A stretch of DNA of 64,000 nucleotides from Bacillota bacterium (GTDB taxonomy: Bacteria > Bacillota > UBA4882 > UBA8346): positions 3,096 to 67,095 of the forward strand of contig JAAYEK010000151.1 of assembly GCA_012728785.1 (NCBI GenBank), written 5' to 3'. The position numbers were made by a program, and so were the translations under genes. The notes beneath the pieces were generated by a model. That model searched no databases. It was not told the DNA's origin and saw only the letters and a program-made list of their open reading frames with translations. This document shows, one piece after another, positions 1-64,000 of the stretch (position 1 is the first letter of the stretch; each line of letters starts with the position of its first letter).

Positions 1-190
1 CACCTGTCTTTATGGCACAGTACGCTTTTTTGGCGTGGCTACCGGACCTCCTATATTCGGATTAGCCGAAAAACTAACCAAACCGCCGATTTTATATAGC
101 GTCGCCGGGATTTGTATCCTGCTCGGGATCCTTTTTTGGTTTTTAGTCAAACCGGCCCAAATAATCCCTAAAGACATTCAAGGACAATAA
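1..190 (+). CDS. 3' end of a membrane transporter gene (MFS-like C-terminus), partial at the window edge
   Basis: Open frame from position 2 to TAA at 188-190, translating ...GVATGPPIFGLAEKLTKPPILYSVAGICILLGILFWFLVKPAQIIPKDIQGQ*. The hydrophobic helices suit a transporter tail; the family assignment is a guess. Confidence 0.3.
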   Translation, partial: TCLYGTVRFFGVATGPPIFGLAEKLTKPPILYSVAGICILLGILFWFLVKPAQIIPKDIQGQ

Positions 191-228
191 CCTAAGAACA
201 AGAGAGAGCCTCTATTTAAAGCACACTG

Positions 229-1071
229 TCACCGCTCTTTTATTTGATATCGATCGAGCCGACGATGGGCTAATAAGGGCAGGTTTTTTCTTACTTGGGA
301 TACTTGATCCGTTTCAACTGATACTACCGCCACTTCCGCCCCAAATCCGGCTTTCCAAATCAATTCCCCCCAGGGATCGACTATTAAAGAATGACCATAG
401 GCAACATACCCGGCATTTTCATCTCGGGCCGGACTGATCCCTACCATATAAATCTGATTGTCAATAGCCCTAGTTTTAAATAAGGTTTCCCAATGGGCTG
501 GTCCGGTAGTCATATTAAAAGCCGCCGGCACAAAAGCCCCGATTATTCCTCTTTCAATCATTAACCGAAATAGTTCCGGAAACCTCAAATCATAACAAAT
601 TACAGTCCCAAAATTTCCAAATTCCGTACCAAAAGTAGTAATCTCATCCCCCGGCGTTAAAACCGCTGATTCGCAAAACTCAATCCGATCCTTAATTGCA
701 ATATCAAAAAGATGCATCTTTCGATGTTTTGCCAGCAGTTGGCCCCGAGGGTCAAAGATCATGGAGGTGTTATAAATTTTGGTGCCATCTCTTTCCGGAA
801 CCGAACCCCCGATCAAGTAAGCACCTGTTTTACCAGCCATTTTACTGAGAAAAACCCTTGTCTCTCCGCTTTCGATTTCCTCGGCAAAAAGCGGGAATAG
901 TCCTTGTTGATAAGGACAATTAAACATTTCCGGTAATGCAATTAGGTTAGCCCCTTTTTCGGCGGCTTCCAAGATCATTCCCTCAGCACGGCGCAAATTA
1001 TCCGATTTGTTCCCCGATACCAGCATTTGAACAATACCAATTTTGATAATCATTGAATCACCTTGTTTCAT
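229..1071 (-). CDS. Carbon-nitrogen hydrolase family protein (nitrilase / omega-amidase-like)
   Basis: 280 aa. The Glu-Lys-Cys triad context is recognisable (LIALPEMF, HRKMHLF, GTVICYDLRFPE). Confidence 0.85.
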   Translation of the reverse strand: MKQGDSMIIKIGIVQMLVSGNKSDNLRRAEGMILEAAEKGANLIALPEMFNCPYQQGLFPLFAEEIESGETRVFLSKMAGKTGAYLIGGSVPERDGTKIYNTSMIFDPRGQLLAKHRKMHLFDIAIKDRIEFCESAVLTPGDEITTFGTEFGNFGTVICYDLRFPELFRLMIERGIIGAFVPAAFNMTTGPAHWETLFKTRAIDNQIYMVGISPARDENAGYVAYGHSLIVDPWGELIWKAGFGAEVAVVSVETDQVSQVRKNLPLLAHRRLDRYQIKER

Positions 1072-1284
1072 AAAATCTATCCTATTCAGCTTATCAAATG
1101 CAGAAGCACTAATAATAGTAATGATTTTATTAATACCTTTCGGTCTAACCAGTAATAATCCTGTTACTTCATCTATTTTTAACTGATTATATTGTTAACT
1201 TACTAAGATACTTTAGATCATGCCAAACATCGACTCCTGTTTAAACTTTATAACCATATAATTTGATAACTTGTAAACAGAGCA

Positions 1285-1324
1285 TTAAAAATCCATCCGA
1301 ATTAGTAAAAAATTCTGATGGATT
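1285..1324 (-). terminator. Rho-independent terminator candidate downstream of spoIIR
   Basis: On the minus strand, AATCCATCAGAAT / ATTCGGATGGATT form a stem of about 13 bp with one mismatch, followed by TTTTTAAT. It lies about 55 nt after the spoIIR stop. Confidence 0.5.
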
Positions 1325-1379
1325 ATTTAATCAACAACTTTTAATAATTATTTTAACGCCTAACGGAAAATCTTCCCCC

Positions 1380-2018
1380 CTAAATTAACCCAAAAAACCG
1401 GCCCCACTCTTTCCAGAAACTATTTAACGACAAATCTTTTCCTTTGATTAACTCTTCTAAGATTGCCAGTCTATATTCAACCTCTTGAGGAGGTTCAGCC
1501 TGACTGCTCTTAAAGGTGGGAGCATCCGGATCTAGTAAGCATAAGGGCGGATACAATACACACCACCAATTTTTACCTTCCCCACTGCCGAGGATTACTT
1601 TTAACCCTTTATACTCCCCAGCCGGCAATTGGCCAAATGGGTAAGCTATTTCAGGGAAAGTGAATTGTTCCAAACTTACCTTTACATCCATGTCAAGACC
1701 GTTTGCCTGGATTATTTGGCGTGCTGTTTTTTCAAATAACGGCAGTTTGCTTCTTAAAATCCGCTCTGCTTCTACCGGATGCTCTATCTTTATTAACAAC
1801 GGCTCAGTAATTTCAATGATTTTATCTCTCACTTTCAACTTTAACTGTTGAGCTTCGGGCGAATTTCCATCGGCCACCACATGGAGGCGGATTAAATTAT
1901 TACGGTTATAGGTTTCAATAAACGGCTCCACAATCCGGGCAAATCCCGAACCTAAACAGCCAATGATCCCAAAGATTATCACTAATAGACAAATAACTGC
2001 TAATCGGTATCGAAACAA
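1380..2018 (-). CDS. spoIIR: Stage II sporulation protein R (forespore signal for pro-sigma-E processing)
   Basis: 212 aa with an N-terminal signal anchor. Shows the characteristic LIRLHVVADGNSPEAQQLKLKVRD and WWCVLYPPLC motifs. Confidence 0.85.
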   Translation of the reverse strand: MFRYRLAVICLLVIIFGIIGCLGSGFARIVEPFIETYNRNNLIRLHVVADGNSPEAQQLKLKVRDKIIEITEPLLIKIEHPVEAERILRSKLPLFEKTARQIIQANGLDMDVKVSLEQFTFPEIAYPFGQLPAGEYKGLKVILGSGEGKNWWCVLYPPLCLLDPDAPTFKSSQAEPPQEVEYRLAILEELIKGKDLSLNSFWKEWGRFFGLI

Positions 2019-2032
2019 TTCGCCGGTCCCTC

Positions 2033-2830
2033 CTATTGCTCAAGCTCATTATTTTCAGAAATATAACGTTTCATGTGTTTGAGAGCGCTTTTTTCAAGCC
2101 GGGAGACTTGAGCTTGAGAGATCCCGATTTCATCGGCAACCTCCATTTGGGTTCTTCCTTCAAAAAACCTCATTTTTAAAATCATTTTTTCTCGATCATT
2201 CAATTTGGCCATAGCTTCCTTGATAGTTAAACCTTCTAACCATTGACCATCCAAATGACGTTCGTCGCTGATTTGGTCCATAACAAAAATTGGATCGCCA
2301 CCATCATGATAAATCGGTTCAAAAAGGGATAATGGCTCCTGAATCGCATCCAGCGCAAAGACCACCTCTTCCCTGGGCACTTTCAACTCATCGGCAATCT
2401 CTGCTACTGTTGGTTCTTTGGAGTTTTTATTCACCAAGGCATCCCTGACTTGCAATGCTTTATAGGCAATATCCCGTAAAGAGCGGCTGACCCTTAAGGG
2501 GTTGTTATCCCTGAGATAACGCCTAATTTCGCCAATGATCATCGGTACGGCATAGGTGGAGAATTTTACATTTTGGGAAAGATCAAAATTATCGATGGCT
2601 TTCATGAGACCGATGCAACCCACTTGAAACAAATCATCCACATACTCACCCCGGTTATTGAAACGTTGGATTACGCTAAGTACCAGTCTTAAATTACCTT
2701 GAATCAATTCTTCCCGGGCGGACAGTTCTCCAGATTGCAGTTTTTGAAGCAGTTCTCTCATCTTACTACTTGTTAAAACCGGAAGTTTCGCGGTATTGAC
2801 ACCGCAAATCTCAACTTTATTCACTAACAT
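2033..2830 (-). CDS. sigG: Sporulation sigma factor SigG
   Basis: 265 aa sigma-70 family protein. N-terminus MLVNKVEICGVNTAKLPVLTSSKMRELL and regions 2-4 are typical of SigG (or SigF); its position downstream of spoIIGA-sigE favours SigG. Confidence 0.9.
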   Translation of the reverse strand: MLVNKVEICGVNTAKLPVLTSSKMRELLQKLQSGELSAREELIQGNLRLVLSVIQRFNNRGEYVDDLFQVGCIGLMKAIDNFDLSQNVKFSTYAVPMIIGEIRRYLRDNNPLRVSRSLRDIAYKALQVRDALVNKNSKEPTVAEIADELKVPREEVVFALDAIQEPLSLFEPIYHDGGDPIFVMDQISDERHLDGQWLEGLTIKEAMAKLNDREKMILKMRFFEGRTQMEVADEIGISQAQVSRLEKSALKHMKRYISENNELEQ

Positions 2831-2876
2831 CCAGTTATTTCACTCCCGTTTCTCTCTTGGCGCGCGTCTAAGATTG

Positions 2877-2905
2877 ATTATTGCCAAGGGGATCGGTATT
2901 TATAC
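2877..2905 (-). promoter_or_regulatory. Candidate sigma-F/sigma-G type forespore promoter for sigG(-spoIIR)
   Basis: Minus strand reads GTATA-N15-GGCAATAAT, matching the B. subtilis sigma-F pattern GTATA-N15-GGnnAnAnT. It sits about 45 nt upstream of the sigG start, just after a terminator hairpin. Confidence 0.45.
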
Positions 2906-2961
2906 CCGTGTTATATGGTTTACTGATGTTAGCCCTTTTAAACTTGGTTTTTGATACTTGC

Positions 2962-3000
2962 CCAAAAAATAACAAACCCCAGTTCAATAAGGGTTTGTTT
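2962..3000 (-). terminator. Rho-independent terminator after the DJ-1/PfpI gene
   Basis: Minus strand has a 9-bp stem AACAAACCC / GGGTTTGTT with an 11-nt loop, followed by ATTTTTTGGG. Confidence 0.55.
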
Positions 3001-3061
3001 AATAATAGCAATCTTTATAATTTTAGCCACTTAATTACCTATTTTTGATAATTAGTTTTAC

Positions 3062-3592
3062 TCAAGCTAACATTGATGCCAATTTGTTTCCGAAAGCTTC
3101 AGCTGCTTCGGGCCCGGACCCGGTGATCAGACCACCTTCAACTTCAACTAAAGCGCCGGTATAGATGGCCCCGTTACTCTCCAGTTCCTTGATACCGTCC
3201 GGAAAAACAGTTGCCTTTTTTCCCTTGAGTAATCCGGCCCTGGCTAGGATAACCGGGGCGATGCATATTGCGCCAATAATTTTACCTTGATCATAAACTT
3301 TTTCGGCTAAATGATGAGCATCCCGATCTCCAAAGTATTGAGAACTACCTCCCCCTCCGACAAATATTAAGCCATCAATTGCTCCGTTATTAATCTCAGT
3401 AATCAAATTATCGGGTTTTACCTTCATCCCTAGTTTACCAACGGCCTCGTTCAAGGTGGTTGAAACCGTTATAACCCTGTGCCCATTCTTCTCCATTATT
3501 TCCTTAGGAATTTGATATTCCTCATCTCTAAAGTCTTTTTCCGCAATAACAAATGCTACCGTTTTCCCCATAGCGATCACCTCTTTCTTCAA
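3062..3592 (-). CDS. DJ-1/PfpI family protein
   Basis: 176 aa. Has the nucleophile-elbow motif GAICIAPVILA and the LIFVGGGG pattern of the DJ-1/PfpI class. Confidence 0.85.
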   Translation of the reverse strand: MKKEVIAMGKTVAFVIAEKDFRDEEYQIPKEIMEKNGHRVITVSTTLNEAVGKLGMKVKPDNLITEINNGAIDGLIFVGGGGSSQYFGDRDAHHLAEKVYDQGKIIGAICIAPVILARAGLLKGKKATVFPDGIKELESNGAIYTGALVEVEGGLITGSGPEAAEAFGNKLASMLA

Positions 3593-3633
3593 TCATTCTT
3601 TAGTTCGAGAATTACCGTAAAAATCCTTTTCTT

Positions 3634-4365
3634 CTAATCTAATCTCTTAATCTCTTTTTTCAATTTTTTGATGATTCGCTTTTCCAGACGAGAAATATAC
3701 GACTGCGATATTCCCAATAGGTCAGCTACTTCTTTTTGGGTTTTTTCACTACCGCCCCTTAAACCGAAACGCAATTGCACAATGACCTTTTCCCGTTCGG
3801 TAAGATGCTCCATAGCTGAATCCAATAAATTTTTATCGATCTCCTCTTCCACATATTTATAGGTAGAATCATTTTCACTGCCTAATACATCCGACAAAAG
3901 CAATTCATTACCATCCCAGTCGATATTTAAAGGTTCGTCAAAAGATACTTCAGCTCTTATTTTATTATTGCGCCGTAAATACATTAATATTTCATTTTCA
4001 ATGCATCGGGATGCATAAGTTGCCAACTTAATCTTCTTGCTCGGATCAAAAGTGTTGACCGCTTTGATTAAACCAATCGTACCAATAGAAACCAGATCTT
4101 CAATACCAACCCCACTGTTCTCAAATTTGCGGGCAATATAAACCACCAACCTTAAATTACGCTCGATTAAGACGGATTTGACCGTTTTATCCCCGGCTTC
4201 CAGCTTTTCTAATAAAAATAGTTCTTCATCATTGGTTAAAGGAGGTGGGAGGGCTTCGCTGCTTCCAATGTAAGCAACAATCTCCGGAGTGATCCTTATT
4301 TTCTCCATTATCTTGAACAAACCCAGCCTAAAATTCCACAACCATCTCTTCCACCAAATTAGCAT
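3634..4365 (-). CDS. sigE: Pro-sigma-E (sporulation sigma factor SigE)
   Basis: 243 aa. An amphipathic pro-sequence ([17 protein letters not shown]) precedes [17 protein letters not shown], as in B. subtilis pro-sigma-E, followed by sigma-70 regions 2-4. Confidence 0.9.
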
Positions 4366-4422
4366 TAGTTTCTCTCCTTTTGCTAAATATTCTTCTAAAC
4401 CTCTACTAAAGCCTATTTTTTC

Positions 4423-5325
4423 CTAGCTATTCAATACCGTCGGTGGTATTAAAGCCTGAAAAGCCCCTTCCGGAGATAAGGAACGTTTACAAATACCGAC
4501 CACAACCTGATTATGGATGATGGCCCTCTTTTTTTGCCATACTTTCAATGAATCCGGCCGAAACCCAATTAAAATACCATGTTCTTTTCCGATACTTTTG
4601 AAAGGCAATACCCGGATTCTATCTTCCCAAACATTAGGCAGTTTCCAATCAAGATTTAACTCACCGGTCTGCATTTTTTCGATTAACTCAATTATTTCAA
4701 CAGGTAGCAACTTTTTGACTTGACCAAATTCAATTATTATAACCGGAACCTTAGTTAAAGGGTCATGCAACCGGTTTCCTGTATCTAATAAAGCGTTTAA
4801 ATTTAATTCGTTACCGTCCCAATTGATCTGAATCGGATAAAGACAAATTTGATCCCAAAATTTACGATGAACTACTCCCCAACCAAGTTCTCCTAAAACC
4901 AAGATTAGGGTTATATGACCCCAAAAACGCCACCAAAAATTAATCTGGCTTTGAAAATAGCGCCGATTAATACTGTCCAATCCCCAATGGATTCCGGATA
5001 ACAAAAAAGAAAGTAGATAAAAGTAACCAAATAGCTTAAGTGTTCTTTTAACATTAACCGTAAAGAAAGCTAAACCAATCATTATTACTGGAACTAATAA
5101 ACTAAATACGATTGGTGAAACAATCCAACGATGTACTACTCCTCCCGAAGCCTGATTTACTAAAATTAGAAATTGAAAGATCCCACCAATAGCTCCGCCC
5201 AAAATTATCCGGGGCCATTTAGTCTTAGCCACACCGATTTGCCCAACCATCCATAACAGCACCGCATCTTCAATCCAACCCAACAATCCGCCTAGGATGG
5301 GCACATCCAAGTATACCCTTAACAT
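4423..5325 (-). CDS. spoIIGA: Sigma-E processing peptidase SpoIIGA
   Basis: 300 aa with five N-terminal TM helices and a C-terminal aspartic protease motif ALLDTGNRLHDP. Lies immediately upstream of sigE. Confidence 0.85.
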   Translation of the reverse strand: MLRVYLDVPILGGLLGWIEDAVLLWMVGQIGVAKTKWPRIILGGAIGGIFQFLILVNQASGGVVHRWIVSPIVFSLLVPVIMIGLAFFTVNVKRTLKLFGYFYLLSFLLSGIHWGLDSINRRYFQSQINFWWRFWGHITLILVLGELGWGVVHRKFWDQICLYPIQINWDGNELNLNALLDTGNRLHDPLTKVPVIIIEFGQVKKLLPVEIIELIEKMQTGELNLDWKLPNVWEDRIRVLPFKSIGKEHGILIGFRPDSLKVWQKKRAIIHNQVVVGICKRSLSPEGAFQALIPPTVLNS

Positions 5326-5505
5326 TTGAACTCAACCCCTATATTGATTTTACAGTCATCAGGTTGATTTTCCTCTATAAATCGTTTCCTAAAATCACCG
5401 TAATTAGCTTCTTTTTCCTCTTTTTTAACGAAAAGCCGTAAAATGAGGAAAAGCGCCCAGAGCACGGGTCTGAACGCTTTTTGTATACTATTATTCTAGA
5501 TCTAC

Positions 5506-6549
5506 TTATTTTTTTCTCAAGAATGGAGGAATATCCAGTTCATCATTGACAAAAGGTCTAATTTCCAAGTCATCCAAACCCATCCGTTTGGACCGCTTTT
5601 GTTCAAAACCGGTGGCGATTACGGTAACCCTTATTTCTTCCCCTAAAGATTCATCAATTACAGCGCCGAATATAATATTGGCGTCAGGATCAACAGCATC
5701 GGTAATAATTGCCGCCGCTTCATTCACATCGGACAAGGTCAAATTACTGCTTCCAGTGATATTTAACAATACCCCTTTGGAACCTTCAATCGAGGTCTCA
5801 AGTAAAGCGCTGTTAATTGCGCTTTTCGCTGCCTGGACCGCCCGATCCTCTCCTTTAGCCAGACCAATTCCCATTAAAGCCGATCCGGCAGTGCTCATTA
5901 TGGTTTTTACGTCCGCGAAATCCACATTAATCAGTCCGGTGATGGTTATCAAGTCCGAGATACCTTGAACCCCTTGACGCAAAACATCGTCCGCCATTCG
6001 AAAAGCTTCAACAATGGAGGTGTTTTTATCGACAATTTGCAACAACCGTTCATTAGGAATAGTAATTAAGGTATCGACATTCTCTTTAAGAGTAGCGACG
6101 CCTTTTTCAGCTTGATTTTGACGAATCCGACCCTCAAATATAAATGGTTTCGTTACCACTCCAACTGTTAATGCTCCTAATTCCCGAGCCATTTGCGCAA
6201 TAACCGGCGCAGCGCCGGTCCCAGTGCCTCCACCCATACCGGCGGTTATAAATATCATGTCTGCGCCTTGTAAAACTCCGAGTATTTCATCTTTGCTTTC
6301 GAGAGCGGCTCTTTGTCCGATTTCAGGATTAGCACCAGCGCCTAATCCCTTAGTAAGCGCATCACCGATGCGTAATCGAATGTCGGCGTTAGATCGGTTT
6401 AGCGCCTGACCGTCAGTATTAATAGCTATAAACTCAACTCCTTGAATTTTAGCCTCAATCATCCTATTGACCGCATTGGTACCCCCGCCACCAACACCTA
6501 TTACTTTAAGAGATGCAAATTGGTGATTTGCAACATCAAATTCAAGCAT
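5506..6549 (-). CDS. ftsZ: Cell division GTPase FtsZ
   Basis: 347 aa. Tubulin signature [24 protein letters not shown], and a C-terminal DIPPFLRK tail. Confidence 0.97.
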
Positions 6550-6700
6550 CTAATGGGTTCCTCCAAGTCTGTATCAAAATAACTCCTACTAAAAAAGAAG
6601 CCTTAAAAGTAGACACTAGTGAAGATAGTTTAGGTCTCTTTAAATAAATATAAGTTCTGCATTAAAAAAGATTAACCTGCCAAATAATGAAATTTTTTTC

Positions 6701-7462
6701 TTACTTCTTTAATGATCTAGAGGTAATTACCGTAGGAAGGTCAGCTACTCGTAAATCGATTTGTTCAATTTTTCCCGTAAAATCATCGGAAAGCAGGATC
6801 GACCGCAGATTAGTAATTTTCTCCTCCAACCGTTCGCCACTTCCCAAGTCCACTTTGACTGAACGATGATATCCGGGCAGATTCAAATAAAGTCGAAATT
6901 TGTTCAGATCAATCTCGCTAATTACTTGATGAAGATAATCATCGGAATATCTTAAAATACCGAGGACTGATTGAAATTCCGAATTCGTTACCTTTTCACC
7001 ATATTGAACCGTTTTAAACCTTCCTCCAGTTACCACCGGCAATTCAACAACCTCGACCTCTTCTTGGATCCCCATCACCAAACCGTCATCTCCGATGATT
7101 AATAAATTATTCAAGTAAGACAATAGACAGATCGGAATACGTTCTTGAATACTAATAATAATCTTACCCGGTAATTGCCGGTTAATTTTTACCGAAGCAA
7201 CACGATAGTCTTGCAGAATTAAAGACCTTAACTCATCATTATTAATTTGAAATATATTACGGGCCGAATTTAAACCGGCATTTAAAATTATATCTTCCGA
7301 AGGTATCTCTTGATTACCTTTTATTTCAACGGATTTAACAGCGAATAACTTGGAATTCAAGAGGATCAGACATATTAAAAACACTAATAAAGCCCCAAAA
7401 ATAATTTCGAATTGCGGTACTCTTTTTTGTTGATAATTTTTGTTTTGATAATTAGTCCCCAT
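6701..7462 (-). CDS. ftsQ: Cell division protein FtsQ/DivIB (POTRA domain)
   Basis: 253 aa. Single TM helix then a POTRA-like VKSVEIKGNQEIPSEDIILNAGL segment; located directly upstream of ftsZ. Confidence 0.75.
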   Translation of the reverse strand: MGTNYQNKNYQQKRVPQFEIIFGALLVFLICLILLNSKLFAVKSVEIKGNQEIPSEDIILNAGLNSARNIFQINNDELRSLILQDYRVASVKINRQLPGKIIISIQERIPICLLSYLNNLLIIGDDGLVMGIQEEVEVVELPVVTGGRFKTVQYGEKVTNSEFQSVLGILRYSDDYLHQVISEIDLNKFRLYLNLPGYHRSVKVDLGSGERLEEKITNLRSILLSDDFTGKIEQIDLRVADLPTVITSRSLKK

Positions 7463-7472
7463 TAGTTTAAAA

Positions 7473-7490
7473 CCGTACCTTTCGGCACGG
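7473..7490 (-). terminator. Short hairpin plus T-run between the last flagellar-operon gene and ftsQ
   Basis: Minus strand CCGTGCC-GAAA-GGTACGG followed by TTTTAAAC. It sits in the 29-nt gap between the stop at 7492 and the ftsQ ATG at 7462. Weak, with one mismatch in the stem. Confidence 0.3.
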
Positions 7491-7491
7491 C

Positions 7492-8031
7492 TTAACCCCT
7501 TTTATAGATTCCCAAAATTAGTTGTACTTCACCACGGCCCGTCCCTAACTGTTTAGCAATCTCCTCAATGGCTAAACCATCTTTCCATAATTGTAGAATC
7601 CGGTTGTGCCTCGGATCAATGATCTCATGGGGCTGAAACATCGGTATTGTATCCAGAGGTTCTTGTTGATCAAACTCCAGATCATCCGAAAAAGCTTGAT
7701 TAAAGTTCTGCTCTTCAGATTCCTCTTTCTTTAACCCCTCAGTTTCGATGAAATCTTCATCCGGTAGTTCATTTGGCTTTTCAACGAGATTTTCGGTCTT
7801 TGTTTCATTTTCAAACGGTTCATCATTGGGTTTTTTTATATCGGTTTGTAAAACTTCATCGGCCACTTCTTCAAACTCCTCCATTATGGCCGCCACTAAA
7901 TTTTCCAGTTCATAGATTTCCTTACGCACATTTTCGATGGTTTTCGAGATTGAGCGTTTATGGAGGATATGGAGAATATAAATGACAAAGCAATTAATAC
8001 AAAGCGATATTAAAATTTCTCCACCATTCAC
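7492..8031 (-). CDS. Membrane-anchored protein with acidic linker and C-terminal helix-turn-helix, unknown function
   Basis: The maximal ORF runs to 8214 but overlaps the preceding gene. The GTG at 8031 gives VNGGEILISLCINCFVIYILHILH (TM helix), an Asp/Glu-rich linker, then HNRILQLWKDGLAIEEIAKQLGTGRGEVQLILGIY (HTH-like). The start is uncertain. Confidence 0.5.
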   Translation of the reverse strand: MNGGEILISLCINCFVIYILHILHKRSISKTIENVRKEIYELENLVAAIMEEFEEVADEVLQTDIKKPNDEPFENETKTENLVEKPNELPDEDFIETEGLKKEESEEQNFNQAFSDDLEFDQQEPLDTIPMFQPHEIIDPRHNRILQLWKDGLAIEEIAKQLGTGRGEVQLILGIYKRG

Positions 8032-8050
8032 CCGCCACGCCCCCGTTTTG

Positions 8051-8371
8051 TTATATTTTAATATCGATAATATTGCCCCGTTTCTTATCGGATACTTCTT
8101 CGGTATCCTTTTCTTTCCGTTTCTTATCGGAACCAAAACGGCGGTATTTACGGCCTTTATGCCCCCCCGATTGTTGATCATCACGGATTCGGTTGCTATT
8201 TGCCGAAGCTTCATTCTGTTGTACTTGTTCCCGACGAAGCTGTGATTCCTGAACCATTTGTTTTGCTATTTCCTGTTGTTGGGTTACGTAACGGGTATTA
8301 TTAACATGTTGGATCTTTTGAAGGTCCACTGAACGAGGCATAATCGTTTGCAGATCAACAGGTTTAAGCAT
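8051..8371 (-). CDS. Small, highly charged hypothetical protein (Gln-rich then Lys/Arg-rich)
   Basis: ATG at 8371 is preceded by AGGTGAT. Product MLKPVDLQTIMPRSVDLQKIQHV... with a basic tail; no family recognised. Confidence 0.5.
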   Translation of the reverse strand: MLKPVDLQTIMPRSVDLQKIQHVNNTRYVTQQQEIAKQMVQESQLRREQVQQNEASANSNRIRDDQQSGGHKGRKYRRFGSDKKRKEKDTEEVSDKKRGNIIDIKI

Positions 8372-8387
8372 CACAATCACCTGCTTT

Positions 8388-9806
8388 TTAGCGGTAGGGT
8401 TGGATCTGAATCTCTCCTTCGTTGTAAACTAAAACCGCATATTTAATCTCATCTTGAATCATGATAGTCGTCTTTCCCATCGTGACTCGGACACCGGGAA
8501 AAATAATATCTTTGACCTTAATTTTCCCTTTTTCTTTTGATTTGACAAAGATCTCCTCCATTAATTCCTGGCGGTTGGTTTCTGCCTCATTAATTTGCGC
8601 TTTTAAAGCGTATGACGTTTTAATCAAGTTTTGAAGCATTACTTTACGATCATCAGGTAGATTAGGCATTTTACTCAATAACGAAATCGCTTTTTCCGCT
8701 TTATCCAAACTGTCTCGATTCTGTTTGAGCTGTTCCTCAAGTTCTTGTGTTTTTAGTTTCAGTTTCGGCTTAACCCCAACCTCTAATTCGGTAAGAGTAC
8801 CTAACCTAGAACCAATACTTTTTGCTGATATCTCTTCTCCGGAACGAATCAAACCTCCTACGATCAGTCCTTTTCCTCCCTCACAAACTACTTTATCATC
8901 AGCATTAACCTGACAATGCATAATTGCTTCCCTAACTGTAATATTACCTTCACAATTGACGATAGCATGTTCAATATATTTTGCGGAAAAATCACCGCCA
9001 CAATTAATCTCTCCTTTATCCATTCCGGAAATTCCGCCTTTGATAAATAAGTTACCTCCAGCCTTAATATCCGCAGAATCCACATTCCCAAAAATAGTAA
9101 CATCACCTTCGGCCTCGATCTTGAAACCGCTTTCCACATTTCCTTGAATAATAACACTACCTAAAAAACTAACATTACCGGACTGAAAATTAACATCGCC
9201 TTTAATTTCATGTATTTCATGGACACTGACTTTATTATTGGCCAAGGTGGGCTCACCATTAATAGTCGAAACTATTGCCAAATTATCCTCGGTCCAGGCT
9301 ACATTTTTTCCCAGTTTTACTTGTTTATCTTTACCGGGCATCGCCTTGACTTCTTCTCCCTTAACATTACAACCTGGTTCTCCAGGAGTGGCCGGTATTT
9401 TTTCAGCAATCTTCTGTCCTATGGTGACATTTTGAAGGTTCTGGACTTGACGGTAATCAATCCGACCAAATTCGTCCTCAGCAAAAGCCTTTCGGAAAAC
9501 CCCCGTCTCAAAAAAATAATTAATCTCCGCATCTATTCCATTTACCGGAGCTCTTCCATTAGCAATGCGGGTTGGTTTTAACTGTTGTTTATTAACTGCT
9601 TCATTAAGGGCATCATTATCAACACCGTAAATAATATTTTCGGCGCTAATCACCCTTAGCGCATCTTCCTTAGATGGCCACTTTCCTTCACCAGTGGGAG
9701 GTTCAATAATCAGATAAGCTTCCATTAGATCATTGGAAACTTGTATTCTAAAAAAACCGTCCTTATCAGGTAGTTTATTTGTAGTAGTGGGATTAGAATC
9801 AATCAT
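8388..9806 (-). CDS. FapA-family (DUF342) flagellar assembly protein
   Basis: 472 aa. N-terminal FRIQVSNDLMEAYLII, central beta-helix-like repeats (GNV.F.G.V.I.G.V), and a C-terminal coiled coil; located directly after sigD. Confidence 0.8.
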   Translation of the reverse strand: MIDSNPTTTNKLPDKDGFFRIQVSNDLMEAYLIIEPPTGEGKWPSKEDALRVISAENIIYGVDNDALNEAVNKQQLKPTRIANGRAPVNGIDAEINYFFETGVFRKAFAEDEFGRIDYRQVQNLQNVTIGQKIAEKIPATPGEPGCNVKGEEVKAMPGKDKQVKLGKNVAWTEDNLAIVSTINGEPTLANNKVSVHEIHEIKGDVNFQSGNVSFLGSVIIQGNVESGFKIEAEGDVTIFGNVDSADIKAGGNLFIKGGISGMDKGEINCGGDFSAKYIEHAIVNCEGNITVREAIMHCQVNADDKVVCEGGKGLIVGGLIRSGEEISAKSIGSRLGTLTELEVGVKPKLKLKTQELEEQLKQNRDSLDKAEKAISLLSKMPNLPDDRKVMLQNLIKTSYALKAQINEAETNRQELMEEIFVKSKEKGKIKVKDIIFPGVRVTMGKTTIMIQDEIKYAVLVYNEGEIQIQPYR

Positions 9807-9808
9807 CC

Positions 9809-10603
9809 TTACACCTCCGCAGTGGATTTACGCCAACGACTTAAACGACCGCGTAATCTAAAAATAGCTTTAGTATGTATCTGTGAAACACGAGACTCAG
9901 AAATTTCCATAATCTCGCCGATCTCTTTCAGAGTCAATCCTTCATAATAGTATAATGCAATTACCATCCTCTCCCTTTCGGGTAGACTTTCTATAGCATT
10001 GGCCAAAGTTGTTTTAACTTCTTCAATTTCAACTTGATGTAAGGGATCTTCACTGTCATTATTTTTTACCAGATCCAATACCCGGACTGAATCATCATCA
10101 TTTGAATGCACCATCCATAATTCATCAAGGGAACTTAAAGTAGTACAACTTACTTCGGATAATAACTGATAAAAATCTTGAATACTGATATTCATAACTT
10201 CGCTAATTTCTTGGTCCGTAGCAGAACGGCCTAAACGGTTCTCAAGTTCCGCGCAAGCCCTTTCCAATTCACGAGCTTTTTGACGCACCGAACGCGGAAC
10301 CCAGTCGTTACTTCGCAACCCATCAAGAATAGCTCCCCGAATTCTGGCGATAGCATAAGTCTCGAACTTTATGCCCCGGGAAAGGTCGTATTTTTCAATC
10401 GCATCCATCAACCCAAATACTCCGAAACTAACTAAATCATCGAATTCAACGTTAGACGGTAGGCCAATCGCAACTCTACCTGCAACATACTTTACCAATG
10501 GAGCATATTTTAAGATAATTGTTTCTCTGGTGGCCGGTGATTTAGAAATCAAATAACTTTGCCATAAAGCTTCATCGTTTTGAGCCGTTTTATCAACTGA
10601 CAT
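9809..10603 (-). CDS. fliA: Flagellar sigma-28 factor FliA/SigD
   Basis: 264 aa sigma-70 family protein lacking region 1. C-terminal LTLKEIGEIMEISESRVSQIHTKA; sits at the end of the che genes. Confidence 0.9.
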   Translation of the reverse strand: MSVDKTAQNDEALWQSYLISKSPATRETIILKYAPLVKYVAGRVAIGLPSNVEFDDLVSFGVFGLMDAIEKYDLSRGIKFETYAIARIRGAILDGLRSNDWVPRSVRQKARELERACAELENRLGRSATDQEISEVMNISIQDFYQLLSEVSCTTLSSLDELWMVHSNDDDSVRVLDLVKNNDSEDPLHQVEIEEVKTTLANAIESLPERERMVIALYYYEGLTLKEIGEIMEISESRVSQIHTKAIFRLRGRLSRWRKSTAEV

Positions 10604-10663
10604 AGCTACCCTCCTTACTCTGATAATCCCGAACCTTCCAGCATTCAGTAGATTTTTATCAAT

Positions 10664-11149
10664 TTAAGACAACGTTACCGTTCCATTTATCGTTCTAACT
10701 TGAATCGTTCCGCTCTCCAAATCCATTGTAACACTTTTTCCGGTATTGCTACCTACACAACGACCGGAAACTTTTAAACCCATTTTTTTACAAGACTCTT
10801 CAATCGCCTGTAAATTACGCTCGCCAATTTTCAGACGTTCATTCTTGATCTCATTGGCAAACATTTCAGCGCCTCCAACCAGTTTGACATCTAAGCGTTC
10901 AAACTTGGCGCCGGCTTTCGTCATCTCCTCTAGTAAAAAAGGAAGAGCAGTATCGCCAAATTTAGCCCGGTTTTGATTATCGGTAGCCATCGAACTTGAT
11001 GGGAGCATCACATGAACAATCCCCCCAACTTTGACTTCCGGATCATAAACACAAATAGCTATACAAGAACCAAGTCCTAATGCAGCAATTTTTTTAGGCG
11101 CTCTTGCAATTTTTAACTCAGCCATTCCGACCTTTACTACTTCTTCCAT
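10664..11149 (-). CDS. cheD: Chemoreceptor glutamine deamidase CheD
   Basis: 161 aa with the GLGSCIAICVYD catalytic Cys context. Confidence 0.9.
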   Translation of the reverse strand: MEEVVKVGMAELKIARAPKKIAALGLGSCIAICVYDPEVKVGGIVHVMLPSSSMATDNQNRAKFGDTALPFLLEEMTKAGAKFERLDVKLVGGAEMFANEIKNERLKIGERNLQAIEESCKKMGLKVSGRCVGSNTGKSVTMDLESGTIQVRTINGTVTLS

Positions 11150-11763
11150 TCAACTTCTACTCCAAGAGCGTCTAGTAATACATCCAACGCACCGGGGTCG
11201 GGGACTAAGAAGAAATGGCCGTTGATCTTTCTTTGAGTAAGACTAAATTGCGTCTGAATAAATAAGGCATAGTCGCCGATAATCCCGAACTCCAATAAAG
11301 CTGTATTTAAAATTGCGCCTACCATGTCATTAGCTAAAATTGGGACCGATGATAATACATTATAGCCGGTTAGCTTAGTTAAAGCATAAAGATAAGCGCC
11401 GGTCATAATATTACCTATTTCTTGAAGAGCTGACTTTTCATAGTCGTTTAGTGTCTGTGATTCATTATTATTACCGGTTAACATTCCCGCTAAGGTTAAC
11501 GCTTCTTCTTCGGCGAAAACAAAAATAATTTTGCCGGGGACATCGCCGAACATTCTCATATAGACCCCAACAACTTCTTGTTCGGCGCCACCGAGGATTT
11601 CACTTACTTCTGATAAAGAGACCACCGAAACATTGGGGACTGTCATAGCAATCGGTTCCGATATTAATTGGGATAATGCCGTAGCCGCATGGCCGGCGCC
11701 GATATTTCCAATCTCCTTTAGGACATCTAATTGAAAATTATTAAGATCTCCTATTTTACTCAT
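11137..11763 (-). CDS. cheC: CheY-P phosphatase CheC
   Basis: 208 aa with two CheC repeats (LKEIGNIGAGHAATALS and LQEIGNIMTGAY). Confidence 0.85.
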   Translation of the reverse strand: MSKIGDLNNFQLDVLKEIGNIGAGHAATALSQLISEPIAMTVPNVSVVSLSEVSEILGGAEQEVVGVYMRMFGDVPGKIIFVFAEEEALTLAGMLTGNNNESQTLNDYEKSALQEIGNIMTGAYLYALTKLTGYNVLSSVPILANDMVGAILNTALLEFGIIGDYALFIQTQFSLTQRKINGHFFLVPDPGALDVLLDALGVEVEWKK

Positions 11764-12259
11764 CTTGATCCTCCACTTTTATGGCATCAAGTTCTTTGAT
11801 CTCTTCGGGCGATAAAGCCCGTTCCAGATTGAGCATAATAATTAAACGTTCGTTAATTTTAGCAACGCCGCTTAAGAAGTAAGCATCAACACCTTTAGTG
11901 ATTGGGGGCGCAGTTTCAATGGCCGATACGTTAATCCGGGTGACTTCTACAACAGAGTCAACTACCATCCCAACTTGGCCATCATCAATGTCGACAATAA
12001 TGATCCGCGCCTCATTACTGGTTTGACGGACCACTAATCCGAAACGTTTCCGCAAATCGACAATGGGAATAATATCACCCCGAAGATTAATTACTCCTTC
12101 TACAAAAGCCGGGGATTTGGGGACTCTAGTCACTTGTTGGTCAAGTTTTTCGATTTCCCGAACTTGTAAGATATCGACCCCGAATTCTTCATCACCTAGT
12201 TTGAAAATTACCAACTGTTTACTTTCTTCAACAGTTTCAACTTTATCTTTGAGAGACAT
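11756..12259 (-). CDS. cheW: Chemotaxis coupling protein CheW
   Basis: 167 aa CheW fold (FGVDILQVREI..., INLRGDIIPIVDLR). Confidence 0.9.
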   Translation of the reverse strand: MSLKDKVETVEESKQLVIFKLGDEEFGVDILQVREIEKLDQQVTRVPKSPAFVEGVINLRGDIIPIVDLRKRFGLVVRQTSNEARIIIVDIDDGQVGMVVDSVVEVTRINVSAIETAPPITKGVDAYFLSGVAKINERLIIMLNLERALSPEEIKELDAIKVEDQDE

Positions 12260-12357
12260 CCGCTTGTCCTCCTTAGCAAAGTATGAAGTGTGAAGTTTGA
12301 AGTTAAAACTTACACTTCCGAGTTTAATATCAATAAATTTTTGATCTAATCGGCAAA

Positions 12358-14310
12358 CTATGCGGCAACGGCTCTAAGATCCAAAATTAGTGCGACACGC
12401 CCATCACCAAGGATAGTCGCGCCGGATATTCCCTTAATAGATCCCAGATAACTGCCTAAAGATTTAATAACTACATCTTGTTGGCGTAATAGACTATCGA
12501 CGATACATCCGATTAATCGGTCTCCGATTCTTAACACTACAACATCCAAATCATCAATCTCGGGATTCTTAGCGCCGGGTGTATCTAGTAGGTCTTGGAG
12601 CCTAACTAAAGGTACTACTTCACCCCGAAGCATAAAAACTTCCTGTTGTCGAATATGCTTAATCTCATCCCTATTTAAACTGGTAATTTGTTCAATATAA
12701 CTTGAAGGAATAGCATATATCTCATTACCCAATTGGATTACCAGAGTTTGAATAATTGCCAAGGTGAGTGGCAATCGAATCGAAATAGTCGAACCCTCAC
12801 CTTCAGTTGAAGCAATACTAACGACACCTCCAAGGGTATTTACTTTATTGCGAACTACATCCATCCCTACTCCCCGTCCGGAAACATCAGAAACTTTGTC
12901 AGCAGTTGAAAAACCGGGAAGAAAGGTTAATTCCAAAATTTGTTCCGGACGCATTTCGGCCAAAGCTTCCGGAGTTACTACTCCGTTTCGAACGGCTTTA
13001 TCCTTCACTTTTTGAAGATTGAAGCCTTTTCCATTATCACTTACAGTAATAATGACGCTATTGCCTTCCTGCCGAGCGCTTAAAATAACTTTTCCTTGTC
13101 TGGATTTGCCTGTCCGTTCCCGTTCCTCAGGAGATTCCAGACCATGATCAATAGAGTTTCGGATAATATGTACCAACGGGTCACCGATTTCATCGATGAC
13201 TGTTCGATCTAATTCCGTTTCAGCACCGTTAATCTCCAATTCAATCTCTTTATTTAATTCTTTAGCCAAATCCCTTACCAACCTTGGAAAACGAGAGAAA
13301 ACCGTTTCCACCGGAATCATTCTGGATTTCATTACGCTGTCTCTCAAGTCGAGGGTCAATCTACCGACTTGTTCAATGACTTCATCAAGGTCTCGGGAAT
13401 TTACGTTGACGCCGATTGATTCCAAACGAGACCTGCTAATAACCAACTCGCCAACGAGATTCATTAAATCGTCAAGCTTTTTAATTTCAACTCGTACCGT
13501 TTGGGTATTAATCTTTTTCTCGACATGATCAACCGCGGATTCTTGTCTCTTTTCAGCCTGAAGTTGATTGAGAGCCGGTTCGTCAACGACTACTTTTTCA
13601 ACATCCATTATATTGGTAATATTCTTAATAAATTCTTCGGGATAACTTGTTGATAACACCCCTACTACGAATCGGGTGTCAAAATTTTCATCCTCCAAAT
13701 CTTTTACTGCCGGTACGCTCCGGATAACTGTTCCCAGTTTTTCCATCTCACGTAAGACCATAAAAACACGGGCGCCTTTTAGTAGGCAATCCTCTACTAA
13801 TGTTACATCAATATGATAAATTTTGGCGCCGCTGGACGTAGCGGAAGTAATCTGTTCTATTTCAGTTTCTAAATAACGCAGGATTAAATTTTGACGTTGT
13901 TCGGTTTTGACAGGCTCCATACCACCGGAAATAAAACGGTGTAAATCTTGGACTGTCCCAGAAATCTCAATATCTTCTTCTTTACCTTCACTAATGGTAG
14001 TAGTTAAGATTTCAAGAGAATCCACCGCTTCAAATAGACAATTCATCAGTTCGGAAGAGACCGTAAGTTCTTTACTGCGTAACTTACCGAGAACATCTTC
14101 CAGGGCATGGGTTAGATTTGCCATCTTATTAAAACCCATTGTCGCCGAAGCCCCTTTAAGAGTATGGGCGGCACGAAAAATCTTGTCTAAAATAGGTACG
14201 TTCTCCGGATCATGCTCCAGTTCTAGCAAAGATTGGTTCAAGGTAAGAAGATGTTCTTGACATTCATCCATAAATACGCTAAGATACTGGGATGTTTCCA
14301 AACTGCTCAC
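12358..14310 (-). CDS. cheA: Chemotaxis histidine kinase CheA
   Basis: 650 aa. Hpt H-box AAHTLKGASATMG, kinase boxes DNGKGF and GRGVGMDVV, and a C-terminal CheW-like domain. Confidence 0.95.
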   Translation of the reverse strand: MSSLETSQYLSVFMDECQEHLLTLNQSLLELEHDPENVPILDKIFRAAHTLKGASATMGFNKMANLTHALEDVLGKLRSKELTVSSELMNCLFEAVDSLEILTTTISEGKEEDIEISGTVQDLHRFISGGMEPVKTEQRQNLILRYLETEIEQITSATSSGAKIYHIDVTLVEDCLLKGARVFMVLREMEKLGTVIRSVPAVKDLEDENFDTRFVVGVLSTSYPEEFIKNITNIMDVEKVVVDEPALNQLQAEKRQESAVDHVEKKINTQTVRVEIKKLDDLMNLVGELVISRSRLESIGVNVNSRDLDEVIEQVGRLTLDLRDSVMKSRMIPVETVFSRFPRLVRDLAKELNKEIELEINGAETELDRTVIDEIGDPLVHIIRNSIDHGLESPEERERTGKSRQGKVILSARQEGNSVIITVSDNGKGFNLQKVKDKAVRNGVVTPEALAEMRPEQILELTFLPGFSTADKVSDVSGRGVGMDVVRNKVNTLGGVVSIASTEGEGSTISIRLPLTLAIIQTLVIQLGNEIYAIPSSYIEQITSLNRDEIKHIRQQEVFMLRGEVVPLVRLQDLLDTPGAKNPEIDDLDVVVLRIGDRLIGCIVDSLLRQQDVVIKSLGSYLGSIKGISGATILGDGRVALILDLRAVAA

Positions 14311-14320
14311 CTCCCAAGGT

Positions 14321-14983
14321 TTAAATTAGACCTTTTAAGCGTAATTCCTGCTGTTTATAGATAAATTTAAGGATCTTTTGTTTTTTATTCTCAGCAATGT
14401 CATTAAATCTAAAAGACGTCCAATATAACGTTCTCGGTCCCAAGTCTAGGTTAGGATCTGGTTCCGATCTAACAACTTCAGCTTCTATATAAATCTCCTC
14501 AAATTCCTCATCCGAAGGTAAAATGATTACCATTTGATATTTATCACCAATTTTAAAATGTTCATCGGTTTCAATTTTGATGCCGCCAGCGCTTAAATCC
14601 ACCGAATTCATAGTACAGGCAGCCACTGGAACACCATCACGGTAAAAATATAATACTTCCACCGGAACGTTAACCGTAATTCGAAAATCGGCGCGCCGCT
14701 GTTTACGTTTGATCAAATGAGGAATGTATATTGTTAGATAACCAAAATCACGGGTTGGCGAAGAAATAACCCTGGTTTGAAACTCATACATCGCATCTTT
14801 TTTAAAAACGCAAATATTAAGCAGATCATTTTTTTGGATCGGGATTAAACCCTGATCATTTCGGGGCGCCGTTATTAATAACGCGTTATCTTCACTATTG
14901 ATAACTTTACTATCATAAACACCCTGGTATTTACCGGATGCTATTTCAATTTGAAGATAATCTTCATTTTGGAATATTTTCAT
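14321..14983 (-). CDS. YcgR/MotI-like PilZ-domain flagellar brake protein
   Basis: 220 aa. c-di-GMP motifs RRADFR (RxxxR) and DLSAGG (DxSxxG) preceded by a YcgR-N-like domain. Overlaps the flhG end by 20 nt. Confidence 0.8.
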   Translation of the reverse strand: MKIFQNEDYLQIEIASGKYQGVYDSKVINSEDNALLITAPRNDQGLIPIQKNDLLNICVFKKDAMYEFQTRVISSPTRDFGYLTIYIPHLIKRKQRRADFRITVNVPVEVLYFYRDGVPVAACTMNSVDLSAGGIKIETDEHFKIGDKYQMVIILPSDEEFEEIYIEAEVVRSEPDPNLDLGPRTLYWTSFRFNDIAENKKQKILKFIYKQQELRLKGLI

Positions 14984-15854
14984 TGGTCTGATCCACCTGT
15001 TTAAATACTCCTAGTAATCGTTCGAAAAAGGATAAAGGGCCGGTAGTAATTGGAACATCGCCACTGATAAGCTGGTTAGCCATTTCCATAACACTCTGAG
15101 CAACCGCTGAACGCGGATGGCTAAGTACAAAAGGTTGTTGTTGTTTTACCGCTTTAGGAACAACCGTATCCGATGGGATAAACCCCAATCTTACCAAGTC
15201 CATTCCTAAAAAACGCTGGGTCACTGCTGACAAACGTTCCATCACCTCTCCGGCTTCTTTTTCGTTTTTAACCATATTTACAACTACCCGGATGGGAAGT
15301 TCCCGTTTGGTACCGGCGATAACTTTGATGATTCCATAAGCATCAGTGATGGCGGTTGGCTCCGGTGTAGTGATAATAATAACTTCTCCGGCAGCTAAAA
15401 CAAATTTTAAAACACTTTTTGATAAGCCTGCGCCGGTATCGATTAAAATAATATCGGTGGTTTTTTCAAGCTCATTTAGATGTTCCAAACACTGGGTCAA
15501 TTTTTTCTCACCCAGATTGGCCAATTTGTATAAACCTGAACCACCAGGAATTATCTTAATTCCCTCAGGCCCATTTATTAATATATCGGCAATTTTCTTT
15601 TCCCCCAATAGAACATGTCCCAGATTAAATTTGGGAATCATTCCTAACATCACGTCAACATTGGCTAAACCCAAATCAGCATCGACCAATAAAACTTTTT
15701 GGCCCATTTTGGAAAGAGTTATTCCTAGGTTAACTGCAAAACTAGTTTTGCCGACGCCCCCTTTACCACTGGTAATTGTAATAACTCTAGCCGGATTAAC
15801 ATTGGTCATATTTTCTTTAACAATCGCCCTTAATCGTTCCGCTTGGTCCGCCAT
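14964..15854 (-). CDS. flhG: MinD-type ATPase FlhG (YlxH)
   Basis: 296 aa with a deviant Walker A TSGKGGVGKTS; follows flhF. Confidence 0.85.
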   Translation of the reverse strand: MADQAERLRAIVKENMTNVNPARVITITSGKGGVGKTSFAVNLGITLSKMGQKVLLVDADLGLANVDVMLGMIPKFNLGHVLLGEKKIADILINGPEGIKIIPGGSGLYKLANLGEKKLTQCLEHLNELEKTTDIILIDTGAGLSKSVLKFVLAAGEVIIITTPEPTAITDAYGIIKVIAGTKRELPIRVVVNMVKNEKEAGEVMERLSAVTQRFLGMDLVRLGFIPSDTVVPKAVKQQQPFVLSHPRSAVAQSVMEMANQLISGDVPITTGPLSFFERLLGVFKQVDQTNENIPK

Positions 15855-15888
15855 CCAACGACTCCTTAATTAAAAGTATCAAACATCC

Positions 15889-17259
15889 TCAACTTGAAGC
15901 GGTAGTTCGATAATAAGAGCTACCCTTAAACAACTGAGTAATCAATTTATTCGGTTTAGCGACTTCGATATCATCCGGAACATTCTGCCCATTAGTGAAA
16001 TATGAGATTGGACGTTTGGCATTCATAGCCAAACTGACGATGGGCCCTAATGAATTGGTCTCGTCCAATTTGGTAAAAACCAGATGGGTAAAGGCGATTT
16101 TTGAAAAGCTCTCAGCTATGGTCAACATATCTTGATGTTTAGTAGTGGCGCTGATTACTAACAAAATCACACCGATCCGCGAATTGGATAAAAATCGCTG
16201 TAATTCGTCCATCATTGCTTGATTATGAGGACTTCTTCCGGCGGTATCAATTAAAATCAAGTCACAATCCTTTAAATTAGCGATGGATTGGTTCAAATCC
16301 GAAGGAGTATAGACAACTTCCACCGGTAAGTTAATGATATCGCCGTAAGTTTTTAAATGTTCCACGGCTGCGATACGATAAGTATCGATCGTTATTAATC
16401 CTACCTTTTTTCCTTCAAATAAATTATAGTTCGCGGCAAGTTTGGCAATGGTAGTGGTTTTTCCAACCCCGGTGGGGCCGATTAATGCTACTATCTGCTG
16501 TTCGCCTGCTTGTTCCGGCAAAATCGGTTCGGAAAACATTAATTTAGTAGCTAAAATCTGTTGACAATAGATTAAAATTTCTTCTTGGGCATTATTCTCA
16601 AATAGATTGGCTGGGATTTGCAATATCAAATATTCAATAATATCGCCTTCCATTCCTAAACTTTGCAGATGTTGCCGGAGCCACTCGGTATTACCGGTGC
16701 GCTCCGTTTGAGGAATGGATACTCCTACCGGTAACGAATTAGGCTTTGAAGCCACTTGCCGAATTAATTCTTTCATTTCAACAATCTCGTCCCGCAAAGA
16801 TTTTAAACCGGTTTCCGTGGTCACCCCCGCTTCCTTTAATCCTGCAAAAAATGAGTTATCATCAAACACTAAGGCTGGAACCGGTTCTTTTGGCCCCGGA
16901 ACTGATTCCGGAACAGGCGTTGTAATGGGTGTTACAACAGGTTGAACCTGAGTTTGAAGAAGGGTCGGATTTGAGCCCTGCACGTCTATAGCCGCTGGTC
17001 TGGAAGGAGAAACCGGCCTTGTTTCAACAGGAGAGGACGGTTGCGGTTTAACCTCCGTTTTTTTGGAAACCCCTGAATTATCAGTGATTGTTTCATCGAC
17101 TGCAGCGATCACTTCAAAACGGCGTCGACAGAAGAAACCCAAAAAACCTCCTTCTTTGAAAGGCTTGGTATGTAAGATAATCGCGTTTCGCCCTAAATCG
17201 TTTTTGACACGGGTGATCGCTTCTTGAATCGAATCCGCCACATAACGTTTTACTCTCAT
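15889..17259 (-). CDS. flhF: SRP-type GTPase FlhF
   Basis: 456 aa. Pro-rich linker then the GTPase motifs GPTGVGKTTT and DTAGR. Confidence 0.9.
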   Translation of the reverse strand: MRVKRYVADSIQEAITRVKNDLGRNAIILHTKPFKEGGFLGFFCRRRFEVIAAVDETITDNSGVSKKTEVKPQPSSPVETRPVSPSRPAAIDVQGSNPTLLQTQVQPVVTPITTPVPESVPGPKEPVPALVFDDNSFFAGLKEAGVTTETGLKSLRDEIVEMKELIRQVASKPNSLPVGVSIPQTERTGNTEWLRQHLQSLGMEGDIIEYLILQIPANLFENNAQEEILIYCQQILATKLMFSEPILPEQAGEQQIVALIGPTGVGKTTTIAKLAANYNLFEGKKVGLITIDTYRIAAVEHLKTYGDIINLPVEVVYTPSDLNQSIANLKDCDLILIDTAGRSPHNQAMMDELQRFLSNSRIGVILLVISATTKHQDMLTIAESFSKIAFTHLVFTKLDETNSLGPIVSLAMNAKRPISYFTNGQNVPDDIEVAKPNKLITQLFKGSSYYRTTASS

Positions 17260-19352
17260 TGATTAACAGACACCACCCCTACAGAATGAACTTCAGCTTC
17301 GGCAACAATTTCGTTATATGAAAGGACAATAATTCTAGCAGCCAATCTTTCCGTCAATTTCCTAAAAGTAAGCCTGACCGCAGGCGAACAAAGGATTACC
17401 GGCTGATATCCCGAAGCAGTCATTTCTTTGATTAATTCACCCAATCGGTCATAAATATTCTGAATCAAACGGGGATCCATCGAGAATCCGCCTGTTTCTT
17501 TAGCTTCTTTTTGAACTTTCATCAATATCTGTTCCAAATTGGGGTCAACTGTTACCACCCGGATAATACCATCGTCAGCCTGAACCATTTTTGTAATTTG
17601 CCTTGCTAAAGACTGACGCACATTTTCCGTTAAATAGTCAAGGTCTTTAGTTAGTGGCGCATGATCCGCCAAAGTCTCCAAAATGGTCACTAAATTTCGA
17701 ACCGGGATGCCTTCTTTTAATAAATTGACTAATACTTTTTGGATTTCGCCAACCGACATCAGATTGGGAATTAACTCATTAACCACAACTGAATATTCTT
17801 CTTTAACGTTGTTAATTAATGACTGAACCTCCTGACGTCCTAACAACTCAAAAGCATGACTCTTAATTATTTCCGTTAAATGAGTGGCTAAGACCGATGG
17901 CGGATCAACCACGGTATACCCGGCAATCTCCGCCTCATCGCGCTGGGCTTCGGTAATCCAAAGAGCCGGTAAACCAAATGCCGGTTCGGTGGTTGGTATC
18001 CCCTCTACCGGTTCGGCAACAATCCCCGGGTCCATTGCTAAATAGTAATTAGGTATTATTTCGCCACTGGCGATTTCAACTCCTTTAATCTTGATCACAT
18101 AAGATGTAGGAGACAACTGCATATTATCGCGAATCCGAATCGGTGGAAGCACCATTCCCAATTCCAACGCGGTTTGACGCCGAATCATGGTCACCCGGTC
18201 AAAAAGGTCGCCCCCTTGATTGGGATCAACCAACGGTATTAAACGATAACCGATCTCCAACTCCATCGGGTCAATTTGCAGTAAAGTATTTACATTTTCA
18301 GGCTTTTGTTCTTCTTCAGCCGCCGGTTCACCCTGGATGGCCATTTCATCGGGAGATTTAAGCTGATTTCTATCTAAATAATAAGCTAAGAAAGCTACTA
18401 TTCCCGCGATGATGAAAAATGGTATTTTCGGCATCCCCGGAATCAAACCGAAAAAAGCGATCATTCCGGAAACAAAGTAGAATATCTTGGGATAAGCCAG
18501 TAATTGCCTGGTTAAGTCTGAACCCAAATTATCCTCGGAAGCGGACCGGGTAACTAAAATGCCGGTAGCAGTTGAAATCAAAAGCGCTGGAACCTGACTG
18601 ACCAAACCGTCCCCTATGGTTAATAAGGAATAAGTTCTCAAGGAATCTTGAATCGTAAATCCCTTTTGAGTAGCTCCAATAACAAACCCGCCGATAATAT
18701 TGATAAACGTAATTAAAATGCCGGCAATAGCATCGCCCTTAACGAATTTACTAGCACCGTCCATAGCGCCGTAAAAGTCAGCTTCCCGCTCAACCTCCCG
18801 CCGTCTGTTCCTGGCATGGTTTTCATCAATTAAACCGGCGTTCAAATCAGCGTCAATACTCATCTGTTTGCCGGGCATTGCATCTAAGGTAAACCTAGCC
18901 GCAACTTCCGCAACCCGTTCCGAACCTTTAGTGATAACCATAAATTGAATGATCGTTAAAATCACAAACATTACAAATCCGACTACATTATTACCCCCCG
19001 CCACAACAGAGCCAAAAGCTTCGATTACCTTACCGGCATTAGCGTCAATTAATATAAGACGGGTTGAGGATACATTTAAGGCCAATCGGAATAAGGTGGT
19101 CAATAGCAACAAAGTTGGAAACACCGAAAATTCGAGACTTTTTTTGACATTCATCGTCAACATTAATATCGCAAAAGCAACACAGATATTAATTGTTAAT
19201 AAAAAATCAAGAACCAATGATGGCAAAGGAATAAGCAACATTGTTAAAATTAGAATAACAATGATAATTACCGAAAGCTCACTAATTTGTAAAAAACGTT
19301 GCGCCATCGAAGGATTTTCCGCCTGGGCCACTACTAAATACCTCTTTCTCAA
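17256..19352 (-). CDS. flhA: Flagellar export gate protein FlhA
   Basis: 698 aa with conserved GAMDGASKFVKGDAIAGI and a cytoplasmic C-domain. The true start may be the internal MAQRF. Confidence 0.95.
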   Translation of the reverse strand: MRKRYLVVAQAENPSMAQRFLQISELSVIIIVILILTMLLIPLPSLVLDFLLTINICVAFAILMLTMNVKKSLEFSVFPTLLLLTTLFRLALNVSSTRLILIDANAGKVIEAFGSVVAGGNNVVGFVMFVILTIIQFMVITKGSERVAEVAARFTLDAMPGKQMSIDADLNAGLIDENHARNRRREVEREADFYGAMDGASKFVKGDAIAGILITFINIIGGFVIGATQKGFTIQDSLRTYSLLTIGDGLVSQVPALLISTATGILVTRSASEDNLGSDLTRQLLAYPKIFYFVSGMIAFFGLIPGMPKIPFFIIAGIVAFLAYYLDRNQLKSPDEMAIQGEPAAEEEQKPENVNTLLQIDPMELEIGYRLIPLVDPNQGGDLFDRVTMIRRQTALELGMVLPPIRIRDNMQLSPTSYVIKIKGVEIASGEIIPNYYLAMDPGIVAEPVEGIPTTEPAFGLPALWITEAQRDEAEIAGYTVVDPPSVLATHLTEIIKSHAFELLGRQEVQSLINNVKEEYSVVVNELIPNLMSVGEIQKVLVNLLKEGIPVRNLVTILETLADHAPLTKDLDYLTENVRQSLARQITKMVQADDGIIRVVTVDPNLEQILMKVQKEAKETGGFSMDPRLIQNIYDRLGELIKEMTASGYQPVILCSPAVRLTFRKLTERLAARIIVLSYNEIVAEAEVHSVGVVSVNQ

Positions 19353-19419
19353 ATGATAGAAATATTACAAAAGCATCTCGAATACAGGAGTCAGGACTCT
19401 TCAAAGCAGACCAACGGCT

Positions 19420-20610
19420 TTACGCATGTTTTCTCTTTAACCGATATACATAAGCGAGAACCTCGGCCACTGCTTGGAAAAGGTTTTCCGGGATTCCCTC
19501 TCCGATATCGACTGCTTTATAGATGGCTTGGGCCAAAGGTTTATTTTCAACCAAAACCACATCATTAGCTGCAGCGATCTCTTTAATTTTCTGAGCGATA
19601 AAACCCTCACCCTTGGCAACCACCACCGGAGCAGCCATTTTTGTAGAATCATAACGTAAAGCGATGGCCAAATGAGTGGGGTTGGTAATTACCACATCAG
19701 CCTTGGGTACATCCTGCATCATACGGCGCATTGCTATTTCGCGCTGACGTTGTCTAATTTTATTCTTAATCTGAGGATTGCCCTCAGTTTGTTTGAATTC
19801 ATCCTTTACTTCACGTTTGGTCATTCTCAAACTCTTCCGAAATTCCCACCGTTGATAGAAATAATCAAATAGCGCCAGTGCTAATAAAAATAGACATATT
19901 TTAACCGCCACTTGATAAATGATCCGCCAAAGAGCCATTGCCACGTCAAAAGGGGATTGACGAAACATGTCTAAAAACAAGAAAAGATGTTCACGAATGG
20001 TTGAATAGGCAAAATAGAATACAATGACTAACTTGATGATTGATTTGAATAATTCCATGAAACCATGCGCGCTGAATAAACGTTGTAAACCGTTGATGGG
20101 ATTCAGCTTGCTAAACTTAGGCCTTAACGGCTCCATGCTAAACATTGGCCCGACTTGGACTAAATTAATTACCAAACCGATAACCAATGCTCCCAATCCC
20201 AACGGCAGAAATAATCTTAAAAAAATCAAGCAATGGCGAAACAATAGATTCCCTAAATTACTATCATTCAGTTCCGTAACTAATTCACCTGGAGAAAGGA
20301 ACTGTTCGATATAGATAACAAACTCTTTATACAACCATTTTCCTAAAAAATTTAATATAATAAAGAGCGCCAATAAAACGACTACCATATTTAATTCGTT
20401 ACTTCGAGGTACTTGTCCTTTTTTACGAGCTTCTTGCTTACGCCGTGGAGTAGCTTCTTCCGTTTTGTCCGGATCTTGAGCGAAAAATTGAAGATCAAAA
20501 GAATAGGACTGCCGCTTACCACCGAAAACCCGAATATTAGCCAGCCGCTTAAGAACGCTAATCAATAAATTAAATAGTAGACTGATAACTACTAATTGTT
20601 CACTATTCAC
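19420..20610 (-). CDS. flhB: Flagellar export switch protein FlhB
   Basis: 396 aa with LQFFAQDPDKTEEATPRRKQEARKKGQV and the autocleavage motif NPTH. The ORF carries an N-terminal extension of about 35 aa, so the start is uncertain. Confidence 0.9.
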   Translation of the reverse strand: MNSEQLVVISLLFNLLISVLKRLANIRVFGGKRQSYSFDLQFFAQDPDKTEEATPRRKQEARKKGQVPRSNELNMVVVLLALFIILNFLGKWLYKEFVIYIEQFLSPGELVTELNDSNLGNLLFRHCLIFLRLFLPLGLGALVIGLVINLVQVGPMFSMEPLRPKFSKLNPINGLQRLFSAHGFMELFKSIIKLVIVFYFAYSTIREHLFLFLDMFRQSPFDVAMALWRIIYQVAVKICLFLLALALFDYFYQRWEFRKSLRMTKREVKDEFKQTEGNPQIKNKIRQRQREIAMRRMMQDVPKADVVITNPTHLAIALRYDSTKMAAPVVVAKGEGFIAQKIKEIAAANDVVLVENKPLAQAIYKAVDIGEGIPENLFQAVAEVLAYVYRLKRKHA

Positions 20611-20623
20611 TGAAATCCCGCCT

Positions 20624-21412
20624 CTAATGAAGGTGCCTTAACATTAAGCGCATCATTTTAAAAGTATCGCCCGAATTGGAAAATGTCGCTTCGATTAAGA
20701 TTACAAAAACCGGGAGAAAAAAGACAATCATCATCATGCCTAAAATAATCTTTACCGGAAAACCGATAATAAACACATTTATTTGGGGAATCAACTTGGC
20801 GATAATTCCCAAAGCAACATTGGACAAAAAAATCGTAGCGATAATCGGGATCGCGATTTTGAACCCATAGTAAAACATATGGGAAAAAGCCATCACAAAA
20901 ACTCCTACTGCTTCCTTCTTAATCCATAACATTCCCGGTTTTATCACTTGATAGCTTTGAATAAAAGAAGAAATAACAGTATGATGGCCATTGATAGCTA
21001 AAAAAATCAATAGCGTCACTATGTAATTGACTTGCCCCATAATCGGCATTTGAGCGCCGGTGGTCGGGTCCAATATATTGACCATCCCGAAACCCATCTC
21101 GACATCAAAAAAATAACCGGCTATTTGAACGGCATATAATGTCAGGTTAATCATAAATCCCATAATTAAACCGGTCAATAATTCTTGAACCAGGGTGAAA
21201 ACAGTCATCCCAAATGTGAATTGATTAAAATCAATATCGCCGACAACAAAAGGAGCCACAACCATCGCCAAACCAAAGGCCACTACAACTTTAACAGGAG
21301 GCGGAATGTTGCGGCTCTGAAAGATGGGCGCAGTCATTATCATTCCTGCAGACCGGGCAAAACAGATTAATATTTGAGAAAAAGTCACGTTGAATATCTG
21401 CTCAAAACTCAA
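20624..21412 (-). CDS. fliR: Flagellar export protein FliR
   Basis: 262 aa polytopic membrane protein in the fliPQR position. Confidence 0.9.
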   Translation of the reverse strand: MSFEQIFNVTFSQILICFARSAGMIMTAPIFQSRNIPPPVKVVVAFGLAMVVAPFVVGDIDFNQFTFGMTVFTLVQELLTGLIMGFMINLTLYAVQIAGYFFDVEMGFGMVNILDPTTGAQMPIMGQVNYIVTLLIFLAINGHHTVISSFIQSYQVIKPGMLWIKKEAVGVFVMAFSHMFYYGFKIAIPIIATIFLSNVALGIIAKLIPQINVFIIGFPVKIILGMMMIVFFLPVFVILIEATFSNSGDTFKMMRLMLRHLH

Positions 21413-21501
21413 ATGCCCTCACCCGCTCTCGTTACTCATCGTTCACCGTTGGTAATTAAACTATCATATTACCAGATACCTATATAGTTAACCTAGGGTA
21501 A

Positions 21502-21777
21502 TTAACGAATAAAAGTAAATTGATTTAAATTTCCAAGAATCTTATCACTAAAAGTTAATAAGGTATGTAACATCCAGGGACCAAAAAAAATTATCGCCGC
21601 CAACACGGCCAAAATTTTCGGAATAAAGGTAAGCGTTTGTTCGTGAATTTGGGTAGTTGCCTGAAAAATACTAATCACAAGACCGACTAACAAACCAACG
21701 CCTAACATCGGGGCGGAAACTAATAATACTGTTGTTAACGCCTCTCTGATTAACGCGACCACAAAGGTATCGGTCAA
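21502..21777 (-). CDS. fliQ: Flagellar export protein FliQ
   Basis: 91 aa with two TM helices; typical FliQ sequence and position. Confidence 0.9.
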   Translation of the reverse strand: MTDTFVVALIREALTTVLLVSAPMLGVGLLVGLVISIFQATTQIHEQTLTFIPKILAVLAAIIFFGPWMLHTLLTFSDKILGNLNQFTFIR

Positions 21778-21927
21778 AAATAATCACAGCCTTTCAGAGA
21801 ATTTATTGATAATGAAATAAACGATTAATTATGGACCTAAACCAAAACATTAATAACCCAAACGACACTTACCTAAGAATAAGAGAAACCAAATTGTCTC
21901 TAAGTTGTACAATACCAACTCCGGAGG

Positions 21928-22710
21928 CTAACCAAAACTTTGTAATAACGACCGGGTGACCAAATGCCAACCGTCTACCATTACGAAGAGTAAAATTTTA
22001 AATGGCAAAGCCACCATCATCGGCGGCAACATCATCATCCCCATGGACATTAGGGTGCTTGCCACAATCATGTCAATCACCAAAAAAGGCACGAATATCA
22101 AAAACCCCATTTGAAAAGCAGTTTTAAGCTCACTAATAATAAAAGCCGGAATCAGCACCTGAGAAGGGATTTCATCGTTGTTTTTGGGACGCTCTATTCG
22201 GGCCGCCTGAATAAAGAGTTTCAAATCTTTGGTTCTGGTTTGTTTGAACATGAAGTCACGAATCGGTCCCATGCCACGCACAAAAGCAGTTTCTTGAGTA
22301 ATCTCTCCTCTAAGAAAAGGTTGTAAGGTTTCGCTGTTTACTACACTCCAGGTCGGCATCATGACAAAAAGGGTTAAAAACAAGGCCAACCCGATTAGCA
22401 CTTGGTTTGGGGGTGTCTGATTAGTCCCGATAGCTGATCGTACAAATGACAACACAATTACAACTCTAATAAATGAGGTAGTCATTATTAAAATTGCCGG
22501 GGCTAACGATATTACTGTTAGTAGAATTAATATTTGCAAACTTTGAGCTATTTCAGTCGGGGTATCGGCAGGCTCAACTCCTACTTGAATTCGGGGGATG
22601 GGGAAAGTAGCCGCTCCTTGGGCTATCCCGGAGAATAACGGCAAAAATATTATACAGATTAATAATATGTAAAAAAACTTAAGCTTATTATACTTTCCCA
22701 TCGTGGTCAC
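21928..22710 (-). CDS. fliP: Flagellar export protein FliP
   Basis: 260 aa with a signal-like N-terminus and conserved FIRVVIVLSF..., GLALFLTLFVMMP. Confidence 0.95.
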   Translation of the reverse strand: MTTMGKYNKLKFFYILLICIIFLPLFSGIAQGAATFPIPRIQVGVEPADTPTEIAQSLQILILLTVISLAPAILIMTTSFIRVVIVLSFVRSAIGTNQTPPNQVLIGLALFLTLFVMMPTWSVVNSETLQPFLRGEITQETAFVRGMGPIRDFMFKQTRTKDLKLFIQAARIERPKNNDEIPSQVLIPAFIISELKTAFQMGFLIFVPFLVIDMIVASTLMSMGMMMLPPMMVALPFKILLFVMVDGWHLVTRSLLQSFG

Positions 22711-23266
22711 GACCTCGTAATTTCCAGGAACGAAGTTTTTCCAACCTCTCCTGTAAACGTTGTTTGCTATCGGACAAATCGTTATCCATTGTTTCCCTGG
22801 AGTTCATGCTATTTACTACTGGAACAATCATCTTTGCAAATCTTCCCGTTGGGGTGTTTTGCCCGGTATCAACCATTTTTAAAAGTTCTTCGTGGAATTG
22901 GTTATCTTCAAATTCTTTGATCAGACTGATACCATGTTCGGTACTGCCTACCAGTAAAACTTTTCCATCAACTAATAATAGATAAAGATGGCGATTGGGT
23001 CCTAAAAGAAGACTCTCTGCCACCTTAATATGTCGTGCTTGAGAAAGGCCGACTCTACCGGCAAGAAATCTGGTCGCCCAATATGCCAACGCCACTACAA
23101 TAATGAGTGAGAAAAAAGACCAAACCCATTGCCCTCCGCCAAATTCCGGTCCGATATCGGTTTCAACTCCAGCTAAGACTCGCCCCGGCAGGAGGAATAG
23201 ACCAGCGCAAAACCATAGCCAGACATTACTCACCCGGAGTATACAGGAATGTTGACGCCAATTCAT
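22688..23266 (-). CDS. fliO: FliO/FliZ-type flagellar biosynthesis protein
   Basis: 192 aa membrane protein between cheY and fliP, where fliZ/fliO sits in Bacillus. The call is based on position and topology. Confidence 0.6.
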   Translation of the reverse strand: MNWRQHSCILRVSNVWLWFCAGLFLLPGRVLAGVETDIGPEFGGGQWVWSFFSLIIVVALAYWATRFLAGRVGLSQARHIKVAESLLLGPNRHLYLLLVDGKVLLVGSTEHGISLIKEFEDNQFHEELLKMVDTGQNTPTGRFAKMIVPVVNSMNSRETMDNDLSDSKQRLQERLEKLRSWKLRGRDHDGKV

Positions 23267-23625
23267 GATAATACTTTGCGGACGGCTTCTAAGACCCGTT
23301 CGGGTTGGAAAGGCTTAACTACAAAATCTTTAGCTCCAGCTTGAATGGCATCGATTACCATTGCTTGTTGCCCCATAGCGCTACACATGATAATCTGAGC
23401 ATCAGCGTCAAGCTTCCTTATTTCCTTAACAGCGGTAATACCATCCATATCCGGCATGGTGATATCCATGGTTACCAAGTCTGGGCGGAGTTCTTTATAC
23501 TTTTCAACCGCTTTGGAACCATCTTCGGCTTCGCCAACTACTTCAAAACCACCCTTGCGTAAAATATCCTTGATCATCATACGCATGAAAGCCGCATCAT
23601 CAACAACTAGTACTTTGTTACCCAC
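23263..23625 (-). CDS. cheY: Chemotaxis response regulator CheY
   Basis: 120 aa single receiver domain (VLVVDDAAFMR, DLVTMDITMPDMDG, VVKPF). Confidence 0.9.
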   Translation of the reverse strand: MGNKVLVVDDAAFMRMMIKDILRKGGFEVVGEAEDGSKAVEKYKELRPDLVTMDITMPDMDGITAVKEIRKLDADAQIIMCSAMGQQAMVIDAIQAGAKDFVVKPFQPERVLEAVRKVLS

Positions 23626-23646
23626 CAGAAATTCCTCCTTTAGGAA

Positions 23647-24840
23647 TTATTGAAGTGTATTTGCTCTTTCGAGCGGGCTAATAATATCGGTAATCTTGAT
23701 GCCAAAGTTTTCATCAATAACCACTACTTCACCTTTGGCGATCATCTTGCCATTGACGTAGACATCCACTGGATCTCCCGCCAATTTATCCAGTTCTATG
23801 ATGGAACCGATGCCCAGGTCTAAAATATCTTTGATTTTCATTCTGGTTCCACCTAATTCCACAGTAACCTGTAACGGGACATCTAGAATTAATCCAATAT
23901 TGCCGGTCTCTTTACCGGTCTTGCCATTTCCAATAGGTCCGAATTGAGCGGGTTGTACCATCACCGGCGATCTAACCTCCGTTCTATTATAACTGTAATT
24001 AACTGGAGCCGGTGTAGGAGCCGTATTTACAGGTTGAGTATTGGTAACCGGTTCCATAACTGGCTGGCTCGGTTGTGGTGGAATTGGTTGTTGAAATTCG
24101 GGAGTTTCAACCGAATTCACCCGGGCTGGAACTTCTTCAACGACAGGCGCAACACTTTCTGTTACCAAAGTAGTAGCTACCTGTGTTTCCTCGATTAATT
24201 TATCAGCCAACTCAATCGCCAAATCATAAGAAATAACCAACATCAATTCGCTGTCAACCAAACCATCAATTTGCAACTTAAACGATACAACTACTATTTG
24301 ATTGTCTAAATCAACATCACGGATAATTGATTCGCTATCTGATGCTAAGTCTACCACTTTAATTCGGGGTGGATCCACATCAATACGTTGCCGAAATAAA
24401 GTGGATAGCGAAGTGGCGGCATTGCCGACCATTTGATTCATGGATTCTCCCACTGCGCTTAATTCGAGCTGTTCTAATGTTTGTTTTGGATTTGAGCCAT
24501 CTTTTCCCATCATTAGATCGGCGATGACTAACGCGTCACTTACTTTTAAAATCAGAACATTACTGCCTGTCAATCCCTTTTTATAATCCACTTCCACCAA
24601 AACATAGGGGACTGGATGCTGTTCCTTTAGTGCTTTTTGGGTCGATAATATTACTGTAGGAGTATCAATTATCACCCGTTTGTTCAATAACTCCGATAAC
24701 GCGGTCGACGCCGTCCCATAACTAATGTTACCGATCTCCCCCAGTGCATCAGTTTGCATTGGGGTTAGTTGTGAAGAATCACCCTCATCGCCTTTGAGTA
24801 GGGCATTGATTTCTTCCTGGGTAAGAATCTGTCGATCCAT
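23647..24840 (-). CDS. fliY: Flagellar switch protein FliY (CheC-like N-domain plus FliN C-domain)
   Basis: 397 aa. N-terminal [10 protein letters not shown] peptide, CheC-like [16 protein letters not shown], a Pro-rich linker, and a C-terminal FliN/SpoA domain. Confidence 0.85.
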
Positions 24841-24847
24841 GAACCTC

Positions 24848-25828
24848 TCACCCCTCCCGAACTATCTTTCCTATTTGAACCGCCACCCGATTTTCGGATA
24901 CCCCGGGTGTGCCTTGAAATTTCACCTGATTGCCGATTTTAATATCCAAAAGACCTTTAACATATTGGTCAAGTTGAATTACATCACCGACTTTGATAGT
25001 TAACATCTCCCCAACCGTAACATTTGCTTTTCCTAATTCTACTGTAACCGGCACTTGAGCTTGGTTTAGCCGATGCTGAATGTTGGCAATACTTTGGGCG
25101 GTGGATGGCTTAGTAGCCTTAGCGAACCATATTTGAGCGTTCAAACGGTCTAAAATTGGTTCAATCACCGCAAATGGCAGACAAATATTCATGAGTCCAA
25201 AAGCTTCGGCAATTCTAAGTTCCAAAGTTATCAAAACCACCATGTCGGAGAGAGGGATGATCTGAGTAAACATCGGATTCAACTCGATCGATTCCAATAC
25301 TGGGTTTAATTCCGCAACCACTTGCCATACTTCTTTGATATTGGGAAAAATCCGATTCATTACCCGCTTAACCACAGTTTGTTCGATATCGGTAAGTTCC
25401 CTGATCTTTTCCATTGAATAACCATAACCGCCCAATAAACGATCGACCATGGCAAAAGCCAAATGAGGAGATATTTCGATAATAGCGTTTCCTTCCAGCG
25501 GTTTCATAGACATAATCGTCATTACTGTCGGGTTATGTAAGCTCTTGGTAAACTCCTCATAGGTTAATTGGTCAATTGATACCACCTGGGCCCTAACCAT
25601 ACTCCGTAAGTAAGTCGATAATGAAGTTGTCAGTAGCCGGGCAAAGTTTTCATGCAACATTACCAAAGTCCGTAACTGGTCCTTAGAAAGCTTATTTGGC
25701 CGACGAAAATCATAGGGCTTGACTTTACGCTTTTTTTCTTCGGATATTACTTCGTCAGCCTTAATACTTCCAGATGATAAGGCCTCTAATAGGGCATCTA
25801 TTTCTGATTGCGATAGAACTTCAGCCAC
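24848..25828 (-). CDS. fliM: Flagellar switch protein FliM
   Basis: 326 aa with the N-terminal CheY-P binding peptide [10 protein letters not shown]. Confidence 0.9.
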
Positions 25829-25843
25829 AGCCGGAAGTACCCC

Positions 25844-26338
25844 CTACTGAATAATAAAATCCTGAAAATAGATATTACGAACCTTCCCAATTGTCATTAG
25901 TTCATTAATACTATTAATAATTTCGCTGCGAACTTGGTCTTTCCCTTCTTTTTCAATAATATTCTCTTTGGTTTTTGAACCTAAAATATTAATGATTAAG
26001 TCTCGAATTTGCGGAACTCGCTTGGTAACTTCCGCCACGGTCTTCTCGTCGCTATCCAATTCAAGCACTATATTTGTTTTTAAGAAATGTTCCATTCCCT
26101 CTTCGGAACAAATATTTACCAAAATATCATTACCTAGACTAATGACCGGACCCATTTCCCGGGCTTGTTTGAGAACAATTTTAGTTGTAGGAGCGTTTGT
26201 CTGTTTCAAAGTAATGATAATAAAGGTTCCAAAAAAAATAGTTGTCACTAGGAACGAAAAAATACCTATAAAAATTACTGCTTTATTATTATTAATAATG
26301 CTACTCTTAGGATTATTTTTAGTTACTTCTTCGGCCAT
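25844..26338 (-). CDS. fliL: Flagellar basal-body associated protein FliL
   Basis: 164 aa with a single TM helix and a FliL-like C-domain; upstream of fliM. Confidence 0.8.
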   Translation of the reverse strand: MAEEVTKNNPKSSIINNNKAVIFIGIFSFLVTTIFFGTFIIITLKQTNAPTTKIVLKQAREMGPVISLGNDILVNICSEEGMEHFLKTNIVLELDSDEKTVAEVTKRVPQIRDLIINILGSKTKENIIEKEGKDQVRSEIINSINELMTIGKVRNIYFQDFIIQ

Positions 26339-26355
26339 CTATAGATACCTCCCAA

Positions 26356-27111
26356 TCAGTTATTACCATCAATACCTGGTTTTTTTATCACATTAACCGC
26401 GTTGTTTTTAGCCAATCCGGTAATAATTACAATATCCACTCTCCGGTTTCGGGCCCGATTTTCTTCACTATCATTCTTAATTAAAGGATGGTATTGCCCA
26501 TATCCGGCTACGGATATTCTTTCCGGTTCAAAACCGACTCTGTTTATTAAAAACTTGGTGACATTTATGGCCCGAATGGCAGACAGCTCCCAGTTAGAAG
26601 GAAATTGAGAGCTTCTAATCGGCAAGTCGCAAGTATGCCCTTCGATTCGTAGTGGATATCTTCTCTCTTTTAAAATTTTTCCAACACCCTCCAGGATCAC
26701 CTCGGCATCAGGCATTATTTGGGCTGAACCTATTTTGAAAAAAAGTTTTTCTTTAAAACTAATCGTGATACCTCTCTCCGTAATGGTTACTTCTGCTTGT
26801 CCCTTCCATTTAGTATCGTCAATTACTCTTTTAATATCTTGAAACAATTGCTCTATTTGTCGCTGTTGGATTATGGGAGCGTCAAAAACCGATACATTTC
26901 CCTGTAAGACACCGCCGGCCCCACCGAAGGCCGAACGCATTGATAATTGCACTTGTTCGTATTTTTTGGCGTCAATGCTGGAAAAAGCGAATAACGCCAC
27001 GAAAAAACAAAGTACCAAAGTTACCATATCGCCATAGGTGACATTCCATAACGGCGCCCCAGGCGCCGGTTCCTCCGGTTTCTTTTTAAGCAATTGATCT
27101 CGCCCTTTCAT
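26356..27111 (-). CDS. motB: Stator protein MotB
   Basis: 251 aa. N-terminal WNVTYGDMVTLVLCFFV plug/TM segment and an OmpA-like C-domain (NRARNRRVDIVI). Confidence 0.85.
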   Translation of the reverse strand: MKGRDQLLKKKPEEPAPGAPLWNVTYGDMVTLVLCFFVALFAFSSIDAKKYEQVQLSMRSAFGGAGGVLQGNVSVFDAPIIQQRQIEQLFQDIKRVIDDTKWKGQAEVTITERGITISFKEKLFFKIGSAQIMPDAEVILEGVGKILKERRYPLRIEGHTCDLPIRSSQFPSNWELSAIRAINVTKFLINRVGFEPERISVAGYGQYHPLIKNDSEENRARNRRVDIVIITGLAKNNAVNVIKKPGIDGNN

Positions 27112-27889
27112 CCCGGTCAGACCGGTCAGTTTTAAGATGCGACCGCTGGCTTGGAGATAAGAATGCCTTTAACTTTTCTTCCACAATCCTAGGATTTTCA
27201 CCGGCCTGGATCGACAAGATTCCTTCAATCATTATTTGCCGCAAAAACATTTCCTCTCCGCTACGCTTAGAGAGTTTCCCGGCAGCCGGAGTACATACCA
27301 AATTGGCCCAAAGGGCCCCATAGAAAGTTGTTATCAAAGCCACACCCATTTTAGGGCCGATAGTCGCGACATCATCAAGAGTAGACAGCATTTGAATCAA
27401 GCCGATAACAGTTCCGATCATCCCAAAACCCGGCGCTAAAGCAGCCCAGGATTCAAAGAAGGACCTAATGGATTTGTGGCGTTCTTCCATAAATGATAAT
27501 TCAATCTCAAGAATATTACGGACTAATTCAGGATCAGTTCCGTCTACAATCAATTGAATCCCTTTTTTTAAAAAAGCGTCGTTTGAATGTTGAATTTCAT
27601 CTTCTAATGCTAACAAACCTTCACGTCTGGCTTTTTTTGCAAATCCAACAATCTCTTCAATTGTTCCTTCAGTATCCAACTGTTTAGCAAAAAAAAGATG
27701 CTTCAAAGCTCTTGCGCTTTCTTTAAAGGTAATAAACGGATAGTTGACCAGCATTGCCATAATGGAACCGCCAAAGGTAATAAACATTGACGGCGGATCC
27801 ACAAAACCCATCAACGGTCCATTGGCCGCAATTCCTGTCGCCAATAACACAAGTCCGCCAACTAGCCCTATTATAGTTGATAACTCCAT
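27086..27889 (-). CDS. motA: Stator protein MotA
   Basis: 267 aa MotA/TolQ/ExbB-type channel protein, overlapping the motB start. Confidence 0.9.
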   Translation of the reverse strand: MELSTIIGLVGGLVLLATGIAANGPLMGFVDPPSMFITFGGSIMAMLVNYPFITFKESARALKHLFFAKQLDTEGTIEEIVGFAKKARREGLLALEDEIQHSNDAFLKKGIQLIVDGTDPELVRNILEIELSFMEERHKSIRSFFESWAALAPGFGMIGTVIGLIQMLSTLDDVATIGPKMGVALITTFYGALWANLVCTPAAGKLSKRSGEEMFLRQIMIEGILSIQAGENPRIVEEKLKAFLSPSQRSHLKTDRSDRDERARSIA

Positions 27890-27901
27890 CCAACCATCAC
27901 C

Positions 27902-28111
27902 TCAAGTTGTACCCTTAAACTCGAAAAACTTTTCTCCGATCGTTTTACGGTACTTTATTATTTTTGCAACCACTTCGGTGACAGGTTCCTTTATAATCAA
28001 TTGTTTACCGGTGCTCAGAGTAATCACCGTATCCGGAGTGGCTTCAATTGTCTCGATTAAGTGGGGATTAAGCCAAAATTCCTTATTATTCAGTCGTTTA
28101 ATGGAAATCAT
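27902..28111 (-). CDS. flbD: Flagellar protein FlbD
   Basis: The ATG at 28111 is preceded by GGAGG. Product MISIKRLNNKEFWLNPHLIETIEATPDTVITL... is typical FlbD. The longer ORF to 28309 lacks support. Confidence 0.8.
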   Translation of the reverse strand: MISIKRLNNKEFWLNPHLIETIEATPDTVITLSTGKQLIIKEPVTEVVAKIIKYRKTIGEKFFEFKGTT

Positions 28112-28374
28112 TTTTAATCCTCCACGAATACCATTGATTATCATCCGTAATAAAGCTGGTTTATAGTCTATATATCGTCTGTAAATCCATTTTCTTTTAG
28201 CCTTGAATGATGAATAAGCTAAAAAAATTGAATTTAATGTTGTTTTAAACTGTCTAATATATCTTAAACCAGCGTCAAAAGGAGAATCTCGACCAATTGT
28301 TAATTTCATGTAAAACTTTCCTATTTTTTATTAAACTAGGGGAAGAATATTCCTTCCCCTAATTTAAGTCATCA

Positions 28375-30630
28375 TTACCGTTTCAAGTTAACCAGCTCTT
28401 GAAGCATCTCATCAGAGGTGGTAATCACCCGGGAGTTCGATTGGAACCCGCGTTCAGTCATGATCATGTCCGTAAACTCTTGAGAAAGATCCACATTGGA
28501 CATTTCGACCGTACCCGGAGTTATCTGGCCGCGGCTGCCCTGACCCGCCTGTCCAACCTGGGGTTGCCCCGAGTTGCTGGACTCCTCAAACATAGTATCG
28601 CCAACTCTGGATAAACCGCCCGGATTGGTAAAACTGGCCACCGCCAGCTGGGCCAAGTTCTGGTTCATTCCGTTGGAGAAGACTCCAACGATCCTGCCGG
28701 ACTTGTCAATGTTGAACCCTTGCAACATCCCCATAGGATAACCATCCTGGAAGGGGGATGTGAAATCGGAGATGGCCATATTATCACTGTCTAAAGTTCC
28801 GGCATATTGGCTCAGATCGCTAAAATCAGGATTAATCCTTACCGGTAAAGCTCCGGGCGGGGTGAAGGTAATTGGACCTCCGGTGTAAGATATTAATTCT
28901 CCTTCATTGCTAAAGTTAATCCGCCCGCTTCCAATAGGATTTTCATATTCATCTACTGTCGACCAGATCCAGTTATTATCATCCATCTTAGTTGCAGTAG
29001 TGAGTAAAAGATGATCGTTACCAAGCGAATCATAAACCCGAGTCATTGTGACTACCGGTTCGGGTACTCTTATTTGAACCTGACCATCCTGACCGCCAAC
29101 CATTAAACCTTCCTCAAAAGAAGGTGGGTTAACACCATTTTGCATTGCTCCAAAAGTTACTTCAACTCCATTTTCTAAGCGAATTCTGGTAGGATCGCCT
29201 GTAACACCTGCTGTAGGAGGGCCCCAAGTGAAAGTACCGCTACCTCCAGTAAGAACAGAACCATTTTCGGCATTTAATGTCCAGCTATAAACACCCGCAA
29301 CCGGCCCCGTTACATTGAATTGAAGATGCGAAAGAACTTCTCCAGCAGCATTATTCAGATTGTAAGTATAAGTTCCGGCGCCGGCAAATGCAGGCATATT
29401 AACTGTACCGGCAGCAATAACTTCCGGAGCGCGTTCGACCACCGTAAATGTTGGTATGCCACTCATTTCCGAAGGAGGGTTGATAGTAATATTCACTCCA
29501 CTAGGAGCTGTTGAGCGAACAAGAGTGGTAACATCACTGGCATTATAAATGCCTCTTGTGGAATCCCATTCAAAAGTCCCCATACCGCCTTGTTCGATAG
29601 TGACGTTTTCAGGACCGGGATCACTATCAGGAACAATTTGCCATTGAAAACGATTGGGAATGGAAGTGCCGGTAATCTGGTACGTCAAGTTAACCGTATT
29701 CCCGGCAGTATCAATTAAAGTAGCGTCATAGTTAAAGGGCACCGTACCGGTAAAACCAGTCAATACGTTACTCTGTAAAGCTCCGGTATAATGAGCTTCA
29801 AAACCGTCTCCCATAAGTTGTCCAACCTGGGGACTCATGATCCTAACCGGAGTTCCATCAGTAGGAGTGACCTCAAACCAAGTACCAGGCGAGGCAACAA
29901 CTACTCCATTTTCATTCAACCGAATTGTACCGTGATATCCGGAGCCGCCTGTAATAGTGCCACCTTGCACAACCGCTTCATACTCATATTCATTAAATCC
30001 TACCGGCCTAAGAGTATATGTAATGGTAGCGCTATGATCGTTGCTGGCATCCGATACGGATTGGGTCATATAACGCAAATTGACATTGGTATTGGCAGCC
30101 AAATTCCCGCCAAACTCAATCTGGGAAGTAGCAATTGGAGCGATGGTTTGGCCTACCGGAATTCGAATATTGGTTACCGGCATATTGGTATTGATCACTC
30201 CAGTGATATTAGCCATCCAGCCCCGGACGATCAACCCATTGGAAGGATTAACCAACCGTCCGTCCCGTTCCATATTGAAATTCCCGGCTCGGGTATAATA
30301 CTCCCGTTGCCCGTCGCTCAAGATGAAAAATCCATCTCCTTGAATGGCAACATCGGTGATTTTTCCGGTATTTTGCAAGTTGCCCTGGGTATGCAACACA
30401 TCGATACTGGCCAGGTTCATACCTAAACCGACTTGCAAGGCGTTGATACCGCCCCGGTTGGCGTTAGGCGCGGAAGCGCCGCGCAGGGTTTGATTTAAAG
30501 TATCTTGAAAACTTACTCGACCGGCTTTATAGCCGACCGTATTAACGTTGGCGATATTATTGCCGATGGCATCCATCCGGATCTGGTGGTTCCTAAGACC
30601 CGTTACGCCGGCGAACATTGATCGCATCAT
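28375..30630 (-). CDS. flgE: Flagellar hook protein FlgE with a very large central insertion
   Basis: 751 aa. Conserved N-terminus (MMRSMFAGVTGLRNHQIRMDAIGNNIANVNTVGYK) and C-terminus (SNVDLSQEFTDMIMTERGFQSNSRVITTSDEMLQELVNLKR). Confidence 0.9.
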   Translation of the reverse strand: MMRSMFAGVTGLRNHQIRMDAIGNNIANVNTVGYKAGRVSFQDTLNQTLRGASAPNANRGGINALQVGLGMNLASIDVLHTQGNLQNTGKITDVAIQGDGFFILSDGQREYYTRAGNFNMERDGRLVNPSNGLIVRGWMANITGVINTNMPVTNIRIPVGQTIAPIATSQIEFGGNLAANTNVNLRYMTQSVSDASNDHSATITYTLRPVGFNEYEYEAVVQGGTITGGSGYHGTIRLNENGVVVASPGTWFEVTPTDGTPVRIMSPQVGQLMGDGFEAHYTGALQSNVLTGFTGTVPFNYDATLIDTAGNTVNLTYQITGTSIPNRFQWQIVPDSDPGPENVTIEQGGMGTFEWDSTRGIYNASDVTTLVRSTAPSGVNITINPPSEMSGIPTFTVVERAPEVIAAGTVNMPAFAGAGTYTYNLNNAAGEVLSHLQFNVTGPVAGVYSWTLNAENGSVLTGGSGTFTWGPPTAGVTGDPTRIRLENGVEVTFGAMQNGVNPPSFEEGLMVGGQDGQVQIRVPEPVVTMTRVYDSLGNDHLLLTTATKMDDNNWIWSTVDEYENPIGSGRINFSNEGELISYTGGPITFTPPGALPVRINPDFSDLSQYAGTLDSDNMAISDFTSPFQDGYPMGMLQGFNIDKSGRIVGVFSNGMNQNLAQLAVASFTNPGGLSRVGDTMFEESSNSGQPQVGQAGQGSRGQITPGTVEMSNVDLSQEFTDMIMTERGFQSNSRVITTSDEMLQELVNLKR

Positions 30631-30774
30631 AGTAAAACGACCTCCTTTTACTCAGTTACTAGTTAACTAGTTGCTAGTTATAAACTAATCACTAATCATT
30701 AGTAACATTTTAATTTCTTCCGCCTCAATCGTTCAGCGGGTTTGGAGGCTTCCTCGGAATCTAGAGGTCCAGCC

Positions 30775-31176
30775 TCACTGTTTAACAATCACTGCGCTAT
30801 CAATGTTGGTAAAGACATTGTCCTTCAAACTGCTCTCATCAACCGCGGTGATCACGGTCCGGTTTTTGATACTGACCACCAAGGCCATCCGGTCCATTAA
30901 GATCAATGATTCCTTAGCGCCTTTAGCCTCGGCTTTGTTGACCGCATCTTTGAGCATAGCCATTTCTTGGTTACCCAAGGCAATCTGTCTAGTCTCCAAA
31001 CGCTTCAAAGCATGGGCTGAAAACTTAATTCCCGACTGCTCCGCCAGTTGTTCCTGGAAGATGGTTTCAAACTGGGTCCCGGTTCCAACTCCAGCCTTCG
31101 CAACCGGTTTACCCGGAGACGGCGCTACCTGACCGATCTGGGGCGGCCTGATTACTATCTTTTCATTCATTAGCAA
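30775..31176 (-). CDS. Flagellar operon protein of the TIGR02530 (flg_new) type
   Basis: 133 aa with KFSAHALKRLETRQI...LILMDRMALVVSIKNRTVITAV. Sits between flgD and flgE as in other Firmicutes. Confidence 0.7.
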   Translation of the reverse strand: MLMNEKIVIRPPQIGQVAPSPGKPVAKAGVGTGTQFETIFQEQLAEQSGIKFSAHALKRLETRQIALGNQEMAMLKDAVNKAEAKGAKESLILMDRMALVVSIKNRTVITAVDESSLKDNVFTNIDSAVIVKQ

Positions 31177-31186
31177 CTCTCCTCAT

Positions 31187-32047
31187 TCAAAGATCCGCAT
31201 CGTCAGGCACAATATTCCAAATATTCTTCAGTTCAATGGCGGTTTTCAGATCGCAAACATCCCGGTATTCGACTTCGATGTCGTTACCTGCTTCATCGGT
31301 ACCGATTACTAACTTAACGACAGTTGTTTTATCCCGTCCCTCGCCGGTTTTAGCGCCGATAACCTTAGCTTCATAGATAACATCGGTTTCACCGCCTTCA
31401 TCGTTATAATCCCGGACAAAGACTTTTTTACCGACTAGAGCTTCGGCTTGGGTCAAGGTCCCTTTACTAGAGACCAGGCATTCGGGAGTTAAAAGCTTCG
31501 TAGTGGTGGTACCGTTCAGTCCAACAACCATTTTAGCGTCGGCCACATACACCTGATTCAAACCGTCGGGATTGCCCTTGGAGTCCGTTTCCCGGACAAA
31601 GACGAATTTATCAACCAACGACTTGGCTTCTTCCCAAAGCCCTTCGTTGTTGAAGGTGGTTTTGGCTTCGCCGATCTTCACCTCTCTACCGTTATCCAGT
31701 CGCAGATACATCTCGCCGCTGATCTCCCGGGTCGAAATCACTTTACCGTAGACCAATTCCTGACCGTTGTCACCATTAACCTCAGCTTTGATATGATTGC
31801 CAATCATTAAGGTAGCCTGTTGCATTTGAGAAGCTTTCGCCACGTTCTGCATCTGCTCTAAGGCTGTAAACTGGGCCATTTGAGCGATGAATTCCTTGTC
31901 GTCCATGGGATTTAATGGGTCTTGGTTTTGCATCTGGACGATTAGGATCTTTAAAAACTCATCTTTGCCAAGATTGTCCCCGGTATTTCGGGAAGCTCCC
32001 GGCACAGTTCCGGTAGTCATGTTATAAACCTGATTTACACTACTCAT
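31187..32047 (-). CDS. flgD: Hook capping protein FlgD with an extended C-terminal region
   Basis: 286 aa with the N-terminal KDEFLKILIVQMQNQDPLNPMD signature. Confidence 0.85.
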   Translation of the reverse strand: MSSVNQVYNMTTGTVPGASRNTGDNLGKDEFLKILIVQMQNQDPLNPMDDKEFIAQMAQFTALEQMQNVAKASQMQQATLMIGNHIKAEVNGDNGQELVYGKVISTREISGEMYLRLDNGREVKIGEAKTTFNNEGLWEEAKSLVDKFVFVRETDSKGNPDGLNQVYVADAKMVVGLNGTTTTKLLTPECLVSSKGTLTQAEALVGKKVFVRDYNDEGGETDVIYEAKVIGAKTGEGRDKTTVVKLVIGTDEAGNDIEVEYRDVCDLKTAIELKNIWNIVPDDADL

Positions 32048-32075
32048 TGCTTTTCACCTCCTTTTTTGATAATAA

Positions 32076-33647
32076 TTAAGCGATTAAGTCAATCAAGGTA
32101 TCACTTTGCACTAGCGGTTTTGATTCTTGAGTCTCCAATACTTCATCATCGTTAATCCCACTGACTTTAGCCCCGGAATTAAGGAACTGTTCCCGATTGG
32201 AAGCGGCCTGTTCAAAGCCTTCATTACCCTGTTGATTACCTACGGATACCATAATCGTATCCACTTGCATCCCGTTTTCCTGCAAATCCCGTTTGAGTTG
32301 GCTCAAGTTACTTTCAATAATCTCCTTTACCTGCTGAGATTCGGCGAAAAACTTAGCAGTGACTACATCATTCTCAATAGTCACTTTTAACTGGAGTTTA
32401 CCGAGATGCTCCGGTTTTAAGTTGATCTCCATCTCACTGTCGCCATTGTTTACTAAAACTTTGGCATGTTCAACGATCTGGGTGAAGAGTTCTTCCCGGT
32501 TGGTCGAGTTAACCGTTTCGGAGCCGGAGACTTGAGTCTGGGATACATTGCCAAAAGAAGGTTGAGTTGCAACTACATTCAGCACCGGGGTTTCGGTCTT
32601 AGCTTCAGGAGCGTCGTTCACCGCCAGCTGGGTTTGGATCGCCGCCAGGTTTACTTTACCACTCTTAGCGGAAGATTGATCCGGTTGGACTAAAATCCGA
32701 TTCCCTTCGTGTTCGGCGTTGGCCTCGGTGTTTTTAACTAAAGCATCTCCTGAAAAATCAAACTTATTAACGGTTTGGTTTTCATTATCAGCTGTTACCT
32801 TGCCATTTTGTAATACTGAGACTGATTCAAAAAGCTGGTCATTGCCGTTTTTTTGTCCGTCCTTAGAAAGGGATTCTCCTTCAGTCCGGAAATGACTACC
32901 CAAGGCTTGGATCGAAATTTGACTTAAATCTCCCAAAACCGCAGTCTTGTCTTCTACCGATATTTCGTCCAATTTACCATCGAGGGAAACTTGTTTAAGA
33001 TCCTTCATGTTTACTGTTGGCATCTCGGAGACAACTTCAGTCAAGTTGCCAACTCCACTGTCTTTTCCCATAGTTACGGCTAATACAGCTGTTTCCTGGA
33101 TGGCTTCGACTAGCTCCGGATCAGCTGTTACCTCGGCAAGTTCAGCCATCTGAACTGTTTCCGGCTGGGTTTCGCCACGGATAGCTGCTTCAGCTTGGGC
33201 AAGATGGGCTAACAGCGCTGATAACTGATCTTGATTGCCATCAACCAAAACTTCGCCTTCTTGGTCTTGTTTACCCTCAGTTTCCGCAGTTGCTTTCTTT
33301 TGGGTAGTGTTTTCACTTTGGGGTTGGGCTGCTTCCATAGCTTCTCCGTTGGCAACTGCTTCGTGATCCGGTTTTGACTGGGACTCTAACTTATCCGCAG
33401 AGGTTTGATCCGCCCTTGTAAACTTGTCTGTTTGCGATTCCGGTTTGGTTTTTTGATCAACCGGACGACTTCGTTCCTGTTTTTCTCGGAAAGGCTTGAC
33501 TGTAAATTGGTCTTTACTAGCCTTTTGTAAGAATTTTTCGAAACTACTCGGGCCGAATTCCGTCTTTTTTTCCAATAAGGAAGTAGGTTGTAGATCTTGG
33601 GCCGGTTTGGCAGCGGACGCCGGAGGAATAAAAGAAAGATTTGACAT
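32076..33647 (-). CDS. fliK: Hook-length control protein FliK
   Basis: 523 aa. Long acidic/Gln-rich low-complexity N-part and a conserved C-domain (LKPEHLGKLQLKVTIENDVVTAKFFAESQQVKEIIE). Confidence 0.75.
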   Translation of the reverse strand: MSNLSFIPPASAAKPAQDLQPTSLLEKKTEFGPSSFEKFLQKASKDQFTVKPFREKQERSRPVDQKTKPESQTDKFTRADQTSADKLESQSKPDHEAVANGEAMEAAQPQSENTTQKKATAETEGKQDQEGEVLVDGNQDQLSALLAHLAQAEAAIRGETQPETVQMAELAEVTADPELVEAIQETAVLAVTMGKDSGVGNLTEVVSEMPTVNMKDLKQVSLDGKLDEISVEDKTAVLGDLSQISIQALGSHFRTEGESLSKDGQKNGNDQLFESVSVLQNGKVTADNENQTVNKFDFSGDALVKNTEANAEHEGNRILVQPDQSSAKSGKVNLAAIQTQLAVNDAPEAKTETPVLNVVATQPSFGNVSQTQVSGSETVNSTNREELFTQIVEHAKVLVNNGDSEMEINLKPEHLGKLQLKVTIENDVVTAKFFAESQQVKEIIESNLSQLKRDLQENGMQVDTIMVSVGNQQGNEGFEQAASNREQFLNSGAKVSGINDDEVLETQESKPLVQSDTLIDLIA

Positions 33648-33846
33648 GGATTCACCTCCTTTCCCTATTTCTGCTTCAGTAAAATTGAACTTGCTTTTTG
33701 AAAATAACAGGTTAAACCGTTCGTGATTATTTTCAAAACCTTTTATAATACTGCATTTACCGAAGTAGAATCCAACGCAATTATCCCGAAGGATATATAC
33801 GTTTACTATTGTTATCGGACGGTTTCTCCAAATTAATTAGAAGCTT

Positions 33847-34428
33847 TTACCGATACTTATTCAACCGATCCTGGGTTAGCTTAGCCAGGTATTCGGCGGG
33901 CATTTTTTCTAAGATCTTCCGCACCTGACTCTGTTGGAGTTGATCAAAGATCAGATAGACAGTGTCTTCAGGTAACTTTTGAATGACCATTGCCGCGTTT
34001 TTCGGTTTCATACTTCCTAAGGTCGCTAGGTAATACTTGAGGTTGGCTTCTTCCTTAACCCGGGCCGCTTTTTGGGCTGCGGTAAGGCCGGATGATCCAG
34101 GTGTTCCGGCAATAACGGGATGTTCCCGCTCCCAAGCTAGTTTTTCATCTAAAAAGAAATCTTGATCTTCCGCCAGCTTAGCCAGATCTTCTTGGAGCTT
34201 TGCTTCTCTAGCTTGTAAGTCGGCCTCTCTTTCACTCAGAAGCTTACTTCGTTTTTTGCCTAACTCGTAATTCTCCGCCAAATCATTCAATCCGGGTATA
34301 TAGCTGAGTCCTTCTAAGAATAATTCTTTAACATTAACAATACCCAACAAATTTAAAATCCCTAAAAATAAACATATTGCAACTACAATAATCAAAATTC
34401 TACCAAAATTAAAAAATGTCCGGTTCAT
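33847..34428 (-). CDS. YlxF/MotE-like protein (TM helix, coiled coil, MgtE-N-like domain)
   Basis: 193 aa, located between fliJ and fliK like B. subtilis ylxF. C-terminal PKNAAMVIQKLPEDTVYLIFDQL. Confidence 0.6.
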   Translation of the reverse strand: MNRTFFNFGRILIIVVAICLFLGILNLLGIVNVKELFLEGLSYIPGLNDLAENYELGKKRSKLLSEREADLQAREAKLQEDLAKLAEDQDFFLDEKLAWEREHPVIAGTPGSSGLTAAQKAARVKEEANLKYYLATLGSMKPKNAAMVIQKLPEDTVYLIFDQLQQSQVRKILEKMPAEYLAKLTQDRLNKYR

Positions 34429-34457
34429 CTTTCCAGAACCTCCCGGCTTTCTTTACT

Positions 34458-34907
34458 TCATCCTATTTTATCCCTGATATAACGGCCCGTTCCCAGCTCA
34501 TCGAGGAATTTAATCTCGGCGTTCAACTGTTCGGCCTGATAAGCCCGATAAGCCTTTTCTTTCAATTTTTCCAAAACTTTCTTTTCCTTGGAAGCCTCAA
34601 TTAATCGTTGACGGCATTGAGCCACTTCCCGTTGGCATTCTTGGAGTTTAAGCATTGCCAGATCCACTTGACGGTTAAGCCAAATTAAATAGCGGTGATA
34701 ATCATTAGCTTCCTCGGGAATAAACCGTAGTTGGAATTTTTCGCGGTAAAACCTAATATTAGCCTCGACTTCATCTTGCCATCGGCATAACTCAATCCTT
34801 GCCTTTTCACTCCGCAGTTCAGCCTCACGCAGTTCAATTTTGCGTAAATCTTCAATTCTAATTTTTATTTTTAAAACAGTCTCCAACTTAAACTTAAATT
34901 TACTCAT
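34458..34907 (-). CDS. fliJ: Flagellar export chaperone FliJ
   Basis: About 149 aa coiled-coil protein (MSKFKFKLETVLKIK...) directly after fliI. The ORF track starts at a TTG at 34925; I prefer the ATG at 34907. Confidence 0.75.
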   Translation of the reverse strand: MSKFKFKLETVLKIKIRIEDLRKIELREAELRSEKARIELCRWQDEVEANIRFYREKFQLRFIPEEANDYHRYLIWLNRQVDLAMLKLQECQREVAQCRQRLIEASKEKKVLEKLKEKAYRAYQAEQLNAEIKFLDELGTGRYIRDKIG

Positions 34908-36246
34908 GGGCCACCGTATCTCCAATCATCTCAATCAAGCGGGAAGCGGTATCGGCATAAGAAATTTTCTCTTCAATTCTTTGTTTTAAAAAATCATTGA
35001 TCGTTTGAATCATACTAATGGCCTTATCGATCCCGGGGTTGCTCCCCTTCGAGTATGCTCCGATGTTGATTAAATCCTGGTTATCCCGGTAAGTGGCTAA
35101 AATACTTCGTAGTTCGCCGGCGGCCCGACTATGACCTTCGTTTACCAATTCAACCATGAGACGGCTGATGCTGGCCAAAACATCAATGGCCGGATAATGG
35201 TTTTGATGGGCCAACTCCCTCGAAAGAACGATATGCCCGTCTAAGATGCTACGAACCGCATCAGCGATAGGCTCATTCATATCGTCCCCTTCAACCAGAA
35301 CCGTATATAAACCGGTGATACTGCCCTGATCGGAAGTGCCCGATCTTTCCAGAAGACGGGGCAATAGGGCGAAAACAGAAGGAGTGTAGCCCCTGGTTGT
35401 CGGCGGTTCTCCGACGGCTAACCCCACCTCCCGTTGAGCGATGGCAAACCGGGTCACTGAGTCCATCATCAATATAACATCATTTCCTTGGTCTCGAAAA
35501 TACTCGGCAACAGCAGTAGCTACCATTGCTCCTTTGATCCGGACCAAAGCCGGTTGATCGGAGGTGGCTACTATAACTACCGAACGGGCAATGCCTTCCG
35601 GTCCTAAATCCCGTTCTAAAAAGTCCCGGACTTCCCGGCCCCGTTCACCGATTAAACCGATGACATTGATGTCGGCATCGGTGTTACGGGCAATCATTCC
35701 GAGTAAGGTGCTTTTTCCAACGCCGCTACCGGCAAAAATGCCCACTCTTTGGCCCCGGCCGCAGGTTATTAGGGAGTCTATCGCCCTGATTCCCATAGCT
35801 AAAGGAGTATTGATCCGTTTGCGGGTCAGAGGGTTAGGGGGCGATGCTTGAAGTGGGTAAAATTCACCCGTTAACAGCGGGCCTTTACCGTCAATCGGCC
35901 GACCGAGACCGTCCAAAACCCGGCCTAACAACCCCTGGCCAACTTCCACCTGTAGATTTTGACCGGTGGCGCTAATTTCACATCCCGGACTAATTCCGGT
36001 AATCTCGCCTAAAGGCATTAATAATACCTTCCCGGATTTAAAACCGACCACTTCTGCGGAAAGCAGTTCGGCGCGATCATTCACTTTAACCAGACAATGT
36101 TCACCAAGATTAACAGCAGGCCCATCCGCTTCAATGGTTAAACCGACAATTTGACTGACCCTTCCGGTCCGTCTAATTGGATCAACCAGCTTAATGGCGG
36201 TTAAATATTTTTCAGCGCTAAAGGGTTGGATTTCATTCGGAGCCAT
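34900..36246 (-). CDS. fliI: Flagellum-specific ATPase FliI
   Basis: 448 aa with Walker A GSGVGKST and F1-beta-like architecture. Confidence 0.95.
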   Translation of the reverse strand: MAPNEIQPFSAEKYLTAIKLVDPIRRTGRVSQIVGLTIEADGPAVNLGEHCLVKVNDRAELLSAEVVGFKSGKVLLMPLGEITGISPGCEISATGQNLQVEVGQGLLGRVLDGLGRPIDGKGPLLTGEFYPLQASPPNPLTRKRINTPLAMGIRAIDSLITCGRGQRVGIFAGSGVGKSTLLGMIARNTDADINVIGLIGERGREVRDFLERDLGPEGIARSVVIVATSDQPALVRIKGAMVATAVAEYFRDQGNDVILMMDSVTRFAIAQREVGLAVGEPPTTRGYTPSVFALLPRLLERSGTSDQGSITGLYTVLVEGDDMNEPIADAVRSILDGHIVLSRELAHQNHYPAIDVLASISRLMVELVNEGHSRAAGELRSILATYRDNQDLINIGAYSKGSNPGIDKAISMIQTINDFLKQRIEEKISYADTASRLIEMIGDTVAHE

Positions 36247-37363
36247 CGATTTGACCCGCCTTTAGGATTTCATTCATAATCCGTTCTAGTTGAGATTTGA
36301 TCCTAGCGTCTACCTTGCCATGTTCGGTTTCGATAAAACAGTCTCCCGGAGCGATCGTTTGGTCCGGTTTGATCGCAATTGACTTGGGTTCGCTAAAAAC
36401 CTCCTGTAATGAAGGGAGATTTTCCTCGATTAACCGCCCATCATCGGGGTTGATTTTGATCGTAATTGAATTGGCAGTAGCGACTCTTGATAATGCTTCT
36501 TTAATCACGGATACAACCTGCTCCGGGTGGCTTTTCAACTCAGAACCGATTATCTTCTCGACAATTCCGGTCACTAACTTTAACAGTTCCCCTTCGGAAG
36601 ATACAATCCGAGTCACTCTTTCTTCCTCAGCCTGAGCAAGAATGGAAATAGAGTTTTCCAAATTCGCTTCAATTGCTTGTTTCGCCTTTGCTAGGCCTTC
36701 TTTATTTCCGGCAGCAAAACCTTCCTGCTGAGCTTGGACCTTCATTTCCTCGGCTTGAAGTTTGGCATCGTCAATGATTTTCTTGGCTTCTTGTTTGGCC
36801 TGCTCAAGACCTTCATCAGCTTGCGCTTTAGCTTGCTCGATAATCTCTTCCGCTTTAGTTTGGGCCTTTGCTTCAATTTGGGCCGCTTCCGTTTTAGCCT
36901 GTTCTATAATACCGGCAGCATTTTCACTCGCCACAACGGTAATATTATCAGCTTTTTCCTTAGCCAACCGAGTCAAAACATCGGCCTGTTCTTTACTTTG
37001 ATCAATCAATTTTTCCGCTTCCAGATTGACCTGAAACAAATCAATATCCTGGACTTCCGCTGCTGGTTCGTTTATTTGGTTATCAATGGGTGTGGCATCA
37101 TTTATTTCGAGTTCTTTTTCTTTCGAAGCTTCAGGATTAATTAGATCAATTTCGCCCGGTTCATCATCGGAGTTTTCGTCCTGCGGAAAGATCGTCTCTA
37201 AAATCTCCTCCAGAGTCGCGGCAGTTTCCGACTGGGACTCTGCTGAAGAATTTGGAGTTTCATCTTCTTCCTGATTATTAACAAAAAAGGCATCCACATC
37301 GACTGGATCCAGACGACACGGATGAGCCTCTACAAAATCTTCCGATTTAATAATTTTAGACAA
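36233..37363 (-). CDS. fliH: Flagellar assembly protein FliH with a long acidic N-terminal extension
   Basis: 376 aa. Central Ala/Lys/Gln/Glu coiled coil (IIEQAKAQADEGLEQAKQEAKKII) and a FliH C-domain; located between fliG and fliI. Confidence 0.8.
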   Translation of the reverse strand: MSKIIKSEDFVEAHPCRLDPVDVDAFFVNNQEEDETPNSSAESQSETAATLEEILETIFPQDENSDDEPGEIDLINPEASKEKELEINDATPIDNQINEPAAEVQDIDLFQVNLEAEKLIDQSKEQADVLTRLAKEKADNITVVASENAAGIIEQAKTEAAQIEAKAQTKAEEIIEQAKAQADEGLEQAKQEAKKIIDDAKLQAEEMKVQAQQEGFAAGNKEGLAKAKQAIEANLENSISILAQAEEERVTRIVSSEGELLKLVTGIVEKIIGSELKSHPEQVVSVIKEALSRVATANSITIKINPDDGRLIEENLPSLQEVFSEPKSIAIKPDQTIAPGDCFIETEHGKVDARIKSQLERIMNEILKAGQIDGSE

Positions 37364-38366
37364 TCAATTCATCCTCCTTACCCCTGGAGATGATTATTTC
37401 TCCCGAGTCTTCCAATTGTCGGATGACATTAACAATCTTCTGTTGGGCTTCCTCTACGTCACGCAGGCGTACCGGCCCCATATATCCCATGTCTTCCTTG
37501 AGCAATTCCACTGCACGTTTGGACATATTGCGGAAAACAAGGTTTTTAACATCTTCACTGGCGGTCTTCATCGCCATAGACAGATCTTTAGCATCGATTT
37601 CCCGTAAAATACGTTGGACCGAACGGTTATCAAGCAATACAATATCTTCGAAGACGAACATCCGGCGTTTAATCTCATCGGCCAACTCCGGATTTTCCTC
37701 GGCTAAGGCTTCTAAGATGGTCTTTTCAGTCCCACGATCAACCCGATTTAAAATTGAAACTACCGACTCAACTCCACCGGCAATTGTAAAGTCCTGCATC
37801 ACAAAGGAAGACAATTTTTTTTCTAGGATTAACTCTACTTCCCGTAAGACATCCGGAGAAGTCCGATCCATGGTCGCCACCCGTTTGGCCACTTCCACCT
37901 GTTGCAGCGGGGGCAAAGCCGACAGAATAATTCCGGCTTGTTCCGGAGCAAGATAAGCCATTACCAAAGCAATAGTTTGAGGATGTTCATTTTGAATAAA
38001 GTTAAGCAACTGGCTTGGTTCTGTCTTCCGGGCAAAGTCAAAAGGCCTGACTTGCAACGATGCGGTTAACTTACCGATGATATCATGAGCTTTATGAGAG
38101 CCTAAAGCCTTTTCCAATATTTCACGGGCGGAATCGATCCCTCCCGATAAAATAAATTCTTGGGCTAAGCAGATCTGATAAAATTCTTCTAAAACCCGAT
38201 CTTTGATCTCCGGCGAGACCCGGCGAATATTGGCAATCTCTAAACTAAGTTCCTCAATCTCGTCTTCGCGTAAATTCTTCATAATACCGGCCGAGATTTC
38301 CGAACCAAGCGATAATAGTAAGACTGCCGCTTTTTGTTTTCCAGTTAATTCTTGTGGTTTTGCCAC
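37356..38366 (-). CDS. fliG: Flagellar motor switch protein FliG
   Basis: 336 aa with MFVFEDIVLLD and the C-terminal torque-helix region. Confidence 0.95.
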   Translation of the reverse strand: MAKPQELTGKQKAAVLLLSLGSEISAGIMKNLREDEIEELSLEIANIRRVSPEIKDRVLEEFYQICLAQEFILSGGIDSAREILEKALGSHKAHDIIGKLTASLQVRPFDFARKTEPSQLLNFIQNEHPQTIALVMAYLAPEQAGIILSALPPLQQVEVAKRVATMDRTSPDVLREVELILEKKLSSFVMQDFTIAGGVESVVSILNRVDRGTEKTILEALAEENPELADEIKRRMFVFEDIVLLDNRSVQRILREIDAKDLSMAMKTASEDVKNLVFRNMSKRAVELLKEDMGYMGPVRLRDVEEAQQKIVNVIRQLEDSGEIIISRGKEDELIV

Positions 38367-38383
38367 GGGAGTTCACTCCAAGT

Positions 38384-39952
38384 TTAAGATTCTTCGGAGA
38401 GCCAAGCTTTTAATAACACGGCGACTTCCGCCGGTTTTTCGCGGGCGAATTTTTCAATCGCCACCAAGCGTTCATTTCTAGCTCTTTCCTCCGGAGTAAT
38501 TTCAATAACGGCTGCTTCTTCGGCTGTCATTAATTTGTCTTCCACCAAAGTATCGATCTTCGAACCTACGACTAATCCTTCGGCGGATAGTTCCTCTCCT
38601 AAAATCTCCTCCGCTTTTTTAGCTTTGACAGCCGGTGAACTGCGGCGGGCGATAATAGCAAGGGTTAATAATAAAACCATTCCGACGAAAGCGGCAACTA
38701 TCATGTTCCAAGGAATCTCCACCGGTTCCGGTTCGGCCGGTTTGGAGAATTCAATCGTTTCCACAGTCAAACGGTCGCCCCGTTCTTCCATGAGCCCCAC
38801 CGAGGCAGCAACCGTATTATAAACTTTATCTTTGGTGAGCGCCGGTAAATTACCGTCTACCCAAACCCCAACCGTCAAGCGTTTAACTTTTCCGGGTGCG
38901 GCGACCCTAAACTCTTCAACTTTACTAATCTCGTAGTTGGTAGTCCGTTCCGACTTTTCGGCTTTATATTGGGTTATTCCCGAATCAGTCGCTTTATACT
39001 GAGTAATATTGGTGTCGGTCCCGGGAACACCTACACTGGAGCTTCCCGTCCCCTCATAAGTTTCGTATTTCTCCTGTTCGCTCCGGGGAACCCCTTTATC
39101 AGCGAAAGTTTCACTTTTTTGTTCTTGATAGTCAAGATCTAAATCGGCATTGACTCGGACCACGGCCCGATTAAATCCGAAAACCTTGGAGAGCATACTC
39201 TCCACTCGCCGTTCTACCTGATTCTCATAATCATATTTAGCGCCAAAAGCGTCGGCGATAGAGTCCGGTCCAGGTAATCCCCGCTGGTTTCGTCCCGGTC
39301 GAAGCATGGCGGTTAAATCATTGGCATAGTTATCGATGATGGTGACATTTTCTTTTCTAACGCCGGTACTGGCTGCAACTAGATTGGCGATGGACTCCAC
39401 TTGGGCCTGGGTAAGCACTCCCGGACCTCTTAGCTGTAATTGGACGGAAACGGTGCCTTCCGGTTTATCATCGGCGAAGATATACTCGGTGGAATCGGGT
39501 AAATTAAGTAAAATTTTAGCATCAAAGATCCCGTCCAACCGTTGCAAGGTTCGGGTCAATTCGCCTGAAATAGCGCGTTGTCTGTTGATTTGATTGGTGA
39601 AGTCGGTAGCGCTGAAAGAACTTTGGTCGAAGATCTCCCAACCTACTACTCCGCCTCGGGGAATACCCTCTTTGAGTAAATTAGCCCGAACCGAAACCGC
39701 ATTGGGAACTTCGATCCCGCCACCCGCCGAAGTCCGGTAGGGAATCCGCAGCTCTTCCAGTTTAGTAATAATCTCGCTGCGGTCTTGTTCGGAAAGACGG
39801 GAGTATAGCAGCTCATAACGGGGTGATCTAACCCACCTGACCCCGAAAATGATGGTACCTAATACCAACAGCAGAACCACCACGACCATTATCCGCCGGG
39901 TGGTATCCATTTTATTCCAGAGATTCTTTATCTGGGTTAAAATCTCGTTCAC
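38384..39952 (-). CDS. fliF: Flagellar MS-ring protein FliF
   Basis: 522 aa with a GTG start preceded by AGGAGG. Two TM segments flank a large ring-building region. Confidence 0.95.
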   Translation of the reverse strand: MNEILTQIKNLWNKMDTTRRIMVVVVLLLVLGTIIFGVRWVRSPRYELLYSRLSEQDRSEIITKLEELRIPYRTSAGGGIEVPNAVSVRANLLKEGIPRGGVVGWEIFDQSSFSATDFTNQINRQRAISGELTRTLQRLDGIFDAKILLNLPDSTEYIFADDKPEGTVSVQLQLRGPGVLTQAQVESIANLVAASTGVRKENVTIIDNYANDLTAMLRPGRNQRGLPGPDSIADAFGAKYDYENQVERRVESMLSKVFGFNRAVVRVNADLDLDYQEQKSETFADKGVPRSEQEKYETYEGTGSSSVGVPGTDTNITQYKATDSGITQYKAEKSERTTNYEISKVEEFRVAAPGKVKRLTVGVWVDGNLPALTKDKVYNTVAASVGLMEERGDRLTVETIEFSKPAEPEPVEIPWNMIVAAFVGMVLLLTLAIIARRSSPAVKAKKAEEILGEELSAEGLVVGSKIDTLVEDKLMTAEEAAVIEITPEERARNERLVAIEKFAREKPAEVAVLLKAWLSEES

Positions 39953-40012
39953 ATTAACCTCCTAAATCTTATACCTGGCGCAATCAAAGTTTTTATGCAA
40001 ATCTTGGGGATA

Positions 40013-40041
40013 ATTATATCATTCAACACCTTAGAAAACAA
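40013..40041 (-). promoter_or_regulatory. Candidate sigma-A type promoter inside the fliE-fliF gap
   Basis: Minus strand reads TTGTTT-N17-TATAAT with TGA immediately upstream of the -10 (extended -10, TGnTATAAT). It lies about 60 nt upstream of the fliF start. Confidence 0.4.
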
Positions 40042-40137
40042 TGAGGTGACCTGAACGAAAATAAAATTCGTAAATTACTCGATTATGATTGCATCCGGCA
40101 TTAGAAGGCAGTCGTTCACATTAAGCTACTATGGTTA

Positions 40138-40443
40138 TTAGATCTGGGTCCGCATAATCTCTTGATATGCTTCCAATACTTTGTTCCGAAGCTGCATGGT
40201 AAAGTCAAAAGCCAATCCGGCCTTTTCAGCCATGACCATTGCTTGATGGATATACTCCAGATTACCGGAGGCCATTTGAGCGTTAAGGTCCGACGATTGA
40301 ATCTGAAGCACGTTTACTTTATCCAATGCTTGTCCTAACATTTGTTCAAAGGAATTGGCGGTTGCCGGATTTTCGACAAACGGTTTTGATTCCTTATCCA
40401 GTTTAATAAAAGAAAGCGGACTAATTGGAGTTGTATTCACCAT
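40138..40443 (-). CDS. fliE: Flagellar hook-basal body protein FliE
   Basis: 101 aa with typical size, position after flgC, and a C-terminal LRNKVLEAYQEIMRTQI. Confidence 0.85.
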   Translation of the reverse strand: MVNTTPISPLSFIKLDKESKPFVENPATANSFEQMLGQALDKVNVLQIQSSDLNAQMASGNLEYIHQAMVMAEKAGLAFDFTMQLRNKVLEAYQEIMRTQI

Positions 40444-40460
40444 TGATTGACCTCCCTTTC

Positions 40461-40892
40461 TTAGACCCTACCAATATCTAATGCCGCCCGATACATATCT
40501 TTAGCTGAGTTAAAGGCGGTAACATTCGCTTCATAAGAACGGCTCGCTGAAATCAAGTTGACCATTTCCACCACCGGATTAATATCCGGGTAAAGCACAT
40601 ATCCTTCAGTGTTCGCGTCAGGATGGGACGGATCGTAAACCAACCGCGGCGGGTTTTCATCCGGTTTAATCCTAACTACTTTGACTCCGGCCGGTCGCGA
40701 AACCAATCGTCCTTGGGCATTGATTGCTTCTTCGATAACTTCCATAAATACCGGAACTTTTCGGGTGTAAGGTCCCCCTTCTTTAGTTCTGGTGGTATTA
40801 GCGTTGGCAATATTATTGGATATCAGGTCCATTCTCAGCCGTTCAGCAGTCAAAGCAGTGGCGCTGATATCAAAATTACGAAACAGATCCAT
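40461..40892 (-). CDS. flgC: Flagellar proximal rod protein FlgC
   Basis: 143 aa with ISNNIANANTTRT and a C-terminal SRSYEANVTAFN. Confidence 0.9.
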   Translation of the reverse strand: MDLFRNFDISATALTAERLRMDLISNNIANANTTRTKEGGPYTRKVPVFMEVIEEAINAQGRLVSRPAGVKVVRIKPDENPPRLVYDPSHPDANTEGYVLYPDINPVVEMVNLISASRSYEANVTAFNSAKDMYRAALDIGRV

Positions 40893-40897
40893 CTAGA

Positions 40898-41311
40898 TCA
40901 TCTCCCTTCGATGGCCTTTTTCAAGCCGTCCATTCTCTTTTTCCAGGTTTGGGTGATCGATTGGAAGAACAGGGTGTTCTGGGCGTCTTGGGCCATTTCG
41001 AACTCAACGTCGATGTTGTTGGTGTCGTAACGGCTCAAGGTTTTGGTCTCCCTGTTAATCTTGATCGGTCCCAATCCCGGCCGGGAATTGGAAAAATGCA
41101 TCGGATGGGTTCTGACCATTTCCAGTTCGTCTTCGTTAATCCGGTCATTCAAGGCATCGGCGAAATCAATGTCGAGCCTTTTATAGAACGGAGTGTTCAC
41201 ATTGGCGATATTCTGGTTAATAAGTTGTTTGCGGATCATCGAAGCGTCCATGGCCCTTTCCAGGAGTTTCGATGTCCGGTTTTGAGTTAGTTTTTGCCAC
41301 ATATCCCGCAC
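40898..41311 (-). CDS. flgB: Flagellar proximal rod protein FlgB
   Basis: 137 aa with NQNIANVNTPFYKR; first gene of the operon. Confidence 0.9.
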   Translation of the reverse strand: MRDMWQKLTQNRTSKLLERAMDASMIRKQLINQNIANVNTPFYKRLDIDFADALNDRINEDELEMVRTHPMHFSNSRPGLGPIKINRETKTLSRYDTNNIDVEFEMAQDAQNTLFFQSITQTWKKRMDGLKKAIEGR

Positions 41312-41502
41312 CTCATCCGATAATGTTTGAACCTTAATAAAACATCTATTTCAGTAATCGGATGATGTCCACCTAAAGTTTAGTTTTTTTTGAAAGCTTG
41401 TGATAACTAAGTTTTACTTCGCTATTATCAGGGTAAATCCTGCAATATCGGATTCTTTTTACTAAATTTCTATCCAAAACCATGGCCCATAAAGGCCGAA
41501 TC

Positions 41503-41552
41503 TAATAAATTATTAGGGGCTGTTGCAAATATAGCATTTTGCAACAGCCCCT
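41503..41552 (-). terminator. Strong rho-independent terminator upstream of the flagellar operon
   Basis: Perfect 15-bp stem AGGGGCTGTTGCAAA / TTTGCAACAGCCCCT with an 8-nt loop, 8 nt after the stop of the 66-aa gene. Followed by an A/T-rich tail on the minus strand. Confidence 0.7.
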
Positions 41553-41559
41553 TCTTGGT

Positions 41560-41760
41560 TTATACTGTAACTCGTTTTTTCTTTTTTTGACTTGAAGCGG
41601 CTTTCTTGGTTGATGCCGCTTTCGAATTTTCGGTATTACCCGCTGCCGGCCGGGCCGCCCTAGCTTTTGCGTCGACGATCTTCTCGGCCTTTCCGGCGTA
41701 ATAATAGAAAACACCAAAGAATAACAGCACTACGATTACGGTGTAAGCTTCAAAACTCAT
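41560..41760 (-). CDS. Small membrane protein with a Lys/Ala-rich basic tail, unknown function
   Basis: 66 aa. The ATG is preceded by GGAGG at 8 nt. One TM helix (VIVVLLFFGVFYYY). Confidence 0.55.
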   Translation of the reverse strand: MSFEAYTVIVVLLFFGVFYYYAGKAEKIVDAKARAARPAAGNTENSKAASTKKAASSQKKKKRVTV

Positions 41761-41780
41761 TTAAATACCTCCTGATTGGC

Positions 41781-42173
41781 TTAATTGATGATCTTTATAG
41801 CAAACTGCCGATCAAGAGACGCGTCTTCCGCACAATTGCGGGAGATGCGATAGAAATTGTAGAAAAAGTCAATCACCTTATCGGTAATGATTGTCTGGGA
41901 AGTTTTTTTGCAATACCGATCGCTATCTTGATAATCGATCCCCGCATCAATTTTTTGATAAAGGACCGTTCTGCCGCATATTTTTAAGGGATTGTTCTTC
42001 TTGTCGTTACCGGTGGTCAAATACAAATCGGCGGTGTTCGGTAACCCAATCGATTGGAACGGTCCGTTTACTTTAGGATTATTATAGGGGTAATCATTGA
42101 CGGCCGCAAAATAGCTGAGGATCAAAAGTAATCCGCAGAGGACGGCTACTATTGAACGGTATTTACGCATCAA
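41781..42173 (-). CDS. Hypothetical signal-anchored / secreted protein
   Basis: 130 aa. TTG-ATG start region preceded by GAAGGGGGGG; N-terminal hydrophobic segment; no family recognised. Confidence 0.5.
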   Translation of the reverse strand: MMRKYRSIVAVLCGLLLILSYFAAVNDYPYNNPKVNGPFQSIGLPNTADLYLTTGNDKKNNPLKICGRTVLYQKIDAGIDYQDSDRYCKKTSQTIITDKVIDFFYNFYRISRNCAEDASLDRQFAIKIIN

Positions 42174-42308
42174 GACCCCCCCTTCAAATTACGGTTTAAT
42201 TACACTTATTTCACTTATATTATAGTTAACTTCGGGTTGTTGTGCAATGTGCAAGTACAATTTACAACTATTAACTCTGCCAACCCTCATTCTATCTTTC
42301 TTCCTCTA

Positions 42309-42474
42309 GGGAGAAACGAACTGTGGTTCTGTCAGTATTTGTTTGGCATAAACTTCACTGCACCTCTATAAGCCGTTGCAAACCCCGAAATCCGCAGCCC
42401 TTCCCCATATTTCCCACAACAATCTTTATCGGATTATCACCTGATCCACTTTCGTTCCTCCCTTTAGGGAGGAA
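42309..42474. repeat. Inverted-repeat element with competing hairpins in a 517-nt intergenic region
   Basis: GGGAGAAACGAACTGTGG (42309-42326) is the near reverse complement of CCACTTTCGTTCCTCCC (42446-42462). The same TTCCTCCC can instead pair locally with GGGAGGAA (42467-42474, loop TTTA). Confidence 0.45.
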
Positions 42475-42577
42475 GCAAGTTGGAGGGTTGGCGAAGATTT
42501 TTTTCAATCTCTTCCAAAACAAACTCCATTCGGCTAAAAACATCTTCATTCTTAAAACGGATCACTTTTATTCCGTA
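42464..42577 (-). pseudogene. Relic of the C-terminus of a DUF559-type (Vsr-like) endonuclease-domain gene
   Basis: Minus frame gives YGIKVIRFKNEDVFSRMEFVLEEIEKNLRQPSNLLPP*, matching the G-x-x-V-[LI]-R-F-x-N-x-[ED]-V...I end of DUF559 proteins. Stops and frame breaks lie immediately upstream. Confidence 0.4.
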
Positions 42578-42690
42578 TTATTCAATAGCCTTTTGCTCTC
42601 CTTACTCTCTCAGGTCCTATTCACAAATAAATATAACTAATATATAGTTTATTTAGATTGACATCATTGATAAACTCGGGAAGGTATTAA

Positions 42691-43116
42691 ATGTCTTATT
42701 CAACAACCCTACATACTGCAGTCGGTATATTGGCGTTGATCAGCATCAAAATGAAGGAATACCATTATGAATTCGTATCAACGAAGTTAATATCGGAGCA
42801 TTTAAAAATTCCTGCCCCGACTGTGGTTAAGGCGCTTAAAAACCTAAACGCAGCAGGTATTATCGATACCAAAGAAGGCGCCAGGGGCGGAGTATTACTG
42901 GCAAAACCGCTTTCCGAGATAACGTTGTTGGATATATTCCTAGCTGTTGAACCAGGGAAGCCTTTGTTTAAAACCATCTCCGATTATCCCCTTAAAGGTA
43001 GAGAAGTGGAGATCATCAAGGCAAGATTGTTTAATAGTTTACAAAATGCCGAAAAGGCTATGATGGAGTCATTGAAAACATTAACCTTGGAAGATTTGTT
43101 TAATCTCGATCTGTAA
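42691..43116 (+). CDS. Rrf2 family transcriptional regulator
   Basis: 141 aa winged-HTH protein (ISEHLKIPAPTVVKALKNLNAAGIIDTKEGARGGVLLAKP). Confidence 0.85.
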   Translation: MSYSTTLHTAVGILALISIKMKEYHYEFVSTKLISEHLKIPAPTVVKALKNLNAAGIIDTKEGARGGVLLAKPLSEITLLDIFLAVEPGKPLFKTISDYPLKGREVEIIKARLFNSLQNAEKAMMESLKTLTLEDLFNLDL

Positions 43117-43127
43117 AATAGAACTAT

Positions 43128-43149
43128 TGAACCTTTGGTTCATTTTTTT
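43128..43149 (+). terminator. Weak hairpin plus T-run after the Rrf2 gene
   Basis: TGAACC-TTT-GGTTCA followed by TTTTTTT. The stem is only 6 bp. Confidence 0.3.
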
Positions 43150-43213
43150 AAAGACAAACTAGATCTAATCTATATATAGTATATAAATAATAATATTTAA
43201 CGGAGGTATCAGC

Positions 43214-44467
43214 ATGACTATTAATTATGGCAAATTACTAGCAAGCCAGAGAAACTGGTTTTCCACAGGGAAATCCGGAGAAATTGGTTTTCGGATCAAA
43301 GCCCTAAAAATATTGAAACAAACTATTATTAAACGCACTGACGAAATCATGGCCGCTCTGGAGAAAGATTTCGGCAAGAGCCGGTTTGAGACCTTCACCA
43401 GTGAAATTATGGCGGCTATCGAAGAGATCAACCTAGCGGTTAAAAATTTGCATTCATGGGCTGCTCCGCTAAGAGTAAAAACTCCCATTACATACTTTAA
43501 AGCGAAAAGCCGGATTTATTATGAGCCTTTTGGAGTCGTTCTGGTAATATCGGCCTGGAATTACCCCTTTCAACTAACAATAACTCCTTTAATCGGCGCA
43601 ATCTCAGCCGGTAATTGCTGTGTGGTAAAGCCTTCGGAGTTGTCGCCCAACACCTCGAAAATTGTAACCTCGATAATTAGGGATTCTTTCCCGGAGGAAT
43701 ATTGCGCAGCGGTTGAAGGTGGAATCGAGGAAACGACAGCTTTGCTCAAAGAAAAATTTGACTTTATTCATTATACAGGAAGCACCCGCGTGGGGAGGAT
43801 AATCGCCCAGGCGGCCGCTGAACATTTAACCCCGGCCGTACTGGAGATGGGCGGAAAAAGTCCTTGTATCGTCGATGATACCGCTGATCTAAAAATTTCT
43901 GCCCGCAGAATAGCCTGGGGCAAATTCTTAAACGCCGGTCAAACTTGTGTAGCTCCTGATTATCTGATAGTACATAAAGCGATTAAAGCACCATTGTTGC
44001 AAGCTCTTCAAGAACAAATTAAAGCTTTCTACGGAGATGCTCCGGAAAAAAACAGCGATTACTGCCGGGTCATTAGTCAAAGACATTTTGACCGGCTGTC
44101 AACCTTCTTGAAAAACGGCGCTATTGTCAGTGGCGGAACTACGGACCGGGATCAGTTATACATTGAGCCGACTTTGCTTGATAAGATATCATGGGATGAT
44201 CCTATAATGCAGGAAGAGATATTCGGCCCGATACTTCCGGTTTTGGAATATGAGGATTTGTCCGAGGTGATCGCAACGATCAATGGCCATAGCAAGCCTC
44301 TAGCCCTTTATTTCTTCTCCAAGGACAAGCAAGCCCAAAAAAGAATCCTTAGGGAGGTTCCTTTCGGCGGCGGCTGTATCAATACGACTCTAATGCACAC
44401 CGCCAACCCGCATTTACCCTTTGGAGGAGTCGGCGAAAGTGGCATCGGTAGTTATCATGGAAGGTAG
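43214..44467 (+). CDS. ALDH3-type aldehyde dehydrogenase, interrupted by an in-frame TAG (conserved C-terminus continues to 44587)
   Basis: 417 aa with catalytic LEMGGKSP and GQTCVAPDY. It ends ...GIGSYHGR-TAG and the same frame continues SFETFSHKKSVLDKS...YPPYQNKVNFLKKLYK-TAA, which is the normal family C-terminus. Confidence 0.85.
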   Translation: MTINYGKLLASQRNWFSTGKSGEIGFRIKALKILKQTIIKRTDEIMAALEKDFGKSRFETFTSEIMAAIEEINLAVKNLHSWAAPLRVKTPITYFKAKSRIYYEPFGVVLVISAWNYPFQLTITPLIGAISAGNCCVVKPSELSPNTSKIVTSIIRDSFPEEYCAAVEGGIEETTALLKEKFDFIHYTGSTRVGRIIAQAAAEHLTPAVLEMGGKSPCIVDDTADLKISARRIAWGKFLNAGQTCVAPDYLIVHKAIKAPLLQALQEQIKAFYGDAPEKNSDYCRVISQRHFDRLSTFLKNGAIVSGGTTDRDQLYIEPTLLDKISWDDPIMQEEIFGPILPVLEYEDLSEVIATINGHSKPLALYFFSKDKQAQKRILREVPFGGGCINTTLMHTANPHLPFGGVGESGIGSYHGR

Positions 44468-44719
44468 AGCTTTGAAACTTTTTCTCATAAAAAAAGCGTC
44501 TTAGACAAATCGACACTAATTGATCCCCTCTTGCCTTATCCGCCTTACCAAAACAAGGTTAACTTTTTAAAGAAATTATATAAATAACTAGCGAAGTTAA
44601 TGTAGATTTCAATTTGGTCCCATTTGCCTTTGGCTTTAACCACGATGCTTAAATATTAACCGCGGACAGACACGAAATAGCTCTAATAAATTCTTCAAAT
44701 CTCAAGGTTTTATTCGGGT

Positions 44720-45394
44720 TCATAAGTGTTTATTCGCGGTTTCTGCGCATAACAAAACCCTTCCCAGCTCAGCAACGGACTCGACTATCTTATCCGCGCC
44801 TGCTTTCTCCAGTTCGTCCCGGTTGCCATAGCCGAACAAAACACCGATCGAATCGATCCCCGTCTCTTTGGCGCCGATTATGTCATACTCTCTGTCTCCG
44901 ATCATTACAGCTTTTGCAAGATCAATGCACTTACAATTCTCAAGAGCATCCTTGATAACCTCGCCTTTTTTGACCTTGGTCCCGTCCAGATTGCTTCCGA
45001 CAATGGTTGTGAAATACTTAGCGATCTTAAAATGCTCCAGGATTTGTTCAGCGAAGACTTTCGGTTTGGAGGTAGCCACCAACAGCATTTTTCCATGGTC
45101 CGTTAATTTCTCCAGCAGCTCTTCGATGCCATCATAAACCTGATTCTCAAAGATGCCCTTTTCCCGGTAATATTCTCGATAGTATTCCACGGCATTTACG
45201 GCCTCAGCCTTGGAAAACCCATAAAAATTCTCGAAGGAATCGGTTAACGGAGGACCGATGAATTTATATAATTGACTCCGGTCGTTAACTTCGATACCGT
45301 ATTTTTTAAGAGCATGCATCACCGAATTGGTGATCCCCAGCACCGGATCGGTCAAAGTGCCGTCCAGATCAAATAATAAGTATTGGTAGCCCAT
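44720..45394 (-). CDS. HAD-superfamily hydrolase (phosphoglycolate phosphatase / 5'-nucleotidase-like)
   Basis: The ATG at 45394 is preceded by AAGGAG. Product MGYQYLLFDLDGTLTD... carries HAD motif I DxDGT. The longer ORF to 45526 is unsupported. Confidence 0.85.
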   Translation of the reverse strand: MGYQYLLFDLDGTLTDPVLGITNSVMHALKKYGIEVNDRSQLYKFIGPPLTDSFENFYGFSKAEAVNAVEYYREYYREKGIFENQVYDGIEELLEKLTDHGKMLLVATSKPKVFAEQILEHFKIAKYFTTIVGSNLDGTKVKKGEVIKDALENCKCIDLAKAVMIGDREYDIIGAKETGIDSIGVLFGYGNRDELEKAGADKIVESVAELGRVLLCAETANKHL

Positions 45395-45437
45395 ATCGTT
45401 TCTCCTTATATTAAAAAGGACAAAACCTCCAGTTAAA

Positions 45438-45608
45438 TTACGATAGCCATATCTTGCAAATATAGTATTGCTTATTAGAGCCAATTGGTTTACATGCCGC
45501 CAATAGTGTATCTGGTAATGTTTCATCTAAAATTCCATTATTTTTCGGCAAATAATAGTGCAGCACCAGCATCAGCGCTACTATAATTAAACACATTATT
45601 TTTTGCAT
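45438..45608 (-). CDS. Possible small membrane peptide (56 aa) at the edge of the AT-rich island
   Basis: ATG preceded by AGAGGGTG. Product MQKIMCLIIVALMLVLHYY... has one TM helix and a Cys-containing tail. Weak evidence. Confidence 0.3.
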   Translation of the reverse strand: MQKIMCLIIVALMLVLHYYLPKNNGILDETLPDTLLAACKPIGSNKQYYICKIWLS

Positions 45609-45636
45609 CGTAATTTTACACCCTCTTTTTACGTTC

Positions 45637-46470
45637 TCAAGCGCTAAAACTTGGACAAGAATCCAGCAAAGGATAATTAAATATTTCAAATTTCACTTGA
45701 CCATCTTTAGTCAAAATACCGCTGAATACCATTTTTTCTTCATACTTTGAATTGTTATTGAGAAAATCCGTCCATTCTTTTCTACGGAGCATTCTTTTTT
45801 CCAAGTGAACGGTAATTTTATTTCCTTCTACTTGATAAGTGCCTTTATAAATTAACTTGGGAATATTGGTATCATGGTTTATAAAAAATTTATTATCATA
45901 AAACCAAAATTCTACTTGTTTATTTTTAGAAAATTTCGCGCCACCTACAAAGTTATAGATCCCTTCTCCAACGATATACCATTCTAACCCAGTCAAAATT
46001 TCTTCAACATCAACTGTTTTGGTAGGAGAAAGACCAATAAGGATTAAATAACGGAAATCCTTTCGGATTATATCTAAATCCGGATCAGTTTTAATTTTTA
46101 GAATGTAAGCCGGATTTAGTTTCTTTACTATTTGTAAATGCTCGAAAATCTCTTCGTAATGATCATATCCAAACTCTTCATCGCTTTTTGCCAATACTCC
46201 TATGGTGCAAGCATAGTTATAATGCGCTAAATAGTATGTGTTATCACTTGTGAATGATTTCTTAAACAAATCCAAAGCTTCTTCATATTTACCCTCTTTA
46301 TACAGTTTAAAACCCTTATTATTTAGATCAATAGCTGCTTCTCGATGACTAGTCGGCGAGTTAGTTTTTATCGAATCTGCTTGAGAAATAAAGGGTTGAT
46401 TTATAATAAGGCATAAAGCAAAACAAAATATAGTTAGTATCATAATCTTTAATTGTAAATAACGGATCAT
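45637..46470 (-). CDS. Secreted TPR-containing protein, unknown function (candidate immunity protein)
   Basis: The ATG at 46470 is preceded by GAGGTGA. It has a signal peptide (MILTIFCFALCLII...ISQA) and a TPR-like segment AIDLNNKGFKLYKEGKYEEALDLFKKSF. Confidence 0.6.
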   Translation of the reverse strand: MIRYLQLKIMILTIFCFALCLIINQPFISQADSIKTNSPTSHREAAIDLNNKGFKLYKEGKYEEALDLFKKSFTSDNTYYLAHYNYACTIGVLAKSDEEFGYDHYEEIFEHLQIVKKLNPAYILKIKTDPDLDIIRKDFRYLILIGLSPTKTVDVEEILTGLEWYIVGEGIYNFVGGAKFSKNKQVEFWFYDNKFFINHDTNIPKLIYKGTYQVEGNKITVHLEKRMLRRKEWTDFLNNNSKYEEKMVFSGILTKDGQVKFEIFNYPLLDSCPSFSA

Positions 46471-46514
46471 CCTTATCACCTCTTATTATTTCTTTAGTTA
46501 TAACCAAAGTAAAA

Positions 46515-47261
46515 TCAATGCTTCATTGCTGTTTTTACATCATTTTTAAACTTCTCCCAATTCGAATTATTTTCTCCATAAAATAATTTTGGACAATCTT
46601 TCTTAGCAAAATCATAATGTCGCAACAAACCATTTTGAACATCTAATTGATATTGTTTAAGCCTATCAGCAACTAAACGAACAAGGGTTGTATATGTTTT
46701 TGTACTAAAATTTCCTTCTGCATCTATTGGTTCAACTTCAATAGAAATAGCCCAATCATTATGATTGCGTTCCTCTTTCCCATTTCTAGTTATGAAGAAA
46801 CGTTTTTTACAAAGTTCGGTAATATTCTCAGGATGTTTTTTATCCCACCCATTAGCAAATGCTGTCTCTTCTTCAGGAACTATCAATAAAGCTTCTCCAT
46901 CAACACCAATAATATAATTGGAACTCACATCCTTATTCGTAATAAACCAATTTCGTGTTGCTTCTACTTTTTGATTAGGCGCAGCAGTCCAATGCACAAC
47001 AATAGCTTTTATTCCACCCGTTCTACGAGCACGCCTATTCCATGCCTCTCCATTCTTATATAATAAATTAGTAGTAATAGAATAATACATTTGTTCTTTA
47101 TTATAATAATTAATAGGTGGTATTGATTCTTGAGATTCTTTCTTCTTTTCCGGTGTTGTTTTTACCGGAAACGCTATCGCCTCATCCGATTCCAAGCATT
47201 GATTATGCTTCTCAATACTTATTACCCCACCCTTAACGCATTTCATTTTAGAATTATGCAT
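46515..47261 (-). CDS. Amidase_2 (PGRP/T7-lysozyme type) N-acetylmuramoyl-L-alanine amidase, likely the C-terminal part of a split DUF4280 fusion
   Basis: Contains IKAIVVHWTAAPN, SSNYIIGVDGE, WAISIEVEP and LLRHYDFAKKDCPKLF (Zn ligand and K-x-CP context). There is no close Shine-Dalgarno before its ATG, and the frame is open upstream to the TAA at 47316-47318. Confidence 0.8.
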   Translation of the reverse strand: MHNSKMKCVKGGVISIEKHNQCLESDEAIAFPVKTTPEKKKESQESIPPINYYNKEQMYYSITTNLLYKNGEAWNRRARRTGGIKAIVVHWTAAPNQKVEATRNWFITNKDVSSNYIIGVDGEALLIVPEEETAFANGWDKKHPENITELCKKRFFITRNGKEERNHNDWAISIEVEPIDAEGNFSTKTYTTLVRLVADRLKQYQLDVQNGLLRHYDFAKKDCPKLFYGENNSNWEKFKNDVKTAMKH

Positions 47262-47315
47262 GAGGGCCGATGCGCCTTCAATAATTACATCGTTTTTCCA
47301 ACTCTTCCACGGACC

Positions 47316-47516
47316 TTATAGCGACAGCCTGCATTGGTGATATTTCGGTATGCTGCAAAAATTAAATTTGTGAATACTTTTAGTAGTATAGTCATTAACA
47401 TTCGCTTGAGGCTTGCCTTGGATAAAAGTATTCCGCCCCGGAGTGACTTTTAGTTTACACGTCCCGCCTTTACTACATTTCAGAGTTGCTCCATCTACAA
47501 CATAACTGGTAGCCAT
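47316..47516 (-). CDS. DUF4280 (PAAR-like) domain, N-terminal part, ended by an in-frame TAA
   Basis: The ATG at 47516 is preceded by GGAGGTG. MATSYVVDGATLKCSKGGTCKLKVTPGRNTFIQGKPQANVNDY...FCS matches the DUF4280 N-half. The C-half motif PW...V.I.G..AL...S...C..GG.I.I follows after the stop. Confidence 0.7.
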   Translation of the reverse strand: MATSYVVDGATLKCSKGGTCKLKVTPGRNTFIQGKPQANVNDYTTKSIHKFNFCSIPKYHQCRLSL

Positions 47517-47543
47517 TGTAAACACCTCCTCGGATATTCATAC

Positions 47544-48581
47544 TTAAAGCTTTATTTTCTCAATAACGCTATCATGACTTAAATATAATAAATCTCCGAT
47601 TACCTTCTTACTAAAATACCGGCAAGTATAGCGCTTATTTAATAAGCTTTTACCTTCAAAGGAATAAATTTTGACATTGGTTTTGCTTTGATTATTATTA
47701 TCCATTGAGGTTTCCGTACAGATAAACTTATTTAATAAATATTCAATATGAAAACCGCTTAAATTAAGAAAGTTCTTCTTCTGTTCAATGACTTTTAAAC
47801 TTTTCATTGATAATAATTGTATAGTTTTTTCTTCAACGAAGAGTAGTGTATTATCTCTTTTAAACAGCCCTAATATGCCACCATCCGTTAAGAATGTTAA
47901 ATTAATTTGTTCAAAATTTGAATTATATTTTTTTAGTTGTGGTTTAGTTTTAAAATTAAGATGAATTGCGTAAATATTACCTTCTTGATCAATTACAGAA
48001 TTAACTATGTAGTCGTTATTTTTCTTTTGAAGCAGCTTACCATCTTTGATAAAATAGGATTTTTTATCTTCAGTATTAAATAGAACGTTCTTATAATCTT
48101 CAGAAATAGAATAATCGTTAATTCCTGTTTCAAAAACGTATTTCCAAATATCAACACCTTTTTCAGGATCGATTTTTCTTATCTCTCCACAATCATTGGT
48201 TACCGGCCCGGCTTCATTAATTAGTAATAATATCTCATTTTTTATTTTTATCAAATAATTTCCTTTAATCTCCCACAATTTATTTAAATCCAAATTAAGC
48301 CCAACTATATATCCCTCTGTTTCTAAAATAATAGTATTTTTACAAGTCTCTATAGCGAATGGTTGGTCTTTTATTGGAATAGATTTTATTAGTTTTAATC
48401 CATTATCATACTTGTTTAAAAAATACTTCTCGCTTGATTCTTGATGAATTACATACCAAGTACTATTATTGATCTCAAAATCAACTATGTTATTTGAAAA
48501 TTTTATTTCTTTACCTTGTGTGTTTTGCTGATTCAAGATAATTAAGAATACAAAAAATAAACTGATGAAAAATTTTTTCAT
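47544..48581 (-). CDS. Secreted beta-rich protein, unknown function (candidate immunity or adaptor)
   Basis: The ATG at 48581 gives a classic signal peptide MKKFFISLFFVFLIILNQQ. About 345 aa, Asn/Lys/Ile-rich, no family recognised. The longer ORF to 48647 overlaps the upstream gene. Confidence 0.6.
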   Translation of the reverse strand: MKKFFISLFFVFLIILNQQNTQGKEIKFSNNIVDFEINNSTWYVIHQESSEKYFLNKYDNGLKLIKSIPIKDQPFAIETCKNTIILETEGYIVGLNLDLNKLWEIKGNYLIKIKNEILLLINEAGPVTNDCGEIRKIDPEKGVDIWKYVFETGINDYSISEDYKNVLFNTEDKKSYFIKDGKLLQKKNNDYIVNSVIDQEGNIYAIHLNFKTKPQLKKYNSNFEQINLTFLTDGGILGLFKRDNTLLFVEEKTIQLLSMKSLKVIEQKKNFLNLSGFHIEYLLNKFICTETSMDNNNQSKTNVKIYSFEGKSLLNKRYTCRYFSKKVIGDLLYLSHDSVIEKIKL

Positions 48582-48612
48582 CTTTATCTCAACCCTTTCA
48601 GATTTTTTAACA

Positions 48613-50637
48613 CTATAGTAAAGGCTTCGTAATAAATTCAATTTCACCAGAATTTATAAGTTTTTCCGGATTGATATGTTTACCATCCTTCCTTGCAGTG
48701 ATATGAACATGAATTCCCATATTTTCAATTCCTTTAGCTGTGTTTCCCATTTTCCCTATTGCTTCTCCCTTTTTAACATTTACGCCTTTTTTAACGTAAA
48801 TCGTATCTACGTGACAATAACTAATTACTATTTCATCTACGTAACTAACTTGCACATACTTTCCTGATTTGTCTGTTACATTATCATGTACTGTTATTAC
48901 TATTCCTTCTCCAATCGATACTATATCTGGTTTTGTACCAGCTGGTATTGGCGCATAATCCGTTCCAGTATGCCATGTACTAGCACCTTCCGGAGCATCA
49001 GTTCTATAACCAACTCTAGAAGATACCCTATTTTGTCCCTTCACAGGATTAATCCAAGTATCAGCTTCTCCTTCTTTCTTTTTTACATTTTTTTCAGAAT
49101 TAATTCGGTTAGCATCTTTCCCTTGTTCCTTCCTTACCTTCGACCCGAAAATATGAATCATCCCGCTTTTTTCATTCTCATTCAACACCACCTTACTTTG
49201 GCCGCATTTAATATCAACCGCCTTTTTGGCGCTGATCGATACTTTCCTGCCTGCTTGCAAGTTCAGGTTGCCCTTGGACCGGATCTCCAGTTCATTATGG
49301 CTGGAGATGGTAACTCCCTTATCTTGGTCAAGCCGGATCTGCAAATTGGCTTCCTTTCCAGAGAGAGTTATCCCGGTTTGGTTCAATGCCAGTTCTTTCC
49401 GATGGTTGGTCCGGAACATTTTGGTATAAAGATGATCAACTAATCGTTCTCGATCTCTTTCAAGCCGCGTCGAACTGACAACAACCGCTTTATCCTCATT
49501 AGTTGAGGAGAATCGTATTTTTACATAATCTCCGAGTTCCGGCAGGCAATAAAACCCGGTGTGATTCTCAGCGCTATAATAGGTAGCATAAGGAAGCCAG
49601 GCCGCTTCTTCGGGAGGGGTGGGGTCATCAAAGTTGATTCTTACTTTGACCTTATCCTTGAGAGGATCATCATCCGGGCCGCCTACGTCAATCACATGTC
49701 CGTCCAAGGTTACTCCCGGCAGCTGCCGGTTATACCGGGGTTTCTGACGTAGTCCCCCATAAGGAGTTACTATTGTTTCAAAGTACAGTTCGCTGCCACG
49801 GATATAGGCAGTGGAAAGATAAACATAAAGGGCCGGCTGGATTCCCGGAAGGGTGACGGTATCGCCGATATCTAAGAATTGATTGGTCCGTAGTTTGTAA
49901 TAGACGTATTCTTCCGGGATACTGGTTTGATCATAATTCGCTTTCACAATCTGATGTTTGTTGATTCTTTTGATAATCCATAAAATAAGTGGCTCATTAA
50001 TTGAATATTCCTTCCCCTCAGGCAAACCTACACACAAGGAAGGTTTGCCGGCAATCGGGTCCGGGACCAGTCCGGTCTGAAATCGGGAAGCCAATCGCTT
50101 TAGGAACTGCCAGTCAGTCTCTTGGTACTGTAAGGTGAATTGGCCCAGCTTCTTTGATTCTTTGCTGTTTTTCTCCATCAGTTCTTTACCGGCAGAAATA
50201 ACCGCCGGCCAACTACCTGCCGCAATTTTATCAAGGGCCTTTTGGTAAGGCATCTCCTTATTTTGAAAAGAACGCCGCCGTCGTACCATGTTCAGCCAAT
50301 AGGTTTCCGAAGACCCGTTCAGCTTCATATAATAGTAGTTTTCGCCGGGAACAAACCAAAGCTTGATACGGGTGGCTACTCCGGCAAAGATTAAGGCCGG
50401 GTCGGAATTCTCCCCGGTATAGGTGACTTTGATCCGAGTCTCCCGGCTAGCCCGGTATAGGAAAGTTTCTCTTTCGGAAACTTCCACTCGCCTTCCGGAA
50501 AAAAAGAGCTTGACGTGATCATTAAGCTTCTTGGTGATTCGAAGATGCTTAACGGAATTCGGGTTGATCTTTTCTTCCGTCCCATCCTCCCAAATTAGGG
50601 TGATGGCAATTTTTTGAGCAACTCCCAACGTTACCAC
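48613..50637 (-). CDS. VgrG/gp5-like spike protein (late-control-D plus OB-fold) fused to a C-terminal M23/LytM peptidase
   Basis: 674 aa. OB-fold stretch GHVIDVGGPDDDPLKDKVKVRINFDD...WLPYATYY...GFYCLPELGDYVKIRF, then short beta-repeat strands, a Lys-rich linker, and M23 motifs WHTGTDYA (HxxxD) and GIHVHI (HxH). The start may be the TTG at 50628. Confidence 0.75.
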   Translation of the reverse strand: MVTLGVAQKIAITLIWEDGTEEKINPNSVKHLRITKKLNDHVKLFFSGRRVEVSERETFLYRASRETRIKVTYTGENSDPALIFAGVATRIKLWFVPGENYYYMKLNGSSETYWLNMVRRRRSFQNKEMPYQKALDKIAAGSWPAVISAGKELMEKNSKESKKLGQFTLQYQETDWQFLKRLASRFQTGLVPDPIAGKPSLCVGLPEGKEYSINEPLILWIIKRINKHQIVKANYDQTSIPEEYVYYKLRTNQFLDIGDTVTLPGIQPALYVYLSTAYIRGSELYFETIVTPYGGLRQKPRYNRQLPGVTLDGHVIDVGGPDDDPLKDKVKVRINFDDPTPPEEAAWLPYATYYSAENHTGFYCLPELGDYVKIRFSSTNEDKAVVVSSTRLERDRERLVDHLYTKMFRTNHRKELALNQTGITLSGKEANLQIRLDQDKGVTISSHNELEIRSKGNLNLQAGRKVSISAKKAVDIKCGQSKVVLNENEKSGMIHIFGSKVRKEQGKDANRINSEKNVKKKEGEADTWINPVKGQNRVSSRVGYRTDAPEGASTWHTGTDYAPIPAGTKPDIVSIGEGIVITVHDNVTDKSGKYVQVSYVDEIVISYCHVDTIYVKKGVNVKKGEAIGKMGNTAKGIENMGIHVHITARKDGKHINPEKLINSGEIEFITKPLL

Positions 50638-50859
50638 CTCTGCATCTTAGTTTTTATTAACCTCAATCCGACAAGTCTGTTTCTTAACATTTCTAACTGG
50701 TTACTTGCCGGATGGAAAATAAATGAATATCCCCTCGCTTTATAACACAAGACAAAAAAAGGAAACTGGCCCCAATTATATTCGATAATTAGTTTCCGTT
50801 TCCTTCTCTAATATTAAAATTTATCTAATTTTGCCAAGTAAATGATTTAGCCTTGAAGT

Positions 50860-50899
50860 AAAAAAAGCTGCCTCGAAATTATTATTACTTCGAGACAGC
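50860..50899 (-). terminator. Rho-independent terminator separating the mnmA-side genes from the AT-rich island
   Basis: Perfect 11-bp stem GCTGCCTCGAA / TTCGAGGCAGC with an 11-nt loop, followed by TTTTTTT on the minus strand, just after the stop at 50908. Confidence 0.7.
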
Positions 50900-50907
50900 C
50901 CCTGTAT

Positions 50908-51129
50908 TCACTGCATCCTCCGGGCCATTCGGCGGGAAAAGGCTTCGGTGCCGTTTTTTAGAGCCGAAGTCCACCTCATTGTATTATCCCGGACCATTCT
51001 CACGGCGCCACGGGCATTATTTGTCGAAGCGGTATTCATCATCCCTCTTCTCCGGCCGGTCAGCATCACCAAACCAACGGCTGCCCCGACCAAACTCCCG
51101 GTGACCAAACTTCGTAAAACCCTATTCAT
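50908..51129 (-). CDS. Small Arg-rich hypothetical protein with one hydrophobic segment
   Basis: 73 aa. The ATG is preceded by GAGGTG at 8 nt. No family recognised. Confidence 0.55.
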   Translation of the reverse strand: MNRVLRSLVTGSLVGAAVGLVMLTGRRRGMMNTASTNNARGAVRMVRDNTMRWTSALKNGTEAFSRRMARRMQ

Positions 51130-51213
51130 ACTATTTCACCTCTTTCCGGTCTTGATCAACTGAAACGAATCAATCCAAAATTATTATTTCCACCGGAAAG
51201 AGAGTTAATTCCC

Positions 51214-52293
51214 TCATTCAAGAGCTCTTTCGATAATTCCGCCCCCCAATACCAGGTCATCCTGGTAAAAAACTACTGCCTGTCCTGGAGTCACCGCCCG
51301 TTGCGGTTCATCAAAAATCACTTCCACTCCTGCACCATATGGCACGATCCGGGCCGAGGCAGGCTTGGCGGCATATCTGATCTTCGCTGTTGCCTTTAAC
51401 TCCCGATCAAAACTGTCAAAAGCAATCCAATTAAGATTGGTGGCAGACAATCTATTAGCAAAAACAGAGTCTGCCGGACCGACAATCACCTCGTTCCGCT
51501 TTGGATCGATAGCGGTCACGAATAACGGGACCCCAGCGGCGATCCCCAACCCTTTACGTTGCCCGATGGTGAAATTGGTGATCCCGGCATGCTCTCCCAA
51601 AACTTTTCCATCTAAATCGACAATTTTTCCAGGTTTAGTCGAACCCGGCCGATATTCCTCGATAAACCGCCGGTAATCCTGATCGGGCACGAAACAGATC
51701 TCCTGGCTCTCCTCTTTGGAAGCTACCGGAAGCTCATATTTAGCGGCAAGCTCTCTGATCTCAACCTTAGGATAACCGCCCAAAGGAAACAGCACGGCTT
51801 CCAGTTGCTCTTGGGTTAAACCGTAAAGGACATAACTTTGGTCTTTGGCCGGATCAATCCCCTTCCTTAATTCCCAACGGCCATCCACAGGCTGCCCGTG
51901 CTTTCGGACATAATGACCGGTAGCCACATATTGACAATCCAAGGCCTTTGCCTTATCCAACAATTTACTAAATTTCAAACTTTGATTACAGACAATACAA
52001 GGGTTAGGCGTCCGGCCTTGTAAATACTCGGCGACAAAATAATCGATCACATTCTCCCGAAAAGAATCGTGGAGATTAAAGATATAATAAGGGATCCCCA
52101 ACTTAGCGGCTACCGCCCGGGCATCCTCCACCGCCTCCAACGTACAGCACCCGTCTTCACCGTCGTTACCAGGCAAATCCGAAGACCAAAGCTGCATCGT
52201 CGCGCCAATCACTTCATGTCCTTGTTCCAGAAGGAGGGCCCCAGCCACTGAACTGTCCACTCCCCCGCTCATCGCCACCAATACTCTTGCCAT
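51214..52293 (-). CDS. mnmA: tRNA 2-thiouridine(34) synthase MnmA
   Basis: 359 aa with the PP-loop SGGVDSS and conserved NPCIVCN, ATGHY. Confidence 0.95.
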
Positions 52294-52409
52294 TTGATCA
52301 TCCGTTCTCTATTTCGTTACCTGTAAGATGTTAAACATGGAAACACATCCGGGTACATTAATTTCTCCGATTTACATTCACTTACAAAACCCGTAAGGCG
52401 TAATCGGTT

Positions 52410-52793
52410 TTAACCCGCAACAACCTTAGCTCGATAATCCTCAATCGCCTTATGCACTGCGTCGGCGGCTAAATTCGAACAATGCATCTTTTGTGGGGGC
52501 AGTCCATCCAGAGCTTCCGCCACTGCTTTGTTTGTGATCCGTAAAGCTTCATCCAAGGTTTTACCTTTCACCATCTCCGTCACCATGCTACTGGTGGCGA
52601 TGGCTGCACCGCAGCCGAAGGTCTTAAACTTAACGTCGGCGATTCGGTCGTCCTCAACCTTGAGATAAATCTTCATAATATCTCCACAAACCACGTTACC
52701 TACCTCACCGATGCCGTCGGCATCAACTATTTCACCTACATTGCGCGGGTTTTGAAAATGATCCATTACCTTGTCAGTGTACATGTCGAACAC
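52410..52793 (-). CDS. iscU: Fe-S cluster scaffold protein IscU/NifU-like
   Basis: 127 aa with three scaffold Cys (VVCGDIMK, FGCGAAIA, HCSNLA). Confidence 0.9.
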   Translation of the reverse strand: MFDMYTDKVMDHFQNPRNVGEIVDADGIGEVGNVVCGDIMKIYLKVEDDRIADVKFKTFGCGAAIATSSMVTEMVKGKTLDEALRITNKAVAEALDGLPPQKMHCSNLAADAVHKAIEDYRAKVVAG

Positions 52794-53965
52794 TCCTTTC
52801 GCTCCGAGTTATAAATTGGTGACATGGCTCTAAGTTTAGTAACGATTTCCGGCAGTACTTCCAACAGGTAATCAATTTCTTCCTTAGTAGTCGACTTTCC
52901 CAAAGTCAACCGGAGCGATCCGTGGGCGATTTCATGGCAAATACCCATTGCCAGTAATACATGAGAAGGTTCAAGGGAACCGGAGGTACAAGCCGAACCA
53001 CTGGATGCGGCGATCCCCTTGAGGTCCAGATTTAATAAGAGTGATTCCCCCTCGAGAAATTCGAAACTGAAATTGACGTTTCCAGGTAGCCTCCGGTTCC
53101 GGTCCCCGTTCAAACGGACATGTTCGAAACCGGACAACAGATTGTCGATTAAATAGTCCCGTAAAGCGCTGATTCGAGTCATATTTTGCTCTAGTTCGGA
53201 ATTGGCCAGGCTTAACGCTTTAGCCATTCCAACAATTCCAGCGACATTCTCCGTACCGGCCCGCCGGTTATGTTCCTGACCACCACCGTAAATCAAAGGC
53301 ACCAGCTTTACGCCCTTACGGACGTATAAAGCGCCAACGCCCTTCGGGCCGTAAAACTTGTGGGCCGACATTGACAAAAGATCCACCGAAAGCTCTTTGA
53401 CGTTTACCGGAATCGAGCCTACCGTTTGAACGGCATCAGTATGGAAGAGGATATTTCTCTCCCTTAATAACTTACCAATAGTTGCAATCGGTTGGATGGT
53501 CCCAACCTCGTTATTGGCGTGCATGATTGAGACTAAAATAGTACGATTGGTTAATGCATTGATTAGATCATCGGGATTGACTATTCCCTCGCGGTTCACC
53601 GGGACGATGGTCAGCTCAAAACCTTCCTTTTCCAAAGCTTTACAGGTGTCATAAACCGCATGGTGTTCGATGGCGGAGGTTATGATCTGATTCCCCCGGT
53701 TACGATAAGCTGCGGCTATTCCTCGCAAAGCCATATTATCACTTTCCGAGCCGCTGCCGGTAAAGATAATCTCGCTGGGTTCGGCGGCGCCGATCTCTCC
53801 GGCAATAACCGCCCTAGCGTCCTTAATAACCTTTCGATTCTCCCGCCCAAATGAATGAATGCTGGAAGGATTGGCAAAATGCTCCCCTAGGTAAGGCAAG
53901 ATCGCTTCCAAAACTCTTGGGTCAACCGGAGTAGTGGCGGCATGGTCGAGATAAATCCGCTTCAT
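52766..53965 (-). CDS. nifS: Cysteine desulfurase NifS/IscS
   Basis: 399 aa with PLP-Lys context SAHKFYGPKG and active-site SSGSACTS. Confidence 0.95.
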   Translation of the reverse strand: MKRIYLDHAATTPVDPRVLEAILPYLGEHFANPSSIHSFGRENRKVIKDARAVIAGEIGAAEPSEIIFTGSGSESDNMALRGIAAAYRNRGNQIITSAIEHHAVYDTCKALEKEGFELTIVPVNREGIVNPDDLINALTNRTILVSIMHANNEVGTIQPIATIGKLLRERNILFHTDAVQTVGSIPVNVKELSVDLLSMSAHKFYGPKGVGALYVRKGVKLVPLIYGGGQEHNRRAGTENVAGIVGMAKALSLANSELEQNMTRISALRDYLIDNLLSGFEHVRLNGDRNRRLPGNVNFSFEFLEGESLLLNLDLKGIAASSGSACTSGSLEPSHVLLAMGICHEIAHGSLRLTLGKSTTKEEIDYLLEVLPEIVTKLRAMSPIYNSERKECSTCTLTR

Positions 53966-54100
53966 TTAACATCCCTTCTTACTAATTAATGAATCCTAAT
54001 TAAGTTTAATTCCCACTAATTCACTAGACTTTGCTTAAATCCTACCACACTCCCACTGGACTGTCAGTAACTAATTTAACCATATTGAATAATTTATGGT

Positions 54101-55147
54101 TTAAAAAATATATTCTTTCTTCACATATGGCGAAGTCATCAACGCCAACAGACCCCAGTAACTTGGCGCAAAACCAATAACAGATCCGACTTGGTATTTT
54201 TCACGACTTGCCAATACTAAATAATCACTACTGCCGCCTAAGATTTGAAGCCCCGGTTCAAGTGGGGTCAACCCGGATAAAGGGGTATCCTGTTGACCAA
54301 GATTGATTAAAAGCCGGTATCCATCCGGCGCTTCTAACTTCTCCGGTTCCTGTCCAAAAGCGTCCCGCCCGATTTCCCCGTCGGCCCGGGCCGGTTTCCA
54401 TCTGCTTTGCAGCACTTCGGCTTCAACTAAAAATGAGTCGGAAAACAAATCCGGGAGAACTGCTCCGGTCAACGTCTCCCGGCCTAATAAAATTCCTTCA
54501 CCAACCCGGAGATGATTTATTCCCTCGGGTAAATTATTAGAGTACAACAAAGGAAGGCTGCTGGAGTTTCCACCCGAAACATAGTGGATCGGCAAATGAA
54601 ATTCTTCTTTTAACAAAGCGGCGATCTCTATTAAAGTATTCAACTTCGCCCTGGTAGGTTTGACCCCGGCCAAACAAGAAAAATTAGCCCCCACTCCGAT
54701 TACTTCCGTGTGCTTTAGTTCACCACAAAAGCCCGCCAATTCAAGTATTTCGTTTTCCAAAACGCCTTCGCGCCGGTCCCCCAGATCCACCATCAAGATA
54801 ATTTGATGATGACCGCCAATACCTTCAAGAGCGGCGATGGTTTCCGGTTCCGAGTTGAGACTGGTGTCGGCAAAGCGGACTACTTTTTTCAGCTTACTAA
54901 TGCCGGGCAGACGCAGTAAAACCCGGTTCACTCCCGGCAAAACACTGTACCGTTCCAAGTTTTCAATCCGCGAATCGCCCAGTTCCTTCAGCCCGGCAGC
55001 GACTAAAGCCTCTACAATCCGAAAATCACCGGCGATTCCTTTTACCACTCCCGTTAAAGCCACTCCATTCCGGCGGCATTGGGATTCGAGCCTTTCAAAA
55101 TTATGTGCTATTTTGGAAATATTGATTACAATTCGGGGTAAAGCCAT
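54101..55147 (-). CDS. Alanine/ornithine racemase-family PLP-dependent enzyme (YhfX/Orr-like)
   Basis: The ATG at 55147 (MALPRIVINISKIAHNFERL) abuts the rarA stop. Alanine-racemase N-domain-like TIM barrel. The longer ORF to 55213 overlaps rarA. Confidence 0.7.
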   Translation of the reverse strand: MALPRIVINISKIAHNFERLESQCRRNGVALTGVVKGIAGDFRIVEALVAAGLKELGDSRIENLERYSVLPGVNRVLLRLPGISKLKKVVRFADTSLNSEPETIAALEGIGGHHQIILMVDLGDRREGVLENEILELAGFCGELKHTEVIGVGANFSCLAGVKPTRAKLNTLIEIAALLKEEFHLPIHYVSGGNSSSLPLLYSNNLPEGINHLRVGEGILLGRETLTGAVLPDLFSDSFLVEAEVLQSRWKPARADGEIGRDAFGQEPEKLEAPDGYRLLINLGQQDTPLSGLTPLEPGLQILGGSSDYLVLASREKYQVGSVIGFAPSYWGLLALMTSPYVKKEYIF

Positions 55148-55148
55148 C

Positions 55149-56489
55149 TTATTCCTCAGTTCTTCCCTTTTGAGATTTAATCCGATCCAAATAGGTCCGA
55201 ATTTCTTTTTCATAACCCCGCTCAGTCGGTTGATAATAGTATTTACCTAATAAATTTGCAGGCAAATAATCTTGATTGACAATTCCCTCCGGATAATTAT
55301 GGGGATAGAGATAGCCGACACCATCTCCCAGCTTAGCAGCGCCCGGATGGGATGAATCCCTTAAGTGGGCTGGAACGTTCCGGTTTTCAAGGTTTTGAAC
55401 ATCGGCCATTGCCTGATGGATCGCCTCACAGCTAGCATTGGACTTGGGAGCGGTAGCGATATAAATTGCCGCTTGGGCCATGGGAATCTGGGCTTCAGGT
55501 AGACCAACCATCTCCAAAGCTTGCGCTGCGGCAACCGCCACCAATAGGGCCCGAGGATCAGCATTGCCGACATCTTCAGCGGCGTGAACAATCATCCTGC
55601 GGGCGATGAATTTAGGATCTTCCCCGGCGCTGATCATTCGAGCCAGATAATAAACAGCCGCATCAGGGTCTGAGCCCCGCATTGACTTGATAAAAGCCGA
55701 GATGGTATCATAATGGTTCTGTCCGTCCCGATCATATACAATCGGCCGTTGTTGGATACAATCGGCTAAAATATCTAAAGTTAAAATGATCTTTCCCGAA
55801 TCCGGGTCGGATTTAGTAGTCAGCGCCGCCAGTTCCAAGGCGTTCAAAGCAATCCGGGCATCGCCGTCGGCTTTATTGATTAAAAACTCCAGGGCGGACT
55901 GGTCCAGCTCCACCCGGTAATCACCTAACCCCCGTTCCCCATCGGAAAGAGCCTTGCCGATAATCTGTTTTAAGGCATCCTTAGTTAAGGTGGTAAACCG
56001 AAAGATCATGCTTCTGGAAATCAAGGGCGAGTTCACTTCATAGAGAGGATTTTCGGTAGTGGCCCCGATCAACAAAATTGTGCCGTCTTCAACCGCCGGA
56101 AGTAAGGCATCTTGTTGCGACTTATTAAAACGGTGAATCTCATCAATAAATAAAATCGTCTTTCGTTGGTATAGTTGATATCTTTCCCGGGCCTCAGCAA
56201 TCAGCCGCCGGATATCAGCGACACCGGCAGTGACGGCGTTTATACTTTCAAAAACAGCACTGGTCGTATTGGCGATAATTCGGGCCAAGGTCGTTTTTCC
56301 GGTCCCCGGTGGTCCGTAAAAGATCATCGACCTGAGCCGGTCGGCCTCGATCGCTCTCCGGAGCAACCGCCCCGGCCCTATTATTTCATCCTGTCCTTTA
56401 AATTCTTCGAGATTCCGCGGGCGCATCCTAGCGGCCAACGGCGCTTCTTTTTGAAGATTTGTTTCCGCGTTGGATGAAAAAAGATCCAT
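55149..56489 (-). CDS. rarA: Replication-associated recombination protein RarA/MgsA (AAA+ ATPase)
   Basis: 446 aa with Walker A GPPGTGKTT, Walker B LFIDEIHRF, and the MgsA C-domain. Confidence 0.95.
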   Translation of the reverse strand: MDLFSSNAETNLQKEAPLAARMRPRNLEEFKGQDEIIGPGRLLRRAIEADRLRSMIFYGPPGTGKTTLARIIANTTSAVFESINAVTAGVADIRRLIAEARERYQLYQRKTILFIDEIHRFNKSQQDALLPAVEDGTILLIGATTENPLYEVNSPLISRSMIFRFTTLTKDALKQIIGKALSDGERGLGDYRVELDQSALEFLINKADGDARIALNALELAALTTKSDPDSGKIILTLDILADCIQQRPIVYDRDGQNHYDTISAFIKSMRGSDPDAAVYYLARMISAGEDPKFIARRMIVHAAEDVGNADPRALLVAVAAAQALEMVGLPEAQIPMAQAAIYIATAPKSNASCEAIHQAMADVQNLENRNVPAHLRDSSHPGAAKLGDGVGYLYPHNYPEGIVNQDYLPANLLGKYYYQPTERGYEKEIRTYLDRIKSQKGRTEE

Positions 56490-56654
56490 AATCCTATCAC
56501 CTCGACAGCTTTTTACTAGAACCCTTGCCTATTCTAATAAATATAAACTGTGGGATAATTGCTGTCAAGTCTCGCTTCCCGTCGCTCGTCAATGAGCTTG
56601 CCTTTGTGGACTCAAGTTTATACTCGTGATCGTAATTGGGTTTCGAAATTGTGG

Positions 56655-57338
56655 TTAGCTTTCCGAGATCTTCAGCATTTTTACTATACCTTGTGGATCA
56701 ATCAAAAACCTTAAGACCAAATCCCCCCGATCAGCTTGATAATCAACTTGCCACCGATCGTAATTATAATCAATATCGATTAATTTTCCTAGTTTAATCG
56801 AATTAAACTCCGCCCAAGTCTGCGCCGCCCGTTCCGCTTCGGAAAGAGATTTTACTTCGCCGTTTCCAGTGGCAACCGTAGCTTCAAAACTATCCCAAGG
56901 GAATTTTGGCGAAAAGCCCGCCACTTGTTCCGGCAATACCCAGTCACCCTCTTTGAGGCTGATGCTTACCCGGTAAGGACCGGAGATTTGATATTTTTGA
57001 ATATTGCCAGTAGTAAAGGTCAGTTCGATCCTGGAATGAGCAGGCGACCATTTAAAAGGCATCACCGTTGTAGCCAATCCTAACCATTCACCTTTTTTTT
57101 GCCCTTCCAAATTTCCAGTGACTACAAAGTCCCCTTCCCGATAAGCTTGAATGTCCAATTTAAAAACGACAGCCTCCGGTTTTTGATCTTGATCAACATC
57201 GACCAATTCAAAAACGCCGGGCAACATTAATTGGACCTGTTCGTCAAGGATTACCTCATCTTGATTAGCGTCGCTAGGAAGCATAAAAAACAAGCTGATT
57301 CCGATCACCACTCCGATTATTAAGACTTTTTTGACCAA
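56655..57338 (-). CDS. Hypothetical secreted / membrane-anchored protein
   Basis: The TTG at 57338 is preceded by GGAGTGA and gives a signal-like VKKVLIIGVVIGISLFFMLPSDA. The maximal ORF extends to the ATG at 57383. No family recognised. Confidence 0.5.
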   Translation of the reverse strand: MVKKVLIIGVVIGISLFFMLPSDANQDEVILDEQVQLMLPGVFELVDVDQDQKPEAVVFKLDIQAYREGDFVVTGNLEGQKKGEWLGLATTVMPFKWSPAHSRIELTFTTGNIQKYQISGPYRVSISLKEGDWVLPEQVAGFSPKFPWDSFEATVATGNGEVKSLSEAERAAQTWAEFNSIKLGKLIDIDYNYDRWQVDYQADRGDLVLRFLIDPQGIVKMLKISES

Positions 57339-57471
57339 AAAAATCACTCCGTATCGTTTTACGGAGCAGTTTCGCTTTATCATTTAACAAACCTTTATGT
57401 AAAATTCGCCAACCCAATCAAAATGAGCCTATTCAAAGTTGAGGAATACAAGAGTTAGGAGTCCTTCTAAG

Positions 57472-57828
57472 CTAAGAAAAAGCGACCCGGTTAACGACTC
57501 TAAGCACTTGAGTTCTTTTTAAAGGCTTTAGTATAAAATCCCGAGCCCCTATTTTTAAGGCCTTCACAATCTGTTCCCGGGAATTTTCTGTGGTACAAAT
57601 GATAATTTTGACCCGTTGATTATCTTTCAAAAAATAACGGATTGATTCCATAGCGTCATTATCGGGCATAAACAGATCCTTAATTATGACCTCCGGCCGG
57701 AGACTTACCGAAAGTTTTTGGGCTTCCGGGAATGTCCCGGCTTCATATACTTCAAACCCTTCGTTTTTCAAGAAATCCTTAATAATCATCCGCATCAAGG
57801 GTGAATCATCGACGATTAAAATTCTCAC
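57472..57828 (-). CDS. Stand-alone response-regulator receiver domain (CheY-like)
   Basis: 118 aa (RILIVDDSPLMR, IIKDLFMPDNDA, ILKPL). Confidence 0.85.
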   Translation of the reverse strand: MRILIVDDSPLMRMIIKDFLKNEGFEVYEAGTFPEAQKLSVSLRPEVIIKDLFMPDNDAMESIRYFLKDNQRVKIIICTTENSREQIVKALKIGARDFILKPLKRTQVLRVVNRVAFS

Positions 57829-57952
57829 CTACCAAAAGCACCCCCTAAACCGGATCTATGATTATAGGTTCGCTCTAATTAAATTATTTCCCTTCAATTA
57901 TTTGCTATTTATTTTAATAACTTATAAATCAACATTTGTAAATATCCCGTTT

Positions 57953-58288
57953 TCATTGGGGGACCTCATCTCCGGTATGAACCTGATACGACCAGTTACG
58001 CCCGTAGTTGTTATCCCAATTTTGGGCGTTGTCACGGAAACAAAAGTTTAATTGAGAAGGTTCATCGACATTTATAGTAACCGACCAACTGCCGTCCCGC
58101 CCTTTTCTCATTTGAAGGTCAATCGATTTTTCCCATTTAGAACCATATCCGGCATGTAGAAATACTTTCTCAGCTTTAGCCTCAGCCAAAAGCCCTTTAT
58201 ATTTAATCCTAACCTCATCACCTAAGGTTATTGGAACTGGTTCCATAAAGATCCCATCAGCCACTTCTTCCAATTTTTTTCTGGACAT
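57953..58288 (-). CDS. Small carbohydrate-binding-module-like protein (CBM25/CBM53-like)
   Basis: The ATG at 58288 is preceded by AGGAGG at 9 nt. Beta-sandwich-like sequence with NAQNWDNNYGRNWSY, reminiscent of starch-binding CBMs. The family call is tentative. Confidence 0.5.
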   Translation of the reverse strand: MSRKKLEEVADGIFMEPVPITLGDEVRIKYKGLLAEAKAEKVFLHAGYGSKWEKSIDLQMRKGRDGSWSVTINVDEPSQLNFCFRDNAQNWDNNYGRNWSYQVHTGDEVPQ

Positions 58289-58361
58289 ACTTCTATTCCT
58301 CCTTCTAAAATATCTTGGCATTAGTATGTCCGTATTTTAATTGCTTAAACTATTTAATCCA

Positions 58362-59075
58362 TTAGGAGAAACCTTCTTGGTCGTTTCGGGTAACCTTTAG
58401 TAAATCCTTAAAAATTATCCACGGATAAACCAGTGAGGGACTTGCTTTAAATTCCAAATATTCTTTGGTAGTAGGATGTTGAAACTGGAGTTCAAAGGAG
58501 AATAATGCCAGTTGCTCTCCTGGGTGATTGAGTCTAGACCCGTATTTTTGATCGCCATAGAGCGGATGACCGATAGCAGCCAATTGCACCCTTATCTGAT
58601 GGGACCGTCCCGTGCCCAGGACTATTTTTAATAAACTCAGTTGCTCCCGTTTCCCAACAACCCCATAATCAAGAATAGCTTCCTTAGCGCCGGGAATAGG
58701 CTTTGCAACAACCGATACAACATTGCGGCCGAAATCTTTGACTAAATAATTGGTTAACCGGCCTTGATCGGTGGCCAAATACCCCCGAACCACCGCGAAA
58801 TAATGCTTTCCAAAACCTCCTTCTCGAATCTGAGCTGACAAACGAGAGGCCGCCTTAGAAGTTTTGGCGAAAACCATTACTCCGCCTACCGGACGATCAA
58901 GGCGGTGTATTAACCCCAGATAAACGTTACCCGGTTTTTGATAACGGTTTTTGAGATCATTCTTCAAATATGATAAAAGGTCCAGATCCCCGGAAGAATC
59001 ACTTTGGGTTGGCATATTGGCCGGTTTTTCCACCACTAATAAATGATTATCTTCAAAAATAATCTTAATCTCCAA
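58362..59075 (-). CDS. RluA-family pseudouridine synthase
   Basis: 237 aa with the catalytic HRLDRPVGG motif and GRSHQIRVQL. Confidence 0.9.
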   Translation of the reverse strand: MEIKIIFEDNHLLVVEKPANMPTQSDSSGDLDLLSYLKNDLKNRYQKPGNVYLGLIHRLDRPVGGVMVFAKTSKAASRLSAQIREGGFGKHYFAVVRGYLATDQGRLTNYLVKDFGRNVVSVVAKPIPGAKEAILDYGVVGKREQLSLLKIVLGTGRSHQIRVQLAAIGHPLYGDQKYGSRLNHPGEQLALFSFELQFQHPTTKEYLEFKASPSLVYPWIIFKDLLKVTRNDQEGFS

Positions 59076-59078
59076 AGC

Positions 59079-60008
59079 TCACTCCCTTGCCTCCCATCGC
59101 CCCGATGCCCCACAAGGAAGGACCAATTTTGCAGCCGTTACCGGTAATCCAATCTCCGCAGCGGTTATTGTTCCAGTATGTCTCCTCCCCACAGTTAATG
59201 CCAGTATGTTGTTTAAGACACCCGGCGCTAAACCGGTGGTATAAGAGTTGATCAAAAAGAATAATGGTTCTTCCGTAAGCAACTCCGCACAAAGTCTGGT
59301 TAAACTGTATAACTCATCTTCGATCTTCCAGATCTCCCCGTTAGGACCTCTCCCAAAAGAAGGCGGGTCCATAATAACACCATGATATAAACGGCCTCGC
59401 CGCTTTTCACGGTTGACAAATTTGATTGTATCATCAACGAGCCAACGGATTGGCCGATCCGCCAAATTCGAAAGGTTTGCGTTCTCTCTAGCCCAAGTAA
59501 CCATGCCTTTTGCCGCATCTACATGGCAAACTTCTGCTCCAGCTGAGGCTGCAGCCAAGGTGGCGCCTCCGGTATAGGCAAATAAATTTAAGACGCGGAT
59601 TGGAGAGGTACGGGTTTTAATTAACCCTGCCAACCAGTCCCAGTTGACAGCTTGTTCGGGAAAAAGACCGGTATGCTTAAAACCAGTCGGCCGAATATAA
59701 AACTTAAGTGAACGATAGCTTAGACTCCACCGTTCCGGTAATCCCTTTAAAAAGTCCCATCTTCCTCCGCCGCTATTGCTGCGGGTATAATGTCCATGAA
59801 CTTCATTCCATGCTTTTTTGCCCAGCGTGGCCGGCCAAATAACCTGCGGGTCCGGTCTCCTTAATATAAAACGGCCCCAACGTTCCAACCTCTCACCATC
59901 ACCCGTATCCATTAGCTCATAGTCTTGCCACCCATCACTCACAAACACCGGCTGATAACCTCCAAATTCTCCAACTGTAATATGGACAAATTCTATCATT
60001 ACCATCAT
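59079..60008 (-). CDS. Class I SAM-dependent (rRNA) methyltransferase, RlmI/RlmK-like
   Basis: 309 aa with the SAM-binding VLNLFAYTGGATLAAA and DPPSF motifs. Confidence 0.8.
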   Translation of the reverse strand: MMVMIEFVHITVGEFGGYQPVFVSDGWQDYELMDTGDGERLERWGRFILRRPDPQVIWPATLGKKAWNEVHGHYTRSNSGGGRWDFLKGLPERWSLSYRSLKFYIRPTGFKHTGLFPEQAVNWDWLAGLIKTRTSPIRVLNLFAYTGGATLAAASAGAEVCHVDAAKGMVTWARENANLSNLADRPIRWLVDDTIKFVNREKRRGRLYHGVIMDPPSFGRGPNGEIWKIEDELYSLTRLCAELLTEEPLFFLINSYTTGLAPGVLNNILALTVGRRHTGTITAAEIGLPVTAAKLVLPCGASGRWEARE

Positions 60009-60174
60009 ATTAAATCAACAAGCCCTTAAAGGGAATTGATTTGACTCTTGATGAACAACAAGTCTTAAAGCTACGGGGCGGACATAAATAAAATGGATTT
60101 ATGGGATTTTTTTGAACCCATTTTGATTTTGGTTTTTAAATCCTTGTAAATCCCGTTAATCCTATCTCAAAAAA

Positions 60175-60222
60175 TGTCTAGATCAATGTAGACACAAAAA
60201 ATGGGGCAGCAGAGCCGCTCCC
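60175..60222 (-). terminator. Two tandem hairpins with T-runs downstream of the MCP-cheW pair
   Basis: Minus strand: GGGAGCGGC-TCT-GCTGCCCC (bulged stem) then ATTTTTTG, followed by TGTCTA-N8-TAGACA then TTTTTTGAG. Confidence 0.45.
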
Positions 60223-60287
60223 AGTAATAGTTCAAACAATAACACCCATAGGTATCCTCCGAGTTAATATCAAATTTGACATGAAAA

Positions 60288-60794
60288 CTATTTATTTTCC
60301 AACGACTTAAGATCATCGGTATCAAAAGCTATTAGTTTATTAAGATCTAAAATTAAAATTAATCTACCGTTTATTTTAACCATCGTCTTTAAATGCTTTC
60401 GATCATCTTTGGTTATAGTTCCGGAATTTTCATTTAGTTTGGATAACGGAACATTTACCATATCCAAAATACGATCTACCGCCATCCCAAAAATTTTTCC
60501 TTCAGTTTCAGCGATGACAATAACCGTAAATTCGTCGATCTGCAGTGGACTAAGACCGAAGGTTCTCCTTAAGTCCACTACCGGAATTACTTCACCCCGA
60601 AAATTAATCACTCCTAAAATAGGTTCCGGAGCGTTAGGAACTTTGACCGACGGTAAATAGCGAATAATCTCCTTAACTTGAAGAGCATCCACTCCGTATT
60701 CTTCGGTATCTACTAAGAAAGTAATTTGTTGGACCTGTTCCTCATCTTCTTCAGCGCCATTAGGTTGCTTTACAATATCAGTGATATCCATCAA
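60288..60794 (-). CDS. cheW: Second CheW-like coupling protein
   Basis: 168 aa (YGVDALQVKEII, INFRGEVIPVVDLR). Begins 9 nt after the MCP stop. Confidence 0.85.
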   Translation of the reverse strand: MMDITDIVKQPNGAEEDEEQVQQITFLVDTEEYGVDALQVKEIIRYLPSVKVPNAPEPILGVINFRGEVIPVVDLRRTFGLSPLQIDEFTVIVIAETEGKIFGMAVDRILDMVNVPLSKLNENSGTITKDDRKHLKTMVKINGRLILILDLNKLIAFDTDDLKSLENK

Positions 60795-60803
60795 ATTATC
60801 TCC

Positions 60804-62543
60804 TTAAAATTTTTCCCAACTGTCCCCCACAAAATCTTTTTGAACATCAGGGGCTGGTTTTGGTTCAAGAACCGTTGCTTCTTCCGGCAAAACCCTTACC
60901 TTGCCTGTATTAGTGGTCGGAATCTTTTGCGATACTTGAAAACGGTTTACAATACGGTTCAAGTTTCCCGATTCGCTGCTCAACATCATGCTGGAAGCAG
61001 CCATCTCTTCAACCATTGCCGCGTTTTGTTGGGTCACTTGATTAAGTTGGTCGATTGACACTTGAATTTGCTCTCCGGCAGTAGCTTGCTCTCTCATAGT
61101 TGCTGCAACATTAGTGATTTCCATAACGGTTTTATTGGTATTCTCCACAATTTGGTTAAGTAATTCGGCTGATTGCCGCACCAATGAATTACCGCGTCCA
61201 ACCCGTTCCGCGCTTTCTTTGATCAAACTTTCAACTTCTTTCGATAATTCACTGGTCCTTCCCGCCAGATTTCTTACTTCAGTAGCGACTACCGCGAATC
61301 CACGTCCATGGTCCCCGGCGCGGGCCGCTTCCACCGCCGCGTTCAAAGCCAATAAATTAGTCTGGAAAGCAATATCATTAACAACTTTGATGATATCTTC
61401 AATCTTTTGACTGCTGGTAGAGATCTGTTCCATCGCCGTTAATGTTTCCTGGACCGAATCTTTTCCGGCATTAACCGCCTCCAGCGTTGAGAGGGATAAT
61501 TGGTTGGCTTGTTCGGAGTTGGAGGTTGTCAATTGAATCGATGAATTGACCTCCTCAACAGTTGCTGCTACTTCTTCCAGAGTAGCGGCTTGTTCCTGAG
61601 TGCGACGCGACAAATCCTGATTTCCCTTCGCGATCTCCTCCGCTGTTTCTTCAACTTGAGCAGCTGAATAAAGCACTTGAGTAATGATCTCGGCCAGGCT
61701 TTCCCCCATCTTACTTAGTTCCCGGGCCATCTCCCCAATTTCGTCATTACTCTTCACTTTGATTAAACCGGTAAAGTCCCCGGCGGCAATTTGCTTGATG
61801 TTTTTAACCACAGCGTTAATCGGTCTGGAAACTCTCCTGGAGACATAGATGTAAATCAGCATTAAAAACACGAATACTGCTAATCCCCAGATTGATAAAG
61901 TTAAAGGTATTATCTTACCGCGGTTTTGCTCGAAGATTAACCCAATCTTCTTTTGAGCCAGCTCAATATCGGATACATATTCACCTGTCCCAATCGCAAC
62001 TTCCAAGCCCCCGATTTTTAGGGGTGCTATAAATGACATTTTGGGTTCATACTTTTTAGTGTTGGGATTTAACCATGCATAAGTGGCAAAACCTCCACCG
62101 GCTTTTGCGATCGAAATAAATTCCTGTACCGGTTTTTTACCGGTGGGATCCTTGAAATTCAAAAGATTCTTACCTTCATTGGTCTTGTTGTCAGGGGCGA
62201 TTATATGGGTCCCATCATAAAGAAAAACAAAACAATAACCGTTCTTACCATAACGGATATGTCCAAGGTCGCTTCGGAGAAGATTTGGAATGTCCTCTCT
62301 TTCAATAGTTTCTCCTTGATATTTGCCCTGTATGGAACTGATGGTGGATTGGACGATAAACTTCATTCGGTCCTTGACTTCATCATAGATTACCTTACTA
62401 AAGAAACTTTTCGAAGTTTCCCTAACTTGATTCATTGAATAAATATAGCTTACCAATAATGCTCCCATCATCACCAACATCCCGAAAAATATCAAAGCCA
62501 AGAGTTTAACCTTTATACTGCGAGATTTTGTCTTTTTGGACAT
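60804..62543 (-). CDS. Methyl-accepting chemotaxis protein (Cache-like sensor, HAMP, MA domain) ending in an xWExF pentapeptide
   Basis: 579 aa. Two TM helices flank a periplasmic sensor, followed by HAMP, the highly conserved hairpin [20 protein letters not shown], and a C-terminal ...DSWEKF. Confidence 0.9.
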
Positions 62544-62775
62544 TCCAGTTCATCCCTTCCGTGTTCTGTAACTAAATGCCTGATTTTTAAATCAAACCGA
62601 GCCAGTTCCCCTTCTAAATACACCCGAACTAGAATTTAACAGGAATATTAATTGTTCTATCTAATAAAATCGACCACTTCCCTCTATTTCTTAAATGGTT
62701 TTTGCTGTATTTCTAAAACTTTTATAACTTTAAGTCGTCTAAATCATTAAGAAGTATGAGATCCAAAGACAACCG

Positions 62776-62803
62776 AAAAAAAACAAACGGGTTTTTGACC
62801 CGC
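62776..62803 (-). terminator. Terminator candidate after the 177-aa membrane protein gene
   Basis: Minus strand GCGGGT-CAAAA-ACCCGT followed by TTGTTTTTTTTC. Confidence 0.45.
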
Positions 62804-62835
62804 TTGATTTTTACAGCTTCTCTTAAAGACAAACC

Positions 62836-63369
62836 TTATTCCCCAATCTGTTTTCTTATTAGATTATCAATTTCATTCTTTTGTTCCGGAATCACCTTGC
62901 ATTTTATTTCCTGGTTGTACTTAATAAAAAGGAAGCGCCTCAAATAATTAAACACGACAATGTTCCCGTCATTTTCCCATTGATAGGATTGCACTTTATT
63001 CCAGCGATAGTATTGGCCTCTATAAAAGATCCCTGAATAACCAATTCCATTTTTTGATTGTATTTGATAGCCCAAATAAATGGTGGTTGAAGCAATTATC
63101 AGGATTAATGGCAAATCTCTAAAATTTGGGAAATGGATCGACAGAAGAATAATCATTATAACCATAATCCCTGTCATAATCATAAAAACCTTTAATTCCT
63201 TAACATTTGAATCAAACATCCGATATGTGATTTCGCCATTTTTTCTTTTCTGGCGTAGGCTTATTAATATATCATGCATAATAAAGCTAATATTCATTAG
63301 CAAAACCATAAAAATAATATTATCGGCCGCCCATATTAGGACGTTTTTCCATCCTTCATTATTATTCAT
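62836..63369 (-). CDS. Hypothetical integral membrane protein
   Basis: 177 aa with three or four TM helices and a C-terminal soluble segment (YRGQYYRWNKVQSYQWENDGNIVVF). No family assigned with confidence. Confidence 0.5.
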   Translation of the reverse strand: MNNNEGWKNVLIWAADNIIFMVLLMNISFIMHDILISLRQKRKNGEITYRMFDSNVKELKVFMIMTGIMVIMIILLSIHFPNFRDLPLILIIASTTIYLGYQIQSKNGIGYSGIFYRGQYYRWNKVQSYQWENDGNIVVFNYLRRFLFIKYNQEIKCKVIPEQKNEIDNLIRKQIGE

Positions 63370-64000
63370 TCCTCAACCGATCCTTCCGGCGCGACTACCG
63401 CCAATACATAATGTTTAAAATATTTCCGAGCCACCCGTTGAATATCTTCAGGCGTTACCTTTTCGATTAACTCCGGATAAAGATCAACGTACTTGTATCC
63501 ATATCCCAACAATTCGAAAGCTCCCACAATCTCCCCTTGAACGGCGCTAGTTCCTTGCGACATGGTAACAATCCCTTTACAATACTTTTTAGCTGCTTGA
63601 AGTTCCAATGGCGATACCGGTTCATCGCAGAACTTTTTAAACTCGGCAATTATTCCATCCCGGACCATACTGTAGTTTTCCGGTGCAGTCACCGTTATAC
63701 CAGTAATGGCTGATGGTCCGACCATTGTCTGATAGGAAGAACTAGCATGATAGACAAGGCCTCGTTTGTCTCTTAATTCCGAATAGAGCCGGTTGCTTAA
63801 GGTAACTGCAATAAGATCCATCACCGGCGCGTCTTTACTACGAGCACTAGGCGCGGGATATCCTAAAACCAGATATGCCCCTTGAATGTTTTGTGGTTGA
63901 TGAAAAACAATATCCTTTTCCAATACTGGCATCGGTTGAGATGACTTCTTAGGTAGTCGGCCTTTTTTCATCTTGCCAAAGACGTCTTCAAACTTTTTGA
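63366..64000 (-). CDS. M16 (pitrilysin/insulinase) family peptidase, C-terminal part; gene continues beyond the window
   Basis: Peptidase_M16_C-like sequence (YLVLGYPAPS..., LYSELRDKRGLVYHASS). The frame stays open upstream of the listed Met to position 64000. Confidence 0.7.
   Translation of the reverse strand, partial: KKFEDVFGKMKKGRLPKKSSQPMPVLEKDIVFHQPQNIQGAYLVLGYPAPSARSKDAPVMDLIAVTLSNRLYSELRDKRGLVYHASSSYQTMVGPSAITGITVTAPENYSMVRDGIIAEFKKFCDEPVSPLELQAAKKYCKGIVTMSQGTSAVQGEIVGAFELLGYGYKYVDLYPELIEKVTPEDIQRVARKYFKHYVLAVVAPEGSVEE

Follow-up and report, generated by a model that had tools for sequence, protein, structure and literature searches.

The closest described systems include the auxiliary vgrG/PAAR islands of the T6SS, exemplified by V. 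cholerae VgrG-3, whose C-terminus degrades peptidoglycan and which is accompanied by its immunity protein TsiV3/TsaB, and by the PAAR-toxin and PAAR-Rhs effectors. Among the tail-associated lysins of Gram-positive phages, lactococcal Tal proteins carry a C-terminal M23 peptidase. The loci of eCIS (Afp/PVC, AlgoCIS, Anabaena CIS) encode a sheath, a tube, gp25, gp6/7, a tape measure and an AAA+ ATPase, and their spikes are devoid of polymorphic-toxin fusions (PMC3482391). The atypical T6SS of Francisella bears a DUF4280-type tip (IglG) on its VgrG (PMC5349215). In Firmicutes, which were listed under T6SS toxins by Zhang 2012 (PMC3482391), an association of Phage_GPD with PAAR_H2 (DUF4280) was noted by Lays 2016 (PMC5349215) and Zhang 2021 (PMC8651086), and we found no mechanism described in the literature for this VgrG-DUF4280 pairing.

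The window described here (the whole stretch of DNA analysed, 64,000 nucleotides from a Bacillota bacterium) carries a VgrG-DUF4280 pair that represents the association seen in these surveys. We consider it probable (about 0.68) that this locus represents an 'auxiliary' or satellite effector-immunity island belonging to a Firmicute-wide, spike-based VgrG/DUF4280 polymorphic-toxin system. Its features are as follows:

50863..50903, minus strand: strong intrinsic-terminator-like hairpin with a 17-bp stem, between mnmA/a 73-aa ORF and the island
48613..50637, minus strand: VgrG/Pvc8-family spike with a C-terminal M23 endopeptidase, a 'specialised VgrG' effector of 674 aa (Pfam/NCBIfam and profile matches)
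49078..50637, minus strand: conserved VgrG trunk, residues 1-520, with gp27-like hub, gp5 OB fold and beta-helix (identity to the paralogue P0002, GC)
48667..48972, minus strand: Peptidase_M23 domain, residues 556-657, after a Lys-rich linker (Pfam 2.7e-16, motifs, GC)
47544..48581, minus strand: signal-peptide protein of no known family (p345), 345 aa, NLW47812.1 (N-terminal MKK and hydrophobic stretch)
46515..47516, minus strand: DUF4280 (PAAR-like)-Amidase_2 effector gene, nonsense-split (translation, Pfam, intact orthologues)
47316-47318, minus strand: in-frame TAA, replacing the CAA (Gln) of intact alleles (translation, comparison with relatives)
46590..47012, minus strand: Amidase_2 domain, a T7-lysozyme/PGRP-type N-acetylmuramoyl-L-alanine amidase (Pfam 1e-16, Zn-ligand pattern H ... 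Hx7C)
45637..46470, minus strand: signal-peptide TPR protein with a beta-rich C-terminal half, 277 aa, NLW47809.1 (weak TPR, TPR_END_plus 4.8e-9)

This organization shares with T6SS islands a spike ending in a wall hydrolase, a toxin-fused PAAR-like tip, an immunity-like gene after each toxin with a product exported to the wall compartment, a conserved trunk with a variable C-terminus, and one core locus that serves several satellite islands. It differs in that the hosts of the family are monoderm Firmicutes, that no TssB/C sheath, Hcp tube, TssJLM complex or ClpV is recognizable in the family's loci, that the core includes an Hsp70-like ATPase and a J protein, and that the tip is a DUF4280 protein rather than a classical PAAR.

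The product of the spike gene (671 aa, NLW47813.1, from the NCBI start at 50628) matched Phage_base_V above the Pfam cutoff (2.6e-7), Phage_GPD below it (4.9e-5) and DUF2345 (0.0019). The family profile matched the solved spikes of VgrG, Pvc8, Afp8, AlgoCIS and Anabaena CIS (1e-21 to 7e-17), with the VgrG structures 9rce and 8gra among the matches of the trunk profile and eCIS spikes as the closest solved relatives of the trunk (1e-17 to 1e-19). The protein also aligned end to end with the VgrG that stands alone in the core cluster of this MAG (31% identity, E=9e-85), and its M23 motifs, HTGTD (556) and HVH (643), are intact. Judging from these sequence comparisons, the 674-aa product comprises an entire VgrG spike and, added to its end, an endopeptidase of the M23 type for peptidoglycan, in agreement with the gpD/gp5-type spike with an M23 end of the original prediction.

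The tip gene had been correctly read as DUF4280 and Amidase_2 in one common frame (Pfam 1.3e-7 and 1e-16), but the product is not an intact tip-amidase: the overlooked TAA leaves a DUF4280 fragment of 66 aa and a separate amidase ORF of 248 aa (NLW47810.1). Two intact 333-aa orthologues, P0078 and P0082, which are ~90% identical, have a Gln at this codon position. The TAA allele is present in three assemblies; an ENA locus (L082), 99.99% identical to the window, has the same TAA, with the gene called there as two pieces of 66 aa and 248 aa, and in a Logan locus (L083) it was read directly. Once restored, the DUF4280 domain aligns over residues 4-109 with the stand-alone DUF4280 proteins of the core clusters, and the amidase domain is matched by PHROG endolysin/amidase families, down to 1.8e-19. 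The alleles compared indicate that a Gln-to-stop mutation breaks the DUF4280-amidase gene in this lineage, so that decay may be under way in half of the island. The idea that the whole island is a decaying, non-functional leftover of such a system would also account for its lack of the F3, pentapeptide and Imm11-like genes usual beside VgrG; we nevertheless consider it quite unlikely, as the 674-aa VgrG-M23 ORF, both downstream ORFs and the amidase catalytic residues are intact, and as the core cluster and a second, larger VgrG island with intact genes occur in the same organism or sample.

Comparison with the paralogous island suggests how the two toxin genes were put together. The VgrG-M23 protein shares 78-95% identity with P0002 in residues 1-520 and 22-35% in the remainder, and the DUF4280-amidase is 94%/86% identical to its paralogue up to residue 110 and 26% beyond. 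The GC content is host-like in the trunk (0.44-0.49) and 0.26-0.35 in the cassettes (0.28-0.37 in the M23 domain segment). Both genes thus combine a trunk for delivery, which is conserved, with C-terminal cassettes of low GC that were exchanged horizontally. VgrG relatives end in Ntox15, HNH, CdiA-CT, REase or RHS domains, and arrays of pairs formed by a DUF4280-toxin and a small protein are found among relatives. Elsewhere in the family, nucleases, deaminases and RHS toxins occur together with immunity genes.

In the islands of this organism, each of the five genes located after a toxin encodes an export signal, and none of the toxins themselves has one. None of the family profiles scanned (Pfam, NCBIfam, PHROGs) recognized p345, which has a single representative homologue among 1.84 billion proteins, and the signal-like N-terminus of the TPR protein reads ...FISQA/DS. 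A first set of 81 related loci contained no homologue of the TPR protein, and neither protein has relatives in the loci compared. By their position (directly after the toxin for p345) and their export signals, p345 is a candidate exported immunity protein for the M23 domain and the TPR protein for the amidase. Both had been described from the outset as signal-peptide proteins, the first without a recognizable family and the second with TPR repeats. The swapped C-termini, the foreign GC and the export signals together agree with the T6SS-style succession first proposed, namely spike-effector, exported immunity, tip-effector, exported immunity. A further ORF at 45438-45608, put forward as possibly encoding a small membrane peptide, is unsupported as a gene: other gene callers omit it and a terminator-like hairpin overlaps it.

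The island lies between housekeeping genes, mnmA-iscU-nifS on one side and HAD/ALDH/Rrf2 on the other, with a fla/che operon, and the hairpin at 50863-50903 separates it from mnmA and the 73-aa ORF, indicating that it starts its own transcription unit. We scanned 30 window ORFs, namely the ten closest neighbours on either side plus the ten largest of the rest, with Pfam, NCBIfam, PHROGs and PDB-sequence profiles. None of the 30 was a phage or CIS gene, and none encoded a sheath, a tube, gp25, gp6 or an AAA+ recycler; at 1-33 kb the scan covered ORFs of at least ~325 aa, so that a smaller, tube-sized gene may lie there. These results agree with the flanks as they were originally described.

They also bear on a possible origin of the island as the tail-lysin end, or as a remnant, of a prophage or tailocin. 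Endolysins and tail-associated lysins of phages often contain M23 and Amidase_2 domains, as the PHROG matches recall, the VgrG fold descends from the phage gp27/gp5 hub, and a gp27-like hub bearing an M23 peptidase for breaching thick peptidoglycan is just what phage tail lysins offer. However, a tblastn search of the trunk against 50,697 phage genomes gave zero matches, and the PHROG matches are confined to the hydrolase domains. Of the ORFs scanned in the mnmA-iscU-nifS, HAD/ALDH and flagellar flanks, none encodes an integrase, capsid, terminase or tape measure; the locus has no tRNA gene, and the direct repeats found within the island and near it form short, imperfect pairs, as chance would give. 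Unlike phage tail lysins, moreover, the island has immunity-like genes; the toxin ends of its family are polymorphic, and the neighbourhood conserved in that family is not of phage type. A phage origin of this kind is hardly credible.

It is also very improbable that these proteins serve the cell's own wall, in flagellum or envelope assembly or in breaching during sporulation or germination, instead of attack. The flagellar operon lies ~4 kb from the two wall hydrolases, and M23 proteins such as SpoIIQ act in sporulation, although the NCBIfam match is weak. Against such a role stand the foreign GC of the island, the variation of cassettes between close relatives, the tolerance of a pseudogene among its genes, and the nucleases, deaminases and RHS toxins with immunity genes of the family elsewhere; no other locus of the family adjoins flagellar or sporulation genes. 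No sporulation gene was found among the ORFs tested, and nothing ties the island to sporulation or germination as had been suggested.

The VgrG family of the window gene, named 'contractile injection system protein, VgrG/Pvc8 family' by NCBI, is found in hundreds of Firmicute genomes. With so many members, a conserved cluster and a published VgrG-DUF4280 association (PMC5349215, PMC8651086), the pair is no unique orphan, as it had been taken to be. The core cluster runs, in order, through two FHA proteins, a PP2C, a PP2C-TM-TPR protein, two unknown proteins and a full Hsp70-like ATPase; next come the TssK-like protein, the accessory protein (UCP033725) and VgrG, and then the pentapeptide, Imm11-like and DUF4280 proteins. 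Where a locus extends far enough, as few do, a J-domain gene with an HPD motif precedes the FHA pair. All four core families F6-F9 are present in 34 of 76 genome loci, F3, F2, F1 or F4 are held by 58-62 of the 76, and the same pattern recurs in metagenome loci. The F7 model matched full-length DnaK/BiP (E=1e-18). The ten best solved-structure matches of the F8 model are all baseplate or tail-fibre parts, and its viral matches are receptor-binding-protein shoulders; among those ten, F8 matched TssK at 3e-4, with low TM-scores (0.39-0.43), and the Francisella TssK homologue IglD (8dql) at E=8e-3, with a TM-score of 0.39 in both directions. Within F1-F9, the families covered by the scan for membrane segments, a single such segment was predicted, in F5.

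The same MAG contains this core on another contig, with a J-domain gene, two FHA, a PP2C, a membrane PP2C-TPR, two unknowns, an 880-aa full Hsp70-like ATPase, the TssK-like and UCP033725 accessory genes and a stand-alone VgrG, just past which the contig ends; in other genomes, the pentapeptide-repeat, Imm11-like and DUF4280 genes follow. Proteins of this core (L090/L163) are identical to NLW45863-45866 (locus tag GXY86_00765), and the window genes are NLW47809-47815 (GXY86_10820). MAG binning, a tetranucleotide correlation between the core contig and the window of 0.94 (0.929 between the window's own chunks, <=0.855 for unrelated loci), coverage and co-occurrence in one ENA assembly (window island 5.1, core contig 4.5, second VgrG island 4.9) argue that the two contigs belong to one organism.

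The expectation of a machine encoded elsewhere is thus borne out as far as a core cluster exists on another contig, but this cluster has no recognizable sheath, tube, gp25 or gp6 gene (Pfam, NCBIfam, PHROGs and PDB-sequence profiles). The spike and tip might instead be loaded on a canonical contractile machine encoded elsewhere, eCIS/tailocin-like or T6SS, the Hsp70/TssK-like cluster being only an accessory or loading module; the trunk profile is indeed closest to spikes of contractile systems, and F8 resembles TssK, a baseplate part of such systems. We regard this as unlikely, because neither the 30 window ORFs nor the conserved cluster contains a recognizable sheath, tube, gp25, gp6 or AAA+ recycler gene, and because an independent survey (PMC8651086) saw no eCIS/T6SS genes near the Phage_GPD/DUF4280 pairs of Firmicutes. 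Likewise, counterparts of the sheath (IglA/B) and tube (IglC) of the diderm Francisella were not detected in the Firmicute loci, nor were the sheath, tube and other components of eCIS loci seen there. Across Bacilli and Clostridia, VgrG stays tightly syntenic with one and the same set of non-sheath genes, which argues that these genes are its partners. F6 and F9 may themselves be highly diverged structural components, including tube-like or sheath-like ones.

As a satellite island of this system, the locus would work as follows. VgrG-M23 trimers, alone or mixed with paralogues, would receive a DUF4280 protein as their cap, and the Hsp70/J pair would help to assemble them on a baseplate-like platform, under the control of phospho-Thr signalling (FHA/PP2C). 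The spike may then be released or pushed out, across the envelope by a route for which no sheath, tube or membrane channel is recognizable in the window ORFs scanned or in the core cluster. Its wall hydrolases would cleave the peptidoglycan of neighbouring Gram-positive cells, while exported p345 and TPR proteins would shield the producer's own wall. Beyond what earlier surveys reported, these data add to the Firmicute VgrG-DUF4280 pair a partner cluster (Hsp70-like, J protein, TssK-like, FHA/PP2C, F6, F9 and F3), an organization in satellite islands, and wall-hydrolase versions with exported immunity candidates.

The island is a run of minus-strand genes, present as the original prediction had described it, and comprises the following features:

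48613-50637, minus strand: 674-aa VgrG-M23 product (Phage_base_V, 2.6e-7; Peptidase_M23, 2.7e-16)
47544-48581, minus strand: p345, a 345-aa product with a signal-like N-terminus
47316-47525, minus strand: first half of a DUF4280 domain (Pfam, 1.3e-7; profile positions 1-57 of 109)
46515-47261, minus strand: Amidase_2 ORF (Pfam, 1e-16; profile positions 5-129 of 131)
45637-46470, minus strand: signal-peptide TPR protein of 277 aa, with weak TPR matches (TPR_END_plus, 4.8e-9)

A further small ORF proposed at 45438-45608 was rejected, as other gene callers omit it and a terminator-like hairpin overlaps it. The 674-aa product had been read as a late-control-D/gp5 spike ending in an M23 peptidase, and both Pfam and profile matches to solved spikes uphold this reading. 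Its Phage_base_V score is above the Pfam cutoff (DUF2345 reaches 0.0019), and Phage_GPD, at 4.9e-5 for the single sequence, falls short of its curated Pfam cutoff; this domain (PF05954) is present in homologues of the protein. A family profile made from the 674-aa protein and 22 homologues, run against the sequences of solved structures, matched T6SS VgrG (9rce, 1.2e-21; 8gra, 7e-20), and also AlgoCIS 7aef, Anabaena CIS 7b5h, Pvc8, Afp8 (7e-17) and Pseudomonas VgrG1 (5e-7). The alignments cover a gp27-like hub (profile residues 21-180 with Afp8 17-176, and residues 69-165 with VgrG1) as well as the gp5 OB fold and beta-helical spike (profile positions 300-469 with solved VgrG/Pvc8 spikes, 1e-21 to 3e-17). 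Because the family profile matches solved spike proteins, the predicted identity of the protein as a VgrG can be considered firm. Residues 28-502 of the trunk align end to end with a stand-alone 473-aa VgrG, which stops exactly where the Lys-rich linker and the M23 domain start in the 674-aa protein. The Peptidase_M23 match spans profile positions 3-96 of 96, and the zinc motifs are intact (HxxxD as HTGTD at 556 and HxH as HVH at 643). Adjacency to DUF4280 genes is consistent with a VgrG trimer that would seat a PAAR-type cone.

The DUF4280 domain had been claimed to continue in frame into the amidase. The two ORFs do share one frame and both domains are matched, but they are parted by a TAA codon (47316-47318, after residue 69) that had gone unreported. 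In the restored ORF, residues 4-109 are 32-41% identical to stand-alone DUF4280 proteins and Cys residues occur at 17, 23, 57, 65, 96 and 110; a PAAR-like tip domain of ~100 aa with conserved Cys and a vgrG neighbour is thus recognizable, though interrupted by the TAA. The amidase carries the VVHWT motif and the Hx7C pattern HYDFAKKDC, whose His, His and Cys would be zinc ligands as in T7 lysozyme. Two relatives of ~90% identity (P0078 and P0082) are unbroken 333-aa DUF4280-Amidase_2 proteins with a Gln codon (CAA) at the position of the stop. The TAA allele occurs in three assemblies, namely the NCBI MAG, an ENA locus (L082, where it was deduced from split gene calls and 99.99% identity) and a Logan locus from another run (L083, where it was read directly), which makes an assembly error unlikely. 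Recoding of the stop codon was also rejected, since TAA is neither the Pyl (TAG) nor the Sec (TGA) codon and the intact relatives have CAA. From these alleles, the TAA is a real, plain nonsense allele, and the tip-amidase is predicted to be inactivated in the lineage of the window.

On one side, the island is flanked by mnmA-iscU-nifS, a PLP enzyme, MgsA/RarA, chemotaxis genes and RNA-modification genes, and on the other by HAD, ALDH, an Rrf2 regulator and a long fla/che operon, the mnmA-iscU-nifS and HAD/ALDH flanks being as originally given. The possibility that the island is the remnant of a prophage or tailocin was rejected on two grounds, phage-free flanks and the lack of phage homologues. 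Among 30 flanking ORFs scanned (the ten nearest per side and the ten largest elsewhere, which at 1-33 kb covers ORFs from ~325 aa upwards), none was a phage, capsid, terminase, sheath, tube, baseplate, tape-measure or integrase gene, which bears out the original prediction for these ORFs, and a tblastn search of the VgrG trunk against 50,697 phage genomes gave no match. MgsA/RarA is the only AAA+ protein among the 30 ORFs. The tRNA and Rfam scans of the window were empty, and no convincing pair of repeats, direct or inverted, marks the ends of the island, the short imperfect ones being poor candidates for att sites. A terminator with a 17-bp stem separates the island from mnmA.

Some features of the surroundings are recorded here in their own right. 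The fla/che operon takes up most of the window (5506-41311) and encodes FlgB/C, FliF, FliG, FliH, FliI, FliJ, FliK, a 751-aa FlgE, FliM, FliY, FlhB, FlhA, FlhF, CheA and FapA; a short FtsZ-family ORF (347 aa) is found at 5506-6549. In the stretch 50863-51129, between mnmA and the island, the terminator is preceded by a 73-aa ORF that is rich in Arg and contains a single hydrophobic segment; the ENA assembly annotates it as a gene, and it has only faint GvpT/DUF4310 matches. The longest-ORF call for MgsA/RarA shares 65 nt (55149-55213) with that for the Ala_racemase_N-like gene upstream of it, which is probably a mere matter of start-codon choice.

By scanning one genome per species, we identified 364 relatives of the VgrG family and kept 76 loci, from Aneurinibacillus, Brevibacillus, Paenibacillus, Lysinibacillus, Solibacillus, Sporosarcina, Lacrimispora, Lachnospiraceae and Clostridia MAGs; the species of the window is absent from the GTDB representatives carrying the family, among which the best match is 36% identical. 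Clustering of neighbouring ORFs yielded a conserved gene order that includes nine families (F1-F9): FHA, FHA, PP2C, F5 (PP2C-TM-TPR), F6 (~425 aa), F9 (~231 aa), F7 (~884 aa), F8 (~260 aa), F3 (~220 aa), VgrG (474 aa), F2 (pentapeptide-repeat), F1 (Imm11-like) and F4 (DUF4280), then VgrG-toxins and variable downstream genes. F6-F9 are complete in 34 of the 76 loci and partial in 11, the remaining 31 being incomplete contigs or satellite islands. In Paenibacillus tyrfis, for instance, the loci are satellites, and an F8 homologue of the same species (P0247) is on a 506-kb contig. Metagenome loci show the same pattern, and, in every case where the sequence extends far enough, the FHA genes are immediately preceded by one for a J-domain protein with an HPD motif.

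Two of the core families gave structural leads. F7 has the Hsp70 phosphate motifs, and the AlphaFold model of the family (pLDDT 76) aligns with full-length DnaK/BiP (1e-18). The F8 model (pLDDT 82.5) consists of a beta-sandwich followed by a four-helix neck, and its ten best matches among solved structures are all baseplate or tail-fibre parts, including the phage phi812 baseplate (2e-4), TssK (5y0e, 3e-4), IglD (8e-3) and the HFTV1 and Anabaena CIS baseplates (TM-scores 0.39-0.43), the viral matches being to receptor-binding-protein shoulders. Because these TM-scores are modest, we call the modelled F8 TssK-like, not TssK. Profiles of F3, F6, F8 and F9 found no match among PDB sequences, nor did F6 and F9 when tested member by member against Pfam. 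Searches with Pfam, NCBIfam, PHROGs and PDB-sequence profiles linked no conserved family to a sheath or tube model, nor to one of gp25 or gp6. Membrane segments were predicted in none of F1-F4 and F6-F9 and only once in F5, and no TssJ/L/M membrane complex was recognized among F1-F9. The cluster is not supported as a known defence system either: PADLOC returned only a PP2C-type match on F5 and two marginal ones on F7 (E 0.03-0.05).

Several observations concern individual families. Public annotations of the core look misleading, with F8 listed under 'DNA and RNA helicase', F9 under 'iron-dependent peroxidase' and F7 under 'molecular chaperone' (L002-L161). F1 has a weak Imm11 match, yet in 62 of the 76 loci it sits beside the pentapeptide protein and DUF4280, and by this distribution it behaves like an accessory or adaptor rather than an immunity protein. 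An F7 fragment (P0180) that is 85% identical to a Brevibacillus protein lies on a 2.4-kb contig whose record attributes it to 'Mesorhizobium sp.', which is probably assembly contamination. The core of F3 appears, by eye, to resemble DUF1795/Eag-type chaperones; in the MAG of the window, F3 reaches 351 aa and bears an additional C-terminal domain of ~150 aa (L090 5235-6311 / L163 13522-14577) and carries the new Pfam family UCP033725 (PF27768).

The core cluster is also present in the MAG that carries the island. The window contig bears GXY86_* locus tags (proteins NLW47809-47815) in an unclassified 'Firmicutes/Bacillota bacterium' MAG. The metagenome contig with the top tetranucleotide correlation to the housekeeping DNA of the window (L090, 0.94, against an average of 0.929 for the window's own chunks and at most 0.855 for unrelated loci) encodes F6-F9-F7-F8-F3-VgrG. 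The core contig belongs to the MAG of the window, because NCBI NLW45863-45866, locus tag GXY86_00765 among them, are the very proteins encoded on L090. The full contig (ENA ERZ795066 NODE_1609, 32.8 kb, coverage 4.5) has, in the stretch retrieved, the order Tae4-family amidase, lipoprotein, DnaJ, FHA, FHA, PP2C, F5, F6, F9, F7, F8, F3 and VgrG, and ends just past the core VgrG. In the same assembly, the island of the window is on NODE_3603 (coverage 5.1, 99.99% identical), and a further locus, L001 (NODE_1653), has a coverage of 4.9 and a tetranucleotide correlation of 0.93. Binning, composition, coverage and co-occurrence agree and point to one organism as the probable source of the core, the island and L001. 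L001 (5866-22646; also L084), near alaS, is a second, larger island with four VgrG paralogues, a 717-aa pentapeptide protein, an intact DUF4280-amidase, a TcaA_5th-like exported protein, a DUF2259 protein and two Imm11-like genes.

Comparison of the islands revealed a conserved N-terminal trafficking module with exchanged C-termini, as in polymorphic toxins. The VgrG of the window and P0002, an 881-aa protein of L001, are 78-95% identical at residues 1-520 and 22-35% beyond, while the DUF4280-amidase and its L001 counterpart share 94% and 86% identity within the DUF4280 domain and 26% beyond. These segment identities place the breakpoint past the entire DUF4280 domain, near residue 110, and a recombination breakpoint at the stop codon was rejected. 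GC content is 0.44-0.49 across the VgrG trunk, similar to adjacent genes, and drops to 0.26-0.35 from the M23 region to the last gene of the island. Elsewhere, VgrG homologues end in Ntox15, HNH, CdiA-CT, restriction-fold or deaminase-like toxins or are stand-alone (~474 aa); DUF4280 is also found at the head of RHS toxins and in arrays of DUF4280-toxin and small-protein pairs.

The genes downstream of the toxins are unrelated from island to island. All five genes that follow a toxin in the islands of this organism (p345, the TPR protein, the DUF2259 protein, a 491-aa protein and the lipoprotein after the Tae4-family amidase) encode a signal peptide or lipobox, which none of the toxins has. 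p345 matched no family in Pfam, NCBIfam, PHROGs or PADLOC, and has one representative homologue among 1.84 billion proteins. The pattern of export signals fits candidate immunity proteins that would act outside the membrane, at the peptidoglycan. The Tae4-family (type VI amidase effector 4) protein and its lipoprotein (IIGC lipobox, WG_beta_rep), encoded directly upstream of the core J-domain gene (L163 2272-3377), look like a third pair of wall-amidase and candidate immunity protein in the same organism.

That VgrG- and DUF4280-like proteins occur in Firmicutes without an obvious machine, the headline of the original prediction, is an already known puzzle, since surveys had pointed to the association: firmicutes were listed among the lineages with VgrG/PAAR-type toxins (Zhang et al. 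2012, PMC3482391), DUF4280 was noted in Gram-positive bacteria and a phage-like translocation system raised as a possibility (Lays et al. 2016, PMC5349215), and Firmicute Phage_GPD was found to adjoin PAAR_H2 (DUF4280) without eCIS/T6SS genes, with the same speculation (Zhang et al. 2021, PMC8651086). We found no description of the conserved partner cluster in the searchable literature, which leaves most subscription journals outside its coverage, and the interest of the island comes mainly from this wider system. In its logic, the island resembles the auxiliary vgrG/PAAR clusters of T6SS, its closest analogue being V. cholerae VgrG-3 with its immunity protein (see also PMC5576092). The Firmicute system shares with T6SS the spike, the PAAR-like tip and a TssK-like protein, but differs in having its own Hsp70/J pair and FHA/PP2C signalling and in that no sheath, tube, membrane complex or ClpV was seen. 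Neither the TssB/TssC sheath, Hcp tube and ClpV of canonical T6SS (Pfam, NCBIfam and PHROG) nor the sheath, tube, gp25, gp6/gp7, tape measure and Afp15-type AAA+ protein of eCIS (Afp/PVC; HMM level) was detected among the 30 window ORFs and the conserved cluster.

The window appears to hold a satellite effector-immunity island. We tentatively propose, with a probability of roughly 0.4, that it provides ammunition for a sheath-less and tube-less monoderm machine with a T6SS-related VgrG/PAAR-like spike and a TssK-like platform, assembled or driven by the Hsp70-like/J pair and switched by FHA/PP2C. In the most likely working model, toxin-bearing spikes would be assembled on a baseplate-like platform with the help of chaperones and under phospho-Thr control, and would afterwards leave by release or extrusion; target peptidoglycan would be cut by the M23 endopeptidase and by the amidases, and the exported candidate immunity proteins would shield the producer.

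If real, the proposed sheath-less and tube-less machine would be a new type of secretion/injection system in hundreds of Bacilli and Clostridia. The question of whether Gram-positive bacteria possess a T6SS-like, phage-derived translocation apparatus dates back to 2016 or earlier (PMC5349215) and resurfaced in 2021 (PMC8651086), with no answer in the searchable literature. The locus and the cluster supply a concrete list of ~13 genes, among which are those of a TssK-like protein and of a dedicated Hsp70/J pair, and because the cluster occurs in the cultivable genera Brevibacillus, Lysinibacillus, Aneurinibacillus and Paenibacillus, the question is open to genetics and cryo-ET. The wall-hydrolase warheads, together with the exported immunity candidates, suggest a route past thick peptidoglycan, and are themselves candidate antibacterial enzymes against Gram-positive bacteria.

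Follow-up and report, generated by a model that had tools for sequence, protein, structure and literature searches.

A probable nonsense mutation inside the PAAR-like domain of a DUF4280-amidase effector gene from a Firmicute vgrG island

The closest described systems to the gene analysed here are the PAAR-like spike tips with C-terminal toxins (PAAR_H type), including Francisella IglG and Flavobacterium Fte1, for which a Tae4-type amidase has been cited among the cargo. DUF4280, the domain concerned, has four conserved metal-binding cysteines, each of which is needed for secretion of Francisella IglG (PMC5014421). In Firmicutes, vgrG genes of the Phage_GPD type occur beside PAAR_H2 (DUF4280) genes in neighbourhoods free of T6SS and eCIS genes, and their delivery machine is unknown (Zhang et al. 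2021, PMC8651086); modules of vgrG and PAAR_H2 genes in Firmicutes have also been described by Lays et al. 2016 (PMC5349215). Inactivation is well documented in related loci, as loss-of-function mutations, premature stops among them, affect 23.5% of the vgrG-linked auxiliary clusters of Ralstonia (PMC11481896). Decayed T6SS vgrG-toxin-immunity clusters and orphan immunity genes are described from Proteobacteria and Bacteroidales with defined machinery. A further point of comparison is provided by the Amidase_2 endolysins (PlyL, XlyA, PlyG, T7 lysozyme), which are characterised by fusion to a cell-wall-binding domain and by a holin.

The gene described here was found in a 64-kb window, that is, the whole stretch of DNA that was analysed, and its conceptual product has the same full-length DUF4280 match as the PAAR-like tips and the same four conserved cysteines at IglG-like spacing. 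As in PAAR-toxin loci, a vgrG gene is located one gene upstream, the tip domain bears a C-terminal enzymatic extension, and an immunity-like gene follows. In contrast to IglG and Fte1, DUF4280 is cut by a stop codon between its third and fourth cysteines and no single translated product contains it, and an Amidase_2 domain takes the place of a Tae4-type amidase as cargo. With the Firmicute vgrG-PAAR_H2 modules it shares a Firmicute host, a VgrG-like protein with weak Phage_GPD and DUF2345 signals and a window in which no machinery genes were seen among those annotated. The locus also resembles the decayed T6SS clusters in having a premature stop in the toxin gene and an intact, constrained immunity candidate, but differs in that its mutation appears to have happened once, very recently and in one lineage. 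The predicted fold is that of the Amidase_2 endolysins, as are the positions of those zinc-amidase motif residues that could be aligned, whereas the fusion is to a spike-tip domain and the companion is an immunity-like gene.

The split gene lies within a five-ORF minus-strand island between mnmA and a HAD hydrolase gene (Table 1). The first gene of the island encodes a VgrG-like protein that ends in an M23 peptidase domain, in which the Phage_GPD and DUF2345 signals fall below Pfam cut-offs. The 345-aa protein encoded between this gene and the split gene has no significant match to any Pfam family, and unrelated genes occupy its position in three related loci (L003, L004 and L005); it may serve the VgrG M23 domain as its immunity protein or as an accessory factor. 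The 277-aa gene behind the effector, in contrast, is syntenic with the effector in L003 and L004, where both are found behind unrelated upstream genes, and its dN/dS is 0.16-0.19. Such co-travel of effector and 277-aa gene is the behaviour of a toxin-immunity cassette, making the 277-aa product a candidate immunity protein for the amidase. Terminator-like hairpins were located at both ends of the island by a consensus scan that returned no more sites than in shuffled sequence, and the one following the 277-aa gene is the probable end of the operon. The remainder of the window is chromosomal: it carries nifS/nifU, an ftsZ gene with spoIIGA behind it, and an operon for flagella and chemotaxis that is of Bacillus/Clostridium type and contains FliY. 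The flagellar operon with FliY and the ftsZ-spoIIGA arrangement mark the host as a spore-forming Firmicute. Among the annotated genes of the 64-kb window, none for a sheath, tube, baseplate or Tss protein was seen, nor any for a T6SS core component (TssB/C, Hcp, TssJLM, ClpV); the locus is not classed as a T6SS.

Table 1. Features of the split gene and its island, in window positions
Feature	Position	Strand	Remarks and basis
VgrG-like spike protein with C-terminal M23 peptidase, first gene of the island	48613..50637	-	Phage_base_V 2.6e-7, Peptidase_M23 2.7e-16 (Pfam)
345-aa protein (367 aa from an upstream GTG, to 48647), signal-peptide-like N-terminus	47544..48581	-	ORF list; 345 aa in the L001 gene call
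Shine-Dalgarno AGGAGG	47525..47530	-	8-nt spacer to the DUF4280 ATG; direct reading
DUF4280 start ATG	47516-47514	-	direct reading
N-terminal fragment ORF, 66 aa + TAA	47316..47516	-	DUF4280 profile 1-57; Cys14, Cys54, Cys62; deposited as NLW47811.1
Full DUF4280 (PAAR-like), conceptual residues 6-106, interrupted by the stop	47199..47501	-	Pfam
Tract of raised divergence, about codons 65-116	47124..47327	-	5' edge two codons before the TAA; dS
In-frame TAA, codon 67	47316..47318	-	CAA (Gln) or CGT (Arg) in relatives
18 in-frame codons between the TAA and the first ATG, GPWKSWKNDVIIEGASAL	47262..47315	-	encode the invariant GPW motif of DUF4280
ORF of 248 aa: last DUF4280 strands including Cys93, ~60-aa linker, Amidase_2	46515..47261	-	deposited as NLW47810.1
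Amidase_2 (N-acetylmuramoyl-L-alanine amidase), conceptual residues 169-309	46590..47012	-	Pfam
277-aa intact protein, signal-peptide-like N-terminus	45637..46470	-	weak TPR signal; ORF list, Pfam
Terminator-like hairpin and T-run after the 277-aa gene	45560..45581	-	consensus scan; site count no greater than shuffled

Re-reading of the minus strand reproduced exactly the stop and frame coordinates given by the original prediction, which had been made from the sequence of this window and proposed that one in-frame TAA splits a PAAR-like domain and separates it from an amidase effector. The frame behind the TAA runs for 266 codons with no further stop or frameshift: the ATG at 47261 is the nineteenth codon after the stop and is followed by 247 more codons to a TGA at 46515, giving a conceptual readthrough product of 333 aa with a complete DUF4280 domain, a linker and Amidase_2. 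The ORF reading contains no in-frame ATG, GTG or TTG between the TAA and this ATG (Met-86), and the GPWKSWKNDVIIEGASAL stretch is thus left untranslated unless the stop is read through. The predicted difference between the two start codons was also observed, with a well-spaced Shine-Dalgarno sequence in front of the DUF4280 ATG (AGGAGG at 47530-47525, 8 nt away) and none close to the amidase ATG, where the sole Shine-Dalgarno-like element, GAAGG, is 13 nt upstream and too distant to act as one. GenBank annotates two coding sequences here, a DUF4280 domain-containing protein of 66 aa (NLW47811.1) and an N-acetylmuramoyl-L-alanine amidase of 248 aa (NLW47810.1), both on a 70,215-bp contig of a MAG that NCBI labels Firmicutes/Bacillota.

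Profile searches place the stop within a domain rather than between two, as had been proposed. In the 333-aa product DUF4280 (PF14107) matches over its entire profile (residues 6-106, profile positions 1-109 of 109, E 1.4e-19, 71.1 bits against a Pfam cut-off of 26.3 bits) and Amidase_2 (PF01510) matches residues 169-309 (E 2e-16, 60.9 bits, cut-off 26 bits). Searched separately, the 66-aa piece covers DUF4280 profile positions 1-57 only and the post-stop peptide positions 72-109 only (E 1.8e-8), and these half-profile matches on either side of the TAA locate the stop inside DUF4280. Four cysteines (C14, C54, C62 and C93) are invariant or nearly so in the family alignment and stand in one chain in the conceptual, ancestral protein. 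The TAA falls between the third and the fourth and isolates C93, and no translated product contains the set of four. Equally, G68-P69-W70 is invariant in the DUF4280 family alignment and is lost from any product that begins at Met-86.

The structural evidence concerns mainly the amidase. An AlphaFold2 model of the 89% identical relative P0001, based on a 10-sequence alignment, has pLDDT <50 for residues 1-164 and about 60-90 for the amidase part, and a Foldseek search with the model matched XlyA, PlyL, PlyG and T7 lysozyme with E values of 1e-6 to 1e-5, while PDB sequence searches with the DUF4280 domain profile and with the amidase ORF gave no matches. The zinc ligands of T7 lysozyme are His, His and Cys. 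BLASTP aligned H300, K306 and C308 with H122, K128 and C130 of that enzyme, whereas the candidate for the first zinc-ligand histidine, H175 in VVHWTA, was assigned by visual comparison alone.

Intact fusions are found in relatives. A protein search recovered P0001, with 333 aa and 89% identity, and P0002, with 335 aa and 84% identity, and a third intact fusion of 333 aa, P0030, comes from a biogas-fermenter metagenome, all three falling within 84-89% identity; the residue at position 67 is Q in P0001 and P0030 and R in P0002. The post-stop frame is homologous over its whole length to these proteins, which argues that its openness is more than chance. At the DNA level, all eight relatives outside the near-clonal lineage of the window have a sense codon opposite the TAA, CAA in six (L003, L005, L006, L007, L009 and L013) and CGT in two (L004 and L008), and the two-gene arrangement of the window occurs in no relative among those compared. 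The alignment to orthologues that had been proposed as a check thus yields sense codons throughout and no orthologous pair of genes divided at this position; such a pair had been named beforehand as counting against the idea. Taken together, the intact relatives of 333-335 aa with a sense codon at position 67 indicate that the ancestral gene was a PAAR-like-amidase fusion, in agreement with the ancestral product of roughly 334 aa originally envisaged. In several other proteins the N-terminal DUF4280 domain is shared but is joined to something else at the C-terminus, examples being another kind of Amidase_2 and an M23 peptidase. The MAG deposit itself lists an intact DUF4280-amidase paralogue of 308 aa (NLW47566.1, P0032), the sequence of which matches the effector of locus L006, where two vgrG genes lie upstream and a gene for a DUF2259 secreted protein follows. 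L009 is a separate family member in which homology ends after codon 71, and appears to be an independent truncation within the same family.

Comparison of the window with L003 revealed an uneven distribution of synonymous divergence along the gene, with dS of 0.16 in codons 1-64 (dN/dS 0.13), 0.80 in codons 65-116 (dN/dS 0.12) and 0.18 in codons 166-333 (dN/dS 0.27). Synonymous divergence is thus about five times higher in the middle tract than in its flanks (Fisher p 8e-5 to 3e-4), and sliding identity drops to 76-87% in the tract from values that elsewhere are mostly 87-100%, the weakest of the flanking values being those of the linker just downstream. A scan of genome collections returned a single short contig only (L005), and a first metagenome scan with full-length alignment returned nothing. 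L005 belongs to a MAG labelled 'Cyanobacteria bacterium OH_CDB_58' and has a different C-terminal domain; it matches the window DNA from the Shine-Dalgarno sequence through codon 64, except at the polymorphic codon 59, and is of L003 type thereafter. These patterns are evidence that the DUF4280-amidase gene is a recombination mosaic. The divergent tract, the switch in L005 after codon 64 and the end of homology in L009 after codon 71 suggest that the middle of DUF4280 is a junction at which this family of polymorphic toxins has recombined more than once.

No significant signal of relaxed selection after the stop was obtained in tests of low power. Window-specific substitutions in the C-terminal half of DUF4280 number 7 synonymous and 8 non-synonymous, compared to 15 and 8 for the other three full-length genes pooled, and those in the amidase number 4 and 3, compared to 33 and 15. 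Together with the changes G73W, K88N and G112E, these counts hint at a slight relaxation that is not significant. As the downstream frame lacks detectable decay, the nonsense mutation is probably recent; the absence of a significant relaxation would also fit continued selection on the downstream part. A recent nonsense mutation was among the origins originally offered for the stop and fits all of the evidence, including the single step from CAA to TAA and the sense codon in relatives.

We consider it probable that the split gene represents the ordinary pseudogenisation of an effector by a real C-to-T nonsense mutation with retention of the immunity gene. In the intact relatives a single protein would be produced, in which the DUF4280 cone, with four cysteines around a metal ion, caps the tip of the VgrG trimer and a linker of ~60 residues joins it to a C-terminal zinc amidase that would cut MurNAc-L-Ala bonds in the wall of the target cell, the secreted 277-aa protein encoded downstream shielding the producer. 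In the lineage of the window, a single C>T transition would have turned Gln-67 (CAA) into TAA. Translation would then halt after 66 residues with three of the four cysteines, and the metal site could not form. The amidase would be made only through inefficient re-initiation at Met-86, without GPW or a complete cone, and could not be mounted on a spike; for want of a signal peptide, the Met-86 product would also have no access to peptidoglycan. Judging from what is known of the family, the effector has most likely been lost as a delivered toxin, with the immunity gene kept. The sequences show the stop, its reality, its place inside the domain and the ancestral fusion, whereas the loss of function, its recent date and what the neighbouring genes do are points that we infer.

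The TAA itself is real and not a sequencing error, the second origin that had been offered, as it recurs in a separate ENA assembly and in an independent Logan run that differs elsewhere. The ENA contig (L001, ERZ795066) has one mismatch to the window in 12,747 bases and the Logan contig (L002, SRR36104162) two in 6,178 bases, one of them CAT in place of the window's TAT at codon 59, eight codons upstream of the TAA; the latter is from another run and is neither the same assembly nor the same clone. The exact 66-aa ORF was called on three contigs and the exact 248-aa ORF on several. A true CAA in an intact gene is therefore barely conceivable, even though a difference of one base is the commonest kind of error and the ERZ795066 contig has a coverage of only ~5x as judged from its name. 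Carriers of the TAA nevertheless belong to a single near-clonal lineage with an identity of 99.97% or more, and the known spread of the allele is narrow. A real stop might still leave a working pair of proteins, either a 66-aa N-terminal half and a separate C-terminal half with amidase that reassemble non-covalently into a PAAR-like cone, or a 248-aa amidase serving as a housekeeping cell-wall enzyme. GenBank does list two coding sequences and the alignable catalytic residues of the amidase are intact, but the first available start drops residues 68-85 with the invariant G68-P69-W70, its only Shine-Dalgarno-like element is the distant GAAGG, the 248-aa product lacks a signal peptide and the split is absent from all relatives, and we regard a functional two-piece arrangement as very improbable.

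Both release factors recognise UAA, which of the bacterial stop codons is the least leaky, and a spike carries one tip PAAR protein only. The last of these points would favour a leaky or programmed stop, the third origin suggested beforehand, in which a few ribosomes decode UAA through a near-cognate tRNA (Gln, Lys or Tyr) and so yield the complete fusion at a low level that is useful and perhaps selected, as one tip protein per spike suffices; the fully open post-stop frame, the lack of significant relaxation of constraint and the retained candidate immunity gene point in the same direction. Across 63 genes of the window, however, TAA is the major genuine stop (31, against 20 TGA and 12 TAG), and TAA-G, the form found here, terminates at least 11 others. 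Folding of the 146 nt around and after the TAA is no more stable than that of shuffled sequence (z +0.41), and the 64-kb window contains no tRNA gene. Nor is the stop conserved, as the allele is limited to the near-clonal lineage and every other relative has a sense codon; moreover, G73W, K88N and G112E in the lineage of the window affect otherwise invariant or nearly invariant residues after the stop. With a common terminator, no downstream structure and no conservation among relatives, the features of programmed readthrough or recoding are lacking, and a stop that tunes the output of toxin-bearing tips has no positive support. We thus hold readthrough at any useful level to be improbable, and the more specific idea that the TAA is retained as a throttle, with rare UAA decoding arming an occasional spike and most translation yielding harmless fragments, to be more doubtful still; if true, a Gram-positive contractile system would be using a stop codon to limit the output of a cell-wall toxin that endangers its own producer. 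An alternative genetic code or general stop suppression was considered separately and rejected, with TAA, TGA and TAG all terminating normally and other adjacent ORF pairs in the same frame being separate genes. An internal promoter or terminator between the gene halves was rejected too, consensus sites there being as numerous as in shuffled sequence. A different question is whether the stop arose in place, or arrived with the ~200 bp divergent tract when gene conversion drew on a silent, diverged copy, for example an orphan toxin cassette that is not translated, a possibility that is compatible with pseudogenisation. The location of the TAA two codons inside the 5' edge of the tract, the marked dS contrast with both flanks, the sharing of window DNA by L005 up to its switch of type, and the existence of several paralogues with near-identical 5' ends, a second one of them in the MAG deposit, are all consistent with import. 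However, no donor of the tract was found in any collection searched, the tract's dN/dS is that of translated and not of silent sequence, other family members also differ strongly at synonymous sites in this half of the domain (e.g. 0.56 between L013 and L003) and an in-place CAA>TAA transition, one C>T step, accounts for the stop equally well, which leaves import unlikely, though the least unlikely of these alternatives.

The split gene is accordingly read as the ordinary decay of a bacterial weapon gene with no new recoding mechanism, and the locus as belonging, in disrupted form, to the established DUF4280/PAAR-like toxin family, in a Firmicute vgrG-PAAR_H setting that has been described before but lacks a mechanistic explanation. 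For annotation, this means that NLW47811.1 and NLW47810.1 are halves of one disrupted gene, which should be flagged as a pseudogene. Another contractile-spike toxin knocked out by a point mutation with its immunity gene kept carries little weight alone, the pattern being known at scale from T6SS auxiliary clusters. Of greater interest than the stop are its surroundings, a module of VgrG-M23 and PAAR-like-amidase genes that a spore-forming Firmicute carries away from any known firing machinery and that belongs to a family that appears to reshuffle by recombination inside the PAAR-like domain.

Besides the TAA of the DUF4280 gene, the window contains another in-frame stop, a TAG on the plus strand inside an aldehyde dehydrogenase (ALDH) gene, where the ORF ends as …SYHGR*SFETFSHKKSVL… and 39 further codons remain open in the same frame. 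This TAG is common to the window and the near-clonal ENA contig L001, in which the gene is called at 417 aa, and the corresponding position in the near-clonal Logan contig L002 is TGG (Trp) within a 457-aa call. By sequence comparison, this distribution indicates that the TAG is a derived nonsense mutation, W418*, of the window/L001 strain. Between the window and L001 or L002, two of the three single-base differences alter a protein, one of them being nonsense. Read on the minus strand, every lineage-level change seen close to the DUF4280-amidase locus (3/3) is a C>T transition, a pattern that might stem from a deamination bias or from drift within a small clonal population.

Features and base changes discussed in the text
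Feature	Sequence	Position	Strand	Detail
ftsZ-spoIIGA	window	4423-6549		
FliY	window	23647-24840		
Flagellar hook protein FlgE	window	28375-30630	-	751 aa
ALDH gene	window	43214-44590	+	in-frame stop at 44465-44467
ALDH W418*	window	44466		TGG>TAG on plus strand; C>T on minus strand
VgrG/PAAR-like module	window	45637-50637		
Q67*	window	47318		CAA>TAA; C>T on minus strand
H59Y	window	47342		CAT>TAT; C>T on minus strand
Region with breakpoint	window	47124-47327		divergent tract begins at codon 65
VgrG/PAAR-like module	L006	1-9242		
Region with breakpoint	L005	2311-2680		type switch past codon 64
Region with breakpoint	L009	835-1131		homology stops past codon 71; 98-aa truncated ORF remains

The VgrG/PAAR-like spike modules of the window and of L006, a locus with two vgrG genes, are those of a spore-forming Firmicute. 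Each of the two spike proteins bears a peptidoglycan hydrolase, M23 in the case of VgrG and Amidase_2 in that of the tip, and the gene downstream of each encodes a protein whose N-terminus resembles a signal peptide. In the annotation of the window no gene for a sheath, tube, baseplate or Tss component was seen, and published work (PMC8651086) describes the machine that fires VgrG/PAAR-like modules of this type as unknown. The flagellar operon is otherwise of Bacillus/Clostridium type, and its hook protein FlgE is of unusual length with an inserted D2-type domain.

The related DUF4280 gene of L005 lies on a 2.8-kb contig (JAEZLC010000100.1) from a MAG bin labelled 'Cyanobacteria bacterium OH_CDB_58', and its first 64 codons are identical to those of the Firmicute window save for the polymorphic codon 59. 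Either the contig is mis-binned or the 5' module was exchanged horizontally very recently. The middle of the DUF4280 domain, at about codons 59-72, is the site of a breakpoint in three independent cases, namely the window, L005 and the related locus L009. The shared mid-domain position of these breakpoints suggests that cargo swapping in this DUF4280 family proceeds by recombination within the PAAR-like domain rather than downstream of it.
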